Origin: a bacterium
Lineage (GTDB): Bacteria; Zhuqueibacterota; Zhuqueibacteria; Residuimicrobiales; Krinioviventaceae
Assembly (NCBI GenBank): GCA_963674595.2
Contig: CAXXFV010000001.1
Span: 1 to 64,000 of the forward strand
Direction: 5' to 3'
Length of the DNA stretch: 64,000 nucleotides
Position numbers and translations under genes: made by a program
Notes under the pieces: model-generated
Told to the model about the DNA's origin: nothing
What the model saw: the letters and a program-made list of their open reading frames with translations, nothing else
The model's database searches: none
In this document: positions 1-64,000 of the stretch, one piece after another
How the letters are laid out: each line of letters begins with the position of its first letter
How positions within the stretch are numbered: position 1 is the stretch's first letter

Positions 1-222
1 CCTGTCCTTGAAAAGGCCCATAACAGCGGCAAAGGTGTGTTGGGTATGAAAATTTTCGGATGCGGTGATTTGACGAGTGACAGTGACCGACAGCAATCTC
101 TTGAATATGTGTGGGGAAGCGGTAATGTGGATGCCATGACGATTGGATTTGTCTCTCCGGAACAGATAAACGATGCGATTATACGTACGAATAAAATTTT
201 GAGCAAGTTGGAAAAAAGTTAA
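1..222 (+). CDS. Aldo/keto reductase-family protein, C-terminal part (5' truncated by window edge)
   Basis: Frame open from base 1: PVLEKAHNSGKGVLGMKIFGCG...VDAMTIGFVSPEQI, typical of aldo/keto reductase C-termini. Confidence 0.7.
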   Translation, partial: PVLEKAHNSGKGVLGMKIFGCGDLTSDSDRQQSLEYVWGSGNVDAMTIGFVSPEQINDAIIRTNKILSKLEKS

Positions 223-2107
223 CTGCCTATTGATTCCAGGTATTCCCAGCGGTTATATGAATCGCTCAGTTCCTTTTCCAGTTCAGCAATTCGGTTTTTT
301 GCATCAACGACTTTATGTTTGTCTTTATAAAATTCCGGGTCAGACATTTGTGCATACAGGGTTTGCTGTTCCTTTTCCAGTTCTTCAATAAGAGCAGGCA
401 GTTTTTCCAGTTCTTTATCTTCTTTATAGGTCCGTTTTACTTTTTGACCGGCTTTTTTCTTTTCCTTGTAAATTTTCTTTTTATCAGTTTTGGGGACGGT
501 TTCTTTTCCGTTTGCTGCTGCTCTATTACAAGCCAGTCATCATACCCGCCGATAATTTCTTTGGGATCTTGTTTTTCTGAAAAGACAATGGAACTGGTAA
601 CAACATTGTTTAAAAGCGCCCTGTCATGGGAAATGAGTAAAAGTGTTCCTGGAAAATCATTCAAAAGCTCTTCCAAAAGTTCAAGGGTTTCTGCATCGAG
701 ATCATTTGTGGGTTCATCCAAAATCAGTAAATTTGCCGGTTGTGTAAACAGACGTGCCAGGCACAACCTATTGCGTTCGCCGCCGGACAAACTTATGACC
801 GGTGTTTTTGTCCGTTCCGGAGTAAATAAAAAATCCTGTAAATAGGCAACGACATGTTTTTGTTTGCCGTTAATTGTGATAAAGTCACCGTGTGGATGGA
901 CGTTTTCCCAGATTGATTTGTTCTCATCCAGTTGTTCGCGCATTTGGTCAAAATAGGCAATTTCCAGTTTGGTGCCGTGTTTTACACTGCCTTTATGCGG
1001 CTCCAGTTCGCCGAGTAACAGTCTCACAAGCGTGGTTTTTCCACAGCCGTTTGGACCGATAATACCGACCTTGTCACCGCGCATAATGGTCGTTGAAAAA
1101 TCTGATAATATGGCCTGGTTTTCATAACCAAATGACAAATGTTGAGCTTCAATAACCAATTTCCCGGACTGTTGGGCTGTCGACATTTTAATAGAGGCGG
1201 TGCCCAGTCTTTCTCTTCGTTGTTTACGCTCATTCCGCATCTTAATCAGTTCACGTACACGGCCTTCGTTTCGTGTGCGTCTTGCTTTAATACCTTTGCG
1301 GATCCATATCTCTTCCTGGGAAAGTTTTTTGTCAAACTTTTCCCATTCTTTTTCTTCATTATCCAGAACAGCCTGTTTGCGTTTAAGGAATGTTTCATAA
1401 TCGCAGGACCAGTCTACAAGGTTGCCCCTGTCCAGTTCAATAATACGGGTTGCGAGATTTTTTAACAGCATTCGGTCGTGGGTTACAAATAAAAGCGTTA
1501 TATTTTGCCGGACCAGATACTCTTCAAGCCATTTTATTGTTATAATATCCAGATGATTTGTCGGTTCATCCAAAAGGAGTAAATCCGGTTGTGAAACAAG
1601 GGCCGTTGCCAGTAATACCCGGCGTTTTTGTCCACCGGATAACGTATTATAATCCCAATCCTCTTCTAACTGCATTAAAGTTGTCGTTTTTTGAATTTCC
1701 TCCAATGCTGACCAGGAGTGGTGCCGTTCCATTTCGCTGTGCAATTCATTCAATAATGAATGGTCAGGATCATTTGATGACAATAGACGTTGTTCTTCGT
1801 GATGGTAATTGATTAATAATTTACCTCGTGTTCCCAGTCCCAAAGCAATAATTTCAAAAACCGTCCCGTTTATATTTTGTGGAATCTCCTGGGTAAAATA
1901 AGAAGTACGGATACTTTGTTCCCGGAAAACAGTACCGGAATCGGGGGATAAGCTGCCGTGGATAATTTTCATCAATGTTGATTTGCCGGTCCCGTTTCGC
2001 CCTAATAAACAGATACGCTGACCTTTTTCAATTTGCAGATTTATATCTTCAAGCACATTGGGGCCGCCAAAGGCCATGTTTATATTGGATAATGAAATTA
2101 ATGCCAT
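219..2107 (-). CDS. uup: ABC-F ATPase Uup, frameshifted near 488-495
   Basis: Two ABC cassettes (GRNGTGKS/LSGGQ/LLLDEPTNHLD; GPNGCGKT/LSGGE) and IRKGIKARRTRNEGRVR linker. The Uup C-terminal coiled coil (KRTYKEDKELEKLPALIEELE...YNRWEYLE) continues in the -1 frame to TAA at 219-221. Confidence 0.88.
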
Positions 2108-2362
2108 AATTTTTTCTATTCAAACTAAGATGATTTTTGAACAGTTGATCTCCATTAATAATACTGAATGTTTTTTGCCGGTTCATTATACAATATTGAT
2201 ATTTAAAAGGCAAGTTGAAAAGTGATTGTTGTTTTTGTTGCTATTCTAAAACTTGATAACATTTACTAAAATTTTAATAATATTTGTATGGTTTATTTTT
2301 AAAAATAAAATTTATATCGCCATAAATCTATAAAAAACAAAATGAATTTATTTTTAAAACTT

Positions 2363-2377
2363 TGGCATTTACTTTGC
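2363..2377 (+). promoter_or_regulatory. Sigma54 (-24/-12) promoter candidate upstream of cheW
   Basis: TGGCAT-TTACT-TTGC matches TGGCAC-N5-TTGC spacing, about 90 nt before the cheW ATG; lies within an inverted repeat (2360-2382). Confidence 0.55.
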
Positions 2378-2468
2378 CAAAGGATAATTGTTTATCGCTG
2401 GTATTTCAGTTAAATAAAAAGGTTTTTTAATTTGAATTTGGGAAAAATTGTTGATGACGGGAGGAAGC

Positions 2469-2978
2469 ATGGATCTTAAAAAAAACAATTCCGAAACTGT
2501 TATTCAAAAAAATCGTGAGGGCGACTATCTTACATTTTTTTTGGGACATGAAGAATATGCTATAGAAATTCTTAAAGTTGTGGAAATTGTAGGATTCATT
2601 GAACCGACTTGCATTCCCAGGACTCCGGCTTATATACTGGGAATAATAAATTTACGTGGAAAAATTTTACCGGTTTTAGATTTACGGCTAAAATTTAATA
2701 TGGAGCAGGTTGACAGAACAGAAGAGACGGTGATAATTGATGTGCAGGTTGGCGGCGTTGAGATGGGCGTTGTTGTTGATCGGGTTTCCGAGGTTTTGAA
2801 CATAAAAAAGGATGCTATTGAAGATGCTCCTAATTTTGGAGCAGAAGCAGACGTTGATTTTATTTTAGGAATTGCAAAAGTATCAGATAGTGTAAAAATT
2901 ATGCTGGATATTGAACGAGTTTTGTCATCCAGTATTTCTCAGGTAAGTCAATTAGTAGAAAAAGTAAAAGCAGCATAA
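2469..2978 (+). CDS. cheW: Chemotaxis coupling protein CheW
   Basis: YLTFFLGHEEYAIEILKVVEI, IPRTPAYILGIINLRGKILPVLDLRLKF, GVVVDRVSEV; ATG 2469 follows GGAGG. Confidence 0.93.
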   Translation: MDLKKNNSETVIQKNREGDYLTFFLGHEEYAIEILKVVEIVGFIEPTCIPRTPAYILGIINLRGKILPVLDLRLKFNMEQVDRTEETVIIDVQVGGVEMGVVVDRVSEVLNIKKDAIEDAPNFGAEADVDFILGIAKVSDSVKIMLDIERVLSSSISQVSQLVEKVKAA

Positions 2979-3066
2979 TAAAATGGGCGTTGTGGAGTTT
3001 GAATCGGTTTTTATAGAAAAGAAATACTTTTTCTGATGTAAAGGGATTCAAGATCGGGAGGTCAAA

Positions 3067-4680
3067 ATGTTTAAGAATTTGTTTAAAAGTAAAAAAAGTA
3101 ATGTAAGCCTTGAAAAAGTTATTAATTCTGTTGCAACCACCATGTTTATCGTGGATAAAGATTTAGTTGTTACCCAAATAAGTGATGCAACCCTGTCTGC
3201 ATTGGGGTATTCCAAAGAAGAGGTTGTTGGGAAACTGACATGTGCTGATATTTGTAAAACACCTTTATGCGGAACTTCTGATTGTACAATAAAAAATTGT
3301 ATGGCAAAAAGAATAAATATTGTCGGTGAAACAGTTGCGACCACCCGTAATGGAAATAAAATTCCAATTGCCGCCGCTTGTAGTGCTATGTTTGATGAAC
3401 AAGATAATCCTATTGGCGGTATGGAAGTGATCTTTGATCTATCAGAACAGAAAAAGTGTATTGATCAGGTGAACCAACTTTGTATTGCGGCCCGGGAAGG
3501 TGACTTGAAAAAACGTATGGATGTTTCAAGTGTTACAGGTGATTATGCCGCTGTTTATAATTCGGTTAATACAATGCTTGATGAAATATTGCAGCCTATA
3601 AATGAAGCAGCCCAGGTTTTGGAAAAGATGGCTTCGCGTGATTTAAGCTCCCGGTTGGTCGGTGATTATAAAGGCGATCATGCAAAAATTAAAAATGCAC
3701 TTAATTTAGCTGTTGAAAATCTTGATAACGGTATGCTGCAGGTTTCCGTGTCTTCGGAACAGGTGGCATCTGCTTCTGAACAAATTGGTACAGGCAGTCA
3801 GGCATTGGCCCAGGGTGCTTCTGAACAGGCCAGTTCTCTCGAAGAAGTTTCCGGCAATCTCCAGGAAATGGCAGCCATGACAAAACAAAATGCTGCTACT
3901 GCCAAAGAAGCCGACAGCGTTGTTGAGGATGCCAGAGCGATTGCTCATAAAGGCGCTGAAAATATGAGCGGTCTTTCGGAAGCAATTGATCTTATAAAAA
4001 CATCTTCGGACGAAACAGCCAAAATTATTAAAACCATTGATGAAATTGCTTTTCAAACAAATCTGCTGGCATTGAATGCTGCTGTTGAAGCGGCCAGGGC
4101 CGGTGAAGCGGGCAAAGGATTTGCTGTCGTTGCCGAAGAAGTGCGAAATTTAGCCATTCGAAGTGCAGAAGCGGCGAAAAATACGGCTTCTATGATTGAC
4201 GGATCCATTAAAAATGCAAACAATGGTGTAACCTTAAATGAACAGGTTAATGACGTGTTGACCTCGTTAACAGACAGGGTCAATAAAATTAGTGAAATGA
4301 TGAATGAAATTGTTGCTGCATCTGAACAGCAAAATGAAGGTATAGATCAGATAAATACGGCCGTTGAACAGATGAACCAGTTAACGCAACAGAGTGCTGC
4401 AAATTCGGAAGAATCTGCAAGCTCTGCAGAAGAATTATCAAGTCAGGCTGAGGAATTAAGTTCACTGGTATCTAACTTTAAATTAAGTAAAAAAATGACC
4501 GGTATGAGAAATGTTTCCGAGCCGACTCAAAACATCCCGGTTTTTAGGAAAAATGTTTCTGAAGAAAATATTTTTAATCCCGAATCATTCATACCCTTTG
4601 ACAATCATGGTAATGGAAATGGGAACGGTAATGGAAATGGTTCGGAATCCGAACATTTGAATGTATTGAGCACTTTTTAA
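3067..4680 (+). CDS. Soluble methyl-accepting chemotaxis protein (Cys-rich PAS, HAMP, MA domain)
   Basis: [37 protein letters not shown] signalling motif; no TM helix; PAS with [20 protein letters not shown]. Confidence 0.92.
4609..4641 (+). repeat. (Gly-Asn)5 low-complexity repeat in the chemoreceptor C-terminal tether
   Basis: ggtaatggaaat-gggaac-ggtaatggaaat-ggt encodes GNGNGNGNGNG. Confidence 0.8.
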
Positions 4681-4723
4681 AATTTTCCTCTTAAAATCCA
4701 TCGTAGCAGGCGTCCTCTAAAAG

Positions 4724-4760
4724 TCGTTATAGCCTGTTTCTTCCAGACAGGCTATAACGA
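4724..4760 (+). terminator. Strong stem-loop after the chemoreceptor gene
   Basis: tcgttatagcctgt...acaggctataacga, 14-bp perfect inverted repeat; no clear U-tract. Confidence 0.55.
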
Positions 4761-4870
4761 TCCCCTCTTGAAAAAAAATGCGAAATAAATTTTTCTCCTT
4801 GAATAAGTTTAGGTTTTATTGTAAGTTAATAAAATCAGGTAACATTGTTTAAACAGGAATGAGGTGGCTT

Positions 4871-5875
4871 GTGAAAAAACAAAAACTTTTATTACTGTCT
4901 GTTTTATGTCTTGTGTTTTTTTGTATCCATGAAATCTATGCACAAAAAGTACCAACTGGTAATCCGGCAGATTTTAAGGTAAAAACCTGTTTACATTCTG
5001 TTAGTTATGCCGGGTTTTGGCGGGGACAGGCTTTTCTTACTGTTGACCAGTTTTTAGAAAAGGCCAAAGAACTCGGATACGATGGCGTTATGCTTGTTGC
5101 CAAGCGCCCTCATGTATCTCCATTTGATTATGATGCCCAAGCACGTAAAAAACTGGCCCAAAAAATTAAAGACCTTGATCTTGAATTGGTCTGTTTGGCC
5201 GGCTATACGGATTTTACTGCCGGAGTTGACAAACCGGGCATTCCAAATGTTGAAATTCAGGCAACTTATGTCGGAGAAATAGCCAAACTGGCCCGCGATT
5301 TGGGCACAAATATGGTTCGCATATTTACCGGTTATGAACGGGAGGGGATCCCCTATGACAAACAATATGCAATGGTTGTTGAAGGACTTAGACTTGCCGG
5401 TAAAAAGGCCGCAGAATATGGGGTGACGCTTGTTGTGCAAAATCATCATGATATTGCCCTGCATCATAATGCCATGTATTGGCTTTTAAAAGAAGTGAAT
5501 CTTGATAATGTAAAAGCCGGTTGGGACGCCTGGTCACCTACATTGGAAGGACTCAGTACTGAAGAAATCAAAGAATCCATTTACAAAATGAAACCCTATA
5601 TTGTAAACACGATTGCCGCAAATTATATACGAATGCCGCGATATCATTATGAGCATCATTTGACAAATTATCTGAGACAGGATGATGTGTTGCGAGCCGT
5701 GCCCATGGGAGAAGGCATTATTGATTACAAAACGTTTTTTAACACATTAAAAGAAATTGGTTATCAGGGATACCTTGTTTATGAAATGTGTGAAGTTTTG
5801 GACGGCGGCGGTTCCATTGAGAACCTTGATAAAACGGCCAAGTTGTTTTTAGAATATGTGAATCAGTTTGAATAA
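4871..5875 (+). CDS. Sugar phosphate isomerase/epimerase-family TIM-barrel protein with signal peptide
   Basis: KAKELGYDGV, VQNHHD, GEGIIDY, GYQGYLVYEMC motifs; basic plus hydrophobic N-terminus; GTG after GAGGT. Confidence 0.78.
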   Translation: MKKQKLLLLSVLCLVFFCIHEIYAQKVPTGNPADFKVKTCLHSVSYAGFWRGQAFLTVDQFLEKAKELGYDGVMLVAKRPHVSPFDYDAQARKKLAQKIKDLDLELVCLAGYTDFTAGVDKPGIPNVEIQATYVGEIAKLARDLGTNMVRIFTGYEREGIPYDKQYAMVVEGLRLAGKKAAEYGVTLVVQNHHDIALHHNAMYWLLKEVNLDNVKAGWDAWSPTLEGLSTEEIKESIYKMKPYIVNTIAANYIRMPRYHYEHHLTNYLRQDDVLRAVPMGEGIIDYKTFFNTLKEIGYQGYLVYEMCEVLDGGGSIENLDKTAKLFLEYVNQFE

Positions 5876-5881
5876 AATTTT

Positions 5882-5909
5882 AGCCCTGTTCAAAAGACAG
5901 GGCTTTTTT
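5882..5909 (+). terminator. Rho-independent terminator
   Basis: agccctgt-tcaaaag-acagggct followed by a T run. Confidence 0.8.
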
Positions 5910-6091
5910 ATTTGCTTTAGGCTGTCTTGCCCTCATGGTGTTATGTTTCGTTTGACAGGGAATGATTGAGTTCTTGCCGTGTAATAATAATATTTATATA
6001 TTTAAAAAATGGAAAATTTTAATAAAGATATGGACTCTGGTTGAGTCTTTCTATAGGAATATTTATCAATTTTTAAGAGTGGATTGATAAA

Positions 6092-8281
6092 ATGAATTAT
6101 TTATCGTTTTGTCTTGGTGTGTTTTCCATCATTATTCAAACGATTTTGTTAAGACAAATTTATTCAAATTTTTATGGAAATGAATTATGTGTTAGTTTTG
6201 GATTATCTGTCTGGATGATCTGTTTTGCCCTTGGCAGTTATATCGGCTCCTTTTTTAAAAAAATTACTGAAAAAAAGATTATTTATATTTTACTGGTCGG
6301 GTGTTTATATGCGTTAATCTCCGGATGGCTTTTATCATGGATTCGTTATTTGTTGCCGGTCTCTATCGGAGAGTATTTAAATATATTTCAACTCTTTATC
6401 ATTTTTGGATTTATGCTTTTTGTGCCATGTTTGCTAATGGGCATGGCATTTACATTTATTACTTTTAAAAAGATTAATGAAAAGGGGGAGCCTGCTGCAA
6501 ACGTATATTTTTGGGAATCTTTGGGGAGTTTTATAGGCGGATGTGTAACAAGTTTTGTATTGGTTAAATGGTTGTCAAACAGCCAGATTTTAATGGTTAC
6601 AGGATGTGTTTTTTCAATTTTTCTTTTGTTTAAAGCAAAAGGTTTGCTTCGATTTTTTTATGCAGCCTTTTTCCTGTTAATAATCTGTTTTTCATATTTA
6701 GGCGGAATGGACCGTTTTTTTGAAAGTATTTATTGGAAATCATTTTTACCCGGTTCACAGGTTGTTTCTTTGGAGCATGACAAATATGGCAAGAATACAA
6801 TCATAAAATGGGGAGGAGAGTATTTTTTATATTCAAACGGTCATCGGGTATCCACAATTCCGGATTCTCTATCACATCAGGCTTTATCTGCCTTAATACT
6901 GTCACAGCATAAAGAACCTCATGATGTGTTATTGGTTGGTGGCGGCCTTGGCGGGCTTGCTCCTGAATTGGCAAGGTATCCTCTGGTCCGAACAACATAC
7001 ATTGAGTTGGATGAAAACGCTTTTCAAGAGTGTCAAGTGGTTTTATCACAAGCCGAACAGGAGAATTGGAAAAATAAAAATTTATCTGTCCGTTTTGCTG
7101 ATGGCTATCACGTATTGAAAAATGAGTCAAAAAAGTATGATATTATAACAATTTGTCTTGGGCAGCCAATGTCGGCATTTATAAATCGTTATTATACCAG
7201 AGAATTTTTTCAATTGGTCAGCGCTCGCCTTAATGAAAATGGTGTTTTTGTAATATGTAACTTTCCGTCCTCGGAAAATTATCTGGATGAGGAAAGTTTG
7301 TTTTTGAACCAATCTGTGTTCCAAACTCTAAAGATGGTTTTTAATCATGTTTTGGTTTTGCCCGGCGATGCGGCTGTTTACTTTGCAACGAACTCTGAAA
7401 AAGGAATTGTTTCGGATACGGAACTTTTAACAAACCGTTATAATAGATTTGAGATACATCAAAAGTATTTTAATCCTGTTATGTTTCAGATGTTTTATTT
7501 TCCGGACAGGTTAGAGTCTTTAAATAAAAAACTGGCAGGTCAGCAATTTGGGACCATTAATTTAGCAACGAGGCCTACAAATTATATTGTTGATTTTTTA
7601 CACTGGATAAAATTAACAACCCACAATATAAAAAATTTCCGAAAAATCTTGACAATTCGTCCGCTTTGGGGATGGAGTGTTTTTTTATTATTGGGAACAT
7701 TGTGGATGGTCATTTCTTTACTTTACAAACCGGCAAGGAATACGGGAACAGCCATAATAGCTGCCATTGTTGGTTTTACCGGAATTTCTTTGCAAATTTC
7801 TCTTATACTATTATTTCAGATTGTAAAGGGGTTTTTATATAATTGGCTTGGCTTTTTATTTGCCTTGTTTATGCTTGGAACAGCCCTATCTGTTAAAATA
7901 ATTAACAACAAACTTGATGTGCTGTCACCTGTAAAAGGTTTATTATACATTCTGAGTGGTTTTGTGATATTTAGTATCCTTTTGCTTTTTATTACAACAG
8001 AGTCGGACAATATGAATTATATTGTTTTTTTATTTTTCATCTTTGGCTCCGGTGCGTTAACAGGTGCTGCTTTTCCCCTGCTTTGCAGACTAAATTCTTT
8101 AAAAACCAAACGGGCAAAATTGGGGGCCATCTATGCTTCTGATTTGGCTGGTGCTTCTATCGGGGCGTTCCTTGTCAGTGGTTTTTTTATTCCGGTATGG
8201 GGTATTTTTAACACTTTAAGTTTGAATGTAATAATGGCCCTGTTTTGTATTTTATATTTGACTTTCGTTATAAAAAAGTAG
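6092..8281 (+). CDS. Membrane protein with central spermidine synthase-like (SAM-binding) domain
   Basis: TM blocks at both ends; VLLVGGGLGG, YIELDE, ADG, YYTREFF...LNENGV; C-terminal IYASDLAGASIGA. Confidence 0.75.
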   Translation: MNYLSFCLGVFSIIIQTILLRQIYSNFYGNELCVSFGLSVWMICFALGSYIGSFFKKITEKKIIYILLVGCLYALISGWLLSWIRYLLPVSIGEYLNIFQLFIIFGFMLFVPCLLMGMAFTFITFKKINEKGEPAANVYFWESLGSFIGGCVTSFVLVKWLSNSQILMVTGCVFSIFLLFKAKGLLRFFYAAFFLLIICFSYLGGMDRFFESIYWKSFLPGSQVVSLEHDKYGKNTIIKWGGEYFLYSNGHRVSTIPDSLSHQALSALILSQHKEPHDVLLVGGGLGGLAPELARYPLVRTTYIELDENAFQECQVVLSQAEQENWKNKNLSVRFADGYHVLKNESKKYDIITICLGQPMSAFINRYYTREFFQLVSARLNENGVFVICNFPSSENYLDEESLFLNQSVFQTLKMVFNHVLVLPGDAAVYFATNSEKGIVSDTELLTNRYNRFEIHQKYFNPVMFQMFYFPDRLESLNKKLAGQQFGTINLATRPTNYIVDFLHWIKLTTHNIKNFRKILTIRPLWGWSVFLLLGTLWMVISLLYKPARNTGTAIIAAIVGFTGISLQISLILLFQIVKGFLYNWLGFLFALFMLGTALSVKIINNKLDVLSPVKGLLYILSGFVIFSILLLFITTESDNMNYIVFLFFIFGSGALTGAAFPLLCRLNSLKTKRAKLGAIYASDLAGASIGAFLVSGFFIPVWGIFNTLSLNVIMALFCILYLTFVIKK

Positions 8282-8366
8282 CTTTTTCTATTATTCTATT
8301 TTGATTTTTAAGAAATTTCACTATATTGCCGGTTAACACAAATTAAGACTTTGAGGTTAACGCATT

Positions 8367-10715
8367 ATGATAGACTTTCATTCAGAAGTTCAAAAAATTG
8401 CCGTTCAAAACAGTGGTCGGAAACTCAAATATACGCCAACTGAAAAAATTGGTGTTGTTGAAGTTAATAATTTTCCATCACTTGGTAAAATAGCAGCTTT
8501 AACTTTTTTAGAATGGGTTATTCAAAATCCTGATGGAGTTATTTCATTACCCACTGGAAAAACCCCGGAACATTTTATTAAATGGGTTACTCATTATTTA
8601 CAAAATTGGGATTTGCCTTCTGTTAAAGCAGACTTTGAAAAAAATGGATTGGTTCCCCCTAAAAAACGGCCGGATATGTCGTTATTGCGATTTGTGCAAA
8701 TCGATGAATTCTATCCGATAAATCCTACTCAGAATAATAGTTTTAATCATTACATTGAAAAGTTTTACATACGCGGTTTTGGATTGGACCGCAATAATGC
8801 ATTGTTAATAGATGCCTGGACTACGGGGATCCCTAAGGGAAAAACAACCCTTGATGTTTTTCCTGAAGAAGTGGTAGATTTGTCACTTAGAACACGATTT
8901 GGTAAAACAAGGCAGGAAAGACTTCAAAAGGAAGTCCTGGAACGTGTTGATCAATATTGCACTGATTATGAATCCCAAATTCGTGACATGGGAGGCATTG
9001 GCTTCTTTTTAGGCGGCATCGGTCCGGACGGACATATTGGTTTTAATGTTAAAGGATCAGATCATTATTCCACAACCCGGTTAACCGCTACAAACTATGA
9101 AACACAGGCCTCGGCTGCCGGTGATTTAGGCGGTATTGAGGTTGCACGCAACCGTCTGGTTATAACCATTGGTTTATCGACGATAACTTATAATCCGAAA
9201 ACAGTGGCAATTATCATTGCTGCCGGCGAGGCTAAAGCCAAAGTCGTTAGGGATGGCATTGAAAGTAACCCTTCCAATAACTATCCGGCTACCGTTCTTC
9301 AAAAATTAAAACACGCCCGTTTTTATCTTACAAAAGGGGCTGCTTCTCAGTTGATTGAACGAAAATGTCAGGATTATGAACAAAAGACAGCACTTTCCGA
9401 ACAGGATGTTGAACAAATTACTTTTGACATGTCGTTGGATAATAATAAAAAATTAACGGAACTTTCTGCAAGTGATTTTTCTTCATCAAGATTGGGGAAA
9501 ATAGTTTTATCAAAAACAAAAACAAAACCGGATGTTATTATAAAAACCGTTAATCAAAGTTTGATCGATAAAATTAACAAAGGATTAGCGCCTGTAGAAG
9601 ACCAGGTGTTTATGCACACAGCGCCGCATCATGATGATATTATGCTCGGTTATTGGGCTTATATTATTCATCTGGTTCGAACGCCACGCAATCAACATCA
9701 TTTCAATTATATGACAAGTGGATTTAACGCTGTTACTAATAATTATGCACGCACGCTACTGGAAAATTTACTTGCACTCATGGATTTGCCAATTTTTCAA
9801 CAGTTGTTGAATGCGAACTATTTTGATCCAAACGATGATGCCGCAAGAAACAGAGATGTCTATCAATATCTGGATGGAGTTGCGGCACATAGCGGTTCAA
9901 TGCAACGCGAAGGTGAAGCACGCCGGATTTTACGGAATTTGATTTTTATGTTTGAAGAATCAAGTTTAACTCAATTGAAAAATCGTGTTTCTGAATTAAT
10001 AATGTATTTTAAAACGCAATATCCGGGTAAAAAGGATTTGCCCTATATCCAACAATTTAAAGGTATGATTCGGGAATGGGAAGCTGATTTATTATGGGGA
10101 TATTTAGGATTTAATAATAAAAATGTAAACCACATGCGGCTTGGTTTTTATAAAGGGGATATCTTTACTGAAGAACCCAATTTTGAACGTGATGTAACGC
10201 CTGTATTAAACTTGTTAAGAAAAATTAATCCAACTGTTGTTACAGTTGCTTTAGATCCGGAGGGAAGTGGTCCGGATACGCATTATAAAGTTTTACAGGT
10301 TATGGCAGAAGCTTTGAAAAAATATGAAGCGTTGACCGGCAGGAAGGACATTCAAGTTTGGGGCTATCGAAATGTCTGGTACCGCTTTCATGCTGCTGAT
10401 GCGGATATGTTGGTTCCTGTATCATTAAATTCACTGGCAGTTTTGGAAAATGCTTTTGAAAAATCTTTTGGTTCTCAACGGGATGCTTCTTTTCCGAGTT
10501 ATGAACTGGATGGTCCGTTTTCACGCCTGGCGCGAAGAATTATGGTTGAACAATATCAACATATCAAAACGTGTCTGGGACGTGAATTCTTCAACGAAAG
10601 CGACCACCCCAGGTTGCGGGCCAGTCATGGTATGGTGTATATTAAAAAGATGTCACTGTCTGAATTTTATAATACTTCTATTCAATTACGCAAGTCTACG
10701 GAAGATTTTAAGTAA
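8367..10715 (+). CDS. nagB: Glucosamine-6-phosphate deaminase fused to a PIG-L-type deacetylase domain
   Basis: ISLPTGKTP, QIDEF, FLGGIGPDGHIGFN (NagB); APHHDDIMLG and GPDTH (PIG-L-like). Confidence 0.8.
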   Translation: MIDFHSEVQKIAVQNSGRKLKYTPTEKIGVVEVNNFPSLGKIAALTFLEWVIQNPDGVISLPTGKTPEHFIKWVTHYLQNWDLPSVKADFEKNGLVPPKKRPDMSLLRFVQIDEFYPINPTQNNSFNHYIEKFYIRGFGLDRNNALLIDAWTTGIPKGKTTLDVFPEEVVDLSLRTRFGKTRQERLQKEVLERVDQYCTDYESQIRDMGGIGFFLGGIGPDGHIGFNVKGSDHYSTTRLTATNYETQASAAGDLGGIEVARNRLVITIGLSTITYNPKTVAIIIAAGEAKAKVVRDGIESNPSNNYPATVLQKLKHARFYLTKGAASQLIERKCQDYEQKTALSEQDVEQITFDMSLDNNKKLTELSASDFSSSRLGKIVLSKTKTKPDVIIKTVNQSLIDKINKGLAPVEDQVFMHTAPHHDDIMLGYWAYIIHLVRTPRNQHHFNYMTSGFNAVTNNYARTLLENLLALMDLPIFQQLLNANYFDPNDDAARNRDVYQYLDGVAAHSGSMQREGEARRILRNLIFMFEESSLTQLKNRVSELIMYFKTQYPGKKDLPYIQQFKGMIREWEADLLWGYLGFNNKNVNHMRLGFYKGDIFTEEPNFERDVTPVLNLLRKINPTVVTVALDPEGSGPDTHYKVLQVMAEALKKYEALTGRKDIQVWGYRNVWYRFHAADADMLVPVSLNSLAVLENAFEKSFGSQRDASFPSYELDGPFSRLARRIMVEQYQHIKTCLGREFFNESDHPRLRASHGMVYIKKMSLSEFYNTSIQLRKSTEDFK

Positions 10716-10732
10716 CTTTTTTATGGCAGTTT

Positions 10733-10771
10733 AAGCGAATTCATCTTTTATGGTGAATTCGCTTTTTTTTT
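10733..10771 (+). terminator. Rho-independent terminator
   Basis: aagcgaattca...tgaattcgctt followed by a long T run. Confidence 0.85.
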
Positions 10772-11034
10772 GAATGGCTGCTTATTTTAGCTAAAATGTC
10801 CCTTATATGACACAAAATTAAAATTTTGTCGTTTTATTTTTCCTATAGAAAATCTGGTGGGCGTTAAGGATTTAGTCGGTTGGCTAAGTTTATTATAAAC
10901 ATCAAGTTGTTTTTGTGGCAGTGTGAAATGATTTGGTCTTTTTAGGAACGATTTTTGCTTAGAGTGTTTTAGTCTGTACAATTAAGTTCAATAAATATAT
11001 CCTGATAATATTGGTGAAAGGAATTTCTGACTCG

Positions 11035-14000
11035 ATGAAACAAGCAAAAATTTTGATTGTAGAGGATGAGAGCATTGTCGCAATGGAGATTGAAGAAAGG
11101 CTCTTGAGTGCTGGTTATCAAGTATGCGGAATCGTTGACACAGGAGAGAAAGCTATTGAAGTTTCTCTGCAAGAGCTTCCCGATCTTATTTTAATGGATA
11201 TTATGCTAAAGGGTAAAATGGACGGAATAGAAGCGGCCGGGCATATAAATTCGGTACGTTCTATTCCTGTTGTATTTGTAACGGCCAGTAGTGATGAAGC
11301 TACATTAGAAAGAAGTAAACAGACAGCTCCTTTTGGTTATATTATAAAACCTATTGAAGAACGTGAATTACGTACCATGATAGAGATGGTGCTCAATAGA
11401 AGCCGTTTGGAGAAAAAATTAAAAGAAAGTGAGCGGTGGCTGGCGACGACTTTAAACAGTATTGGAGATGCTGTTGTAACGTGTAATCGTCAAGGCAACA
11501 TTACCCTGTTAAATCCCGCTGCTGAAAGGCTTTTGGAAGTTAAAAGTTCAGATTTTAAAAACAAACAATTACACGATTTTGTTGCGATTGTTGATGAATA
11601 TACAAAAGAGGAATTTGATTGTTCAGCAAAAAAAATTATTGACGGCGAACAGGCTGTACATTATCCGGAATCAGCTCTCCTGGTTACTAAAGGGGGAACA
11701 GAAAAAAATATTGAAATTAACGCATCACCTTTACGCGATGCTGATGGAGAATTGATCGGCCTGGTTGTGGTCTTTAAAGATGTGACCGATAAAAGACTGG
11801 CAGAAAAAAAACTGGCCAAAGAAAGAAATTTGCTTAGAACATTGATTGATATTTTTCCGGGGTATGTTTACGCCAAAGACAGAGACGGTAAATATTTATT
11901 AAATAACACAACTCATGCAAGGCTTTCAGGAGTGGAAAATCCTGAAGATCTTTTAGGAAAGACTGTTTACGAATTCTTCCCGGAAGACGTAGCCCAAAGA
12001 TATCATATTGAAGATATTGAATTATTAGAAACAAAAAAGCCTTTACCTAATTATGACGAGTGGCTGGTTGACCATGACGGCAATAAAAGATTCTATTCTT
12101 CCAGTAAATTCTTTCTTAAAGATGAAAACAATGAGAAAAATATTATTGTTGGAATTGGAAAAGATAATACTGAAAAGTATTTTGCAGAAGAACAGATTAA
12201 AATTGAAAGAGATAAAGCACAAAAGTATCTGGATATTGCCGGTACAATTATTCTGATTTTAGAAAAAGATGAAACCGTTTCTTTAATAAACAAAAAGGGC
12301 AGCGAGGTTATTGGATTATCTCAAAAAGATATTATTGGTAAAAACTGGTTTGATAATTTTATAGCAATTAAAACCCGTGTAAAAATGAAAGAATATTTTA
12401 ATAAAATTGTCACCGGTCAGGCATCGGCTCGCGAAGCATACGAAAATTCTATTATTACATCCGACAATAAAGAAAGAATTATAACCTGGCATAATTCAAT
12501 TTTAAGAAATGAAAAAGGTGAGGTAATAGGCATACTAAGCTCCGGTGAAGATATTACAGAACAGAAATTATCTGAAAGAGCGATAAAGGAAAGTGAGTAT
12601 CGTTTACGAACCCAGAGTAAAGCTCTTATGCTTTTTAACCGGTATAAAAGGGACAAGGTCAATGATGTTGAAGCTGTAACACGTTATGCCATGAGAATAT
12701 CAGCCAGTGTGTTAAATGTAGAGAGAGTCAGTCTTTGGCTGCATGATGAAGTAAATAACCGGCTGGTTCTTAAATCACAGTTCCATGCACATGGGTATGA
12801 TGAGTGTGCTGTCAATAAATTATCTATATCTGATATTCCGGAATATTTTAAAGTCCTGAAACGGGAACGTATTATCACTGTAAATAATGTGGATAATGAT
12901 AATCGCGTCCATGAACTCCGTGATGCTTATCTCAAAAAAAATAATATAAAATCATTTATTGGCGTAACGCTTCGCAGTCCGTTTAAAATTATCGGCTGTT
13001 TGATTTTTCAATCATTAAACAACTATCAGGAATGGAGTTTGGATGAGCAAAATTTTGCCGGTTCTGTTGCAGATTTTATGTCGTTGAGTATGGAAGAAAA
13101 TCAAAGAAAACTGGCAGAAAAAGAGTTGATTGAATCTGAACGCAAGTACAGGCTTGTTGTTGACAATGCAAGAGAAGCTATTTTTATTATCCAGGACAGA
13201 CGTTTGAAATTCCCGAATCCTGCTGTTGTGGATTTGCTGGGATATTCTCCTGAAGAAGTTGTTACTAAAGATTTTAGTGAGTTCCTTGCACCGGAAGATT
13301 ATAATTTTGTGATGAATAATCATAAAAATCGATTGGAAGGAAAAGATTGTATCAATGCCTATTCATTTCGTATTATAACAAAAGAGGGACTTAAAATATG
13401 GGTCCAAATTAATATCGTGGATATTGAATGGGATGGTAAACCTGCCGTATTAAATTTTATGCGTGATATTACAGAACAAAAGCTTGCTGCAAAAGCCCTG
13501 CGCGAAAGTGAAGAGAAATTTAAAGCTATTAGTGAATCGGCGCATGATGCTATTATCATGATGGATAATAATGGTAATGTGACCTATTGGAATAAAGCTG
13601 CTGAAGATATTTTTGATATGCCAAGCAAGGAAGTTATTGGCAAACATTTACATTCTTTAATTGCCCCCAAAAAATATTATGAGAAATTTAGGAAGGCATT
13701 TTCCGTATTTCAGGAAACAGGAGAAGGTGCAACGATTGGAAAACTTGTAGAATTAACAGCGGTGAGAAAGAACGGTAACGAATTTCCTGTGGAACTTGCC
13801 ATATCTTCAGTAAAATTAAAAGATAAATGGAATGCCATTTGTATTTTACGTGATATTACTGAACGTAAAAATGCCGAAGAAGAATTGCAAAAATTATCTC
13901 AGGCTGTTCAGCAAAGTTCCAGTAGTATTATTATTACAGACCCCAAAGGAAATATTGAATTTGTAAATCCAAAGTTTATAGAGGTTTCTGGATATTCTTT

Positions 14001-16299
14001 CCAGGAAGTCATCGGCAAAACACCACGAATTTTGAAATCCGGTGAACAGTCTAATGATTTTTACCTAAATCTTTGGCAAAAAATTTCCAGTGGACAGGAA
14101 TGGCATGGTGAATTTTGCAATCGTAAAAAGAATGGTGAAAAGTATTGGGAATCGGCATCAATTTCTCCAATAGTTGATAAAAAGGGTAAAATAACCCACT
14201 TTATCGGCATAAAGGAGGATATTACTGAAAGAAAACAAATTGAAGCGGATCTTGCCTATGAGAGAGACCTGTTGCATTCATTAATGGACAATATACCTGA
14301 CACCATTTATTTTAAAGATATGGATTGCCGTTTTACCCGTATTAATAAGGCACAGGCAAAGGTCCTTGGTGTTTCTGAACCGGAAGATGCAATCGGATAT
14401 ACGGATTATGACTTTTTTAATGACGAACATTCCCGTCAATCTTTTGTTGATGAAAAAAATATTCTTGAAACCGGAAAGGCTATTATTGGTAAAGTAGAGT
14501 GTCTGGGCGATGATCGTGAAACATTTCGCTGGGTTTCGGCAACAAAAATTCCTATTCATAAAAATGGTGAAATTCAGGGTTTGGTAGGTATTTCCAGAGA
14601 TATAACAGAAATTAAAAATGTTGCTCAGGAATTGGCTGATAAAAATAAAGCCCTGGATACCGCTTTAGTTAAAGCGGAAACCGCAACGCGTGCCAAATCT
14701 GAATTTTTGGCAAATATGAGCCACGAAATTCGAACACCTATGAATGCCATCGTGGGTATGACCGGGCTTTTAATAGATACGGAATTAACGGCTGAACAGC
14801 AGGAATATGTTGACACTATACGTTATGGAGGAGACAACCTCCTGGCTGTAATAAATGATATTTTGGATTTTTCAAAAATAGAGTCGGGTAAACTCGAAAT
14901 TGAAGAACACCCATTTGATATTCGTGATTGTGTTGAAGAGAGTCTTGATCTCCATACTTCGCAAGCAGCTGCAAAGGGACTTGAGATTGCCAGTTTTATA
15001 GAACATGATGTGCCAAAAATTTTGGTTAGTGATGTAACCAGGCTACGCCAGATTTTAAATAATTTAATTGCAAACTCGGTCAAGTTCACTGAAAAAGGTG
15101 AAGTATATATTTCTGCAAAAGTTAATAGCAGAGATAATGAATATTATGTTATAGAATTTTCTGTTAAAGACTCAGGTATTGGTATTCCTCCCGGGCGGCT
15201 GGAACGGCTTTTTAAAGCTTTTTCTCAAGTCGATGCGTCAACAACCAGAAAATATGGCGGCACAGGTCTTGGACTTACAATATGTAAAAGACTCTGTGAA
15301 ATGTTAGGCGGAAAGATTTGGGTGGAAAGCCATGAAAATGTCGGTTCAACATTTTATTTTACGGTTAAAGCCCGGGCGGCAGTTGAAAGTGACATTCTAA
15401 TAAATGATCAAATTTCGGTTACTAAAGATAAACATCTTTTAATTGTTGATGATAATGAAACAAATCGAATTATTTTAATGCGTCAGGCCGAAGCCTGGGG
15501 AATGAAACATACGGCCACTGAATCACCAATTAAAGCGTTAAAGATGATTAAAAATGGCCATAATTTTGATTTGGCTATTTTTGACATGCAAATGCCAAAG
15601 ATGGATGGCCTGGAATTAGCTAATAAAGTTCGGGAAATAGAGCGTTATAAAGATTTACCAATTGTAATTTTAACATCAATTGGCCGTAAGGATGAAACCG
15701 ATAGGATTAAATCAGCCAGGTTGGCAAGTTTTATAACTAAACCAGTCAAACAATCTCAATTATATAATATTCTGATTAATATTTTAAATGACAATAATTA
15801 TTATCAGGACCGTACCCATAAACGTGATAAAGCCATTAATCCGGAGATGGCGGAAATTTTGCCTCTTCGCATTTTAATTGCTGAAGATAATGCTGTTAAC
15901 CAGAAATTGGCACTGCGAATATTACAAAAAATGGGTTATCGTGCTGATATTGCCGGGAATGGTTTGGAAGTCATCAAAGCGGTTGAACGGCAAAAGTTTG
16001 ATGTAATATTAATGGATGTACAGATGCCTGAAATGGATGGCTTGGAAGCAACTCAAATTCTATGCGAACGTTGGTCTCAGGGTGAACGTCCATATATTAT
16101 CGCAATGACGGCAAATGCAATGCAAGGTGATCGGGAAAAATGCCTGAATGCCGGTATGGATGATTATATCAGCAAACCAATGAAAATTGATGAACTGGTT
16201 AGGGCATTGACAAAAGTAGGGGAACTAAATGAAAAAGGCATACGTATTAAAACTAAGGAAAATACGACGATGCTGAATTATGAAACGAGTTCTCTATGA
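11035..16299 (+). CDS. Cytoplasmic hybrid histidine kinase: REC, 3 PAS, GAF, 4 PAS, HisKA/HATPase, 2 REC
   Basis: N-terminal ILIVEDE/PDLILMDI; repeated PAS/PAC ends (DITE); FLANMSHEIRTPMN; GGTGLGL; two C-terminal receivers (DMQMP, DVQMP). Confidence 0.92.
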   Translation: MKQAKILIVEDESIVAMEIEERLLSAGYQVCGIVDTGEKAIEVSLQELPDLILMDIMLKGKMDGIEAAGHINSVRSIPVVFVTASSDEATLERSKQTAPFGYIIKPIEERELRTMIEMVLNRSRLEKKLKESERWLATTLNSIGDAVVTCNRQGNITLLNPAAERLLEVKSSDFKNKQLHDFVAIVDEYTKEEFDCSAKKIIDGEQAVHYPESALLVTKGGTEKNIEINASPLRDADGELIGLVVVFKDVTDKRLAEKKLAKERNLLRTLIDIFPGYVYAKDRDGKYLLNNTTHARLSGVENPEDLLGKTVYEFFPEDVAQRYHIEDIELLETKKPLPNYDEWLVDHDGNKRFYSSSKFFLKDENNEKNIIVGIGKDNTEKYFAEEQIKIERDKAQKYLDIAGTIILILEKDETVSLINKKGSEVIGLSQKDIIGKNWFDNFIAIKTRVKMKEYFNKIVTGQASAREAYENSIITSDNKERIITWHNSILRNEKGEVIGILSSGEDITEQKLSERAIKESEYRLRTQSKALMLFNRYKRDKVNDVEAVTRYAMRISASVLNVERVSLWLHDEVNNRLVLKSQFHAHGYDECAVNKLSISDIPEYFKVLKRERIITVNNVDNDNRVHELRDAYLKKNNIKSFIGVTLRSPFKIIGCLIFQSLNNYQEWSLDEQNFAGSVADFMSLSMEENQRKLAEKELIESERKYRLVVDNAREAIFIIQDRRLKFPNPAVVDLLGYSPEEVVTKDFSEFLAPEDYNFVMNNHKNRLEGKDCINAYSFRIITKEGLKIWVQINIVDIEWDGKPAVLNFMRDITEQKLAAKALRESEEKFKAISESAHDAIIMMDNNGNVTYWNKAAEDIFDMPSKEVIGKHLHSLIAPKKYYEKFRKAFSVFQETGEGATIGKLVELTAVRKNGNEFPVELAISSVKLKDKWNAICILRDITERKNAEEELQKLSQAVQQSSSSIIITDPKGNIEFVNPKFIEVSGYSFQEVIGKTPRILKSGEQSNDFYLNLWQKISSGQEWHGEFCNRKKNGEKYWESASISPIVDKKGKITHFIGIKEDITERKQIEADLAYERDLLHSLMDNIPDTIYFKDMDCRFTRINKAQAKVLGVSEPEDAIGYTDYDFFNDEHSRQSFVDEKNILETGKAIIGKVECLGDDRETFRWVSATKIPIHKNGEIQGLVGISRDITEIKNVAQELADKNKALDTALVKAETATRAKSEFLANMSHEIRTPMNAIVGMTGLLIDTELTAEQQEYVDTIRYGGDNLLAVINDILDFSKIESGKLEIEEHPFDIRDCVEESLDLHTSQAAAKGLEIASFIEHDVPKILVSDVTRLRQILNNLIANSVKFTEKGEVYISAKVNSRDNEYYVIEFSVKDSGIGIPPGRLERLFKAFSQVDASTTRKYGGTGLGLTICKRLCEMLGGKIWVESHENVGSTFYFTVKARAAVESDILINDQISVTKDKHLLIVDDNETNRIILMRQAEAWGMKHTATESPIKALKMIKNGHNFDLAIFDMQMPKMDGLELANKVREIERYKDLPIVILTSIGRKDETDRIKSARLASFITKPVKQSQLYNILINILNDNNYYQDRTHKRDKAINPEMAEILPLRILIAEDNAVNQKLALRILQKMGYRADIAGNGLEVIKAVERQKFDVILMDVQMPEMDGLEATQILCERWSQGERPYIIAMTANAMQGDREKCLNAGMDDYISKPMKIDELVRALTKVGELNEKGIRIKTKENTTMLNYETSSL

Positions 16300-16320
16300 T
16301 CTCTATTTTTGGAGGTAGTG

Positions 16321-16680
16321 ATGAATGGGATGATCATCGACAAAGAAAAACTTTTATCCAGCTTGAATAACAATCTGGATGCTTTGTGGGAAATCGGTGA
16401 TATTTTTTTGGAAGAATTTCCTGTGTTTGTAGCTAAAATTCATATAGCTATAAAACGCAAAGATGCTGAAACATTAAGAGATGCTGCTCATGCATTAAAA
16501 GGTGCTGCCATGAATATAGCCGCCCACTCTGCATCTATTGCAGCTCAAAAATTAGAAATATTTGCCTGGGACGAAGACTTTGAACAGGCTGAAGCAGCAT
16601 TGAACTTGTTATTGAAGGAATTGGAAAAAGTAAGATGCGAGCTCAAAATGATGGGTGTTGAGCCCGCACATGTTGAATAG
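16321..16680 (+). CDS. Hpt (histidine phosphotransfer) protein
   Basis: AAHALKGAAMNIAA motif; directly downstream of the hybrid kinase; ATG after GGAGG. Confidence 0.88.
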   Translation: MNGMIIDKEKLLSSLNNNLDALWEIGDIFLEEFPVFVAKIHIAIKRKDAETLRDAAHALKGAAMNIAAHSASIAAQKLEIFAWDEDFEQAEAALNLLLKELEKVRCELKMMGVEPAHVE

Positions 16681-16704
16681 TATATTATTTGACAAAATTT
16701 GTTA

Positions 16705-18399
16705 TCATTGCGTTAAACCGATGATCCGGTAATTAAATTCATAAGCAAGGCTGCGGCTCCACGTATCATCAAAAAGAGTTTTGTACCGCGTTCCATCGGC
16801 AGGTCCTACAGGTTTTCCATAGGTGAAAAACCAGTTAATAATCGGACTACCTGTAAAACCCATGGCCATCCAATAACGCCCCGGGGATAGTATGATTCCG
16901 TCTGCAAAATTAAAATCCACCCAGTTATAACCCGAAGTATATGGAATTTGCGCAAGCGGCATAAAATCACTTGTCGCTATGTATTGGCCGGGCTTGCCAT
17001 TATTATCATCTTTATATATTTCTATCCATAATTGCCCGTCTCCACCAAAATTATGTAATGCCAAACCGGTTTTAGTCACTTTAACAGGTTTTTTAAGAAT
17101 GAATGTTTGTGCATATTGATTTCCGCGCGTTGTTACATATTCGGCTGTTTCTACCAAAAAGTTTTTGCGCATTTCCATTTGTCCTCCGGCTGTTTGCTGG
17201 GCCGGACCACGGGGTGATAAAAAATCGATCTTTTCAGGAAATTCCAGATTACCAAAAATAAAAGGTTTTCGATAATTAATTTGTTTCAATTTCTCCGGTG
17301 GTATGGCAGGCGGCGGGGGAGGAGGCGGAGGAACTGTTATCTTTGTAAACGATGCCTTTACCGGCGGCACAAAAAGGGTCTTTTGGGGGCCGTACTGCTG
17401 TTTTTGGGCATTTAATTGAATCTGGTCAGATACAAAATTAGCATCTACAACTTCTTCAAATCGCGGGGTACCGCTTTGTCCTTTTTTTTGTGTCCAGCGT
17501 ATCAAACCATCGTTTGCCGTTTCTTCATTATCCATGCCTATTTCAACACGAATAAAACGGTTGCTTACATAAAGTGCTGTTTGCTGAGGATCAAAAGGAA
17601 CCCAGCCTAAATCCGGAAAGTAGACTTCAATCCATGAATGCCGACCTTGCGCCATTCGTAATGTCATAACCCCTCCGGAGGTCCTGACATCATAGGGTTG
17701 TTTAAGGGTTACACCGTTAACAATTCGTGCCGGAATGCCGACTGACCGCATTAAGGCTGCCGCAAGATGTGAATAGTTTTGGCAATTCCCTTTTCCGGTT
17801 TGAAAGGAGTACAAAGCTTCATAGCTTTTGGGGACGAGCACATAACTCATGTGGTCCACTACCCAGGCTAATATTTTTTGTACAGCGTCAAATTCAGTTT
17901 TCGAACCTGTCGTCAGTGCCTTTGCCTTGGCAATAATTTGTGAATTATTTGAAGGAACCTGGTTTGTTGCCTGCAAATATACTTTTTCATTTGATGGAAT
18001 GTTTGTCAGTGGGAATGGTGCGCCGGTTTCGATTTGACCGAGCTTTGTCGAATTTAGGGCTGTTAACGAGATTGTGGTTGTTATCGGTTGACCGGGATTT
18101 TTCCATGTCATTTTAACTATTTTGTTACCACGGTTGTCTGTACTTTCGTCCTGACTGTTCGGATTAATTGATGAACTTAGATTAAAATTCATAATTTTTT
18201 GATTATAGGTCGGAGAGCTGTAGGATGCCGGGATAACATAACTTAATACCAGTTTTTGTGTGCCGGATGCCGGCACGACTTTTTGCGTCATCTGGTAGCT
18301 TATTTGTGATTCCTGCCCACCATTGATAAGATAGTTTTCAGCATACACAAAAGATGTGATGCATAAAATAATTGATAAAAGTTTGGCTAGGTATCTCAT
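16705..18399 (-). CDS. Exported transglutaminase-like (Cys-His-Asp) protein with poly-Pro linker and extra C-terminal domain
   Basis: Signal peptide; GKGNCQNYSHL, GIPARIVNG, HSWIEVY, WVPFDP; PPPPPPPP linker. Confidence 0.82.
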   Translation of the reverse strand: MRYLAKLLSIILCITSFVYAENYLINGGQESQISYQMTQKVVPASGTQKLVLSYVIPASYSSPTYNQKIMNFNLSSSINPNSQDESTDNRGNKIVKMTWKNPGQPITTTISLTALNSTKLGQIETGAPFPLTNIPSNEKVYLQATNQVPSNNSQIIAKAKALTTGSKTEFDAVQKILAWVVDHMSYVLVPKSYEALYSFQTGKGNCQNYSHLAAALMRSVGIPARIVNGVTLKQPYDVRTSGGVMTLRMAQGRHSWIEVYFPDLGWVPFDPQQTALYVSNRFIRVEIGMDNEETANDGLIRWTQKKGQSGTPRFEEVVDANFVSDQIQLNAQKQQYGPQKTLFVPPVKASFTKITVPPPPPPPPAIPPEKLKQINYRKPFIFGNLEFPEKIDFLSPRGPAQQTAGGQMEMRKNFLVETAEYVTTRGNQYAQTFILKKPVKVTKTGLALHNFGGDGQLWIEIYKDDNNGKPGQYIATSDFMPLAQIPYTSGYNWVDFNFADGIILSPGRYWMAMGFTGSPIINWFFTYGKPVGPADGTRYKTLFDDTWSRSLAYEFNYRIIGLTQ

Positions 18400-18496
18400 A
18401 TTGAATCCTCACAATAGTTTTTTTTCATTCTGAAATATAGCTGTATTGACAAATCATGTCAATAGAAAAGAGTAAAATTATTTATTAATAAATAAA

Positions 18497-18642
18497 TGTT
18501 GAAAATTTTTTATTAAATATGCGATTTGTGTTGAAAATTTAAACTATCACTGTTTAAATTTTAATCATGTTTAATTATTTGTTTTTGTTTGTTTTGTTGT
18601 GATTTGCATCATTTAGTGATTAAAGTGTTTAATTTTTCAATA
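18497..18642. promoter_or_regulatory. Four 17-bp TGT-N11-(ACA-like) quasi-palindromes, candidate enhancer-binding protein sites
   Basis: tgttgaaaattttttat (18497), tgttgaaaatttaaact (18529), tgtttaaattttaatca (18551), tgtttaatttttcaata (18626); about 110-255 nt upstream of a sigma54-like box; background is very AT-rich. Confidence 0.4.
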
Positions 18643-18751
18643 GCAAAATAATATTTTATAAATTTGACCGTTTATTGTTTTAATGGTGTAACTAATTTAA
18701 ATATAAAATGTTATCCTGGTGTGTTCTGTGTCATGTTTTTGTTAAAATTTG

Positions 18752-18766
18752 TGGCATTGAATTTGT
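18752..18766 (+). promoter_or_regulatory. Sigma54 promoter candidate for the GcvH-like/HybAB operon
   Basis: TGGCAT-TGAAT-TTGT: correct spacing but GT instead of GC at -12; a GAFTGA activator is encoded in the locus. Confidence 0.45.
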
Positions 18767-18809
18767 TTTAGAACAAGTGAAAAATTTAACTTTTATAAGG
18801 AGAATAGTC

Positions 18810-19427
18810 GTGGTTTTTTTAATCGTTTTTGTCATGTTTGCTCTTTTTATTTTAGCAAGTTATATCGTTGATAAAAAGAAAAGAGTATCTGCAAGCACTT
18901 CGTTTGTAGAAAAAAATCAAACCGTAGAACAGGGATTGTATTTACATCCCAGTCACTCTTTTGTAAAAATACAAAACGGTGCTGTCGCTCAGGTTGGTTA
19001 TGATGAATTTACTAAAAAAGCGTTTGGTAACATCCATGTTAATCACCTCGCTGCTGAAAACCAGCAAATTAAGCAGGGTGATGTTCTATGGCAATTACAG
19101 ATAGGGGAACGTACCATACGGCAGCGTGCACCGCTGAGTGGTACTGTTGTCAAGATAAATTCCGACAGCAATAAAAAGGATTGGTTGCTGGAAATGAAAC
19201 CGGAAAATATCAAAGAGGAAATCGTAAATCTGATCCAGGGAGACGCCATTGCGCTCTGGCTCAAAAATGCACGGATTCAATTTTTAAATTTACTAAATCA
19301 TAATATTGTTCCGGCCATGCAGGACGGCGGTGAATTGGTGGATGGTTTTGCAAAACATTTGACCGATGAACAGTGGAAAGTATTTTGCCGGGATTTTTTT
19401 AACTGTGACTGTGAAGAAATGGAGTAA
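18810..19427 (+). CDS. Membrane-anchored GcvH-like protein 1, no lipoyl Lys
   Basis: GTG after AAGGAG; N-terminal TM; YLHPSHSFV, VGYDEF, APLSGTVVKIN, WLLEMKP (GcvH fold); C-terminal MQDGG. Confidence 0.75.
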   Translation: MVFLIVFVMFALFILASYIVDKKKRVSASTSFVEKNQTVEQGLYLHPSHSFVKIQNGAVAQVGYDEFTKKAFGNIHVNHLAAENQQIKQGDVLWQLQIGERTIRQRAPLSGTVVKINSDSNKKDWLLEMKPENIKEEIVNLIQGDAIALWLKNARIQFLNLLNHNIVPAMQDGGELVDGFAKHLTDEQWKVFCRDFFNCDCEEME

Positions 19428-19432
19428 TTATC

Positions 19433-20077
19433 ATGGTAGTATTATTTTTTATAGCAATGATTTCTGTTTGCCTGATTGTTGATTTTTTTATTCAGCATAG
19501 AAAAGCCAAGTTGCTGCCTGCCGAAAACCAAATGGCAAGAGAGCAGTTTAATCCTTTGCTCAATATTAAAAATGGTCTTTTCTACGGAAAAGGACATTTA
19601 TGGAACCGTTTAACAACAGATGGTTATTTATATATGGGAATCGACCCGTTTCTTGTCAATGCATTTGGCGATATCAAAAAGGTCAGCACACCCACAGCAG
19701 GTGAATATGTCCAGGAAGGCAAGTCCCTGTTAACATTGGAAAATGGTGATAAAAAGCTGCAAATCAACGCACCTTTTGATGCAACCGTTGAAGAAACTTT
19801 TACCCGGGATGGAAATATTGGCTTTGATCAATGGGTGATCAAGGTAAAACCAACAGATATTTCATCATCACTAACCCAGTTTAAAATAGGTGAGAACGCC
19901 TTAAAATGGATGAAAAGTGAAATAGACCGTTTTAAAGAATTTTTAAATATTCAATTTCAAACAACTCCTGCACTGGTTTTACAGGATGGTGGTACGCCGG
20001 TTAAGGGTGTGTTACAGCAAATGGATAATAACATTTTAAATGAATTTGAGAATGAGTTTTTACGCCACGTATCTTGA
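19433..20077 (+). CDS. Membrane-anchored GcvH-like protein 2, no canonical lipoyl site
   Basis: N-terminal TM; FYGKGHLW, MGIDPF, APFDATV, WVIKVKP; C-terminal LQDGG. Confidence 0.75.
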   Translation: MVVLFFIAMISVCLIVDFFIQHRKAKLLPAENQMAREQFNPLLNIKNGLFYGKGHLWNRLTTDGYLYMGIDPFLVNAFGDIKKVSTPTAGEYVQEGKSLLTLENGDKKLQINAPFDATVEETFTRDGNIGFDQWVIKVKPTDISSSLTQFKIGENALKWMKSEIDRFKEFLNIQFQTTPALVLQDGGTPVKGVLQQMDNNILNEFENEFLRHVS

Positions 20078-20091
20078 CAGGAAGACCCGGT

Positions 20092-20832
20092 ATGAAAAAT
20101 TATATATTAACAGATATAACAAAATGTATTGGTTGTAAAGCGTGTGCTCTGGCTTGTAAAGAAATAAACCAGCTTTCAAAAGACGTTTCACCGGATGAAC
20201 TAAGTGCCCATACATGGACAATTGTAGACCGCAAGAAGGGTTATAATGTTCGCCGCCAATGTATGCATTGTGAGGACCCGGCGTGTGCATCTGCCTGTCC
20301 GGTTGGAGCTTTTACAAAAACAGAAACAGGCGCTGTAATATATGACGAAGATAAATGTATGGGCTGTCGATATTGTATGGTGGCCTGTCCGTTTGGTATC
20401 CCCAAATACGAATGGGAAAAGGCTTTGCCGCGTGTTCAAAAATGTATTTTATGCTATGAAAAGGCGCTGAAAAAAGGTGAACAACCGGCATGTACAAAAG
20501 CCTGCCCCACGGGTGCTACCATTTTTGGGGATAAAAATTCGATTATTAAAGAAGCATACTCCAGACTGGAAAAATATCCGGACCGGTATGTTAATAATAT
20601 TTATGGATTAAAGGAGGCGGGCGGAACATCCGTACTCTATTTATCTCCTGTCCCCATGTCGGAATTGGGTTTTCCTGCCGAAATGCAGGGCGATTCCTAT
20701 CCAAAGTTGACATGGAATGTTTTATCAAAAATTCCAAATGTAGTTAGTGTTGCCGGTGTGGCTTTATTCGGTACCTGGTGGATTATCAATCGGCGAATGA
20801 AATTAGCAGATACTGAAAACGATGAAAATTAA
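20092..20832 (+). CDS. HybA/FdoH-like 4x[4Fe-4S] ferredoxin subunit with C-terminal TM anchor
   Basis: CIGCKACALAC, CMHCEDPACASACP, CMGCRYCMVACP, CILC...PACTKACP; YGLKEAGGTSVLY; C-terminal hydrophobic helix; no Tat signal. Confidence 0.88.
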   Translation: MKNYILTDITKCIGCKACALACKEINQLSKDVSPDELSAHTWTIVDRKKGYNVRRQCMHCEDPACASACPVGAFTKTETGAVIYDEDKCMGCRYCMVACPFGIPKYEWEKALPRVQKCILCYEKALKKGEQPACTKACPTGATIFGDKNSIIKEAYSRLEKYPDRYVNNIYGLKEAGGTSVLYLSPVPMSELGFPAEMQGDSYPKLTWNVLSKIPNVVSVAGVALFGTWWIINRRMKLADTENDEN

Positions 20833-20841
20833 AATACTCAA

Positions 20842-22440
20842 ATGGAAAAGAATATGAAAATTAGTGTTCCTAAAATTACATTTTGGCGGGTCATTCTGGT
20901 TTTAATTTGGACGGGTGGTCTTTACGCAACATTTGTCAGGTTTACACAGGGATTGGGAGCTTCAACCAATCTTTCGGACAAGTTCCCGTGGGGAATCTGG
21001 ATTGGATTTGATATCCTTGTCGGTGTCGGTTTGGCTGCCGGTGGTTTTGTCATCGCTGCAACAGTTTATATTTTTGATTTAAAAGATTTCAAGCCAATAG
21101 CCCGGTCTTCGGTTTTAACGGCCTTTTTGGGGTATTTACTGGTCGTTACGGCATTAATGTTTGACCTGGGCCGGCCTTACAGAATCTGGCACCCAATTAT
21201 CATGTGGAATCCTCATTCTGTTATGTTTGAAGTGGGTTGGTGTGTTATGCTTTACACCAGTGTTTTATTTCTGGAATTTTTACCGGTTATTTTACAAAAG
21301 CTGGGTTTTAAAAAATCCTATAAGACTCTTTCCAAAATTACAGTTCCGGTAGTCATTCTGGGTGTGCTTTTTTCCATGCTGCACCAGTCTTCTTTGGGCA
21401 CACTTTATGTTATCGTTCCGGGTAAGCTGCATCCATTATGGTATTCGGGAATGATGCCGGTCATGTTTTTTGTGTCTGCTGTTGCCGGTGGTTTAGCGAT
21501 GGTTATTTTTGAGTCCTACCTAAGTGCCAGGGCCTTTGGAAGACAACTCGAGTTTTCAATTTTAACCAGATTGGGACGTGTTATTGTTGTTGTTTTGGCT
21601 GTTTGGCTGGTTATGCGACTTCAGGGCATTGCCGCTAACCATGCACTCGGTATGATTTTTACCGGTTCTTCTGAAAGTATCTTTTTTATGGTAGAAGTTT
21701 TTCTCGGTGCAATATTGCCGATTATACTTTTATTGATTCCTAAAATTCGTGAAAATACAGCCGGTTTGTTTTTATGTTCTGTTTTGGTTGTTATCGGATT
21801 TATAACAAACCGCTTAAATGTTAGCATTACTGGAATGCTGGGTTCATCCGGCGTGGATTATTTCCCCAGTTGGATGGAAGTAGCCGTCACCACGTCAATT
21901 GTTGCCGCCGGCTTTGTGGCATTTTATTATGTATCAAAATATTTTCCTGTCTTTCCGGATGCGGAAGAAAAAGACAGTGCCGGGCAGCAAATAGCTTATA
22001 AACCACCGCTTGTTGCGGCCGGAAAAGCCGGTTATTATATGGTTTCTATTTTAGGTGTTATTTTAATAATTAGTGTGCTGGGAATGGCTATCGGATATAA
22101 TTATAAAAAAGACCATCAGGTTCTGCAAACAGATCAGGATGCGGAATATATGAATAATGTATCAAGTCATTCGTTAGCGTATCCGGAACCGATTGTTTTT
22201 CAAATGGGTGAGGACAGCCCCGGTGTTGTTACGTTTGACCATGAATCTCATGTTGATCCTGATAATCCGAATTGTATGTCCTGTCACCAAAAAATGTTTA
22301 AAATCCGGCCGGAAAAAGCCGGTGCTTTGGGTACTGTGGATATGGAAAAATTATATGAAGGTGAACAGTGTGGTACCTGTCATAATGATGATAAAGCTTT
22401 TAGTGTTGAAGAATGTGAATTTTGTCATATAGCAGAATAA
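20842..22440 (+). CDS. HybB/NrfD-family membrane subunit fused to a C-terminal c7-type triheme cytochrome
   Basis: TNLSDKFPWGIWI, DLGRPYRIW, SVMFEV, SMLHQSSLG, KLHPLWY, NRLNV, PSWME; an extra TM helix, then FDHESH, CMSCH, CGTCH, CEFCH. Confidence 0.88.
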   Translation: MEKNMKISVPKITFWRVILVLIWTGGLYATFVRFTQGLGASTNLSDKFPWGIWIGFDILVGVGLAAGGFVIAATVYIFDLKDFKPIARSSVLTAFLGYLLVVTALMFDLGRPYRIWHPIIMWNPHSVMFEVGWCVMLYTSVLFLEFLPVILQKLGFKKSYKTLSKITVPVVILGVLFSMLHQSSLGTLYVIVPGKLHPLWYSGMMPVMFFVSAVAGGLAMVIFESYLSARAFGRQLEFSILTRLGRVIVVVLAVWLVMRLQGIAANHALGMIFTGSSESIFFMVEVFLGAILPIILLLIPKIRENTAGLFLCSVLVVIGFITNRLNVSITGMLGSSGVDYFPSWMEVAVTTSIVAAGFVAFYYVSKYFPVFPDAEEKDSAGQQIAYKPPLVAAGKAGYYMVSILGVILIISVLGMAIGYNYKKDHQVLQTDQDAEYMNNVSSHSLAYPEPIVFQMGEDSPGVVTFDHESHVDPDNPNCMSCHQKMFKIRPEKAGALGTVDMEKLYEGEQCGTCHNDDKAFSVEECEFCHIAE

Positions 22441-22449
22441 ATTAATTTT

Positions 22450-23232
22450 ATGAGTGATGATAGTATTAAAAAATTGTGGCCAAAGGGGGAAATGCCATGC
22501 ATTTGGATGCAGGCCGGTTTGGTGGAATTAAAACTGTGCCGGCATCAGGGAAATTGTGATGACTGTCCATTTGATTGGGCCATGCGTGGCAAACCGTTTG
22601 AGCCAAAGCCGGTAAAAAATAATGAAAATATACTCTCTGCCGGTTTTCAGAAAAAGATTTCATCCATAGACAACAAGCCCATTACAATATCAGAAAAGAA
22701 TTTATATCACGAACCTTGCTGGTTTATTAATAAAACAGACCGTTTTATAATGCTTGGCTTGGATTCGATGTTTGTCGATCTGTTACCGGAAATTAAAGAT
22801 GTGGTTTTTCCGCCGGCCGGTTCGGTTATTCGTAAAAATCAGGTATTGTCCTGGCTTTTAACTAAACATGGTGCAATTATTCTGAAATCTCCGGTGCAGG
22901 GGAGAATTATAAGTTTAAATAATAAGATTGTAGAGAGTTTTAAAAACAAAAAACAGGGCCCGGAAAAAGATTTCAGTCTTATGAGTCTGGAATCCGGCGA
23001 CAAGGACAGTATATCAAGTTTTATCTCCGGGGACACAGCAAAACATTATCTTTTTAGCCGAAAAGAACGATTTTTGTCGGCATTTCGTAACCGTTTGCTC
23101 GACAGGCATCCCGAAGTGGGGGAAACAATGCAGGACGGCGGAGAACTGGTTGACAGTTATGAAAAAATTCTGGGGCCAAAAGAATACCTGGACCTTTTAA
23201 ATCAAGAGTTTTTTGGTAAAAGTCTCACGTAA
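22450..23232 (+). CDS. Soluble GcvH-like protein 3 with N-terminal four-Cys motif
   Basis: CIWMQAGLVELKLCRHQGNCDDCPFD; LGLDS...FPPAG...SPVQGRIISLN; C-terminal MQDGG. Confidence 0.72.
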   Translation: MSDDSIKKLWPKGEMPCIWMQAGLVELKLCRHQGNCDDCPFDWAMRGKPFEPKPVKNNENILSAGFQKKISSIDNKPITISEKNLYHEPCWFINKTDRFIMLGLDSMFVDLLPEIKDVVFPPAGSVIRKNQVLSWLLTKHGAIILKSPVQGRIISLNNKIVESFKNKKQGPEKDFSLMSLESGDKDSISSFISGDTAKHYLFSRKERFLSAFRNRLLDRHPEVGETMQDGGELVDSYEKILGPKEYLDLLNQEFFGKSLT

Positions 23233-23349
23233 TTTACTGAAATCCCCATCATCTGCGAAAAAGTGTTGTAAAAAATATTGAATTTGGATCAGGGATTGTT
23301 TATTATAAATATAAACATATTCCTTTATAATAACTTATCCCTGACGGTT

Positions 23350-24963
23350 ATGGTAAAAAAGATAACACAATCTCTCAGTTTTCGGTTATTTATATTGTTA
23401 ACAGCCCTTATGATTGTTGGTTTTAGTTTCAACTCTTTTTACCTGATTTCCGTTCATTCCAGTCAGTTGATGGATGAGGTATTTATCAGCGCAGAACGTG
23501 TGAGTGATATTATAAAACGGTCCACCCGGTATGGAATGCTGGTAAATCGTAAAGATGATGTTCACCAGATTATCAATACTGTTGGGAATGAACCCGGGGT
23601 TGATGCAATCCGCATTTATAATAAAAAAGGGGACATAATTTTTTCCACAAATCATAGTGAAGTAAACATGCGTGTAGATCTGGACGCCGAAGCATGTAAT
23701 ATATGTCATAATACAAAAGAACCATTAACATCATTGGCCATTTCCGAAAGACACCGCGTATATCGTGATTTAAAGGGGCACAGGGTTTTGGGCGTTATCA
23801 ACCCCATTGAAAACGAGGAAGAATGTTACAATGCCGCCTGCCATGCACATTCTGCTGAACAAACAGTATTGGGTGTGCTGGATGTTAAAATGTCTTTGTC
23901 AACCATTGATGAAAAACTCAAACGAAACCGGAAAAGTATGATTACCTTTGCCGGTTTTATGATCATTGGAGTTGCCTTTCTCTCCGGACAGTTTTTGTAT
24001 TTTTTTGTGCGAAAGCGTATTAAAAGACTTATTGTTGGGACGGAAGAAATTTCCGCCGGTAATTTACTGCATAAAATTGAAGTAAAAGGGCATGACGAGA
24101 TAGACCAGTTGGCAAGCTCTTTTAATAAAATGACCTATGATTTAAAAAAAGCTCGTGATGAAATTACAGAATGGTCCAATTCGCTTGAAGAAAAAGTGGA
24201 CCAGAAAACCAAAGAACTTCGGAATGCCCAGGAACATATTGTACGTATGGAAAAAATGGTCTCTTTGGGAAAACTTTCTGCAACGGTTGCTCATGAAATT
24301 AATAATCCAATGGCCGGTGTATTGAATTATACCATGTTGGTCCTTAGAATGTTAAAAACCGGCCCGTTGACTAAAGAGCGTGTAGAATCGATGCAAGAGT
24401 ACCTTAATTTTATTAAAAAGGAAATTCAACGGACAGGAGACATTGTTCGTAATATGCTTGTTTTTGCACGGCAAACCGGTAAAAATTTTTCCAAAGAATC
24501 GTTGCACTATTTGGTAGAGTCCAGTATTATGCTGGTTAAACACCAGCTTAAAATGAAACAAATAAATATATATAAAACTTTTAATTGCACAAACGATACG
24601 ATTCTTTGCGACAGCGGGCAAATTCGGCAGGCGCTCGTGGCTCTTTTTGTTAATTCCATAGAAGCCATGGAAGATGGTGGTGATCTTTATGTTGAAACAT
24701 CAGATATGGATGACAAAATACAGATTATGATTAAGGATACCGGATGTGGTATTCCTGAGGATATTATGCCGCAGATTTTTGAACCGTTTTTTTCAACCAA
24801 ACAAGAGATCAAAGGTGTGGGAATTGGGCTCGCTGTGGTTTATGGCATTATTGAGCGGCACAAGGCAAAAATAGATGTAATTTCTAAAGTAAATGAAGGA
24901 ACAACATTTTATATTCAGTTATGTCGACAACCTGAAATTGAGTATGATGTCGAAATTAATTAG
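23350..24963 (+). CDS. Membrane sensor histidine kinase (HAMP, HisKA) with periplasmic heme-c-like motifs
   Basis: Two TM helices; periplasmic CNICH and CYNAACH; VAHEINNP; FEPFFSTK, GVGIGL. Confidence 0.9.
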   Translation: MVKKITQSLSFRLFILLTALMIVGFSFNSFYLISVHSSQLMDEVFISAERVSDIIKRSTRYGMLVNRKDDVHQIINTVGNEPGVDAIRIYNKKGDIIFSTNHSEVNMRVDLDAEACNICHNTKEPLTSLAISERHRVYRDLKGHRVLGVINPIENEEECYNAACHAHSAEQTVLGVLDVKMSLSTIDEKLKRNRKSMITFAGFMIIGVAFLSGQFLYFFVRKRIKRLIVGTEEISAGNLLHKIEVKGHDEIDQLASSFNKMTYDLKKARDEITEWSNSLEEKVDQKTKELRNAQEHIVRMEKMVSLGKLSATVAHEINNPMAGVLNYTMLVLRMLKTGPLTKERVESMQEYLNFIKKEIQRTGDIVRNMLVFARQTGKNFSKESLHYLVESSIMLVKHQLKMKQINIYKTFNCTNDTILCDSGQIRQALVALFVNSIEAMEDGGDLYVETSDMDDKIQIMIKDTGCGIPEDIMPQIFEPFFSTKQEIKGVGIGLAVVYGIIERHKAKIDVISKVNEGTTFYIQLCRQPEIEYDVEIN

Positions 24964-24995
24964 AGAAATGTGGTAAAAGCTTAAAAGGGCTTTTT

Positions 24996-26345
24996 ATGAA
25001 AAATGAAAGACGTACTCTTCGTCTACTGGTTGTGGATGACGAAGAATCAGTTCGTAATTCCCTCTGTAATTGGTTTCGTGAAGACGGCTACATGGTCGGG
25101 GTGGCCAAGGATGCCTATGATGCTTTAGAACAATTGGAAAAAGACGAGTGGGACATTGTTCTGCTTGACATCAAAATGCCGGGGATGGATGGTTTGGAGC
25201 TGCAAAAGCGTATTCATGAACAAAGCCGCAACATTATTGTTATCATCATGACAGCCTATGCATCCGTTGAAACGGCTGTGCAGGCTTTAAAACAGGGCGC
25301 TTATGATTACATGGTCAAACCATTTAGTCCCGATGATCTAAGTCATCTTATCCGCAATGCTGCCCAGCAAATTGAACTTCGGCACGAAAATATACAACTA
25401 AAACAGAAAATAAGGCAGCTTGCCCGTATGGAGGAAATAATTGGTGAAAGTTCTCAAATAAAGCGGGTTTTGGAACTTGTTGAAAAAGTGGCGCCTTCCG
25501 ATTCCACGGTTGTTATCCGGGGTGAAAGCGGTACCGGTAAAGAGCTTATTGCTAGGGCCATTCATTGTCACAGTCCCCGGCGATACTATCCGATTGTACC
25601 TGTAAATTGCGGCGCGTTATCGGAATCTCTGCTTGAGAGTGAGCTCTTTGGGCATGAAAAAGGAGCTTTTACAGGCGCACAAAGCCGTCGAAAAGGTAAA
25701 GTTGAAATGGCTGACAAGGGCAGCCTGTTTTTGGATGAAATCGGTAATATCAGCTACAAAATGCAGATAGAACTTTTGCGGGTGCTGGAAACCAAACAAA
25801 TAAGCAGGGTGGGCGGGAACCAGGCCCTGGATGTTGATTTTCGTTTAATTTGTGCGACTAATAGAAATTTAGAAAAAGCAGTTGAAGATGGTTCTTTTAG
25901 AGAGGATTTATATTATCGAATCAATGTTTTTACAATCGTTTTGCCCCCATTACGTGAGAGAAAAACAGATATCCCGCTGCTGACAAAACATTTTATAAAA
26001 AAATATGCAGCAATAATGAATAAAAATATTCACGATGTGTCATCTGAAGCTGTCAATATGTTAATTAACTATGAATGGCCGGGGAATGTAAGGGAATTGG
26101 AAAATGCCATTGAACGGGCCATGGTGGTGGGTAAACCGCCGGTTATTGAAATTCAGGACTTGCCCTTTCAATTGGCAACTCATACAGAGCCGTTAAAAGT
26201 TGATTCGTTAAACGCTGCTGAAAAAAGACATATAAACTATGTCCTGACTAAAACAGACTGGAATATCTCCCACGCGGCCAAAGCTTTAGAGATTGATAGA
26301 GTGACTTTATATAATAAAATTAAAAAGTATAAATTAAAAAAATAA
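24996..26345 (+). CDS. Sigma54-dependent response regulator (NtrC/AtoC family)
   Basis: REC (DIKMP); GESGTGKE; ESELFGHEKGAFTGA; WPGNVRELEN; Fis-type HTH. Confidence 0.95.
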   Translation: MKNERRTLRLLVVDDEESVRNSLCNWFREDGYMVGVAKDAYDALEQLEKDEWDIVLLDIKMPGMDGLELQKRIHEQSRNIIVIIMTAYASVETAVQALKQGAYDYMVKPFSPDDLSHLIRNAAQQIELRHENIQLKQKIRQLARMEEIIGESSQIKRVLELVEKVAPSDSTVVIRGESGTGKELIARAIHCHSPRRYYPIVPVNCGALSESLLESELFGHEKGAFTGAQSRRKGKVEMADKGSLFLDEIGNISYKMQIELLRVLETKQISRVGGNQALDVDFRLICATNRNLEKAVEDGSFREDLYYRINVFTIVLPPLRERKTDIPLLTKHFIKKYAAIMNKNIHDVSSEAVNMLINYEWPGNVRELENAIERAMVVGKPPVIEIQDLPFQLATHTEPLKVDSLNAAEKRHINYVLTKTDWNISHAAKALEIDRVTLYNKIKKYKLKK

Positions 26346-26349
26346 AATA

Positions 26350-26895
26350 ATGCTTTCTATCAGTTTTTTACCCATAAAATTCTCAAATAAAAATATATTA
26401 AATTTATTGGCAAACCATATTGCGACTCATTTTAATATTGCTGTTTCCGTTTTAGACGCAGAGTTTGACTATAAATATTCCTATGATCCTGCCAGACGTC
26501 AGTACCATTCAACCCAGTTATTAAAAGGACTCACCAATTATATTGATGCGCCCAGGAAAATTATTGGCATTACCGAGCTTGATTTATATATTCCCATTTT
26601 GACATTTGTATTCGGAGAGGCGCAGCTTGGGGGAGAAGCATCAATCGTTTCCACATTCAGATTGGACCCGAAATTTTACGGGCTTCCGGCAGATGAAAAA
26701 TTGATTATTGAGCGGTTGAAAAAGGAAGCCATCCATGAATTGGGGCATACCTTTGGCTTGCCGCATTGCATCGATTATCGATGCGTTTTATGCTCGTCCA
26801 CCTGCGTTGAAGAGATCGACATAAAAAACGATGATTTTTGTTTCGATTGCTACCAGGAATTTAATAAAAGAAGAAACGGCACAAATCGGGAATGA
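26350..26895 (+). CDS. Archaemetzincin-family Zn metalloprotease
   Basis: FVFGEA, KEAIHELGHTFGLPHC...C...C..C. Confidence 0.85.
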   Translation: MLSISFLPIKFSNKNILNLLANHIATHFNIAVSVLDAEFDYKYSYDPARRQYHSTQLLKGLTNYIDAPRKIIGITELDLYIPILTFVFGEAQLGGEASIVSTFRLDPKFYGLPADEKLIIERLKKEAIHELGHTFGLPHCIDYRCVLCSSTCVEEIDIKNDDFCFDCYQEFNKRRNGTNRE

Positions 26896-26897
26896 TT

Positions 26898-28808
26898 TTA
26901 TTCCTCATGATTTTTGTTAATTAAGCGGACATCCTGTACCCGTTCGGTAATGCCTTTTTCATCAAAATAACTTAAAAGCGCCAGGGCGTATTTTCGGCTT
27001 GTTGAAAGAAGCGTGCGAAAGTCACTAACCGAAATTTCATCTGCTCCTTTTGCAAATTCCAGTAAAATATTTATGGCTTTTTGAATGGTTTGTTCCGGGA
27101 AATAAATGTCTCCCTCCAGTCTTTTAATTTTTCCCATACTTTGCAAAACGTTCAGCATTTTTTTAACATCTGTTGGTGATAATAAAAGCTGGGAAGAAAT
27201 TTCATTTTCTGCCGGGGGAGAAAATTCTGACTTTATTAATAATGTTTCAATAAAATCGCACGTTTTTTTGTCTTTGTCACTCAAATTTATTTTATGGGAA
27301 AATCCCTTAATCCATTGCTGGTTTTCAGCCAATATTTTTTCATCCAAAAGTTCCTGTATGATTTTTTCGAAAATCTGGGTGTTCAATTTTTTGTTTATCT
27401 GGGATTTCAGTTCTGCTTTAGCAATGCCCGGTTTTAACGGTTCTTTTTTGTGAAAATCATCAATATAGTTTTTTATGTTTTCTTTTATTTGCTGATAGCT
27501 GACGCTATGGTAATAAATAGGCGTTTTTGAGGGACCGGCTTTAATTATTGTTTTATTGTCTGTCAACTTTTCGAGAATGTTTTGTACGTCATTTAAAAGA
27601 TGTCCGCTCAGTTTACTGATCTCTTCAGCTTTCAGGGCGCTATCCGGGTTTTGCAGCATGATCGTTGTTATTTCTTCCTCAGGATCACTTTTTTCCAAAC
27701 GGGATAAAGCATCCATAACGGATTTTTGGAAGCGTTTATGCGGTTTCGGCTGTGTGTCTAAAATGATACCGCCGCCGATTGTTGTTGTCGGTGAATATTG
27801 ACGTATAACAATAGGGTCTCTGCGCATGGCAATAACAGCTTCTTCCATTAACAGTTGAACAAACTGCGAGGCGCCGGGTTCAATTTTTTCATGTTCCAAA
27901 CATTTAATTCGGGCCAATACCTCACGTGTACCGATATGCACCCTGACACGGGCACGGTTTTTAACTGTTTTTGTGATTGATTTTAAAATATTGATTTTTG
28001 CATCCAATAGTTTGGTCGGCTGAAAATAATTTGCCGTTGCCAGAATATCACCGCGTTTAACAGCCTCTTTTTCAATGTTGGCAATGTTGATGGCCGCACG
28101 GTCGCCTATTGAAATCGTTTCAACATTATTGCCATGAGATTGCAGTCCGCGAACCCGAACAGATTTTTTTCCCGGCAATAATTCAAGCAGATCGTTTGTT
28201 TGGGCACGGCCTGAAAGCACAGAGCCGGTGACAACCGTCCCAAATCCTTTAATCGTAAAAGAGCGATCAACCGGCATCCAAAAAACACCACGGTCCGGAC
28301 GGGGTGACAGGGTTTTTGTCGTTTCGAGGATCGTTTGTTTAAGCGAATCAATGCCATCACCGGTGTGTGACGAAACACAAATAATTGGCGCATCTTTTAA
28401 AAAAGTCCCGGCTGTCAGAGATTTTATCTCCTCCTGAACAAGCATCAGCCAATCTTTTTCAACCAGGTCCGACTTTGTTATGGCGATGATCCCTTTTTTC
28501 AATTGTAATAAATTTAGAATGTCCAGGTGTTCCCGGGTTTGCGGCATAACACCGTCGTCTGCGGCAACAACCAACAATGCCATGTCTACAGTGCTTACAC
28601 CGGCCACCATATTTTTTATAAAACGCTCATGTCCGGGTACATCAATAAATGCGATGTCTTTGTTTAAAAAAGCGAATCCGATGTCTATTGTCATACCGCG
28701 CTGCTGCTCTTCGGCCAGCCGGTCCGGATCAGTGCCTGTCAGCTTTTTCACAAGCGCTGATTTTCCGTGATCAATATGTCCGGCGGTCCCAATGATGATA
28801 TGTGCCAT
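26898..28808 (-). CDS. selB: Selenocysteine-specific translation elongation factor
   Basis: GTAGHIDHGKS, RGMTIDIGFA, DVPGHERFIKNM; C-terminal winged helices with SRKYALALL. Confidence 0.95.
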   Translation of the reverse strand: MAHIIIGTAGHIDHGKSALVKKLTGTDPDRLAEEQQRGMTIDIGFAFLNKDIAFIDVPGHERFIKNMVAGVSTVDMALLVVAADDGVMPQTREHLDILNLLQLKKGIIAITKSDLVEKDWLMLVQEEIKSLTAGTFLKDAPIICVSSHTGDGIDSLKQTILETTKTLSPRPDRGVFWMPVDRSFTIKGFGTVVTGSVLSGRAQTNDLLELLPGKKSVRVRGLQSHGNNVETISIGDRAAINIANIEKEAVKRGDILATANYFQPTKLLDAKINILKSITKTVKNRARVRVHIGTREVLARIKCLEHEKIEPGASQFVQLLMEEAVIAMRRDPIVIRQYSPTTTIGGGIILDTQPKPHKRFQKSVMDALSRLEKSDPEEEITTIMLQNPDSALKAEEISKLSGHLLNDVQNILEKLTDNKTIIKAGPSKTPIYYHSVSYQQIKENIKNYIDDFHKKEPLKPGIAKAELKSQINKKLNTQIFEKIIQELLDEKILAENQQWIKGFSHKINLSDKDKKTCDFIETLLIKSEFSPPAENEISSQLLLSPTDVKKMLNVLQSMGKIKRLEGDIYFPEQTIQKAINILLEFAKGADEISVSDFRTLLSTSRKYALALLSYFDEKGITERVQDVRLINKNHEE

Positions 28809-29003
28809 GTTACACCCGAAAATTATTCAATTCTAATTTTATTGATACTAAATAAAAAATAAGCGAAAATCAAGTATATTTCATATTATGATTTGATATT
28901 TGCGTTTCACACAATAAAGGAATTGAATTTTATAATTAATTTCTTTATTCTTTTATAAAATAAATTGTAATGAAAACAGTCTTAATGCTGAGAAAGGAAC
29001 CTG

Positions 29004-30347
29004 ATGTCTAAACTCACCTGGAAATTTCCCCGTTCATTTTGGATGGCTAATTCTATCGAACTTTTTGAACGCGCTGCCTATTATGGAATGTTCATTGCCC
29101 TGACCCTTTACCTGACCCGTGAGGTCGGTTTCACAGATGTTGAAGCCGGCTGGGTGACCGGTCTTTTTGCCGGATTTATCTATCTTGCTCCAACCTTTAC
29201 CGGAGCACTGGCAGATAAAATGGGATTCAAAAATGCCCTTGTTCTTGCCTTTGCATTATTAACCAGTGGATATGCCCTGCTGGGCGCTTTTCAAATAAAG
29301 ACAACGGCTGTTTTTTCCCTGTTTTTAATTTTACTGGGCGGTTCGTTTGTAAAACCGATTATTACCGGGACGGTTGCTAAAGCTTCCGATGAATTAAACA
29401 GGGCGCGCGCTTTTTCAATTTTTTATCAGATTGTGAATATAGGCGCTTTTTTAGGAAAAACAATTGCCAAACCATTGCGTACCGAACTCGGTTTAAAATA
29501 TATCAACTTTTATTCTGCCATAATGGCTTTAATAGCCCTGTTTTTTGTTATTTTATTTTATAAAAATCTCGATACAAAAGGGATGGGGAAAAGTTTTAAA
29601 GAATCCCTGAACGGTCTTGTACGGGTTTTGAAAAACGTTCGTTTTATGGTTCTTATTGTCATTGTTGCCGGTTTTTGGCTGATTCAGGGGCAGCTTTATG
29701 CAACCATGCCCAAATATGCATTACGAATGATCGGCGAATCTGCGGCTCCGGAATGGCTGGCAAATATCAATCCTCTGATTGTTGTTTTGGCTGTTGTGCC
29801 CGTTACTCATTTAATCAGAAATATGAAACCAATCAGTTCCATTGCTATCAGCCTTTTTATTATTCCTTTGTCTGCGCTTACGATTAGTTTAAGCCCTTTA
29901 CTGGAACACATTACAGGCCAGTCCGTATCATTTGGTTTTATTCATTTGCATCCTATTACCGTGATGTTGATTATTGGTATTGCTTTGCAGGGTTTGGCTG
30001 AATGTTTTCTGTCTCCCAGATTTTTAGAGTATGCCTCTAAACAAGCGCCACCCGATGAGGTGGGTCTGTATATGGGATATTCGCATCTGCATACTTTTAT
30101 AGCCTGGCTTATTGGTTTTGTCGTATCCGGATATTTGCTGGAAGCTTTTTGTCCGGACCCGAAGACACTGTCCCTTGCTGTTCAGGAACAACGAATGACT
30201 GCGCTATCAGGACAGGGCGCCATGCCGGAAGCCTATGCTCATGCGCATTATATTTGGCTGGTGTTTGCCGGTATTGGGGTTTTTGCCTTTTGTTGTTTGT
30301 TGGTATATAAATATATAACAGACCGGTTGGATAAAAAATCAGCTTGA
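29004..30347 (+). CDS. MFS transporter (POT/PTR-like)
   Basis: ELFERAAYYG, GALADKMG, FSIFYQIVNIG; about 12 TM helices. Confidence 0.8.
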   Translation: MSKLTWKFPRSFWMANSIELFERAAYYGMFIALTLYLTREVGFTDVEAGWVTGLFAGFIYLAPTFTGALADKMGFKNALVLAFALLTSGYALLGAFQIKTTAVFSLFLILLGGSFVKPIITGTVAKASDELNRARAFSIFYQIVNIGAFLGKTIAKPLRTELGLKYINFYSAIMALIALFFVILFYKNLDTKGMGKSFKESLNGLVRVLKNVRFMVLIVIVAGFWLIQGQLYATMPKYALRMIGESAAPEWLANINPLIVVLAVVPVTHLIRNMKPISSIAISLFIIPLSALTISLSPLLEHITGQSVSFGFIHLHPITVMLIIGIALQGLAECFLSPRFLEYASKQAPPDEVGLYMGYSHLHTFIAWLIGFVVSGYLLEAFCPDPKTLSLAVQEQRMTALSGQGAMPEAYAHAHYIWLVFAGIGVFAFCCLLVYKYITDRLDKKSA

Positions 30348-30351
30348 TATT

Positions 30352-30393
30352 AAAAAAGCGATCATGAAAACCTCATGATCGCTTTTTCTTTTT
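30352..30393. terminator. Bidirectional terminator between convergent genes
   Basis: aaaaaagcgatcatga-aaacc-tcatgatcgcttttt. Confidence 0.85.
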
Positions 30394-31696
30394 ATAAATA
30401 TTTTTTCAACAAGTGTTTTTGGCTGTCAACCATTTCGTTAAACAGGCTTTTAATTTCTGACGGAGAACAAACAGCAGCCGTCAGCGGGTCTATTAACAAT
30501 GCCTTGTAAGCAAGCTCAAGATCGAAAGATATAACAGCTTCTGCAACAAGCTCGTGGATTGATATGTGTTGTTTGTTTAAAGCAGCCAAATGTTCCGGCA
30601 ATGTCCCGTAAAATGTCGGCTGAATCCCATTCCGATCCACAAGGCAGGCCACTTCAACACAGGCGGATTCGGGCAGGTTTGTAATTAATCCGTTATTGAG
30701 TACATTTCCATACATTTTAAACGGTGTGTTGGTTTCTACGGCTTCAATAATATAGGAAGCATATTCAGTGCTTCGTTTTAGCTCGATTTCTTTTTTGCCT
30801 TCAATTTGTAAAAGCGTTTCTTCCATCACTTCTTTACGCCATTTGGGCCAATTGTTTGGGTAAAATCCACTTTCACCCAAATAACCGGAACGGGTATATT
30901 TTTCAAGCAAATCTTTTCGTTTACGGTAATAGGGAACATATTCTGAAAAGTGTCCGCTGGATTCTGTTACAAAATAACCGAAATGCTGCATCATGTCAAA
31001 GCGCACGGGGTCCTGTTCATAAATTTCCGGATTTTTTATGTTTTCCAGTAATTGAGGATAGCAATCAACATTGTCTGCCGTCAACTCTGTCAGCCAGCTC
31101 ATGTGGTTAATGCCGGCGCAGTTCCAGTTTAATTTTTCTTTTGGTAAATCCAAATATTTTGCCAACTGTTCAATAGTATTTTGAACAGAATGACATAATC
31201 CTGTTATTTGCACATCTGTTGCGACAAGACCTGCCAATGTGATAATAGCCATCGGATTGGTATAGTTTAAAAAGATGGCATCAGGGCATAAATCTTCAAT
31301 ATCGTCAAGAATTTCGAGTATTTGGGGTGTTGTCCGTAAAGCTTTGAAAATGCCTCCGGGACCGATTGTGTCACCAATGCATTGATCGATACCATATTTT
31401 AGCGGGATCTGGTAATCTGTCTTCACAACATCCAGTCCGCTCACTTCAATCGTATTAATAACATAATTGCTGTCTTTTAAAACTTTTAAACGGTCTGTCG
31501 ATGCTGTTACCTGCCAGTTTGAATTTGTTAACGAAATGATTTTTTCCACAAGTTTATGGCTTGTTTCCAGACGCTCCTGGTCGATGTCGACAAGGGCCAG
31601 GGTGCCATTTTTAAGCTGAGATATACTTAGAACATCAACAACCAGATTTCTGGTAAAAGTACTGCTCCCTGCTCCAATGAGTGCTATTTTACACAT
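30392..31696 (-). CDS. GH4 NAD-dependent alpha-galactosidase/alpha-glucosidase (MelA-like)
   Basis: IALIGAGS, GDTIGPGGIF, LNYTNPM, GLCHSV, AGINHM, TESSGHFSEY. Confidence 0.9.
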   Translation of the reverse strand: MCKIALIGAGSSTFTRNLVVDVLSISQLKNGTLALVDIDQERLETSHKLVEKIISLTNSNWQVTASTDRLKVLKDSNYVINTIEVSGLDVVKTDYQIPLKYGIDQCIGDTIGPGGIFKALRTTPQILEILDDIEDLCPDAIFLNYTNPMAIITLAGLVATDVQITGLCHSVQNTIEQLAKYLDLPKEKLNWNCAGINHMSWLTELTADNVDCYPQLLENIKNPEIYEQDPVRFDMMQHFGYFVTESSGHFSEYVPYYRKRKDLLEKYTRSGYLGESGFYPNNWPKWRKEVMEETLLQIEGKKEIELKRSTEYASYIIEAVETNTPFKMYGNVLNNGLITNLPESACVEVACLVDRNGIQPTFYGTLPEHLAALNKQHISIHELVAEAVISFDLELAYKALLIDPLTAAVCSPSEIKSLFNEMVDSQKHLLKKYL

Positions 31697-31709
31697 CTAA
31701 CCATCTCCT

Positions 31710-31753
31710 AAAAAAGTTAAGAATGGCCGGCTGTTATCTTTTCCAGCCATTCT
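31710..31753 (-). terminator. Hairpin/terminator between the trehalase-like and GH4 genes
   Basis: Minus strand agaatggctgg...ccggccattct followed by taactttttt. Confidence 0.5.
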
Positions 31754-31768
31754 AAAAATGTAATGTAA

Positions 31769-32905
31769 TTATTCCAGCCCTAATGTATTTAATAAAGCAA
31801 TATAGGTTCCCGCTGTTCCGCCCAATACAGGATTATTGGGGATGTTGTTGGGGAGTTTTTCACTCTTGTTGTCTACATTATACCATTCCCACATTTCACC
31901 GGTTTTTTCATAAATGTCATAAACCATGCTCAGCCAGTTGGAACCGATATCAGCGGCATCTTCCATAAACTCATAGTCGCAGAGTCCTTTAACCGTGAAA
32001 TATGTATAAGGCGCATAGGACAATGGAAAATGCCAGGAACCATTATGATTATTTTCTTTTGCTGCAACACAAATTCCTCCATCTCCTAAAAATTGGCCTA
32101 TTTGGTTAACCAGCACACCGGCACGGTCGCTATTGATCATCTCGGCGAATAATGGCATAAAACCGGCAATCGTTTTATGATCACTTGATTTTTTATTGAT
32201 AAAATCGTTGTCAAAATAAAATTCTTTTTTATCATTCCAGCACATATCGATAAGTTTTTCAATTTGCTGACTTTTTTTAATTAGATTATTATCACCCTGC
32301 CCCTCAGCTTCAACCTGCAAATCATAAATTATTAACGCATTGCGATACAACAGGGCATTCAGGTCTACAGGATTAAAATTTTGCGGTTCATTAAAACGAA
32401 TCAATTGTGTGTCATTATCTGTGCTTTCGGTCTCTGATTTGGTTTTATCATCTGTATAGTACCTGAATAATCCGGTAGGAGTTGTATGTGGTTTAGCGGT
32501 CCAATATTGATATTCTTTTACAACATCCGGCAACATACGTCTCAGCCATTCTTTATCACCTGTAGCTCTATATATATCACGGACCATCCATGGCAGCAAA
32601 GGTGGCTGAAAATTTGTTGCAATATTTTTATGGTTTGAGGCCGGAACAAAGTCGAGTTTACGCGCAAGGAATATGAGATTCTCCACATTGTGGCGGGCAT
32701 AATCGATCATTTTCATTTTAATTAGACCAATGTTGATAAAAAATGTATCCCAATAATAAAGTGCTTCTCGTATGCCCTTTCCCGGAACAACGTAGGGATA
32801 GGGTAGAGCCAATAATTCCGGAGTTTCTGTCTTGGTTTCACGTATAAATTCATCTTTAATACGTTTTTGAATTTCTGGAATTAATGAATGAAAATTTAGG
32901 GACAT
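31769..32905 (-). CDS. Trehalase (GH37)-like glycoside hydrolase, divergent
   Basis: LPYPYVVPG, EALYYWDTFF, QPP, NPVDLNALLY, MWEWYNV. Confidence 0.7.
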   Translation of the reverse strand: MSLNFHSLIPEIQKRIKDEFIRETKTETPELLALPYPYVVPGKGIREALYYWDTFFINIGLIKMKMIDYARHNVENLIFLARKLDFVPASNHKNIATNFQPPLLPWMVRDIYRATGDKEWLRRMLPDVVKEYQYWTAKPHTTPTGLFRYYTDDKTKSETESTDNDTQLIRFNEPQNFNPVDLNALLYRNALIIYDLQVEAEGQGDNNLIKKSQQIEKLIDMCWNDKKEFYFDNDFINKKSSDHKTIAGFMPLFAEMINSDRAGVLVNQIGQFLGDGGICVAAKENNHNGSWHFPLSYAPYTYFTVKGLCDYEFMEDAADIGSNWLSMVYDIYEKTGEMWEWYNVDNKSEKLPNNIPNNPVLGGTAGTYIALLNTLGLE

Positions 32906-33111
32906 TTTAAAACCTCTCATTTAATGTTTGAGTTATATTAATATAAAATGTGTGTAAAGTTTGTTTAATAAAGAAAAGATGAAGAATTTTAAGGGGATTT
33001 TTGAAATAACAGTGTAATTATGTGGATTTGTTTGTTTGAATTTTGAATGTATGAAATTCGTAGAAATATGCGTGTGTAAAGGATTCATGCCGGTTTAATT
33101 AATTCCTGATA

Positions 33112-33954
33112 TCAGTTTAATATTTTTTTAATAAAAGGGCGGATAAAAAATACTTTCAAGCTCGTTGTTAAATACTTAAAATAGTGAAGCTTTTTAAGGG
33201 CATAGGTGTAACTGTTAATATAAGTTGGAATGTCACTAAGAGATTTTGGTTTTATTTCCAAAGTCAGGTAGCCTGCAAAGTCAGTAGATTTGATCGTATC
33301 AAAAATTTCTTCAACAGGCAGCACACCTCCATTGGCAAAAGGAAGGTGAACATCATCATCTTCAAGGCAGTCTGACATGTGCACGCAGCCTATTTCATCT
33401 TTAAATTGATGGAACATGGCAACCGGATCGTTTCCTGTTACAAAATAATGGGGACCGTCAAAACACATTCCGGCAAGTTGATTGCCGAGTTTTTCTTTAA
33501 CATAGAGATATTGAGAGTAAAATTGTTGCGGTGGTGTGCCATCCGGAATGTTTTCCAGATAGACGGGCATGTTTAATTTTTTTAAATTTTCTACAAGAAA
33601 ATCTATGGATGTTTCCATGGGTTGTTTGGCTTCTTGCGGTTCCGGCGGATGTGAAATAACATGTTGAATGTTCAGGGCATCTTTATAGGTATTCAAATTA
33701 TTAACAAGCTTGTTAATTTCATCCTGTTTTTCTAAACAGGATAGATCATAACCGTTGTCGTGTATTAACGGCAGATGAAAGGCGGTTTTTATGCCATTAA
33801 TTTTACTTATCACCTGATCTGTTTCATTAAACACACTTGTTGTAACTTCTACAAAGTTGATACCGATAATTTTCAATGCACCAATGAGCATGGATGGAGA
33901 AAGACCTTGGTAGCAATCTACGGATACACCTATCAGTGGTTTTTTATGGAGCAT
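33112..33954 (-). CDS. Xylose isomerase-like TIM-barrel protein (AP endonuclease 2 family)
   Basis: FHLP, YLENI, CFDGPH, VHMSD...DVHLP, LTLEI metal-ligand pattern. Confidence 0.75.
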   Translation of the reverse strand: MLHKKPLIGVSVDCYQGLSPSMLIGALKIIGINFVEVTTSVFNETDQVISKINGIKTAFHLPLIHDNGYDLSCLEKQDEINKLVNNLNTYKDALNIQHVISHPPEPQEAKQPMETSIDFLVENLKKLNMPVYLENIPDGTPPQQFYSQYLYVKEKLGNQLAGMCFDGPHYFVTGNDPVAMFHQFKDEIGCVHMSDCLEDDDVHLPFANGGVLPVEEIFDTIKSTDFAGYLTLEIKPKSLSDIPTYINSYTYALKKLHYFKYLTTSLKVFFIRPFIKKILN

Positions 33955-34016
33955 AGTATTGTTATCTCTTATTATTCTTTAATACATCAACTCATTATTA
34001 CATGAATTTCTTCCCA

Positions 34017-34430
34017 TTAAAATAGTTTAACACAAATTAAATAGACCCAATTAACGGGAATTGCAGAGAGAAGAATAATCTTACGGATTTTTTTCTCTTT
34101 TTGACTGAGTTCAAAATGGATTACCCGATGTGTTAACAAACCACTCACTGTATTCATTCCCCAAGCCAGGAGACCAATATATAAAAAGAAAAAAAGTGGA
34201 TTAGAGTTAAGTGATTGTAAAATATGAAACTGACTTAGATAAATGCCTGCGTGAGTAGCACCGCAGGAAGGGCAGGGTATACCGGTCCATTTTTGAAATA
34301 AGCACACTGGCATATATTCTACAATAAATGGCGATAAATAGGCTAAAATAAGGCCGATTATACCAATAAAAAGATATCCGATGCCAACCTGAAGATCTCG
34401 AATACTTTTTGTTCGAATGCTGATTTTCAC
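34017..34430 (-). CDS. DUF2752 family membrane protein
   Basis: CLFQKWTGIPCPSCGATHA...NPL. Confidence 0.85.
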   Translation of the reverse strand: MKISIRTKSIRDLQVGIGYLFIGIIGLILAYLSPFIVEYMPVCLFQKWTGIPCPSCGATHAGIYLSQFHILQSLNSNPLFFFLYIGLLAWGMNTVSGLLTHRVIHFELSQKEKKIRKIILLSAIPVNWVYLICVKLF

Positions 34431-34581
34431 TATAAGTAACTGAGGTCCATATTATCCTATATTCTTGATCTTTGGCAAAATTACTTTATTACTGTTTGAA
34501 ATGCAAGATTTTTTTTTTCTGTAACCTTGCTCGTGCGTAAACGTCCAAAAAATAAAAAGCCCTGATTTTAAGGAGGATGTC

Positions 34582-35610
34582 ATGAAAAAATTATTTGTTA
34601 CAGTATTTGTTCTTTTATTCAGTGTTATACTGTTTGCCGATGAAAAAACAATGATAAATAAATATGATGATGATCTTGTCTGTGTTGAAAAAAGCGACAA
34701 GGCCTGGCTTGGTGTACAGGTGAGGGACCTGGACCGTGAATATAAAAAGGAGACTGAGACCAAAGCAAATTACGGGGCCGTGATTGATCATATCCTGGAT
34801 GATACTCCCGCAGATGAAGCCGGTCTTAAACCCGGGGACGTTATTGTTAAACTTAATAATGAAAAGATTACAGATTCCAATGATGTTATAGAGGTTATTG
34901 AACAATTAAAACCCGGAGATATGATAGAATGCAGAGTGATAAGGGGCAAAGATTCAATTACCAAAGTTATTAAACTTGCGGCAAGGCCCCGACATAAAAT
35001 TCGTATTTTTAATGATAATATTAAAGATTTTTATTTTGGTACCGGTTTTATGGGTATGAAAGTACAGGAACTGGATGATAATTTGGCATCGTATTTTAAT
35101 GTTTCTGCTGATGCGGGTTTGCTGGTCACACATATTGAACCCGGAGAAGCGGCAGATAAGGCTGGTCTGCATTCCGGTGATATTTTGACAAAAATTAATA
35201 ATAAAAAAATTGAAAATAAGAAAATATTTTCTAAATTGTTAAAAGACCTGAAAAAGGGTGATAGTGTTGATATTGAGTTTATTCGGACGGGTAAACACAT
35301 GAATGCAACAATCACACTGGAGGATGAACCATCGTTTTTATTAAATGATTTTAATTTGGATACGAGTTTTTATCCCCGATGGAGAAATCGTTTTCAGGAA
35401 CGTTTTTTTGATGATATGAAAAGTTACCATAAAAATTATCAAAAATACCGTGATTTTTATGATCAGGAGTTTCGTGAAAAGTTGGATAAAGAAATAGAAA
35501 ACAAACTTTTTCAAAAAGAATTGGATATGGATAAACTGAAAATTGAAATGGAACAATTAAAATCCGATGTTAAAAATTTAAAAGAAAGAATCAAAAAGTA
35601 TGAACAATGA
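34582..35610 (+). CDS. Exported tandem-PDZ protein with C-terminal coiled coil, no protease domain
   Basis: Signal peptide; two PDZ domains (WLGV...PADEAGLKPGDVI; FMGM...AADKAGLHSGDIL). Confidence 0.8.
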   Translation: MKKLFVTVFVLLFSVILFADEKTMINKYDDDLVCVEKSDKAWLGVQVRDLDREYKKETETKANYGAVIDHILDDTPADEAGLKPGDVIVKLNNEKITDSNDVIEVIEQLKPGDMIECRVIRGKDSITKVIKLAARPRHKIRIFNDNIKDFYFGTGFMGMKVQELDDNLASYFNVSADAGLLVTHIEPGEAADKAGLHSGDILTKINNKKIENKKIFSKLLKDLKKGDSVDIEFIRTGKHMNATITLEDEPSFLLNDFNLDTSFYPRWRNRFQERFFDDMKSYHKNYQKYRDFYDQEFREKLDKEIENKLFQKELDMDKLKIEMEQLKSDVKNLKERIKKYEQ

Positions 35611-36664
35611 AAATGAACGAGTAACCGGTTCCCCTTTACCAAAAGAACAAGTAATCAAAGCAATTGAAAAAAAGAATCCGAAACGAATCCCCATGGTGTT
35701 TGCAAAATGGTGGGGAGAAGGATTGGTGGATCAATATGGCGATGCTCTTGCAGAGTTTGAAAAATACCCAAATGATGTTGAGATGCTGATGATTCGAAAT
35801 CCGGTAGACCCTGAACGTATGTCATTATCCTGGAATTGGAAAACCAGTAAAGCCAGAGATTCTGCCTGTATAATTGATAATTGGGACAAGCTGGATGAAT
35901 TTATTGAAAAGATTCCCCAGCCTGATAATGATGACCAATTCGAAGCGTCTTTGCATATTGCCCAAAAGGCACACGCTGATGGCCGGTACTTGTTATTCGG
36001 CTGGTGGCATCTTTTTTTCGAACAGCCCTGGATGCTGAGGGGGATGGAAAACCTGATGTGTGATTATTATGCCTATCCGGACATGATTCATCGTTTTCAC
36101 CAGGCCATGTGTGATACCTATGAAAAGTATTTATTAAAAGCTGTTGAGATGTTTCAACCGGACGGGTTTTGGACAAGTGATGATCTTGGTCATCAAACCG
36201 GCCCGATGATGAGCCCGGATATTTTTCATGAATTTTTATTTCCCTACTATAATAAAATCGGTACTTTTTTAAAAAAGAACAATATCCATTTTTGGTTACA
36301 TAGTTGTGGTGATAACACTTTATTAATGCCTGATTTAATACATGCCGGTGTTTCTATTTTTCACCCGGTACAAAAGGGCACAATGGATGCTAAAGAAACG
36401 GTTGAAAAATTTGGCGACCAGATAAGCTTTCTTGCCGGATTCGATGTGCAGCACGCGCTTCAGGAACTTGATCCCGATGCCGTGCGTGAAGAAGTGAAAA
36501 GGTTGATCGATCTGTTCGATAAACAGGAAGGCGGAATGTGTATTGCCGCCGGCAACGGTATTGTTGCCGGTACACCCATTGATAACATTCGGGCTTTTTT
36601 GGATGAAGCTTTTAAATACGGTGCAACACATCGAAACCAATTGTCTGCACAAAATCCCGCTTGA
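35600..36664 (+). CDS. Uroporphyrinogen decarboxylase/MtaA-CmuA family protein
   Basis: LRGMENLM, SDDLG...MMSP, LHSCG, GFDVQ, TPIDNI. Confidence 0.8.
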   Translation: MNNENERVTGSPLPKEQVIKAIEKKNPKRIPMVFAKWWGEGLVDQYGDALAEFEKYPNDVEMLMIRNPVDPERMSLSWNWKTSKARDSACIIDNWDKLDEFIEKIPQPDNDDQFEASLHIAQKAHADGRYLLFGWWHLFFEQPWMLRGMENLMCDYYAYPDMIHRFHQAMCDTYEKYLLKAVEMFQPDGFWTSDDLGHQTGPMMSPDIFHEFLFPYYNKIGTFLKKNNIHFWLHSCGDNTLLMPDLIHAGVSIFHPVQKGTMDAKETVEKFGDQISFLAGFDVQHALQELDPDAVREEVKRLIDLFDKQEGGMCIAAGNGIVAGTPIDNIRAFLDEAFKYGATHRNQLSAQNPA

Positions 36665-36689
36665 CTTTTGGCAAAAATTTTTGTACTTT
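36661..36689 (+). promoter_or_regulatory. Sigma70-type promoter for the Met leader/homocysteine operon
   Basis: TTGACT-N17-TACTTT ending 31 nt upstream of the leader ATG. Confidence 0.6.
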
Positions 36690-36720
36690 TTCAAAAATTT
36701 AACAAACAAAAAGAATTAAT

Positions 36721-36807
36721 ATGGTATACTTGCATAAAAAATATATGTATATGATGATGTTTTATTTTATGAGAAAAAGCGGGCTTGCCGCAGGTTTACC
36801 TGATTAA
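36721..36807 (+). CDS. Methionine-rich leader peptide, 28 aa (MVYLHKKYMYMMMFYFMRKSGLAAGLPD)
   Basis: 6 ATG codons including ATG-TAT-ATG-ATG-ATG at 36745-36759; lies between the promoter and a terminator preceding a homocysteine biosynthesis operon. Confidence 0.78.
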   Translation: MVYLHKKYMYMMMFYFMRKSGLAAGLPD

Positions 36808-36866
36808 TCAATATACATAAAAGGAACTTGCAAAGGCCCATAGAAAAATCTGTGGGCTTTTTTTTT
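36781..36866 (+). promoter_or_regulatory. Attenuator with mutually exclusive antiterminator (36781-36839) and terminator (36834-36866)
   Basis: Terminator GCCCATAGA-AAAA-TCTGTGGGC plus T9. Antiterminator GGGCTT (36781-86) pairs with AGGCCC (36834-39), and GCAGGTTT (36790-97) with GAACTTGC (36824-31). Confidence 0.75.
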
Positions 36867-36869
36867 ATT

Positions 36870-37604
36870 ATGTCTAAAAGATGGACACGACATTCGGTTG
36901 AAATTAAGGAATCCATTTTAACTGTTTTATGCCATAAACAATATTTTAAGATAGTACTTGATGCTGTTGAATTTAGCCGTAATGTTTTAGAGAATTATAT
37001 TAAGGCCCATTCAGAATTTGCTCGTTCTTTTGAGCCGGTTTTTTGTAACGATAATGATCCGGAAATAATAAAAAATATGTGCCGGGCTGCACAACACGCC
37101 GGTGTGGGTCCTATGGCTTCTGTTGCCGGTGCGGTCGCAAAAACTGTTTTGGATTTTTTACTTGAAGCAGGCGCGGATGAAGCTGTTGTTGATAACGGCG
37201 GAGACATTGTCCTCAAAGTAAACGAACCTGTTAAAATTGGTGTTTTTGCAGGAAAGTCCGGATTGAATAATCTGGCATTTGTTATTCCGCCAGGCGATAA
37301 TAGTTTGGCTTTATGCACATCATCCGGCACTGTCGGGCATTCTTTTAGTTACGGCAAAGCGGATGCGGCTATAGTCTTTTCAAACGATGCTTTTGTGGCT
37401 GATGCTTCGGCAACAGCGTTGGGAAACAGAATAAAAAGTATCGACGATCTGGAACGTTCGTTTGAAATATTTGAAAATAAAGATGATATTAATGGTGCAA
37501 TTGCGATTTTAGGTGATCAGATTGCATTATGGGGTGATTTACCCGAAATAATAAAAGCAAATGTTGATACGGAATTGATAACAAAAGGAAGAATATATGC
37601 GTAA
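36870..37604 (+). CDS. UPF0280/ApbE-like protein (COG2122, MA1715-like)
   Basis: GVGPMASVAGAVA, VVDNGGDI, CTSSGTVGHSFSYGKADA, ADASATALGN; ATG 36870 preferred because the track's TTG start overlaps the attenuator. Confidence 0.87.
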   Translation: MSKRWTRHSVEIKESILTVLCHKQYFKIVLDAVEFSRNVLENYIKAHSEFARSFEPVFCNDNDPEIIKNMCRAAQHAGVGPMASVAGAVAKTVLDFLLEAGADEAVVDNGGDIVLKVNEPVKIGVFAGKSGLNNLAFVIPPGDNSLALCTSSGTVGHSFSYGKADAAIVFSNDAFVADASATALGNRIKSIDDLERSFEIFENKDDINGAIAILGDQIALWGDLPEIIKANVDTELITKGRIYA

Positions 37605-38655
37605 AATTAGATGTGCTGTTTTAGGAGCAACCGGCGTTGTCGGACAGCATTTTTTAAAATTATTGGTTGATCATCCATATTTTGAACTTGTGGCAATTTG
37701 CGCCAGTGATGCCCGTGCAGGACAAAAACTACATACAGCACGGGAACATGTTCCGGGCGGTTTGCCGAAATCTTTTTCACACCTGGAATTTGATCCGATT
37801 GATGTGGCAATATTAAAAAATAAAAAAGTTGACATTGTTTTTTCTGCATTACCGGCAGATGTTGCACAAACGATTGAAAAAGAAGCTGCAAAAAACGGTA
37901 TTAACGTTTTTTCAAATGCAAGCGCTTATCGTATGGACAGTCAGGTGCCTATTCTTATCCCGGAAGTTAACCATGAACATATCGATTTGATTAAAGCACA
38001 GAAGAAAGAAACTCCCGGATTTATTATAACCAATGCCAACTGTACAACAACGGGCCTGGCCATGGCCCTGGCGCCGATTCAACCATTGGGTATTAAAAAG
38101 CTGATTATGGCAAGTTACCAGGCCATTTCCGGTGCCGGTTACCCGGGTTTGCCGACTATGGATATATTAACAAATGTTATTCCTTACATCGGCGGTGAGG
38201 AACCCAAAGTTTTAGCAGAATGTGCAAAAATCTTTGGAAAATGTGATTCGGATGTTATTAAAGACGCTGATTGGGAAATTCATGCCCATTGTGTTCGGGT
38301 GCAAACCATTGTCGGACATTTGATTTCCGTTCATCTTGAACTGGAAAAAGAAGTAAAATATGAAGAGGTATTAAACCTTATAAAATCATACAAAGCCCCT
38401 GAAAAGGTAGCCGGGCTTCCAACGGCGCCGGTTGAACCTGTTCTTTATACAGATGTTCCAACACGTCCGCAGCCAATGCTGGATGTTAATGCCGGAGATC
38501 CGCAACGGGCAGCAGGTATGGCCGTAACAATCGGGCGGCTTGAGGTAAAAGGAAATATAGTACGATTTTTAACCTTGTCAAATAATCTGGTTCGCGGAGC
38601 AGCAGGTGGTTCCATTCTAAATGCTGAATTGGCTTATCAGGAAAAATTAATTTGA
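37597..38655 (+). CDS. asd: Aspartate-semialdehyde dehydrogenase (archaeal/fungal-like type)
   Basis: VLGATGVVGQ, FSNASAYRM, PEVN, TNANCTT, YQAISGAG, NLVRGAAG. Confidence 0.93.
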   Translation: MRKIRCAVLGATGVVGQHFLKLLVDHPYFELVAICASDARAGQKLHTAREHVPGGLPKSFSHLEFDPIDVAILKNKKVDIVFSALPADVAQTIEKEAAKNGINVFSNASAYRMDSQVPILIPEVNHEHIDLIKAQKKETPGFIITNANCTTTGLAMALAPIQPLGIKKLIMASYQAISGAGYPGLPTMDILTNVIPYIGGEEPKVLAECAKIFGKCDSDVIKDADWEIHAHCVRVQTIVGHLISVHLELEKEVKYEEVLNLIKSYKAPEKVAGLPTAPVEPVLYTDVPTRPQPMLDVNAGDPQRAAGMAVTIGRLEVKGNIVRFLTLSNNLVRGAAGGSILNAELAYQEKLI

Positions 38656-38688
38656 TGATACGGGTTCTGAAAGAGGATTGACCATACC

Positions 38689-39837
38689 ATGGCAAAAACA
38701 TTTGAAGAGATAAACGAAAAAATTAAAAAGCGGAAAGCTGTGGTTTTAACGGCTGAAGAAATGACCTCACTTGTTTCGGAAAAAGGTGCGGCCAAAGCAG
38801 CAGATCAGGTTGATGTGGTAACAACCGGGACCTTTGGCCCCATGTGTTCTTCGGGTGTTTTTATAAATTTTGGGCATAGTAATCCTCGTATTCGGGCCAC
38901 AAAAGTCTGGCTGAATGGTGTTGAAGCCTATAGCGGCATTGCTGCTGTTGATTGTTATTTGGGCGCCACACAGCTTCAGGATGACGAGTTTCAAAATATG
39001 GAGCAGAAAACCGGATTTTATGGCGGCGCTCATGTTATTCATGAACTGCTTTCCGGCAACAAGGTTCAGCTTGTTGCCACCAGTCCGGGTACGGATTGTT
39101 ATCCTAATAAAAAGGTCGTTAAGGATATTAATTTAGAACAGTGCCCTGATGCGATTTTGGTGAACATGAGAAACTCTTACCAAAATTATAATGTTGCAGT
39201 TAATTTTTCTAAAAAGAAAATATACACCTATATGGGGGTATTAAAACCGGAACTGGGCAATGCCACCTATTGCAGTGCCGGACAAATGAGTCCGTTATTA
39301 AATGATCCAAGGTTCCTTACAATCGGTATCGGCACCAGAATATTTCTCGGCGGCGGCATCGGTTACATTATCGGACCGGGGACCCAGCATAGACCATCGG
39401 TTCAGGCTGCTGAACTTGGATTCCCTGTGCATTCAGGAGGAACGCTTGCAGTTTCCGGAAATTTAAAACAGATGCAGGCAAAGTGGATCCGGGCCGCAAA
39501 TTTTCCCGGTTATGGTGTCAGTATGCGTGTTGGCGTTGGTGTTCCGATCCCTATTTTAAATGAAGAAATGGCCGGCTTTACGGCCGTTGGTGATGACAAG
39601 CTTGTTGCACCGGTTGTTGATTATGCGAATGACTATCCTGTTGGTTCGACCCGCATTCTTGATAAAGTCTCTTATGCGCAACTTAAAACAGGATTTATTG
39701 ATATTGATGGAAAAAAAATTCCGACCAGTCCGCTTTCATCTTATAAAAAGGCGATTGAAATCGCCTCCGAATTGAAAACGTGGATACAAAAGGGTGAGTT
39801 TTTGCTTTCAAAACCTTCGGAAACTTTACCTCAATAA
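38689..39837 (+). CDS. Homocysteine biosynthesis protein / L-aspartate semialdehyde sulfurtransferase (DUF39, MA1821/MJ0100-like), without CBS domains
   Basis: KTFEEINEKI...VLTAEE, VDVVTTGTFGPMCSSG, TDCYP, RNSYQNY, YTYMG, GIGTRIFLGG, GTQH. Confidence 0.9.
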   Translation: MAKTFEEINEKIKKRKAVVLTAEEMTSLVSEKGAAKAADQVDVVTTGTFGPMCSSGVFINFGHSNPRIRATKVWLNGVEAYSGIAAVDCYLGATQLQDDEFQNMEQKTGFYGGAHVIHELLSGNKVQLVATSPGTDCYPNKKVVKDINLEQCPDAILVNMRNSYQNYNVAVNFSKKKIYTYMGVLKPELGNATYCSAGQMSPLLNDPRFLTIGIGTRIFLGGGIGYIIGPGTQHRPSVQAAELGFPVHSGGTLAVSGNLKQMQAKWIRAANFPGYGVSMRVGVGVPIPILNEEMAGFTAVGDDKLVAPVVDYANDYPVGSTRILDKVSYAQLKTGFIDIDGKKIPTSPLSSYKKAIEIASELKTWIQKGEFLLSKPSETLPQ

Positions 39838-39953
39838 AAAAACATTTTATTATTTGTAGGAATTTATTACCTTACACATTGTGTTTAAACGTTAATTAAT
39901 TATATATTATGTTTGATTCGTACATAAAAATAAATCACTAATAAGGAGGATTA

Positions 39954-41198
39954 ATGGCAGACATTTCCTTGCCAGTTATTATTCATGGTGTAACCGGACG
40001 TATGGGCCAGATAGCCCTGCGGGCTTTGCAGACAATTGCAAAAGACAAAATGGCAACCGTGAATGGTGACAATATCGTACCCCTACCAATCGGCGTAAGC
40101 CGTAACCTTGATAAAGTAAAACAGATTGCAGATGAAAAAGGTTTACAATACTATTTTGATAATATTGCCGATGCTTATGCTTTTGCAAAAGAAAAAAACT
40201 CTGCACACCAGGTCTACCATTGTACCATTTCAACAGGTATCCGTCGGAAAGTAATGTTAGAGACATTACCCCTTTTGGATCCAAAAACAACAACAGTTTA
40301 TATGGAAAAACCCTTGGCCTCGAATTATGATGACGGTTTTGCCATTGTTGATGCGCTTGAAAAAGGTAAATTTATGCACGGTGTTGTTCATCACATGCTG
40401 GCAACACCCGGATTGACCAAAGCCATGGAATTGATGCCTAAAATCAAACCTTTAACGGCACAAATGGCTTTCGGTTATGAAGTTGGTTCCGGTTTGAGCG
40501 GTAATAAAGATTTTTCCGGTCAGCGTCCTGATTTTAACTGGCTTTTGGAAGAAGCCGGTGGTGGAATTATTTTGGACATGTGTCATGAAGGTTATTTGTC
40601 CAAAGCGCTATTTGGTGATACGGAAGAGCTTAGCGCTGTAGCTCGTCTGGTTGTTCCGCAAAGATTAAGCACAGATGGAAAAACCGTAATTGACTGTGAT
40701 GTTGAAGATTTTGCCGCTTTACGCAGACAACACACAAATGGTGTTGTTAATACATCCATTTGGTCCTGGTACCGACGTGTTAACTCTGAATTCGGTCCGC
40801 TGGAAATTACAGTAGACGGAGAAAACGGAAGTATGGTTTTTGGACTTTATGGTCTGAAAGTACAGTGGAAAGAAACCGCCCCTGCAAACCGCTGGGAGAA
40901 ATCAGTTTCCGGCGAAAAAACAGAATGGCGTGACTATTGGGAATATTACGATCTTCCCTATAAAGATCCCTTTGCAATCGAATTAGCAGATTATTTACAA
41001 TGTGCTATGAAAGGCGAAAAATATCCCAAAGATGCTATCCAGGCTTTACATGTTTTGAGCGAAGTTGAATCATTTTATGAAAGCGCTGCTCAGGATGGTA
41101 AATCCGTTTCCCGTAAAGATGTTCGTTATTATCCGGTTCCAAATCCTGAAGGTTGGACCCCTGAACGATTGCAAAATAATTTGAAAATTGTAAAATAA
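39954..41198 (+). CDS. Gfo/Idh/MocA-family oxidoreductase
   Basis: HGVTGRMG, YMEKPLA, QRPDFNW...GGGIILDM. Confidence 0.8.
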   Translation: MADISLPVIIHGVTGRMGQIALRALQTIAKDKMATVNGDNIVPLPIGVSRNLDKVKQIADEKGLQYYFDNIADAYAFAKEKNSAHQVYHCTISTGIRRKVMLETLPLLDPKTTTVYMEKPLASNYDDGFAIVDALEKGKFMHGVVHHMLATPGLTKAMELMPKIKPLTAQMAFGYEVGSGLSGNKDFSGQRPDFNWLLEEAGGGIILDMCHEGYLSKALFGDTEELSAVARLVVPQRLSTDGKTVIDCDVEDFAALRRQHTNGVVNTSIWSWYRRVNSEFGPLEITVDGENGSMVFGLYGLKVQWKETAPANRWEKSVSGEKTEWRDYWEYYDLPYKDPFAIELADYLQCAMKGEKYPKDAIQALHVLSEVESFYESAAQDGKSVSRKDVRYYPVPNPEGWTPERLQNNLKIVK

Positions 41199-42409
41199 TG
41201 ACATTAAAAAAATTACCTGTTTTTAAAGGTGAAAAAATATCTATTACAGATGTTTATGACAGACAATGTAATAAAGAAATTTTGGCAACTACGGCCCTTT
41301 ACGGGCCGTGGACGCCAAACGGGGAATTCGACTGGCCAAGCTATACCAATCTTGTTGAAAATGTCCTTCAAAATAGCAGTATTCCGGCTACGAATGTAGA
41401 TACAACCTGGGCGATTTATAATGACTGGGAATTAACAAAAGAATTGATATGGCATACCGCGCAAGTTGCTTCAGAGAATGCACATTATATTTCTATGGAA
41501 AGACCGCTTGTGGTTGCCGGACTGAACACCAATTCCTATAACCTTTCTGTTGATGAAATTGCACCGACATTGCGAAAACAAATGCAGGAAATTTATAAAG
41601 GCCTGAAAGAAAGGTTTATTATTCCCCGGATTCGTTTTATACCGGTTCCCGATAAACGACTTTATGATGCTCCTTCGGATGTGAAATATAAAGTCTACCA
41701 GGAAATTGGCAAGGTCGTTGAAGAGTTTACGGATTATGGATTTGTATTTTTTGAGCTTGATATCGGAATTCCCGGATTTGGCTCCAACTTTACGCCCTTG
41801 GAAATTGAAAATATATTGACAAAAACACCGCAAATTCAGGAGTATAAAAGCGCCCTTATCAGCCGTAAATCATCTTTTCAATGTCAGTATGATTATTGTG
41901 ATGATATGATTCGGCTGGCTATCGTAGAAAGAGTTGCACCTGAACGTGTGCAGTTTTCTACGGGTAACGACTGGTTTATAGCCCTGGCAAGATACGGAAA
42001 AAATCTGAAAAAACATGGTTATTTACTTGGCGCCTCTCAAATGAGTCCCATGCTGTTCAAACTATGGCGGGATTTTGTATCGGAAGGTAAACCCTGTGCT
42101 TTGGCATTGGAACAGGACCTTCAGGCGGTTGCCAAAGACTTTTGGACACCCGGAAACGTGGGTATTTACAGACACTATATGGGGATTTTTCTGGCAATGA
42201 CGGGATTGATAAAACATCCCTTACCTCACCCAAAATGTGACAGCCGGTATATCGTTCAGCCGGATGACTATTTTCTCCCTCTCAAACATGCGTTGCGTTT
42301 AGGACTTGTTGATAAACACGATGCCGTCAGCATTGTGAAAAATATCATTCCAGGCTATGATTCCTGGAGTGATGAAAAAATCCGCAACCGAATTCAATAT
42401 ATGAGTTAA
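41198..42409 (+). CDS. Dihydrodipicolinate synthase-like (class I aldolase) protein, divergent
   Basis: PWTPNGEFDW, IPATNVDT, EYKS, STGND, GYLLG; TAATG coupling to the oxidoreductase gene. Confidence 0.55.
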   Translation: MTLKKLPVFKGEKISITDVYDRQCNKEILATTALYGPWTPNGEFDWPSYTNLVENVLQNSSIPATNVDTTWAIYNDWELTKELIWHTAQVASENAHYISMERPLVVAGLNTNSYNLSVDEIAPTLRKQMQEIYKGLKERFIIPRIRFIPVPDKRLYDAPSDVKYKVYQEIGKVVEEFTDYGFVFFELDIGIPGFGSNFTPLEIENILTKTPQIQEYKSALISRKSSFQCQYDYCDDMIRLAIVERVAPERVQFSTGNDWFIALARYGKNLKKHGYLLGASQMSPMLFKLWRDFVSEGKPCALALEQDLQAVAKDFWTPGNVGIYRHYMGIFLAMTGLIKHPLPHPKCDSRYIVQPDDYFLPLKHALRLGLVDKHDAVSIVKNIIPGYDSWSDEKIRNRIQYMS

Positions 42410-42488
42410 ATGAGAAAAGGGGGCCCTGGAATTATATCTTGTTCACTGTTGTTATACTTGTAATTTAATATTAAGTGGAGAAGATATC

Positions 42489-43004
42489 ATGCAGGAAAGA
42501 AAAAATATTGTAACAATTAAAAATAAACCCGTTACACTGTTAGGCCCGGAAATTAAAGTTAGCAGCAAGGCCCCGGAGTTTACGGTTATTGATAACAATC
42601 TTGATGAGTTTCATTCGTCAATTTTGCATGGAAAAATTCGGGTTTATAATGTTGTCCATTCACTGGAAACGTCTGTATGTGACTTGCAGACAAAAAACTT
42701 TAATCAACACGCATCCGATTTTGGTGACCGTGTTGAGGTGTTGACGTTAAGTGTGGACCTGCCGTTTACTCAGGCCCGGTGGTGCGGGAATGCCGGAATA
42801 GATCGCGTTAAGGTTTTATCCGATCATAAAGACCTTTCCTTTGGACTGGCGTATGGAGTTGTTATTAAGGAATTGCGTCTGTTGGCCCGTGCTGTTTTTG
42901 TGGTTGATGAGAATGATACCGTCCGATATGTTGAATACGTCCCTGAACTGAGCACGCATCCCAACTATGATAAAGTGCTTGAAACAATAGGTCAGTTAAT
43001 TTAG
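42489..43004 (+). CDS. tpx: Thiol peroxidase
   Basis: SLETSVC, SVDLPFTQARWCG, LLARAVFVVD, YVEYVPE...PNYD. Confidence 0.92.
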   Translation: MQERKNIVTIKNKPVTLLGPEIKVSSKAPEFTVIDNNLDEFHSSILHGKIRVYNVVHSLETSVCDLQTKNFNQHASDFGDRVEVLTLSVDLPFTQARWCGNAGIDRVKVLSDHKDLSFGLAYGVVIKELRLLARAVFVVDENDTVRYVEYVPELSTHPNYDKVLETIGQLI

Positions 43005-43030
43005 GTTTTTAACATCAAGAAAGCGGACCT

Positions 43031-43318
43031 GTGACGCGGCTTGAAAAAGATGAAAAAGTACTGAGAAAATTTGTTACTGTTTATTGTAAACACGAACATA
43101 AACAAAACCAACTATGTGCCGAATGTCAGGATATTTTAGATTATTCGTTGGGTCGTTTACAAAAATGTCCCTATGACCCCAAGCCCATGTGCAAAAAATG
43201 TCCGGTCCATTGTTATAAACCTTTTTACCGGCAAAGAATAAAACAGATCATGAAAAAAGCCGGCATCCTGATGATTTTAAGGGGCCGGCTTGATTATGTT
43301 TATCACTATTTTTTCTAA
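43031..43318 (+). CDS. YgbA (nitrous oxide-stimulated promoter) family Cys-rich protein
   Basis: YC..H...LCAEC..., RLQKCP...KPMCKKCPVHCYKP. Confidence 0.85.
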   Translation: MTRLEKDEKVLRKFVTVYCKHEHKQNQLCAECQDILDYSLGRLQKCPYDPKPMCKKCPVHCYKPFYRQRIKQIMKKAGILMILRGRLDYVYHYFF

Positions 43319-43319
43319 A

Positions 43320-43835
43320 TTACATATCGTCTTCCTGGTCGTCTGTTTCATCAAAATCGCCCAAAATATCCGGCTCTTCAAAATCTTCCGATTCGTCAGG
43401 TTCATCTTCCTGTGCTGCCTTGAGTGTTTCATAAGGTTCTACAATCATTTGAATATCTATATTAAAAAAGTCGAAAATTTCTGATAATAATTTTCCGCCT
43501 TTTTCATTCGGTATTTTGGTGACCAGGTTCATAGAAGCATATTCGGCCCTGACAACTTCTGCATCCTCACCTTTACCTATTTTTATCTTTTTTTGTTTTA
43601 CATTGAACGGCTTGATTGTTACGGCAGGAAGAATATACTCTTCGCCGGTATGGTTATCAAGAAATGATACTTTGGTCAGGCCTCTTACCATATTGTTAAA
43701 AAGCTCGCCGACCTGGATGCTGTTGTCAAGTTCCGCCTCTACCTGTAGAACAAGCTGTCTCACGATTTCGTCATTTTCACCTTTATCGTCGGCAGGCCAG
43801 AATTTTTTAATAATAGACTTTTCAAAATTAAGCAT
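43320..43835 (-). CDS. Hypothetical protein with very acidic C-terminal tail
   Basis: ATG after AGGAG; 171 aa; tail EDEPDESEDFEEPDILGDFDETDDQEDDM. Confidence 0.7.
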   Translation of the reverse strand: MLNFEKSIIKKFWPADDKGENDEIVRQLVLQVEAELDNSIQVGELFNNMVRGLTKVSFLDNHTGEEYILPAVTIKPFNVKQKKIKIGKGEDAEVVRAEYASMNLVTKIPNEKGGKLLSEIFDFFNIDIQMIVEPYETLKAAQEDEPDESEDFEEPDILGDFDETDDQEDDM

Positions 43836-43963
43836 GTATTGACTCCTCTTTATATACACGCATTCACATTAATTAAAACATAGTTGACGAACATACAAAA
43901 TAATTTTCTGTAACGCAAGAGTATAATGTTGAGACATCCCAACTTGACCGTCCAAAATAAAAC

Positions 43964-43992
43964 TTGACACTGGAAAGATAAATTGTTATTAT
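43964..43992 (+). promoter_or_regulatory. Sigma70-type promoter
   Basis: TTGACA-N17-TATTAT upstream of the DUF151 gene. Confidence 0.6.
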
Positions 43993-44049
43993 AGTAGGTA
44001 ATTATGCAAGTCTCGTTGCAGGAAAATATGTTCAATGGAGGAGTACAAT

Positions 44050-44628
44050 ATGCTGGTCCGCGTTGAAGTAGAACGTGTGACTCTTGATACCAAGACCAGT
44101 CGTTTTGTTGTTATATTAAAGGATGGGAAAAAAAACAGGTGGCTTCCAATTGTTGTAGGATCTACAGAGGCGCAGGCAATTGCCCTGCAGTTGGAAAATA
44201 TCTCACCGCCACGTCCATTAACACATGATTTAATTCGAAATCTACTGGATACAATAAATGTTCAAGTTTCACGGATAGTTGTCAGTGATCTGCGTGATAA
44301 CACATATTTCGCATTAATTAGTCTTCAGGCAAATAGCGATATTAAAGATGTTGATGCCAGACCGAGTGATGCAATTGCTTTGGCATTACGAATGAAGTCT
44401 CCAATATTTGTTGAAGAAGATGTGATGAAAAAAGCAGCCATTACAGATTCAGAAGCAGATATTGTTACGGATGATGAAGAATTTGAATTGTCTCCCGGTG
44501 ACCAACTGGAGCAATTAAACGTCGATCTGCGTAACGCGGTGCAGGATGAACGATACGAAGACGCCGCCATGATTCGTGATGAGATAAAAAAGATTAAAGA
44601 CGAATTGCGTGAAAAAAAGGGTGAGTAA
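44050..44628 (+). CDS. Bifunctional nuclease (DUF151) with UVR domain
   Basis: LPIVVG..EAQAI, PRPLTHDL, DARPSDAIALA; ERYEDAAMIRDEI. Confidence 0.92.
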   Translation: MLVRVEVERVTLDTKTSRFVVILKDGKKNRWLPIVVGSTEAQAIALQLENISPPRPLTHDLIRNLLDTINVQVSRIVVSDLRDNTYFALISLQANSDIKDVDARPSDAIALALRMKSPIFVEEDVMKKAAITDSEADIVTDDEEFELSPGDQLEQLNVDLRNAVQDERYEDAAMIRDEIKKIKDELREKKGE

Positions 44629-44649
44629 TCATCTTTAATATTATATTTT

Positions 44650-44675
44650 AGCCTCTTTTAAGGGGCTTTTTTTTT
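44650..44675 (+). terminator. Rho-independent terminator
   Basis: agcctctt-tt-aaggggct hairpin followed by a T run. Confidence 0.7.
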
Positions 44676-44732
44676 CTTACCTCAATCATACCCTGTTAAT
44701 AGCTCAGAAAATAGACTTGGAAAGGACGACTA

Positions 44733-45974
44733 TTGCAAGGAAAACGCTGGCCATGGTTATATATACCATCATTATATTTTGCTGAGGGATTGCCTTATAT
44801 CCTGATAAATGCCGTATCCGTTATTATGTTCAAAAAAATGAATGTGTCTAACACGGTTATCGGCCTTACCGGTTTTTTATATCTACCCTGGGTTATTAAA
44901 ATGTTTTGGGGACCGGTTGTTGACACTGTTTCAACCAAACGGCAATGGATTCTGTCCACACAAATATTAATGGCTGTTTGTTTTTTACTTGTAGCAGCAG
45001 GAGTACAGGTAAGCGGATTTTTGTCCATCAGCCTTGTGCTGTTTTTTATCACCGCTTTTTTAAGCGCCACCCATGATATTGCGATTGACGGTTATTACAT
45101 GCTGGCTTTGGATGAAAAAAAGCAGGCTTTTTATGTGGGTATCAGGTCTACATTTTACAGAATTGCTATTATTTTTGCAACAGGCGCTTTGGTTGTTATT
45201 GCCGGAACCATTGAAAAATCCACCGGTAATATTGCGTTCAGTTGGTCTGTTGTTTTTATGATTTCCGGCGGTATCTTTTTTCTGTTATATTTTTTCCACC
45301 GGTTTTATCTGCCGCATCCGGTTGATAACGTTGTGTCTGAGGGTTCGCGATTCGGTGATATGAAACAGGTTTTTAAAACCTATTTTCAGCAAAAAAATAT
45401 TATTCTTATTGTTCTTTTTGTTTTATTTTACCGGCTTGGTGAGGCTATTCTCGGCAAAATGACAGCGCCGTTTCTGCTTGATGGTGTAGAAAAAGGTGGT
45501 CTTGGTCTGGAGACAACGACTGTCGGTTATTTATATGGAACAGTCGGTATGCTCAGCCTTGTTGCCGGTGGTATTGTCGGCGGCTGGCTGATTTCTAAAT
45601 TCGGTTTAAAAAAATGTATCTGGCCGATGGCCCTTGCTTTAAAGGCGCCGGACCTGGTTTATGTTTATATGTCTACGGTACACCCGTCCATTGAAATTAT
45701 TTATCCGTTAGTGGCTGTTGAACAATTTGGCTATGGTATCGGTTTTACGGCCTTTATGGTTTTTCTTATGTATCTTACACAGGAAAAATACAAAACATCG
45801 CATTTTGCTATTTCAACCGGCATTATGGCCTTGGGAATGATGATTCCGGGAATGATAAGCGGCTATTTGCAGACCCTTCTCGGATATACAAACTTTTTTA
45901 TTATGGTCGTGTTTTTAACGCTGCCCGGATTAATTGTGTTGTTTTTTCTGCCGATTCCTGAAGAATCTAAATAA
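44733..45974 (+). CDS. ampG: AmpG-family muropeptide MFS transporter
   Basis: LYFAEGLP, LPWVIKMFWGPVVD, SATHDIAIDG. Confidence 0.8.
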   Translation: MQGKRWPWLYIPSLYFAEGLPYILINAVSVIMFKKMNVSNTVIGLTGFLYLPWVIKMFWGPVVDTVSTKRQWILSTQILMAVCFLLVAAGVQVSGFLSISLVLFFITAFLSATHDIAIDGYYMLALDEKKQAFYVGIRSTFYRIAIIFATGALVVIAGTIEKSTGNIAFSWSVVFMISGGIFFLLYFFHRFYLPHPVDNVVSEGSRFGDMKQVFKTYFQQKNIILIVLFVLFYRLGEAILGKMTAPFLLDGVEKGGLGLETTTVGYLYGTVGMLSLVAGGIVGGWLISKFGLKKCIWPMALALKAPDLVYVYMSTVHPSIEIIYPLVAVEQFGYGIGFTAFMVFLMYLTQEKYKTSHFAISTGIMALGMMIPGMISGYLQTLLGYTNFFIMVVFLTLPGLIVLFFLPIPEESK

Positions 45975-46042
45975 TGTTTATTTACTGGTTTGTTACATGG
46001 CTATAAATTAAATTTTCTGCTTTTTAGAAACAGAGCGTTAGA

Positions 46043-47275
46043 ATGAGAAAAATTTTATTTTCTTTATGCATTATTTCAAGTTTTTTTTCTCAATCCTGTG
46101 CTGAGATTAAACAGGAAAAAATCGTTGTTAAACCCGGCATTGATGTTCTGATTGATGAACACATGGACTTGGTGAAAAATCAAAAAATCGGGTTGATTAC
46201 CAATCAGACAGGGGTAACTGCCTCCCTCAAATCTACAATCGATGTTTTATCAGAACAAAAAGACCTGAAACTGTTGGCTCTTTTTTCACCGGAACACGGT
46301 TTATACGGAGCAACCGAAGCCGGCCAATATGTGCCGCACGGATGTGATGAAAATTCCGGGATTCCCATTTACAGCTTGTATGGAAAAACACGTAAACCGA
46401 CACCGGACATGTTGAAAAATCTGGATGTTCTGGTGTTTGATATTCAGGACATTGGCTCGCGGGCTTATACCTACATTTACACCATGGCCTTGGCCATGCA
46501 AGCCGCGCAGGAAAACAGTATCAAATTTATCGTGCTGGATCGACCGAATCCGCTTGGCGGAACGTTGGTGGAAGGCCCGGTTTTGGATGAAAAATTCAGT
46601 TCTTTTATCGGCATGTATCCGATACCTTATATCTATGGAATGACCATCGGTGAACTGGCTTTATTTTTTAACAGTGAATTTGATATCAATGCCGACCTGA
46701 CGGTTGTGCCATTGTCCGGCTGGAAGCGCCGGATGAATTATATGGATACCGGACTACAGTGGGTGCCCACTTCTCCGCATGTGCCGGACAGCCAGACGCC
46801 CTTTTATATCGCCGCAACTGGGTGCATTGGGGAACTGGGTACGGTTAATGAAGGTGTTGGTTATACCATGCCTTTCCGGCTCATCGGCAAACCGGAGTTT
46901 AATGCTGACACTTTTGCTGAGAAAATGAACGCACTTGATCTTTCGGGTGTTTGTTTTCGGCCCACGTTTTATAAACCTTATTATGGGAAATTTACAGGCA
47001 AGATTGTTAAAGGTGTGCAAATTCATATTACCGATTTTAACACTTTTAAACCTATGCAGACACAAATCTTTTTGTTAAAGACGATTATATCGGAAAATTT
47101 ACAGGAATCGATTTTTAGTACGGAACGAATTGATATGTTTGATAAAGCCATGGGGACAGATAAAATCCGGCTGGGTCTTGAAAAAGACGTTCCTGTAGAT
47201 AGTTTGTATCAAATACTTGATAAGGGGATGGATGAGTTTCTGAAAAAACGGGTAAAATATTTACAATATGATTAA
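46043..47275 (+). CDS. Exo-beta-N-acetylmuramidase NamZ (DUF1343), probable lipoprotein
   Basis: GLITNQTG, FSPEHG, FDIQDIGSR.YTYIYT, VLDRPNP, GMTIGELA, WVPTSP, NEGVG. Confidence 0.9.
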   Translation: MRKILFSLCIISSFFSQSCAEIKQEKIVVKPGIDVLIDEHMDLVKNQKIGLITNQTGVTASLKSTIDVLSEQKDLKLLALFSPEHGLYGATEAGQYVPHGCDENSGIPIYSLYGKTRKPTPDMLKNLDVLVFDIQDIGSRAYTYIYTMALAMQAAQENSIKFIVLDRPNPLGGTLVEGPVLDEKFSSFIGMYPIPYIYGMTIGELALFFNSEFDINADLTVVPLSGWKRRMNYMDTGLQWVPTSPHVPDSQTPFYIAATGCIGELGTVNEGVGYTMPFRLIGKPEFNADTFAEKMNALDLSGVCFRPTFYKPYYGKFTGKIVKGVQIHITDFNTFKPMQTQIFLLKTIISENLQESIFSTERIDMFDKAMGTDKIRLGLEKDVPVDSLYQILDKGMDEFLKKRVKYLQYD

Positions 47276-47279
47276 AAAA

Positions 47280-48515
47280 TTATGACACATCAATGGGAAT
47301 GTTGAGTGCCAATTTTTTTGCTTTTTCTTCATAACTCGTTACACCGTTTCCGTTATTTTCTTTGCTTGAAAAATTTTGAGAAACATTGTTTTCCGGCTGC
47401 TTTTTACTCCAATTAAATGGAGACCATTTGTTTCGTTGGGCAAAGCTTTGTATCTTTGGCTTTGCAGCTATTTCATCTGCCTCCGGTTGTGTTAAAATAA
47501 AAGGTCTGGCTTGTTTAACGGTTTTTCTAAAATTTTTGTTATAATCAATAAAGCCCAAAAATTTAGTTTCCACCATTAATAAATTGGAAATTTTTTCCTG
47601 AAAATATTTGGCTTCTTTTGGTTCCGCTGAATCAAGCACCATATTCATAATCAGATTAGGTCTGAATTTTTGGACAACGCCTTTAAAAATGGTACCTGCT
47701 CTTGGGTCATGCCGGTCAACCCTTACCAGTATTTGCTTCATGGGTTGTTCATATTTACGCCAATCCCAGTTTTCAAATTCTTCCAGTTGCGACAAGGCAT
47801 ATTCACTAAAAGCCAGAGACTTTTTTAATTTTCGTAGTAACGCACTGCGAATAAAATGAAAAGCGTCCATAAATGATGTGGCTTCCGGCAGCGTTACGAT
47901 AATGCCGTCATCACAGGCAAGAAAAATATCAACAGTTCCGTATGATACACCCGGACTCTGATCGATAAGCACATAATCACAGGGGAGTTCGCGTAGTTGG
48001 CGGATAAATTTTAATCTTTTAAAAAATTTGGGGTTTGATGATTCCAAACTGCCGACCTGTCCGCAAATCATTTTTATGTTTTTATGGTTTGTGTCAACCA
48101 ATAGCTGTGAAAGATCGACGTGACTATTTTGAAAATAGGCGTTTAATGTTACCGGGGGACGTGAAATGCCCATCCATTCATGCAAATCCGGACCGCCAAA
48201 ATCCGCATCAACGATAATAACCTTGTGGTTTATATTTGCCAGCTCAATAGCCAGGGAAGCCGTCAGGGCGGTTTTTCCGACACCGCCTTTACCACTGGCA
48301 ATGGCAATAATTTTTCCAGCTTTATTTACATAACGATGAGATGAAATTAGTTTGTTAAACACTTGATTTTTTTCTAGTTTTTCCCATGTATTGGATTGAT
48401 AATCCCAAAACAAATCTTCTGCTGATATCAATCCATTACGTACGAATCGGCAGAATTCAGCCCTTTTTAACGGACCAAATTGCTGTTTTGATGTACGAAT
48501 GTATATGGCATTCAT
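47280..48515 (-). CDS. MinD/FlhG-family P-loop ATPase with N-terminal GYF_2-like domain
   Basis: ATG after GGAGG; QQFGP...GLI...W...W; IASGKGGVGKT, VDADFGG, VLIDQSPG. Confidence 0.8.
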   Translation of the reverse strand: MNAIYIRTSKQQFGPLKRAEFCRFVRNGLISAEDLFWDYQSNTWEKLEKNQVFNKLISSHRYVNKAGKIIAIASGKGGVGKTALTASLAIELANINHKVIIVDADFGGPDLHEWMGISRPPVTLNAYFQNSHVDLSQLLVDTNHKNIKMICGQVGSLESSNPKFFKRLKFIRQLRELPCDYVLIDQSPGVSYGTVDIFLACDDGIIVTLPEATSFMDAFHFIRSALLRKLKKSLAFSEYALSQLEEFENWDWRKYEQPMKQILVRVDRHDPRAGTIFKGVVQKFRPNLIMNMVLDSAEPKEAKYFQEKISNLLMVETKFLGFIDYNKNFRKTVKQARPFILTQPEADEIAAKPKIQSFAQRNKWSPFNWSKKQPENNVSQNFSSKENNGNGVTSYEEKAKKLALNIPIDVS

Positions 48516-48885
48516 GCCTTTTCCTCCAACCCAAAAGAATGTAACAGCGTGAGATAAATGTTTGTGCGATATCAGATGTTTTATTCTACTATTAATATAC
48601 AATTATCGTTCCAAAATTCAATGAAATTTTTTATTTTATTGTATTTATATGATAAATGTTTTTTAAAGATATTTTTTACAATTAGTTAGGTTTAATAAGA
48701 TTTTACGTAATTAAAATCAAAAAAATTAAAAGAGTGGCTTTAAGTGGTCATTTTGTACGAAAATCGTGACATTTTAGCCAGTTTACGGTGCATGTTTTAA
48801 ACTTTACTATTTACTATAATAATTTTTTTTACTATCATTATGACAAATGCACTGAATGGAAAAATTTTTATATAAAGGAGGTATT

Positions 48886-49506
48886 TTGTCTTCGTTAAAA
48901 GAAATTTTTAATCCTCTATCCGGCGAACGTTTAAAAGAATGGTTTGCTGATTTAACAACCTTGTGGCATAATGCGGCACCGATTGAGCCCGAAGACCATT
49001 ATTCCCCTAAAGGCATGACCCAATGGATTCATTATAATAATTTTTTATTATGGCACCTGGAGGATGAAGCGCGCTGTAAAACGGCAAAGGACGAAGTCAT
49101 TGCAAAATGTAAACGTGCAATTGACAAGCATAATCAGTTGCGGAATGACGCTATAGAACATGTTGATATCTGGCTGGAAAATGCTTTGAGTTCTGCCGGA
49201 ATAACAGCACCGCCTGAAGTCGAAATTAATTCTGAAACGCCCGGAGCCATAATTGATCGTTTATCGATTATCTGCTTAAAGATTTTTCACATGTCTGAAG
49301 AAGCCGAACGAGACGACGCGGAAAAGGAACATAGAAAAAATGCAGAGCAACGCCTGGCTGTTTTAAGTGAACAACGGGATATTCTTGCCGCTTCGTTGGA
49401 TAAACTGCTTTTGGACCTTAGAATGGTTAAAAAACGCCACAAAATTTACAGACAATATAAAATGTATAATGATCCGAAATATAATCCTGTTTTATATAAA
49501 AAATAA
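48886..49506 (+). CDS. DUF4254 family protein
   Basis: LWHLEDEAR, KRAIDKHNQLRND, NSETPGAIIDRLSI, YRQYKMYNDP; TTG after AAGGAGG. Confidence 0.85.
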   Translation: MSSLKEIFNPLSGERLKEWFADLTTLWHNAAPIEPEDHYSPKGMTQWIHYNNFLLWHLEDEARCKTAKDEVIAKCKRAIDKHNQLRNDAIEHVDIWLENALSSAGITAPPEVEINSETPGAIIDRLSIICLKIFHMSEEAERDDAEKEHRKNAEQRLAVLSEQRDILAASLDKLLLDLRMVKKRHKIYRQYKMYNDPKYNPVLYKK

Positions 49507-49515
49507 GGACTTTTT

Positions 49516-50790
49516 GTGAAAATAAAGCTTGCGTACGGCAAAAAGGGCCTTTTAGCCGACATCCCTGATCATAATATTGTTAAAACTTTTCGAATGAAAG
49601 ACGAAAAGGTTTTGATAGACCCCTATATAGAATTTACCAAAAGTCTGTTACAACCCATCGGAATCGGCAAAAACCTGTTTGATATGGCACGAAGCTGCAA
49701 GTCAGCCTGTATTTTAGTGTGTGATATAACACGTCCTGTCCCTAACAAGCTTTTATTACCCCCACTTTTAAAAACGTTACATGCAGCCGGTCTAAGTCAT
49801 GACGATATTCTGTTGTTAATTGCCACAGGGACCCATCGTTCAAACACAGGTAAAGAACTTGAGGAACTTGTAGGCGCTCAAATAGCCAAAGAATATCATA
49901 TTGAAAATCATGATATAAAAAATAAAGAGGCTCATGCTTTAATCGGAGAAACAGCCTCGGGAATACCGATATGGCTGGATAAACGATTTTTAAATGCTGA
50001 AATGAAAATAGCCACTGGTTTTATAGAGCCGCACATGTTTGCCGGTTATTCAGGTGGAAGAAAGCTTGTTGTTCCCGGTATTGCCGGACTGGAAACACTA
50101 AAATACATGCATGGACCTCACATTTTATCACAACCTGGGTCCCGTGAAGGAAACCTGGTTGATAACCCGTTTCATAATGAAGCGACCGAAATGGCTAAAA
50201 TTGCCGGATTAGACTTTATTATAAACGTATCATTGAATGAAAAAAATGAGATAACCGGTATATTTTCAGGCGAACCGCAACAGGCTTTTCTACAGGGTAC
50301 GGACTTTGTTGCGAATAAAGTCAAAAGTCCTGTTTCGGAAAAGGTTGATGTTGTTGTCACAACAGGTGGAGGTTACCCGCTTGATACTACCTGGTACCAA
50401 ACGATAAAGGGTCTGTCATCCGTCCAATCCATTGTAAAAGACGGGGGTACCATTATTATTGCCTCTGAATGCAGTGAGGGGTTTGGCGGCAGTGATTTTG
50501 ATCAGCTTTTATTAAATAATCCGGACCTTGACAGTTTTATGGAAAAAATCCAAAAGGACGATTTTTTTGTTACCGATCAATGGCAATACCAAAAATTTAT
50601 TAATGTTGCCAAAAAAGTTAAAATTGTTCTTGTCTCTGAAAAATTATGGCAAATTCAACCGGAAATTCCCCATGTTACCCGGGCCGAATCTGTTGAAACC
50701 GCTATCAACAATGAATTAAAAATCAGGGGAGCCTCGCTCAAAATTGCCGTTATTCCAAAAGGACCCTATATTCTACCGGTTTTGGAATAA
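49516..50790 (+). CDS. LarA-family (nickel-pincer lactate racemase-like) protein
   Basis: DITRPVP, IATGTHR, IEPHMFAGYSGGRK, GGYPLD...YQTIKG, ECSEGFG. Confidence 0.85.
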   Translation: MKIKLAYGKKGLLADIPDHNIVKTFRMKDEKVLIDPYIEFTKSLLQPIGIGKNLFDMARSCKSACILVCDITRPVPNKLLLPPLLKTLHAAGLSHDDILLLIATGTHRSNTGKELEELVGAQIAKEYHIENHDIKNKEAHALIGETASGIPIWLDKRFLNAEMKIATGFIEPHMFAGYSGGRKLVVPGIAGLETLKYMHGPHILSQPGSREGNLVDNPFHNEATEMAKIAGLDFIINVSLNEKNEITGIFSGEPQQAFLQGTDFVANKVKSPVSEKVDVVVTTGGGYPLDTTWYQTIKGLSSVQSIVKDGGTIIIASECSEGFGGSDFDQLLLNNPDLDSFMEKIQKDDFFVTDQWQYQKFINVAKKVKIVLVSEKLWQIQPEIPHVTRAESVETAINNELKIRGASLKIAVIPKGPYILPVLE

Positions 50791-51030
50791 TTTAGTGTAA
50801 ATTTTTTCAATTTTAGGGGAACAATTTTAAAAGTTATGCGTTTTACAGTTATGATCGAAAAAATGTCGTTAATGCAAAATTCGTTTTAATGAATTTTTTC
50901 TATATATAACTTGATAATTACGTTAAATTTCGTTACATTAGTCACTGTAAACTTTTCATATAAATTTTTATATAAATCTATTGACTTGCTATGTGCAATT
51001 ACGATGTGAGAGACCAGGAGGTATGATATT

Positions 51031-51552
51031 ATGTTTAAACTTCAATCAATCGACTCTGTCGATGCTTTAAAAATTTCCATCCAATGTGAAAAGGACATGA
51101 AAACCTACTATGAAAAAATCTCATCTTTGATAAAAGACGAAGATGCCCTCACAATTTTTAAAGGATTGGCTGAGAAAGAAGAGAAACATCGAAAAAAACT
51201 CATTAAAACCTATAGCCAAGTTAGCGGTAAAAAAATTCTGTATCTTAATTTAGGTAAAAAGCATAAATTGAACTCGCTGGAAAAGTGCGGATCTGATCCG
51301 AACCATTCAGTTCGAATTGCAAAGAAAAATGAAGAAGAATTAAAATCATTTTACATTACAATTTCTCGTCGTTTAATTGAGCCTGAATTGAGACAACTTT
51401 TTAGAGAAATGGCTTATGAACGCGGTCAACATTACGCTCTTTTAGAAGCCTCTTTTGTTGAACCATTAGCTCTTGATCAAGAGCCTGTTACAGAAAACGA
51501 AAATATTATGAATGAAGTGACTGCTCATTCTGAAGCAATAAAGGCATGGTAA
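51031..51552 (+). CDS. Ferritin-like (rubrerythrin-type) four-helix protein
   Basis: EKDMKTYY, LAEKEEKH; second repeat EEELKSFY...MAYERGQH. Confidence 0.7.
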   Translation: MFKLQSIDSVDALKISIQCEKDMKTYYEKISSLIKDEDALTIFKGLAEKEEKHRKKLIKTYSQVSGKKILYLNLGKKHKLNSLEKCGSDPNHSVRIAKKNEEELKSFYITISRRLIEPELRQLFREMAYERGQHYALLEASFVEPLALDQEPVTENENIMNEVTAHSEAIKAW

Positions 51553-51572
51553 ACAAATTCATAAATTTTTTT

Positions 51573-51610
51573 AAAAAAAAGCCTGCAACTTTCTAGTTGC
51601 AGGCTTTTTT
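51573..51610. terminator. Rho-independent terminator (symmetrical A and T tracts)
   Basis: aaaaaaaagcctgcaact-ttct-agttgcaggctttttt. Confidence 0.88.
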
Positions 51611-51714
51611 AATATAAGCTTGTCTCAAATTGAGATGTTGATTTTAATAAAAGAATCTTGTACTTTTTAAAATAGAAAAATTGACTGATAAATTATACTA
51701 AAGGTAATAGTGAT

Positions 51715-52926
51715 ATGAAGCCTATATACATGGACCATCATGCAACAACGCCTCTGGATCCCGAGGTCCTCGAAGCAATGATGCCATATTTTACGGAACA
51801 TTTTGGAAATCCTTCCAGTAATACACATATTTATGGTCATGAAGCACGAAATGCTGTTGAAGCTGCCCGTAAACAAATAGCTGATTTAATTGGGGCTGCC
51901 GGACCGGATGAAATTATTTTTACAAGTGGGGCCACAGAAGCTGATAATCTTGCTTTAAAGGGATTGGCCTTTCGAAACAATAACAACAAGGGCCATATTA
52001 TTACCATTGCTACGGAGCACAAGGCCATTCTGGATACGGTTAAAAAACTCAAACAGCAGGGAATTGAAACGAGTTTTATTAAACTGGATGAGTATGGATT
52101 AATTGATATGGAGGATTTGAAAAATCAAATTCGACCTGAAACCATATTAATATCTGTTCAGGCTGCAAACAGCGAAATAGGGACCATCCAACCCATTCGT
52201 GAAATCGGTGAAATTGCCCGAAAAAATAATATTCCTTTTCATTCCGATGCTGTGCAGGCTATCGGGAAATTTGATGTCAATGTTCAACGAGACAAAATTG
52301 ACATGTTGTCAATATCTGCTCATAAAATGTATGGCCCTAAAGGTATCGGCGCATTGTATGTTAAAAAGGGTATTCGACTAAGTGCGTTAATAGACGGCGG
52401 CGGTCATGAACGTGGAATGCGGTCCGGTACGTTAAACGTTCCGGCTATTGTTGGCTTTGGCAAAGCCTGTGAGATTGCAAAACGTGATCTTGCAGCCGAA
52501 TCTAAAAGACTGTTGGAACTCCGAAATTATTTGTCTTCTCAAATCCAGGAACGAATTGACTATGTCAAGTTGAACGGTCATCCGGAAAAACGCCTTGTAA
52601 ATAATTTAAATTTCAGTTTTGCATTTGTGGAAGGCGAATCACTTATTCTTTCATGCAGAGACGTTGCACTTTCATCCGGCTCTGCCTGTACGTCAACGGC
52701 TTTACAGTCTTCCTATGTATTAAAAGCTATTGGTCTGCAGGATTCCCTGGCTCATTGTTCCATTCGTTTTGGTTTGGGCAAATCCAACACAAAAGAGCAA
52801 GTTGACATACTTTTAGACCTTTTGGAAAAAAATGTAAAAAGACTTCGAGAAATGTCGCCTTTGTATGATATGGCTAAAGAAGGGATTGATATAGACAAGG
52901 TGAATTGGGCGCCCCATTCTCATTAA
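51715..52926 (+). CDS. iscS: Cysteine desulfurase
   Basis: IYMDHHATTP, FGNPSS, ISAHKMYGPKG, RSGTLN, SSGSACTS, SPLY. Confidence 0.95.
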   Translation: MKPIYMDHHATTPLDPEVLEAMMPYFTEHFGNPSSNTHIYGHEARNAVEAARKQIADLIGAAGPDEIIFTSGATEADNLALKGLAFRNNNNKGHIITIATEHKAILDTVKKLKQQGIETSFIKLDEYGLIDMEDLKNQIRPETILISVQAANSEIGTIQPIREIGEIARKNNIPFHSDAVQAIGKFDVNVQRDKIDMLSISAHKMYGPKGIGALYVKKGIRLSALIDGGGHERGMRSGTLNVPAIVGFGKACEIAKRDLAAESKRLLELRNYLSSQIQERIDYVKLNGHPEKRLVNNLNFSFAFVEGESLILSCRDVALSSGSACTSTALQSSYVLKAIGLQDSLAHCSIRFGLGKSNTKEQVDILLDLLEKNVKRLREMSPLYDMAKEGIDIDKVNWAPHSH

Positions 52927-52955
52927 ATATTAAATTATAAAAGAGAGAGATTTAT

Positions 52956-53342
52956 ATGGATGTTTGGGATGATTATACAGAAAAAGTAATGGAACATTAT
53001 GAAAATCCAAAAAATGTCGGCGTTGTGGAAAATGCCAACGGCGTCGGTGTTGTTGGAAACCCTGCCTGCGGCGATGTTATGAAATTGACCGTAAGAATTG
53101 AAGACGGTGTCATTAAAGACGCCAAGTTTAAAACATTTGGATGCGGTGCCGCTATTGCCACCAGTTCCATGGTTACGGAAATGATTAAAGGTAAAAGTGT
53201 TGCAGAGGCTTTGAGTGTTTCAAACAAATCTGTTGCAGAAGCATTGGGGGGACTACCAAAGGTTAAAATGCATTGTTCTGTCCTTGCGGAAGATGCATTA
53301 AAAGCGGCCATCGATGACTATAACAAAAATCAGAACGAATAA
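52956..53342 (+). CDS. iscU: Fe-S scaffold IscU/NifU N-terminal type
   Basis: GNPACGDVM, FKTFGCGAAIA, LPKVKMHCSVLA. Confidence 0.93.
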   Translation: MDVWDDYTEKVMEHYENPKNVGVVENANGVGVVGNPACGDVMKLTVRIEDGVIKDAKFKTFGCGAAIATSSMVTEMIKGKSVAEALSVSNKSVAEALGGLPKVKMHCSVLAEDALKAAIDDYNKNQNE

Positions 53343-53367
53343 AAAGATTGCGAGACCTGGAGGCATT

Positions 53368-53574
53368 ATGAGTGAATATAAATTATATAAAGTTTATCAC
53401 CTGAGCGAAAAATCATGCTGGAATTTACGGGTTGCCAAATCCCCGGAAGAAGCGTTGACCCATTGTATCAATCATCCTCACGATAAACGTCCGGATGATG
53501 CGGCTGACAGGAGCTGCCGTGCAGAAGAGGTGAAAATAAACGGTTATACCATCAAAGTAACAAAAGATGAGTAA
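53368..53574 (+). CDS. Small hypothetical protein (68 aa), Cys/His-containing
   Basis: ATG after GGAGG; MSEYKLYKVYHLSEKSCW...HCINHPHD...RSCRAEEVKINGY. Confidence 0.65.
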   Translation: MSEYKLYKVYHLSEKSCWNLRVAKSPEEALTHCINHPHDKRPDDAADRSCRAEEVKINGYTIKVTKDE

Positions 53575-53746
53575 AAAATCCTTCTGACAATGTATATTAA
53601 ATAAAATTCTTAATAATTTTGGAAATAAATGGGTAGATTTTGGGGTTTACAAATTCGAATTATCTGACGATTTTTTGTAATGTTGGATAGTTTGATTTTA
53701 AATGTCCGCTACCCGGATGTGAAATCGAGTTTGACGGAGAGTATTG

Positions 53747-54931
53747 ATGAAACCTTTTTTAGTTAAAGACAATGTTTACTGGATAGGCGCGCTGCACCCG
53801 GATTTAAAGGTTTTTGATATTATTATGGAAACCAAAAACGGAACGACCTATAATAGTTATCTGATTAAAGATGAAAAAATAGCCATTGTTGATACGGTAA
53901 AAGAAAAATTTTCTGAGCAATATATTGAGCATATTAAAAGTTTAATCGATCCTGAAAAAATTGATTATATTATAGTACATCATACCGAACCGGACCATTC
54001 CGGAAGTTTGATTAAATTACTGGAAATTGCACCAAACGCCCAGGTTGTTTGTGCGAACCCTGCTGTGAAATATGTTTTAAGTACAATCAACAGGGACGTG
54101 AATCCCATGGGTGTAAAAAATGGAGATACACTGTCATTAGGTGAAAAAACGCTGACATTTTTATCAACACCTTTTTTGCACTGGCCGGATACGATGATGA
54201 CCTATATTGAAAAAGATAAACTATTATTTTCATGTGATGTTTTTGCTTCCCACTTTTGTGACAGCAAAATGGTGGACAAAGACATTGACAGAGATTTTTG
54301 GCCGGATGTCAAATATTATTTTGAAATGATTATGAGACCGTTCAAAAAGAATATAAGAAATGCTTTGAAAAAGATTGAGCCCCTTGAGGTTGATGCTATT
54401 GCCACGTCTCATGGACCAGTCCTCAAGGCGGATGTTCAAAAATATATTCAGGCTTATTCCGAATGGTCACAGGAGACTGAAAAAAATGATCCGTCACAGG
54501 TCCTTGTGTACTATGCCAGTGCTCACGGAAATACGGCTAAAATGGCGGAAAAAATTGCCGAAGGCGCCCGTTCTCTCGGATGCAAGGTAGACGTTTATGA
54601 TGCTGAAAATTTGAACATTGCCGAACACCTGGATAGTCTGGAAGCGGCAGATGCTGTTTTATTTGGTTCCCCCACGATTAATAATGATGTTGTTAAACCT
54701 GTTTGGGACGTTTTAAACAGCCTTGCGACACTGGATATGAAAGGAAAAATCGGTGCCGCATTCGGTTCAATGGGCTGGAGCGGAGAAGCCGTTAAATTTA
54801 TCGATGAACGATTACAAGCATTAAAGTTTAAAGTTCCTGTAGAAGGAATGAGTGCTGTTTTGGTGCCAAGTGATGACGAACTGAAACAATGTTTTGACTT
54901 TGGTGTTGAAATAGCAAAATCTGTAAATTAG
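53747..54931 (+). CDS. fprA: Flavodiiron protein (A-type flavoprotein)
   Basis: GTTYNSYLI, HHTEPDHSG, LHWPD, FSCD, SHGP; flavodoxin domain (SAHGNT, GSPT, FGSMGWSGEA). Confidence 0.92.
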   Translation: MKPFLVKDNVYWIGALHPDLKVFDIIMETKNGTTYNSYLIKDEKIAIVDTVKEKFSEQYIEHIKSLIDPEKIDYIIVHHTEPDHSGSLIKLLEIAPNAQVVCANPAVKYVLSTINRDVNPMGVKNGDTLSLGEKTLTFLSTPFLHWPDTMMTYIEKDKLLFSCDVFASHFCDSKMVDKDIDRDFWPDVKYYFEMIMRPFKKNIRNALKKIEPLEVDAIATSHGPVLKADVQKYIQAYSEWSQETEKNDPSQVLVYYASAHGNTAKMAEKIAEGARSLGCKVDVYDAENLNIAEHLDSLEAADAVLFGSPTINNDVVKPVWDVLNSLATLDMKGKIGAAFGSMGWSGEAVKFIDERLQALKFKVPVEGMSAVLVPSDDELKQCFDFGVEIAKSVN

Positions 54932-54955
54932 ATCATAAATATATATGAGGAAAAA

Positions 54956-56353
54956 ATGACTGAAAAATATGATCTTGTTGTTATTGGTTCCGGACCTGGT
55001 GGTTATGTTGCCGCTATACGGGCCGCTCAATTGGGTATGAAAACAGCTATTGTTGAAAAAGCTGAAATTGGCGGTATTTGTTTAAACTGGGGCTGCATTC
55101 CAACCAAGGCTTTATTGCATAGCGCCGGTTTGTATGAGCAAATGAAAAAGTCTAAAAATTTTGGCATCGTTACATCAGATGTTAATGTTGATTTTACCCA
55201 AATGGTTAAAAACAGCCGTAGTGTTGCAAACCGACTTTCCAAAGGTATTGAATTTCTCTTTCGAAAAAATAAAATTGATACAATCGTTGGGACCGGTAAA
55301 ATTTTAGCTAAAAATCAGGTTGAAGTAACGACCCCTGAAAACGAAAAAAAGATTGTTGAGGCAAAAAATATCCTTGTTGCAACAGGCGCCCGGCCAAAAA
55401 CAATTCCCGGATTGGAATATGACGGCAAGCAAATAATAAGCAGCCGCGAAGCAATGTCATTGCCTGAGCAACCCAAGTCCTTGGTGATTATCGGTGCCGG
55501 TGCCATTGGCGTCGAGTTTGCTTATTTTTATGCAACCATTGGTACTAAAGTAACGCTGGTGGAAATGTTGCCGCAGATCCTTCCTGTTGAAGATGCTGAA
55601 GTTGTACAAGTTGTTGTGCGCTCTTTCCGCAAAAACAAAATCGATATGTTGACAAATACCAAAGTAGATAAAATTGTAAAATCCGATCAGGGTGTCACGG
55701 TCCATGTGACTGAAAATGACAAATCTACAGAAATAAAAAGCGATATGGCCCTTGTCGCCATTGGTGTGCAGGGAAATATTGAAGGTTTAAACCTTGAGGG
55801 CATGGGCATTAAAACAGATCGCGGTTTTATTGTTGTTGATAAAAATACTTATAAAACAAATGTTGATAATATTTATGCCATCGGTGACATAATTGGTCCG
55901 CCATGGCTGGCCCACGTTGCTTCGGCAGAAGGTATTGCCGCAGTTGAACAGATGGCCGGTGAAACCCCGACTCCTGTGGATTATGATCATATCCCCGGCT
56001 GTACCTATTGCCAGCCACAGGTTGCCAGTCTGGGTTTAACGGAAGCGCAGGCCAAAGAAAAGGGACATGATATTCTGGTAGGAAATGTTCCGTTTCGTGC
56101 CATTGGAAAATCTTTGGCAATGGGCCACAGCGATGGTTTTGCCAAGTTAATTTTTGATAAAAAATACGGTGAACTGTTGGGCGCTCACATTGTCGGCGCT
56201 GAAGCAACGGAATTACTGGCTGAACTGGGTGTTGCGAAAACGCTGGAAACAACAGCAGATGAACTTATAAACACGATTCACGCGCATCCGACACTTTCTG
56301 AAGTGATTAAAGAGGCTGCCGAGGCGGCATTTGGAAAGGCCATTCATATATAA
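54956..56353 (+). CDS. lpdA: Dihydrolipoyl dehydrogenase (E3)
   Basis: GSGPGGYVAA, GGICLNWGCIP, GAGAIG, HAHPTLSE. Confidence 0.96.
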   Translation: MTEKYDLVVIGSGPGGYVAAIRAAQLGMKTAIVEKAEIGGICLNWGCIPTKALLHSAGLYEQMKKSKNFGIVTSDVNVDFTQMVKNSRSVANRLSKGIEFLFRKNKIDTIVGTGKILAKNQVEVTTPENEKKIVEAKNILVATGARPKTIPGLEYDGKQIISSREAMSLPEQPKSLVIIGAGAIGVEFAYFYATIGTKVTLVEMLPQILPVEDAEVVQVVVRSFRKNKIDMLTNTKVDKIVKSDQGVTVHVTENDKSTEIKSDMALVAIGVQGNIEGLNLEGMGIKTDRGFIVVDKNTYKTNVDNIYAIGDIIGPPWLAHVASAEGIAAVEQMAGETPTPVDYDHIPGCTYCQPQVASLGLTEAQAKEKGHDILVGNVPFRAIGKSLAMGHSDGFAKLIFDKKYGELLGAHIVGAEATELLAELGVAKTLETTADELINTIHAHPTLSEVIKEAAEAAFGKAIHI

Positions 56354-56376
56354 ATACGAGTCATTGAATTAGTGTC

Positions 56377-58377
56377 ATGAAAAATGACAAAGAAAATCAA
56401 CTGATTGATATTTATCGCACCATGCTCACAAGCAGACGGCTCGATGAAAAGATGCTTGTTTTGCTGCGCCAGGGAAAGAGTTTTTTTCACATTGGTGCGG
56501 CAGGGCATGAAGCCGCACAGGTCGGTGCGGCAATGGCATTCAAGCCTGGATACGATTGGAGTTATCCCTATTATCGTGACCAGGCTTTTGTGTTACAATG
56601 GGGCGTTACGCCTAAAGAAATTTTACTGAATTTTTTAGCAAGGGCCGATGACCCTTCCTCCGGCGGCCGGCAATTGCCGCAACATTACGGACATAAGGAT
56701 TTACGGATTGTCAGTCAGTCCAGTCCCACCGGTACCCAGTATCTTCAGGCTGTTGGCACGGCCATGGGAAGCAAAAAAGACGGAACAGACCAGGTTGTTT
56801 ATGTTTCCTCCGGCGAAGGCGCCACAAGCCAGGGCGATTTTTATGAGGCGATAAACTGGGCCACCCGTGATTTGCTGCCTGTCGTTTTTTTTATTCAGGA
56901 TAATAAATATGCCATATCTGTTCCTAATGACCAGCAAACCGTGGGACGGTCTGTATATGATATGGTCATGGGATATGAGAATCTGCATCGTCACAGCATT
57001 AACGGTCTGGACCCTTTGGAATGTTACGAGGTTACCAAACATTGTGTTGAAAATGCCCGCACCGGAAAAGGCCCCAGCCTTATCGTCGCCCATACCGTTC
57101 GTCTTTTTTCCCATTCATCTTCCGATGACCAGCGAAAATATCGTGATTCACAGGAACTGGACTTTGAAAAAAGTCAGGATCCTATCGAGTCCATGAAGCA
57201 TTTTTTTATCAACGAAAAAATTTTAAAAACAGATGAGCTTGACGAACTGGAAAATGCCGTAAAAAAAGACATCGATACTGCCGCAGAAGAAGCGCTTCAT
57301 TCTCCTTTACCGGACACCAAAACCGTTAAAAGATTTATATTTAGTGAGAGTAATATAGATTATGATGATAAAGTAAAAAGTGTTTCTGAAAAGCCGGTCG
57401 TTATGGTGGATGCCGTCAATCATGCCTTGCGGGAAGAATTGGCGCGTGATGATAACATGCTGATATACGGACAGGATGTTGCCGGTGACAAGGGCGGCGT
57501 TTTTACCGTAACCAAAGGGTTGACAAAGGATTTTGGCATAGAGCGTGTATTTAACGCTCCTCTGGCTGAATCCAGTATTATCGGTACGGCAATTGGCCTG
57601 GCCCTATACGGATATAGACCGGTTGTTGAAATCCAGTTCGGTGATTATATCTGGACGGCCATGATGCAAATTCGAAATGAACTGTCAACCATGCACTGGC
57701 GCTCAAACGGTACCTTTACAGCCCCTGTTACGGTCCGTGTGCCTGTCGGTGGTTATATTCACGGCGGTTTGTGTCACAGTCAGAATATTGAAGGATTTTT
57801 TGCACATATACCCGGACTTGTCATCTGTTATCCTTCCAATGCGGCTGACGCCAAAGGATTGTTAAAAATGGCAATCCGCAGTGATGATCCGGTATTGTTT
57901 CTGGAGCATAAAGGACTCTATCGTCAAAGTCATGCCATGTCGCCGGAACCGGATCAAGACTATACCATTCCGTTCGGCAAAGCCGTTGTTAAAAAACAAG
58001 GCAAGGATGCTACCATAATTACCTATGGTGCGATGGTCCAAAGATCAATTGAAGTCGCTCAAAAAATGAGCAAGCAGGGTATTGATATTGAAGTAATTGA
58101 TTTAAGAACGATTGTTCCTTTGGATATGGATACAATTTTAAAATCTGTAAATAAAACCAGCCGTATTCTTGTTTTACATGAAGACACCTTAACCGGTGGT
58201 TTTGGTGCGGAAATTTCTGCTCGAATTTCAGAGAGTGCATTTGAGTTTTTGGATGCGCCTGTTTTACGTGTTGCCGCCAGTGACACACCGGTTCCCTATA
58301 ACTGGGACCTTGAAGCGGCTGTGTTACCTCAGAATGATGATATTGAACAAGCCGTTCAAAAGCTTGTTACGTTTTAG
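56377..58377 (+). CDS. 2-oxoacid dehydrogenase E1, fused alpha+beta
   Basis: PYYRD, GEGATSQG...DNKYAIS, HSSSDD; beta part GQDV, PLAESSI, EIQFGDY, HSQ. Confidence 0.92.
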   Translation: MKNDKENQLIDIYRTMLTSRRLDEKMLVLLRQGKSFFHIGAAGHEAAQVGAAMAFKPGYDWSYPYYRDQAFVLQWGVTPKEILLNFLARADDPSSGGRQLPQHYGHKDLRIVSQSSPTGTQYLQAVGTAMGSKKDGTDQVVYVSSGEGATSQGDFYEAINWATRDLLPVVFFIQDNKYAISVPNDQQTVGRSVYDMVMGYENLHRHSINGLDPLECYEVTKHCVENARTGKGPSLIVAHTVRLFSHSSSDDQRKYRDSQELDFEKSQDPIESMKHFFINEKILKTDELDELENAVKKDIDTAAEEALHSPLPDTKTVKRFIFSESNIDYDDKVKSVSEKPVVMVDAVNHALREELARDDNMLIYGQDVAGDKGGVFTVTKGLTKDFGIERVFNAPLAESSIIGTAIGLALYGYRPVVEIQFGDYIWTAMMQIRNELSTMHWRSNGTFTAPVTVRVPVGGYIHGGLCHSQNIEGFFAHIPGLVICYPSNAADAKGLLKMAIRSDDPVLFLEHKGLYRQSHAMSPEPDQDYTIPFGKAVVKKQGKDATIITYGAMVQRSIEVAQKMSKQGIDIEVIDLRTIVPLDMDTILKSVNKTSRILVLHEDTLTGGFGAEISARISESAFEFLDAPVLRVAASDTPVPYNWDLEAAVLPQNDDIEQAVQKLVTF

Positions 58378-58399
58378 GTTTATTTAAAAGGATAAGTAT

Positions 58400-59377
58400 A
58401 TGCAAACAGATGGTGTAAAGGTTTTGGAAAAAACAAAAATTGATCTTTACAGGCTGGTAAAAAAAACACGGGCCACAGAAGACCAGATTATAAATCTTTA
58501 CCGGCAGGGACATATTGTTGGCGGTGTTTACACCAGCCGGGGCATGGAAGCGACCACTGTCGGCGCTGCATTTGCATTGGAAAAGCAGGACTATTTGTTC
58601 CCCATACATCGCGACCTGGGTGCGCACCTGGCCAAAGGACAGTCTGTGCTGAATATTCTGCTGCAATATCTTGGAAAAGGAAATAACCTGACAAAGGGCA
58701 AGGACAGCGGCATACATGTGAGTGATACGAGTTTGAACATTATCGGGAATGTCAGTCATTTGGGCGCCATGATACCCTTTGCTGTGGGTGCGGCTATGGG
58801 CAAAAATTTGCAGAATGAAAAAGTCGTTTCCATGAATTTTATCGGTGAGGGCGGATCAAATATCGGTGATTTTCATGAAGCCCTTAATTTCGCCGCAGTG
58901 CAAAATATTCCTTTTGTTCTTATTATTGAAAACAATCAATACGCCTATTCAACCCCGACTTCAAAGGAATATAAATGCGAACGTCTGTCCGACCGGGCCA
59001 TTGGTTATGGCATTTCCGGTTATTATATAGACGGTACGGATGCTATGCAGGTTTATTCGGTAACAAAACAAGCCGTGGAAAAGGCCCGTGCCGGTGAAGG
59101 GCCTAGTTTGATAGAGTGTCGCGGCATGCGCATGATGGGTCATTCCGCGCATGACGATGCTTCCTATGTGGATAAAAATTTGATCGAAGAATGGAAAAAA
59201 CGAGATCCGATAAACAGGCTGGAAAGTGAACTGGTAAAGGAAAATATTCTGAGTGAAAAAGATATTCAAATGATATCTCAAGAAATTCAACAGGAAATTG
59301 ATGACGCAACGCAAGAAGCGTTAAAAGGCCCACTGCCCCAGGCAGAATGGGCCGCAGAAGGTGTTTACGCTAATTAA
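58400..59377 (+). CDS. 2-oxoacid dehydrogenase E1 alpha subunit
   Basis: IHRD, GEGGSNIGDFHEALN...ENNQYAYS, RMMGHSAHD. Confidence 0.9.
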   Translation: MQTDGVKVLEKTKIDLYRLVKKTRATEDQIINLYRQGHIVGGVYTSRGMEATTVGAAFALEKQDYLFPIHRDLGAHLAKGQSVLNILLQYLGKGNNLTKGKDSGIHVSDTSLNIIGNVSHLGAMIPFAVGAAMGKNLQNEKVVSMNFIGEGGSNIGDFHEALNFAAVQNIPFVLIIENNQYAYSTPTSKEYKCERLSDRAIGYGISGYYIDGTDAMQVYSVTKQAVEKARAGEGPSLIECRGMRMMGHSAHDDASYVDKNLIEEWKKRDPINRLESELVKENILSEKDIQMISQEIQQEIDDATQEALKGPLPQAEWAAEGVYAN

Positions 59378-59394
59378 AGAAAGAACAGATTGTT

Positions 59395-60369
59395 ATGGCT
59401 GAAGTGACATATCTCCAGGCAATTAACGAAGCTCTTTTTGAGGAAATGGACAGGGACCCTCAAGTGATCCTTATCGGTGAAGATGTCGGTCCCTATGGCG
59501 GGGCCTTTAAGGTGACCAAGGGACTTTATGAAAAATTTGGCGATAAACGGGTTATAGACACACCCATCTCCGAATCCGCTATTATTGGTGTGGCCGTTGG
59601 AAATGCCATTACAGGTATGAGGCCTGTTGCTGAAATTCAGTTTGCGGATTTTATAACAAATGCATTTAATCAAATTGTTACCAATGCCGCCACGCTTCAC
59701 TACCGTTATAGTATCCCGGTGCCCATGGTCATTCGAACGCCATCCGGCGGCGGCATACATGGCGGACCGTTTCATTCCAAAAACCCGGAAGCGTGGTTTG
59801 TGCATCAACCCGGACTCAAGGTTGTTGCGCCTGCTTTTCCTTATGATGCAAAAGGATTGTTAAAATCCGCTATCCGGGACAATAATCCGGTTTTATATTT
59901 TGAGCACAAGTTTCTTTACCGCCGGATTAAGCAAGAACTGCCTCAGGAAGACTATACCGTTCCCATTGGTAAAGCCGCCATTGTAAGAGAGGGTTCGGAT
60001 GTCAGTATCATCACCTATGGCTCTATGGTGCATGAGTCTATAAAAGCGGCTGACGAACTTGCAAAAAAGGGAGTGAACCCGGAAATTCTGGACCTGCGCT
60101 CCTTGCAGCCGATGGACCTGGACGCCATATTTAAAACAGTTGCCAAAACCAGTCGTGTGGTCATTGTTCATGAAGACAACCTGACCGGCGGCATCGGAGG
60201 AGAAATCGCAGCCCTTATTGCCGACCAGGGATTTGAAATGCTGGACGCGCCGGTTAAGCGGGTGGCTGCTATTGATACCCCCATGCCCTACAGTCCGGTT
60301 ATGGAAGAATATCACTTACCCAATTCAGCAAAAATTATCAAGGCAGTTGAACAAACTTTGGACTATTGA
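59395..60369 (+). CDS. 2-oxoacid dehydrogenase E1 beta subunit
   Basis: GEDVG, DTPISE, EIQFADF, GPFHS, FEHK. Confidence 0.93.
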   Translation: MAEVTYLQAINEALFEEMDRDPQVILIGEDVGPYGGAFKVTKGLYEKFGDKRVIDTPISESAIIGVAVGNAITGMRPVAEIQFADFITNAFNQIVTNAATLHYRYSIPVPMVIRTPSGGGIHGGPFHSKNPEAWFVHQPGLKVVAPAFPYDAKGLLKSAIRDNNPVLYFEHKFLYRRIKQELPQEDYTVPIGKAAIVREGSDVSIITYGSMVHESIKAADELAKKGVNPEILDLRSLQPMDLDAIFKTVAKTSRVVIVHEDNLTGGIGGEIAALIADQGFEMLDAPVKRVAAIDTPMPYSPVMEEYHLPNSAKIIKAVEQTLDY

Positions 60370-60617
60370 CAATGATAAAATTTTCCGAAAAGAGTCTGGA
60401 TCGATTTAAAGAAATAACGGCAACATTTCCAACCCGGGAATCTACATTTTTACCTGTTTTACAAATGGCCCGGAATGAGTTTGGGACTGTTAATCAGCAG
60501 GTGGTTTTATATTTGTCTGAATTATACGATCTGCCTGTAGAATATATAAATCAAATGATAGAACAGTATAAAATATTTATAGACCTTGACAAGGAAAGTG
60601 GAAAGGTTGTAAAATGA
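60366..60617 (+). CDS. Small protein resembling the NuoE/HoxE N-terminal helical domain (no 2Fe-2S domain)
   Basis: FPTRESTFLPVLQMARNEFGTV...YLSELYDLP...; no Cys; overlaps the E2 start (ATGA). Confidence 0.6.
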   Translation: MTMIKFSEKSLDRFKEITATFPTRESTFLPVLQMARNEFGTVNQQVVLYLSELYDLPVEYINQMIEQYKIFIDLDKESGKVVK

Positions 60618-61858
60618 AAATTGATATGGTTATGCCGCAAATGGGGGAGAGCATTGTAGAGGGAACAATCGTTAAATGGCTCAAGGCCCTTGGTGAAACA
60701 GTTGAAAAAGATGAAATTATTCTGGAAATCAGCACGGACAAAGTGGACTCTGAAATTCCGGCCCCGGCTGCCGGTACGCTGGATGAAATACTTGTAAAAG
60801 AAAATGAAACCGTTGCGGTGGGGACTGTTATTGCACGTATATCGACGGAAGCGGAACCTGCTGTAAAAGAAGATAAAGCATTACAGTTGGCTGCAGGCAA
60901 ACCGGATGAACAGCAAAAACCGGGTGATGATTCCACGGAAAACGAACAAAAAACATTTCTGTCGCCTGTTGTCAGGAAAATTGCCCGGGAATATAATTTA
61001 CCGATGGAGCAGGTCAAAACGATTGAAGGAACCGGTGCACAAGGACGGATTACCAAAAATGATATTTTAAACTATGTCAACATTCTTCAGGGACAAAAGA
61101 GTCCGGAACCAGTTGTTGAAGAAAAAGAGGCGCCTGTTGTTCCTACAGAAACCAAAATATCTGGACAGGACGAACGTATTGAGGTCATTCCTATCGATCA
61201 TGTGCGCAAGAAAATAGCGGAACACATGGTGATGAGTAAAAAAATTGCGCCGCATGTTACGTCGGTGGCTGAAGTGGATATGACCCGGATTGTTAATTAC
61301 CGTGAGCAAAGAAAAAGGTTGTTTCAAGAGCAGGAACTTGTTAAATTAACCTATACAGCATTTTTTGTTGAATGTGCTGTAAAAGCATTAAAAGAATATC
61401 CTGTTATGAATAGTTCTTTTGACGGAACAAATATTCTGCAAAAGAAATTTATCAATATTGGTGTAGCCGTTGGATTGGATAAGGGGCTCATTGTTCCGGT
61501 TATAAAAAACGCCGATCAATTAAATCTTGCCGGCATTCAACGTTCTTTAACGGATTTGGCTGACAGAGCACGGGTAAAACAGCTAAAACCCGATGAAGTC
61601 CAGGGAGGTACTTTTTCCATTACCAATATCGGGACCTTTGGTAATATTTTTGGAACACCTATTATTAATCAACCGCAGGTAGCCATTCTTGGTACAGGAG
61701 CCATAAAAAAGCGACCGGTTGTTATAGAAAATGATGCCATTGCTATTCGCTCAATGATGTACCTGAGCCTGACTTATGACCACAGGATTATTGACGGTTT
61801 ATACGCCGGAAAATTTTTACAGCGAATTGTTGAATTATTAGAAAATTATAATAACTAA
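60614..61858 (+). CDS. Dihydrolipoamide acyltransferase (E2), single lipoyl domain
   Basis: MPQMGES, STDKVDSE, LSPVVRKIA...GTGAQGRITK, TYDHRIIDG. Confidence 0.94.
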   Translation: MKIDMVMPQMGESIVEGTIVKWLKALGETVEKDEIILEISTDKVDSEIPAPAAGTLDEILVKENETVAVGTVIARISTEAEPAVKEDKALQLAAGKPDEQQKPGDDSTENEQKTFLSPVVRKIAREYNLPMEQVKTIEGTGAQGRITKNDILNYVNILQGQKSPEPVVEEKEAPVVPTETKISGQDERIEVIPIDHVRKKIAEHMVMSKKIAPHVTSVAEVDMTRIVNYREQRKRLFQEQELVKLTYTAFFVECAVKALKEYPVMNSSFDGTNILQKKFINIGVAVGLDKGLIVPVIKNADQLNLAGIQRSLTDLADRARVKQLKPDEVQGGTFSITNIGTFGNIFGTPIINQPQVAILGTGAIKKRPVVIENDAIAIRSMMYLSLTYDHRIIDGLYAGKFLQRIVELLENYNN

Positions 61859-61880
61859 TTACATTAAAGAAAGAAAAATA

Positions 61881-62567
61881 GTGGACTCTATAGCAGAATT
61901 TAAAGTTTTGGACGCTGGTTTGGTAAGATTAGTTGGTTTTATGGGCGGTGACAATGCCGTTGTTGAGGCGGCACGGGTTTCCTATGGAAAAGGTGTTACA
62001 GAAGCTGAACGGGACAGAAAATTAATTCACTTTCTTTTGGCTAATCGTCATGAAACACCATTTGAGCATAGTGTGTTTAAATTTCATATAAAATGCCCGA
62101 TTTTTGTGGCGCGGCAGTGGTTTCGTCATCGGATGTCAAGCTATAATGAAATTTCCGGTCGTTATACAAAGATGAAAGAAGAGTGCTGTTTGCCGGAAAA
62201 CCTGCGCACTCAAAAAGCAAGAAATTATGTTTATGAGACGGTTGAACCAGAGTTGAATAAAGAACTCAGGGACAAAATCCAGGACCATTATGATAAAACA
62301 TTTGAGCTCTATAACGAGCTATTGGAAAAGGGCGTTGCCAAAGAACATGCACGTATTATCCTTCCGCTTGCGTTGTATACTCAATTCTACTGGACAATTA
62401 ATGCCCGCTCTCTCATGAACTTTTTATCGCTTCGCAGCGATATTCATGCCCAGGGGGAAATCAGGGAATATGCGGATGTTATTGGCCAAATATTTCTAGA
62501 AAATATGCCCTACACGTATGAAGCTTTTTTGCGATATGTTGTTAACGGCGAAAAATGGACTGAATAA
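61881..62567 (+). CDS. thyX: FAD-dependent thymidylate synthase
   Basis: AARVSY, HETPFEH, RQWFRHRMSSYNEISGRY, NARSLMNFLSLR, AQGEIR. Confidence 0.95.
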   Translation: MDSIAEFKVLDAGLVRLVGFMGGDNAVVEAARVSYGKGVTEAERDRKLIHFLLANRHETPFEHSVFKFHIKCPIFVARQWFRHRMSSYNEISGRYTKMKEECCLPENLRTQKARNYVYETVEPELNKELRDKIQDHYDKTFELYNELLEKGVAKEHARIILPLALYTQFYWTINARSLMNFLSLRSDIHAQGEIREYADVIGQIFLENMPYTYEAFLRYVVNGEKWTE

Positions 62568-62588
62568 TATTAAAAAATTTGATAATAA

Positions 62589-63462
62589 ATGAATATAGAA
62601 AAAAAACAGAGGCGTCCACACTGGTTAAAAGTCAAATTGCCGGGTGGAAACGCTTTTACCAAAGTCAAGTCAGTAGTAAATAACGGGGAATTACATACGG
62701 TTTGTCAAAGTGCACGGTGTCCCAATATCGGTGAATGTTGGGGCCGGCAGACAGCGACATTTATGATTATGGGTGATCTTTGCACCCGAAACTGCCGATT
62801 TTGCGCTGTTAACCACGGCAAGCCTGAACCCTTGGATGAAAACGAACCAATTAAAATTGCCCGTGCGGTAAAACATCTGGGCCTTCGTTATGCTGTTATT
62901 ACATCCGTCACCCGAGATGACCTTGACGACGGCGGTGCCCGACATTTTGCCGAAACGATTCGTGCTGTCAAAAAACTACAGCCCGAATGCCGTGTTGAGG
63001 TGCTCATCCCGGATTTGCAGGGGGATAAAAGTGCTTTAAAAAACCGTCCTTGATGCGCAGCCGGATGTGTTGAATCACAATATTGAAACAGTGCCCCGGC
63101 TTTATCCGCAGGCACGTCCGCAGGCAGATTTTAACCGTTCAATTGAACTGTTGAAAAGAAGCGCTGAATTGGGCGCGCGTACAAAAACCGGTATTATGGT
63201 TGGTTTGGGTGAAACAGAAAAAGAAATTTTGGATGTATTTGAAATACTGGTTTCCGTTAACTGTAAAATTTTGACAATCGGACAATATTTGCAGCCCGGA
63301 CCGGAACAATTACCGATTCACGAGTTTATTCATCCCGATCAGTTTGCTATCTTGAAAAACAAAGCCCTGGAGCTTGGATTTGAACATGTAGAATCCGGGC
63401 CGCTGGTTCGCAGTTCCTATCACGCTGATGAACAGGTCAAGGTGCTTGATGGACAAAAGTAA
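62589..63462 (+). CDS. lipA: Lipoyl synthase, split by one extra A at 63038-63043
   Basis: [13 protein letters not shown] and CTRNCRFC; removing one A gives [20 protein letters not shown], joining the second ORF ([16 protein letters not shown]). Confidence 0.92.
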
Positions 63463-63928
63463 AACACCGCAGGTATCTTTAACCGAGATTTCAATTATTG
63501 CCACCCCGGCACAGGCCAATACACTTGGTACGGTTTTCGGTGGTAAACTCATGGAATGGATGGATATGGCGGCAGCTATTTGTGCCCGCCGTCATTCAAA
63601 TTTACGTGTAATAACAGCGGCTGTCAATGATATCCGGTTTATAAAACCGATTTATACGGGACAGGTGATTAAGACCGTTGCCCAAATGAACAGGGTTTTT
63701 GGTTCATCGATGGATATTAAAGTTGACGTTTACGGCGAAGACAGCTATGAAAATAAAACCTTCCTGGCGGCAACAGGAATTTTTCTGGTTGTAGGAACGG
63801 ATGAAAACAAACAACCTGTTAATGTGCCGGACCTGGTTGTTCTCACGGATGATGAAAAACATCGTTGGGAAATGGCAGGAAAACGACGGGAGACTTTTCG
63901 CGAAACGGAAAATAATAGAAAGGAATAA
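63449..63928 (+). CDS. Hotdog-fold acyl-CoA thioesterase
   Basis: ANTLGTVFGGKLMEWMD, FIKPI, FGSSMD. Confidence 0.88.
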   Translation: MDKSKTPQVSLTEISIIATPAQANTLGTVFGGKLMEWMDMAAAICARRHSNLRVITAAVNDIRFIKPIYTGQVIKTVAQMNRVFGSSMDIKVDVYGEDSYENKTFLAATGIFLVVGTDENKQPVNVPDLVVLTDDEKHRWEMAGKRRETFRETENNRKE

Positions 63929-63930
63929 AT

Positions 63931-64000
63931 ATGGCAGTGCTTGACGTCATAACTTATGGAGACCCAACGTTACGCAAAATAGCAGAACCCTATCAGAAAG
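63931..64000 (+). CDS. def: Peptide deformylase, N-terminus (truncated by window edge)
   Basis: MAVLDVITYGDPTLRKIAEP. Confidence 0.75.
   Translation, partial: MAVLDVITYGDPTLRKIAEPYQK

What the first reader, a model, noticed from the sequence alone, without database searches (positions are those of the whole stretch)
36661..36872. Candidate methionine-sensing ribosomal attenuator with a Met-rich leader peptide
Seen: promoter TTGACT-N17-TACTTT (36661-89), then an unannotated 28-codon ORF (36721-36807, MVYLHKKYMYMMMFYFMRKSGLAAGLPD) with five internal Met codons, four of them in M-Y-M-M-M. An intrinsic terminator (36834-66, T9) ends 3 nt before the first structural ATG. The 3' part of the leader (36781-97) can pair with 36824-39 and sequester the terminator's 5' arm. 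Established: this is the layout of the trp/his/leu/thr attenuators, and the downstream genes make homocysteine, the Met precursor. Inference: a ribosome stalled at the Met codons (36745-59) leaves 36781 onward free, so the antiterminator forms; a ribosome reaching the stop covers that arm, so transcription terminates. Met genes are classically controlled by MetJ/MetR, SAM riboswitches or T-boxes. I know of no textbook Met leader-peptide attenuator, though I cannot exclude an earlier bioinformatic prediction.
Basis: partly seen in the sequence, partly recalled or inferred. Interest (0 to 1): 0.92.

Follow-up and report, generated by a model that had tools for sequence, protein, structure and literature searches.

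The report
Methionine-codon leader peptide attenuator
A short upstream reading frame rich in methionine codons, followed by a transcription terminator, most likely switches on a homocysteine/methionine-synthesis operon when methionine runs low, a kind of amino-acid sensor that textbooks do not list for methionine.

Summary
A 28-codon ORF (36721-36807) has 5 internal Met codons.

No SAM riboswitch or T-box is present. The same genome has clear His and Trp leader-peptide attenuators with the same layout and promoter type.

Homologous leaders survive in a same-order relative (MKKYMQNKMM...) and in two metagenome lineages (..NIMGMQK..). Each keeps in-frame Met codons, an antiterminator strand and a terminator.

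Unrelated Met-run leaders (MMM, MMAMMMW..., VMAMIMC...) with terminators precede the same pathway's operons in 32 of 62 Thermotogota genomes examined. The opposite strand gave 2 hits.

In Bacteroidota and Bacillota the same operon carries a SAM-I riboswitch in that position (10 of 27 loci scanned).

Best reading, at about 0.8: a ribosome-mediated attenuator keyed to Met codons. This is a new variant of a known mechanism. I found it neither in Rfam nor in the searched literature, apart from one weak "metL" mention in Streptomyces. No expression data were available, so the response to methionine is inferred.

The parts
36661..36689 (+). Promoter-like element TTGACT-N17-TACTTT
   Evidence: Read. 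The consensus scan did not call it. The same TTGAC(A/T)-N17-TA(C/T)(A/T)TT form stands before the G022 leader and before the His and two Trp leaders of the same genome. Its function is inferred.
36721..36807 (+). Leader ORF, 28 codons, MVYLHKKYMYMMMFYFMRKSGLAAGLPD
   Evidence: All 6 of 6 ATGs of the leader region are in this frame. It is one of 3 among 8,964 intergenic short ORFs with at least 4 Met in a 6-residue window.
36745..36771 (+). Regulatory Met codons (36745-47, 36751-59, 36769-71)
   Evidence: Met codons stand at the equivalent place, upstream of the antiterminator strand, in G022, L084 and L085.
36780..36797 (+). Antiterminator 5' strand, inside the leader ORF (CGGGCTTGCCGCAGGTTT)
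   Evidence: It pairs with 36823-36839 in the minimum-energy fold of the truncated transcript. The duplex energy is -21.1 kcal/mol and z = -2.7 against shuffles. The G(C/T)GGG(C/T/A)(T/C)TG block is conserved in G022, L084 and L085.
36823..36839 (+). Antiterminator 3' strand, overlapping the terminator's 5' arm
   Evidence: 6 of the 12 nucleotides of the terminator's 5' arm are taken by 36781-86.
36742..36758 (+). Possible protector helix, 5' strand (the Met-codon region), pairing with 36808-36824 just after the stop codon
   Evidence: Duplex energy -10.1 kcal/mol. The pairing also appears in the sub-threshold Rfam alignment. G022 offers a comparable pairing of its Met-codon region with its post-stop segment, which I read by eye. 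Weak and inferred.
36808..36824 (+). Possible protector helix, 3' strand
   Evidence: As for the 5' strand.
36832..36866 (+). Intrinsic terminator (stem-loop 36832-36861, T9 36858-36866)
   Evidence: The 3' arm GTGGGCTTTTTTT is invariant in the window, G022, L084 and L085. The upper stem pairs differ between them in a compensatory way: A-T in the window and G022 against G-C in L084 and L085 (read).
36870..37604 (+). First structural gene, UPF0280 / COG2122-type protein (244 aa)
   Evidence: NCBIfam NF003324 scores 285 bits against a cut-off of 275. Pfam gives no hit.
37597..38655 (+). Aspartate-semialdehyde dehydrogenase (asd)
38689..39837 (+). DUF39 / HcyBio homocysteine-synthesis enzyme
   Evidence: Pfam PF01837, E = 7.7e-147.

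Best explanation
This is a ribosome-mediated (leader-peptide) transcription attenuator whose regulatory codons are AUG (Met). It controls the COG2122-asd-DUF39 operon, which makes homocysteine, the methionine precursor, from aspartate semialdehyde and sulfide.

Transcription starts about 25 nt before the leader ATG, and a ribosome translates the 28-codon leader behind the polymerase.

When charged elongator Met-tRNA is scarce, the ribosome stalls in the cluster 36745-36771. The strand 36780-36797 then stays free and pairs with 36823-36839. That takes the 5' arm of the terminator, so the polymerase reads into the operon.

When Met-tRNA is plentiful, the ribosome runs on to the stop codon at 36805-07. 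There it sits on and between the two antiterminator strands, the terminator 36832-36866 forms, and transcription ends 3 nt before the first gene.

Shown here: the anatomy, the alternative pairings, their conservation and their recurrence elsewhere. Inferred: translation of the leader, the transcription start, and the response to methionine.
For: Anatomy:
- The ORF, Met cluster, terminator and antiterminator are all present.
- No SAM, T-box or other Rfam family reaches threshold.
- No SAM-I riboswitch was found anywhere in the 97.6%-complete genome.

The organism uses this mechanism:
- A genome-wide scan of 130 terminators lying just before genes puts a His leader (MLHHHHHHYHHNTAMVGG, before a 298-aa gene that looks like hisG by its sequence; no family search was run), two Trp leaders (..NWNLWWGWWR....QNWWWR..) and this Met leader at the top.
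- All of them have the same promoter form.

Rarity:
- Only 3 of 8,964 intergenic short ORFs reach this Met density. Of those 3, only this one passed the terminator-before-gene scan and sits before Met-pathway genes.

Homologous leaders:
- G022 (same order, different family) has the promoter, MKKYMQNKMMPKRSILRGFAQSVP, a terminator, then the UPF0280 homologue followed (on two contig ends) by the start of HcyBio.
- Metagenome contigs L084 and L085/L086 have ..NIMGMQK(S/T)CG.. plus a terminator ending 4 nt before the UPF0280 gene.
- In all 4 distinct leaders every ATG before the stop is in frame. The antiterminator duplex has z from -2.7 to -4.1.

Independent recurrence:
- In Thermotogota, HcyBio is present in 64 of 151 genomes.
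- Upstream DNA was examined for 62 of these. Of those, 32 have a short ORF with at least 2 Met in 5 residues plus a terminator before the operon. By the strict rule of at least 3 Met in 5 residues the count is 23.
- In the 185,012 nt fetched, the operon strand gave 32 hits at the lenient rule and 20 at the strict rule. The opposite strand gave 2 and 0.
- Met was the most often enriched residue: 20 hits against 12 for Lys and 10 for Leu.
- For 31 of 33 leaders, the segment after the Met run pairs with the terminator's 5' arm better than shuffles do (z < -2, median -4.5).

Same regulatory position elsewhere:
- A SAM-I riboswitch lies directly before HcyBio in 5 of 16 loci scanned (the 5 are Bacteroidota or Bacteroidales records) and in 5 of 11 Bacillota loci. 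The operon is therefore under Met/SAM feedback in other phyla.

Pathway function:
- Passages of PMC5764234 were read.

Weak hint from strains:
- Four near-identical strain assemblies show 0 variant sites in the 205-nt leader region, against 7 in 296 nt of flanking coding DNA (one-sided Fisher p = 0.024).
Against: - There is no transcript or ribosome data of any kind.
- In L084 and L085 the leader has only two internal Met codons (M-G-M), so "Met-rich" is not universal in this lineage.
- In L085 the start codon is uncertain: GTG, TTG, or the first ATG of M-G-M.
- In equilibrium folds of the full leader the terminator wins in every masked state. In the truncated transcript the antiterminator also forms with no ribosome at all. 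The decision must therefore be kinetic, and a protector (1:2) hairpin is only weakly predicted at -10.1 kcal/mol.
- The ribosome-at-stop mask alone leaves the outer 5-6 pairs of the antiterminator possible. Blocking then rests on the steric argument that a ribosome sits inside the loop.
- Methionine shortage also lowers initiator tRNA charging, which could reduce leader translation. This is a point of established knowledge, not tested here.
- The leader's ribosome-binding site is weak (AAAGAA).
- The other Met genes of the genome (metH, a short metE-like gene, metK, three Cys/Met PLP enzymes) show no such leader.
- Thirty of the 62 Thermotogota genomes gave no hit with this scan.
Confidence: 0.8

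Rival explanations
1. The leader is an unrecognised riboswitch or a protein-binding RNA. A ligand such as SAM, or a protein, chooses between the antiterminator and the terminator, and the short ORF is incidental.
For: The antiterminator/terminator switch would also serve such a device. The same operon is riboswitch-controlled in other phyla. The block ATTATGGGCATGCAGAAA is conserved at nucleotide level between L084 and L085.
Against: No Rfam family reaches threshold. The only stretch that could hold an aptamer is the A/U-rich ORF, about 60 nt before the antiterminator strand. The lineages share no sequence apart from Met codons, yet all keep an open frame with in-frame ATGs. The Thermotogota leaders G043 and G055 differ over their first 13 codons without a stop codon or a frame shift.
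Confidence: 0.09
2. The leader is translated and couples transcription to translation, but it is not methionine-specific. It would be a general translation-rate sensor or a nascent-peptide arrest element.
For: The window peptide is also rich in Tyr and Phe (4 Y, 2 F). The Thermotogota peptides carry a conserved W(R/C)TDR tail.
Against: Only Met is shared by all the leaders. The conserved tails coincide with the antiterminator strand, which is an RNA-level constraint. All the regulated operons are Met-pathway operons.
Confidence: 0.06
3. The ORF arose by chance in an A/T-rich spacer, and the hairpin is simply the terminator of the upstream MtaA/URO-D-like gene.
For: The upstream gene ends at 36664 and has no other terminator before 36832. 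Short ORFs abound, with 132 ORFs of at least 20 aa in 9 kb.
Against: G022 has the same leader and terminator behind a different upstream gene. The Met density is among 3 of 8,964. The antiterminator is conserved. The design recurs in Thermotogota, with 32 hits on the operon strand against 2 on the other.
Confidence: 0.03

Closest known systems
Classical leader-peptide attenuators (trpL, hisL, leuL, thrL, pheL, ilvL of Proteobacteria)
   Same: A short leader ORF carries codons for the pathway's end product. An antiterminator excludes an intrinsic terminator, and ribosome position decides between them. The same genome has His and Trp examples.
   Different: The regulatory codon is AUG, which is also the start codon. 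The leader therefore holds up to six in-frame potential starts. Met is not among the specificities listed in the 2013 survey I read in passages (His, Leu, Thr, Trp in Rfam, plus Ile/Val and Phe; PMC3766115). A clear 1:2 protector hairpin is not predicted. The terminator's T-run ends 3 nt before the structural start codon.
SAM-I (S-box) riboswitch before DUF39/HcyBio operons
   Same: It sits in the same position, before the same operon, and acts by transcription termination.
   Different: It senses SAM directly through a roughly 108-nt aptamer. The window has no match in 35000-38500 and none in the whole genome.
'metL' leader peptide proposed before metNIQ in Streptomyces lividans (PMC8079986, passages read)
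   Same: It is a short upstream ORF said to be methionine-dependent.
   Different: It has two internal Met among 29 residues (..CMCRRMCAF). The authors state that a typical Rho-independent terminator is missing. It precedes a transporter operon. It is unrelated in sequence to the window's leader.
Polycysteine leaderless short ORFs acting as Cys-responsive attenuators in mycobacteria (bioRxiv 10.1101/834739; search listing and start of abstract only)
   Same: It is a recent extension of codon-run leader ORFs to a sulfur amino acid.
   Different: The amino acid differs, the transcripts are leaderless, and I did not read the mechanism.
Rfam trpB motif RF04312
   Same: It gives a weak alignment, a hairpin followed by a terminator, at 36742-36869.
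   Different: The score is 28.2 bits against a gathering score of 59. Twelve other places in the genome score 24.8-32.8 bits, so the match is driven by the terminator and has no meaning.

Membership tests
Ribosome-mediated leader-peptide attenuator | Short ORF with start and stop codons in the 5' leader of a biosynthetic operon | tested here: met
   The 28-codon ORF 36721-36807 lies between the promoter-like element and the operon.
Ribosome-mediated leader-peptide attenuator | Leader enriched in codons for the end product of the operon | tested here: met
   There are 5 internal Met codons, 4 of them in the 5-residue stretch M-Y-M-M-M. Only 3 of 8,964 intergenic short ORFs are this dense. The operon makes homocysteine.
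Ribosome-mediated leader-peptide attenuator | Intrinsic terminator between the leader ORF and the first structural gene | tested here: met
   A stem of 13 pairs plus T9, 36832-36866.
Ribosome-mediated leader-peptide attenuator | Antiterminator that excludes the terminator, placed downstream of the regulatory codons | tested here: met
   36780-97 pairs with 36823-39 in the minimum-energy fold of the truncated transcript. z = -2.7. It starts 20 nt after the M-Y-M-M-M run.
Ribosome-mediated leader-peptide attenuator | Protector/pause hairpin (1:2) that gives termination when the leader is not translated | tested here: inconclusive
   36742-58 x 36808-24 reaches only -10.1 kcal/mol. The untranslated truncated RNA still folds into the antiterminator.
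Ribosome-mediated leader-peptide attenuator | ORF and regulatory codons conserved in orthologous leaders | tested here: met
   G022, L084 and L085/L086 keep the ORF, 2-3 internal Met codons, the antiterminator and the terminator.
Ribosome-mediated leader-peptide attenuator | Read-through rises when the cognate aminoacyl-tRNA is scarce | not testable with these tools
   This needs reporter, Term-seq or Ribo-seq experiments.
SAM riboswitches (SAM-I and other Rfam classes) | Match to the aptamer covariance model | tested here: not met
   There is no SAM family among the 8 matches with E up to 10 in 35000-38500. RF00162 has 0 matches in the genome. Other SAM classes were tested only within 35000-38500.
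T-box leader | Match to the T-box model | tested here: not met
   No T-box match with E up to 10.
Rfam trpB motif RF04312 | Score at or above the gathering threshold of 59 bits | tested here: not met
   28.2 bits. Comparable scores occur at 12 other places in the genome.

The most novel reading that the evidence does not exclude
Methionine does have a classical leader-peptide attenuator. AUG-run leaders arose independently in at least two phyla: the window's lineage, and widely in Thermotogota. In Thermotogota they precede about half of the DUF39-pathway Met operons examined. They occupy the regulatory position that SAM riboswitches hold in Bacillota and Bacteroidota. They sense charged Met-tRNA rather than SAM, and they do so with a regulatory codon that is also the start codon.
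Probability: 0.7. Interest if true: 0.8.

Novelty: new variant of a known kind. Interest (0 to 1): 0.75.

Why it matters
Leader-peptide attenuation is a textbook mechanism, but its accepted specificities are His, Leu, Thr, Trp, Phe and Ile/Val. Methionine control is taught as MetJ/MetR, SAM riboswitches and T-boxes.

A Met-codon attenuator would show that cells can monitor methionine through tRNA charging rather than through SAM.

It also raises a specific mechanistic question. A run of AUG codons also offers start sites, and methionine shortage also hits initiation, so it is unclear how such a leader avoids misfiring.

The Thermotogota family found here (32 of 62 genomes, some of them complete single-contig genomes) and the window's lineage give many natural variants for direct tests. 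They also give annotators a rule for naming these short ORFs.

Tried and rejected
Rfam trpB hit: rejected as meaningless after one search showed 12 other sub-threshold matches in the genome.

Relatives: HcyBio was found in 2 of 41 relatives, 2 of 125 genomes of the class and 26 of 167 of the phylum. Conservation inside the family could therefore not be tested. One G022 copy is cut at a contig end (L002).

Other class of the phylum: 20 loci gave 0 Rfam matches at gathering score, and no Met-run leader was seen in the intergenic stretches printed. For many of these loci the operon start lies beyond the 1.5-kb flank.

Broad scan: in 89 loci (865,305 nt) from the genome and metagenome collections, the lenient rule gave 15 hits on the operon strand and 11 on the other. 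That is background, apart from L082, L084 and L085/L086.

An 'Ile/Thr' short ORF at C4:410953 and an 'Arg' one at C21 were dismissed. They lie at gene ends, before a membrane protein that looks like a TrkH-type transporter and a ClpB-like protein (both judged by eye from the translations).

Other Met genes of G000: no similar leader.

Eighteen Thermotogota loci needed two further fetches. Eight of 16 then showed leaders. Eight have short spacers without one. Two end at contig ends. Rfam found nothing in 20 of these stretches.

I did not run the count of structure pairs. MAFFT put the terminator arms of the window and G022 one column out of register, so the compensatory pairs are read by eye.

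Expression: no RNA holder was listed for the stretch. The four runs laid are contigs, so no transcript ends could be seen.

Literature: 9 full-text searches found no description of a Met leader-peptide attenuator other than the S. lividans 'metL' remark.
- Vitreschak et al. 2004 (FEMS Microbiol Lett) and Rodionov et al. 2004 (NAR) are not held.
- From memory only: the abstract of the former says that thrA of Pasteurellales was predicted to respond to methionine as well. If so, that is a partial precedent I could not check.
- I did not request any supplementary files.
Full report
**What is there**

The window holds, on the + strand, a PDZ-domain gene (34582-35610) and an MtaA/URO-D-like gene (35600-36664). 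A 205-nt spacer follows. After it come three tightly packed genes:
- a UPF0280/COG2122-type protein (36870-37604; NCBIfam NF003324, 285 bits against a cut-off of 275);
- aspartate-semialdehyde dehydrogenase (37597-38655);
- a DUF39/HcyBio protein (38689-39837; Pfam E = 7.7e-147).

Passages of Price et al. [quoted passage not shown] The operon therefore feeds methionine synthesis.

- TTGACT-N17-TACTTT at 36661-89;
- a 28-codon ORF at 36721-36807 (MVYLHKKYMYMMMFYFMRKSGLAAGLPD);
- a hairpin of 13 pairs at 36832-36861, followed by nine T ending at 36866, 3 nt before the structural ATG.

**Is it more than chance?**

I called 742,140 nt of the genome intergenic. This held 8,964 ATG-started short ORFs of 8-51 codons. 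Three of them have at least 4 Met in a 6-residue window after the initiator.
- One is the antisense reading of a His-codon run.
- One shows no T-run or terminator-like hairpin in the 400 nt printed after it and precedes an unannotated 124-aa ORF.
- The third is this one.

All 6 of 6 ATGs between promoter and terminator share the leader's frame. The leader RNA folds better than 199 of 200 shuffles (z = -3.2).

An E-value scan of 35000-38500 against Rfam 15 gave 8 matches at E up to 10. None was a SAM or T-box family. The best, the trpB motif, scored 28.2 bits against a threshold of 59. Twelve other places in the genome reach similar scores, so it is terminator noise. SAM-I has no match in the whole 97.6%-complete genome.

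**The switch**

I cut the transcript just before the terminator's 3' arm, which is the state when the polymerase must decide. Its minimum-energy fold pairs 36781-86 and 36790-96 with 36824-39. That takes 6 of the 12 nucleotides of the terminator's 5' arm.
- The same fold is obtained with the Met-codon region masked as if by a stalled ribosome.
- The duplex energy of the two strands is -21.1 kcal/mol. The terminator hairpin is about -17 to -18.
- With a ribosome placed on the stop codon (mask 36790-36820), the inner half of the antiterminator is covered and only 5 outer pairs remain.
- The ribosome would also sit inside the antiterminator loop. I take this to prevent closure, which is inference.

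In full-length equilibrium folds the terminator always wins, so the choice must be kinetic, as in known attenuators.

A protector helix is possible between the Met-codon region (36742-58) and the segment just after the stop codon (36808-24). It is weak, at -10.1 kcal/mol. The untranslated truncated RNA still forms the antiterminator. The default state without translation may therefore be read-through. This differs from the trp model.

**The organism uses leader peptides**

I scanned the whole genome for terminators lying within 120 nt before a long ORF. This gave 130 sites. I then ranked the short ORFs before them by single-residue density. At the top were:
- MLHHHHHHYHHNTAMVGG, before a 298-aa gene whose translation looks like hisG (my reading; no family search was run), at C1:68105, 4 kb beyond the window;
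- two Trp leaders, before genes that look like trpB and trpE by eye;
- this Met leader.

All four carry the same promoter form, TTGA(C/T)(A/T)-N17-TA(C/T)(A/T)TT.

The other Met genes show no such leader. These are metH, a short metE-like gene, metK and three Cys/Met PLP enzymes.

**Homologous leaders**

The operon is rare among relatives: 2 of 41 relatives, 2 of 125 genomes of the class and 26 of 167 of the phylum carry it.

The one other holder in the class is G022, in the same order but another family. Directly behind its PDZ gene it has:
- TTGACA-N17-TACATT;
- a 24-codon ORF, MKKYMQNKMMPKRSILRGFAQSVP;
- a terminator (GCCCACAA...TTGTGGGC plus T9);
- the UPF0280 homologue (52% identity), followed at the contig end by the start of HcyBio.

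Two metagenome lineages have UPF0280 at 44-45% identity: L084, and the near-identical pair L085/L086. They show a TTGACA-type promoter, an ORF ending ..NIMGMQK(S/T)CG...GFL, and a terminator whose T-run ends 4 nt before the UPF0280 start.

Across the four distinct leaders:
- the antiterminator block G(C/T)GGG(C/T/A)(T/C)TG and the 3' arm GTGGGCTTTTTTT are conserved;
- the upper terminator pairs change in a compensatory way, A-T in the window and G022 against G-C in L084 and L085 (by eye);
- every ATG before the stop is in frame;
- the antiterminator duplex beats shuffles, with z from -2.7 to -4.1.

The number of internal Met codons varies: 5, 3, 2 and 2.

Four near-identical strain assemblies carry 7 variant sites in the 296 flanking coding nucleotides and none in the 205-nt leader region (one-sided p = 0.024). 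This is a weak hint only, since each rests on one low-depth contig.

**An independent family in Thermotogota**

One of the 80 genome loci fetched with HcyBio is a Thermotogae MAG, L082. It carries:
- a consensus promoter and a Shine-Dalgarno site;
- the ORF MRSLALFLKNSTDMMMRWKAPGSCPPVCRL;
- a terminator;
- an operon of aspartate kinase, HcyBio-ferredoxin, an ApbE-like/COG2122-type protein and MTHFR.

In its order, 3 of 16 genomes hold HcyBio, and all 3 have an MMM leader. The peptides differ elsewhere (..NSMMMRWKAPGCCPPRCHL, (M)NSMMMCGDARDFRAG).

In the phylum, 64 of 151 genomes hold HcyBio. I read the upstream DNA of 62 of them.
- 32 have a short ORF with at least 2 Met in 5 residues and a terminator within 70 nt, before the first gene of the operon.
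- 23 meet the stricter rule of at least 3 Met in 5 residues.
- Examples are ..NMMAMMMWRTDRPVCP..CMMNTMMMRMMGRRRPFERRC..VMAMIMCIYAPGGSPGF and MNLINLITIEELNMMMCNTPPG.

As a control, the opposite strand of the same 185,012 nt gave 2 lenient and 0 strict hits, against 32 and 20 on the operon strand. Met was the residue most often enriched: 20 hits against 12 for Lys and 10 for Leu.

For 31 of 33 leaders (28 of the 29 fetched Thermotogota leaders, with L233 left out as doubtful, plus the 3 earlier ones, the window and G022), the segment between the Met run and the terminator pairs with the terminator's 5' arm better than shuffles do (z < -2, median -4.5). That strand starts 0-21 nt after the run and lies inside the ORF.

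Eight genomes have short spacers without a leader. Two end at contig ends. The rest gave no hit with this scan. These leaders share no sequence with the window's, so the design seems to have arisen more than once.

**The same position elsewhere**

A SAM-I riboswitch lies directly before HcyBio in two sets of loci:
- 5 of 16 loci scanned (the 5 are Bacteroidota or Bacteroidales records);
- 5 of 11 Bacillota loci scanned (two further SAM-I matches there lie elsewhere in the loci).

The operon is therefore under methionine/SAM feedback in other phyla. In the window's lineage and in Thermotogota the position is filled by a Met-codon leader.

**What is known**

Nine full-text searches gave one precedent in name. 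A 'metL' peptide (..CMCRRMCAF) stands before metNIQ in S. lividans. Its authors note that it lacks a typical terminator (PMC8079986, passages).

A 2013 survey lists amino-acid attenuators for His, Leu, Thr and Trp, plus Ile/Val and Phe (PMC3766115, passages). Naville and Gautheret 2010 describe switches between T-box, riboswitch and leader-peptide control of the same genes, but no Met case (PMC2965389, passages). A Cys analogue exists in mycobacteria (bioRxiv 10.1101/834739, listing only).

Vitreschak et al. 2004 is not held. From memory, its abstract mentions a methionine input to the thrA attenuator of Pasteurellales. Earlier predictions in that paper, or in databases I cannot see, are possible.

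**Verdict**

I put 0.8 on a ribosome-mediated attenuator keyed to Met codons.

It is a new variant of a known kind, and it is not confined to this window. The larger result is the Thermotogota family.

Still unshown: the transcription start, leader translation, termination at 36860-66, and the response to methionine.

Noticed in passing
G000:C1:68105-68161 (about 4 kb beyond the window's end, same contig): His leader peptide MLHHHHHHYHHNTAMVGG. A terminator follows, then a 298-aa gene whose translation looks like hisG (by eye; no family search was run). The promoter is TTGATT-N17-TACATT.
   Followed up: partly
G000:C3:362911-363015 and G000:C16:292285-292365: Two Trp leader peptides (..NWNLWWGWWR.. 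and ..QNWWWR..) with terminators. They precede a 459-aa and a 498-aa gene that look like trpB and trpE by eye. The second has two tandem terminator-like hairpins.
   Followed up: partly
L146:1355-1414, L148:1365-1400, L150:875-950, L161:1365-1417 (other class of the window's phylum): A conserved element GGAGGTG(A/G)TG(A/G)(A/G)CAATG(T/G)TATG... lies 90-120 nt before HcyBio. It reads as a short ORF, (M)(M/V)(N/D/G)N(V/G)M(D/E/Y).., with a small G+C hairpin inside it. It has no Rfam match. It may be another kind of Met-related leader.
   Followed up: no
window 35600-36664: An MtaA/URO-D-like methyltransferase gene lies between the PDZ gene and the leader. In G022 the PDZ gene directly precedes the leader, so this gene looks inserted or lost.
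   Followed up: no
window 36858-36872: The terminator's T-run ends 3 nt before the structural ATG (4 nt in L084 and L085), and no Shine-Dalgarno site is present. A re-formed terminator hairpin could also affect translation initiation of the first gene.
   Followed up: no
G000:C1:68108-68137, minus strand: The antisense of the His-codon run (CAT/CAC repeats) reads as the Met-rich short ORF MMIVVMMMM. This is a trap for any Met-run scan.
   Followed up: yes
L194-L286 (Thermotogota): At least three leader types go with different operon heads. MMAMMMW(R/C)TDR.. precedes aspartate kinase. VMAMIMC..APGG.PG precedes a roughly 190-aa gene and a gene that looks metH-like by eye (no family search was run). 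NMMIMCG.. precedes a 383-386-aa gene.
   Followed up: partly
L088:42-125, minus strand: A c-di-GMP-I riboswitch (76.6 bits) on a metagenome contig that also carries the HcyBio operon. It is unrelated to the finding.
   Followed up: no
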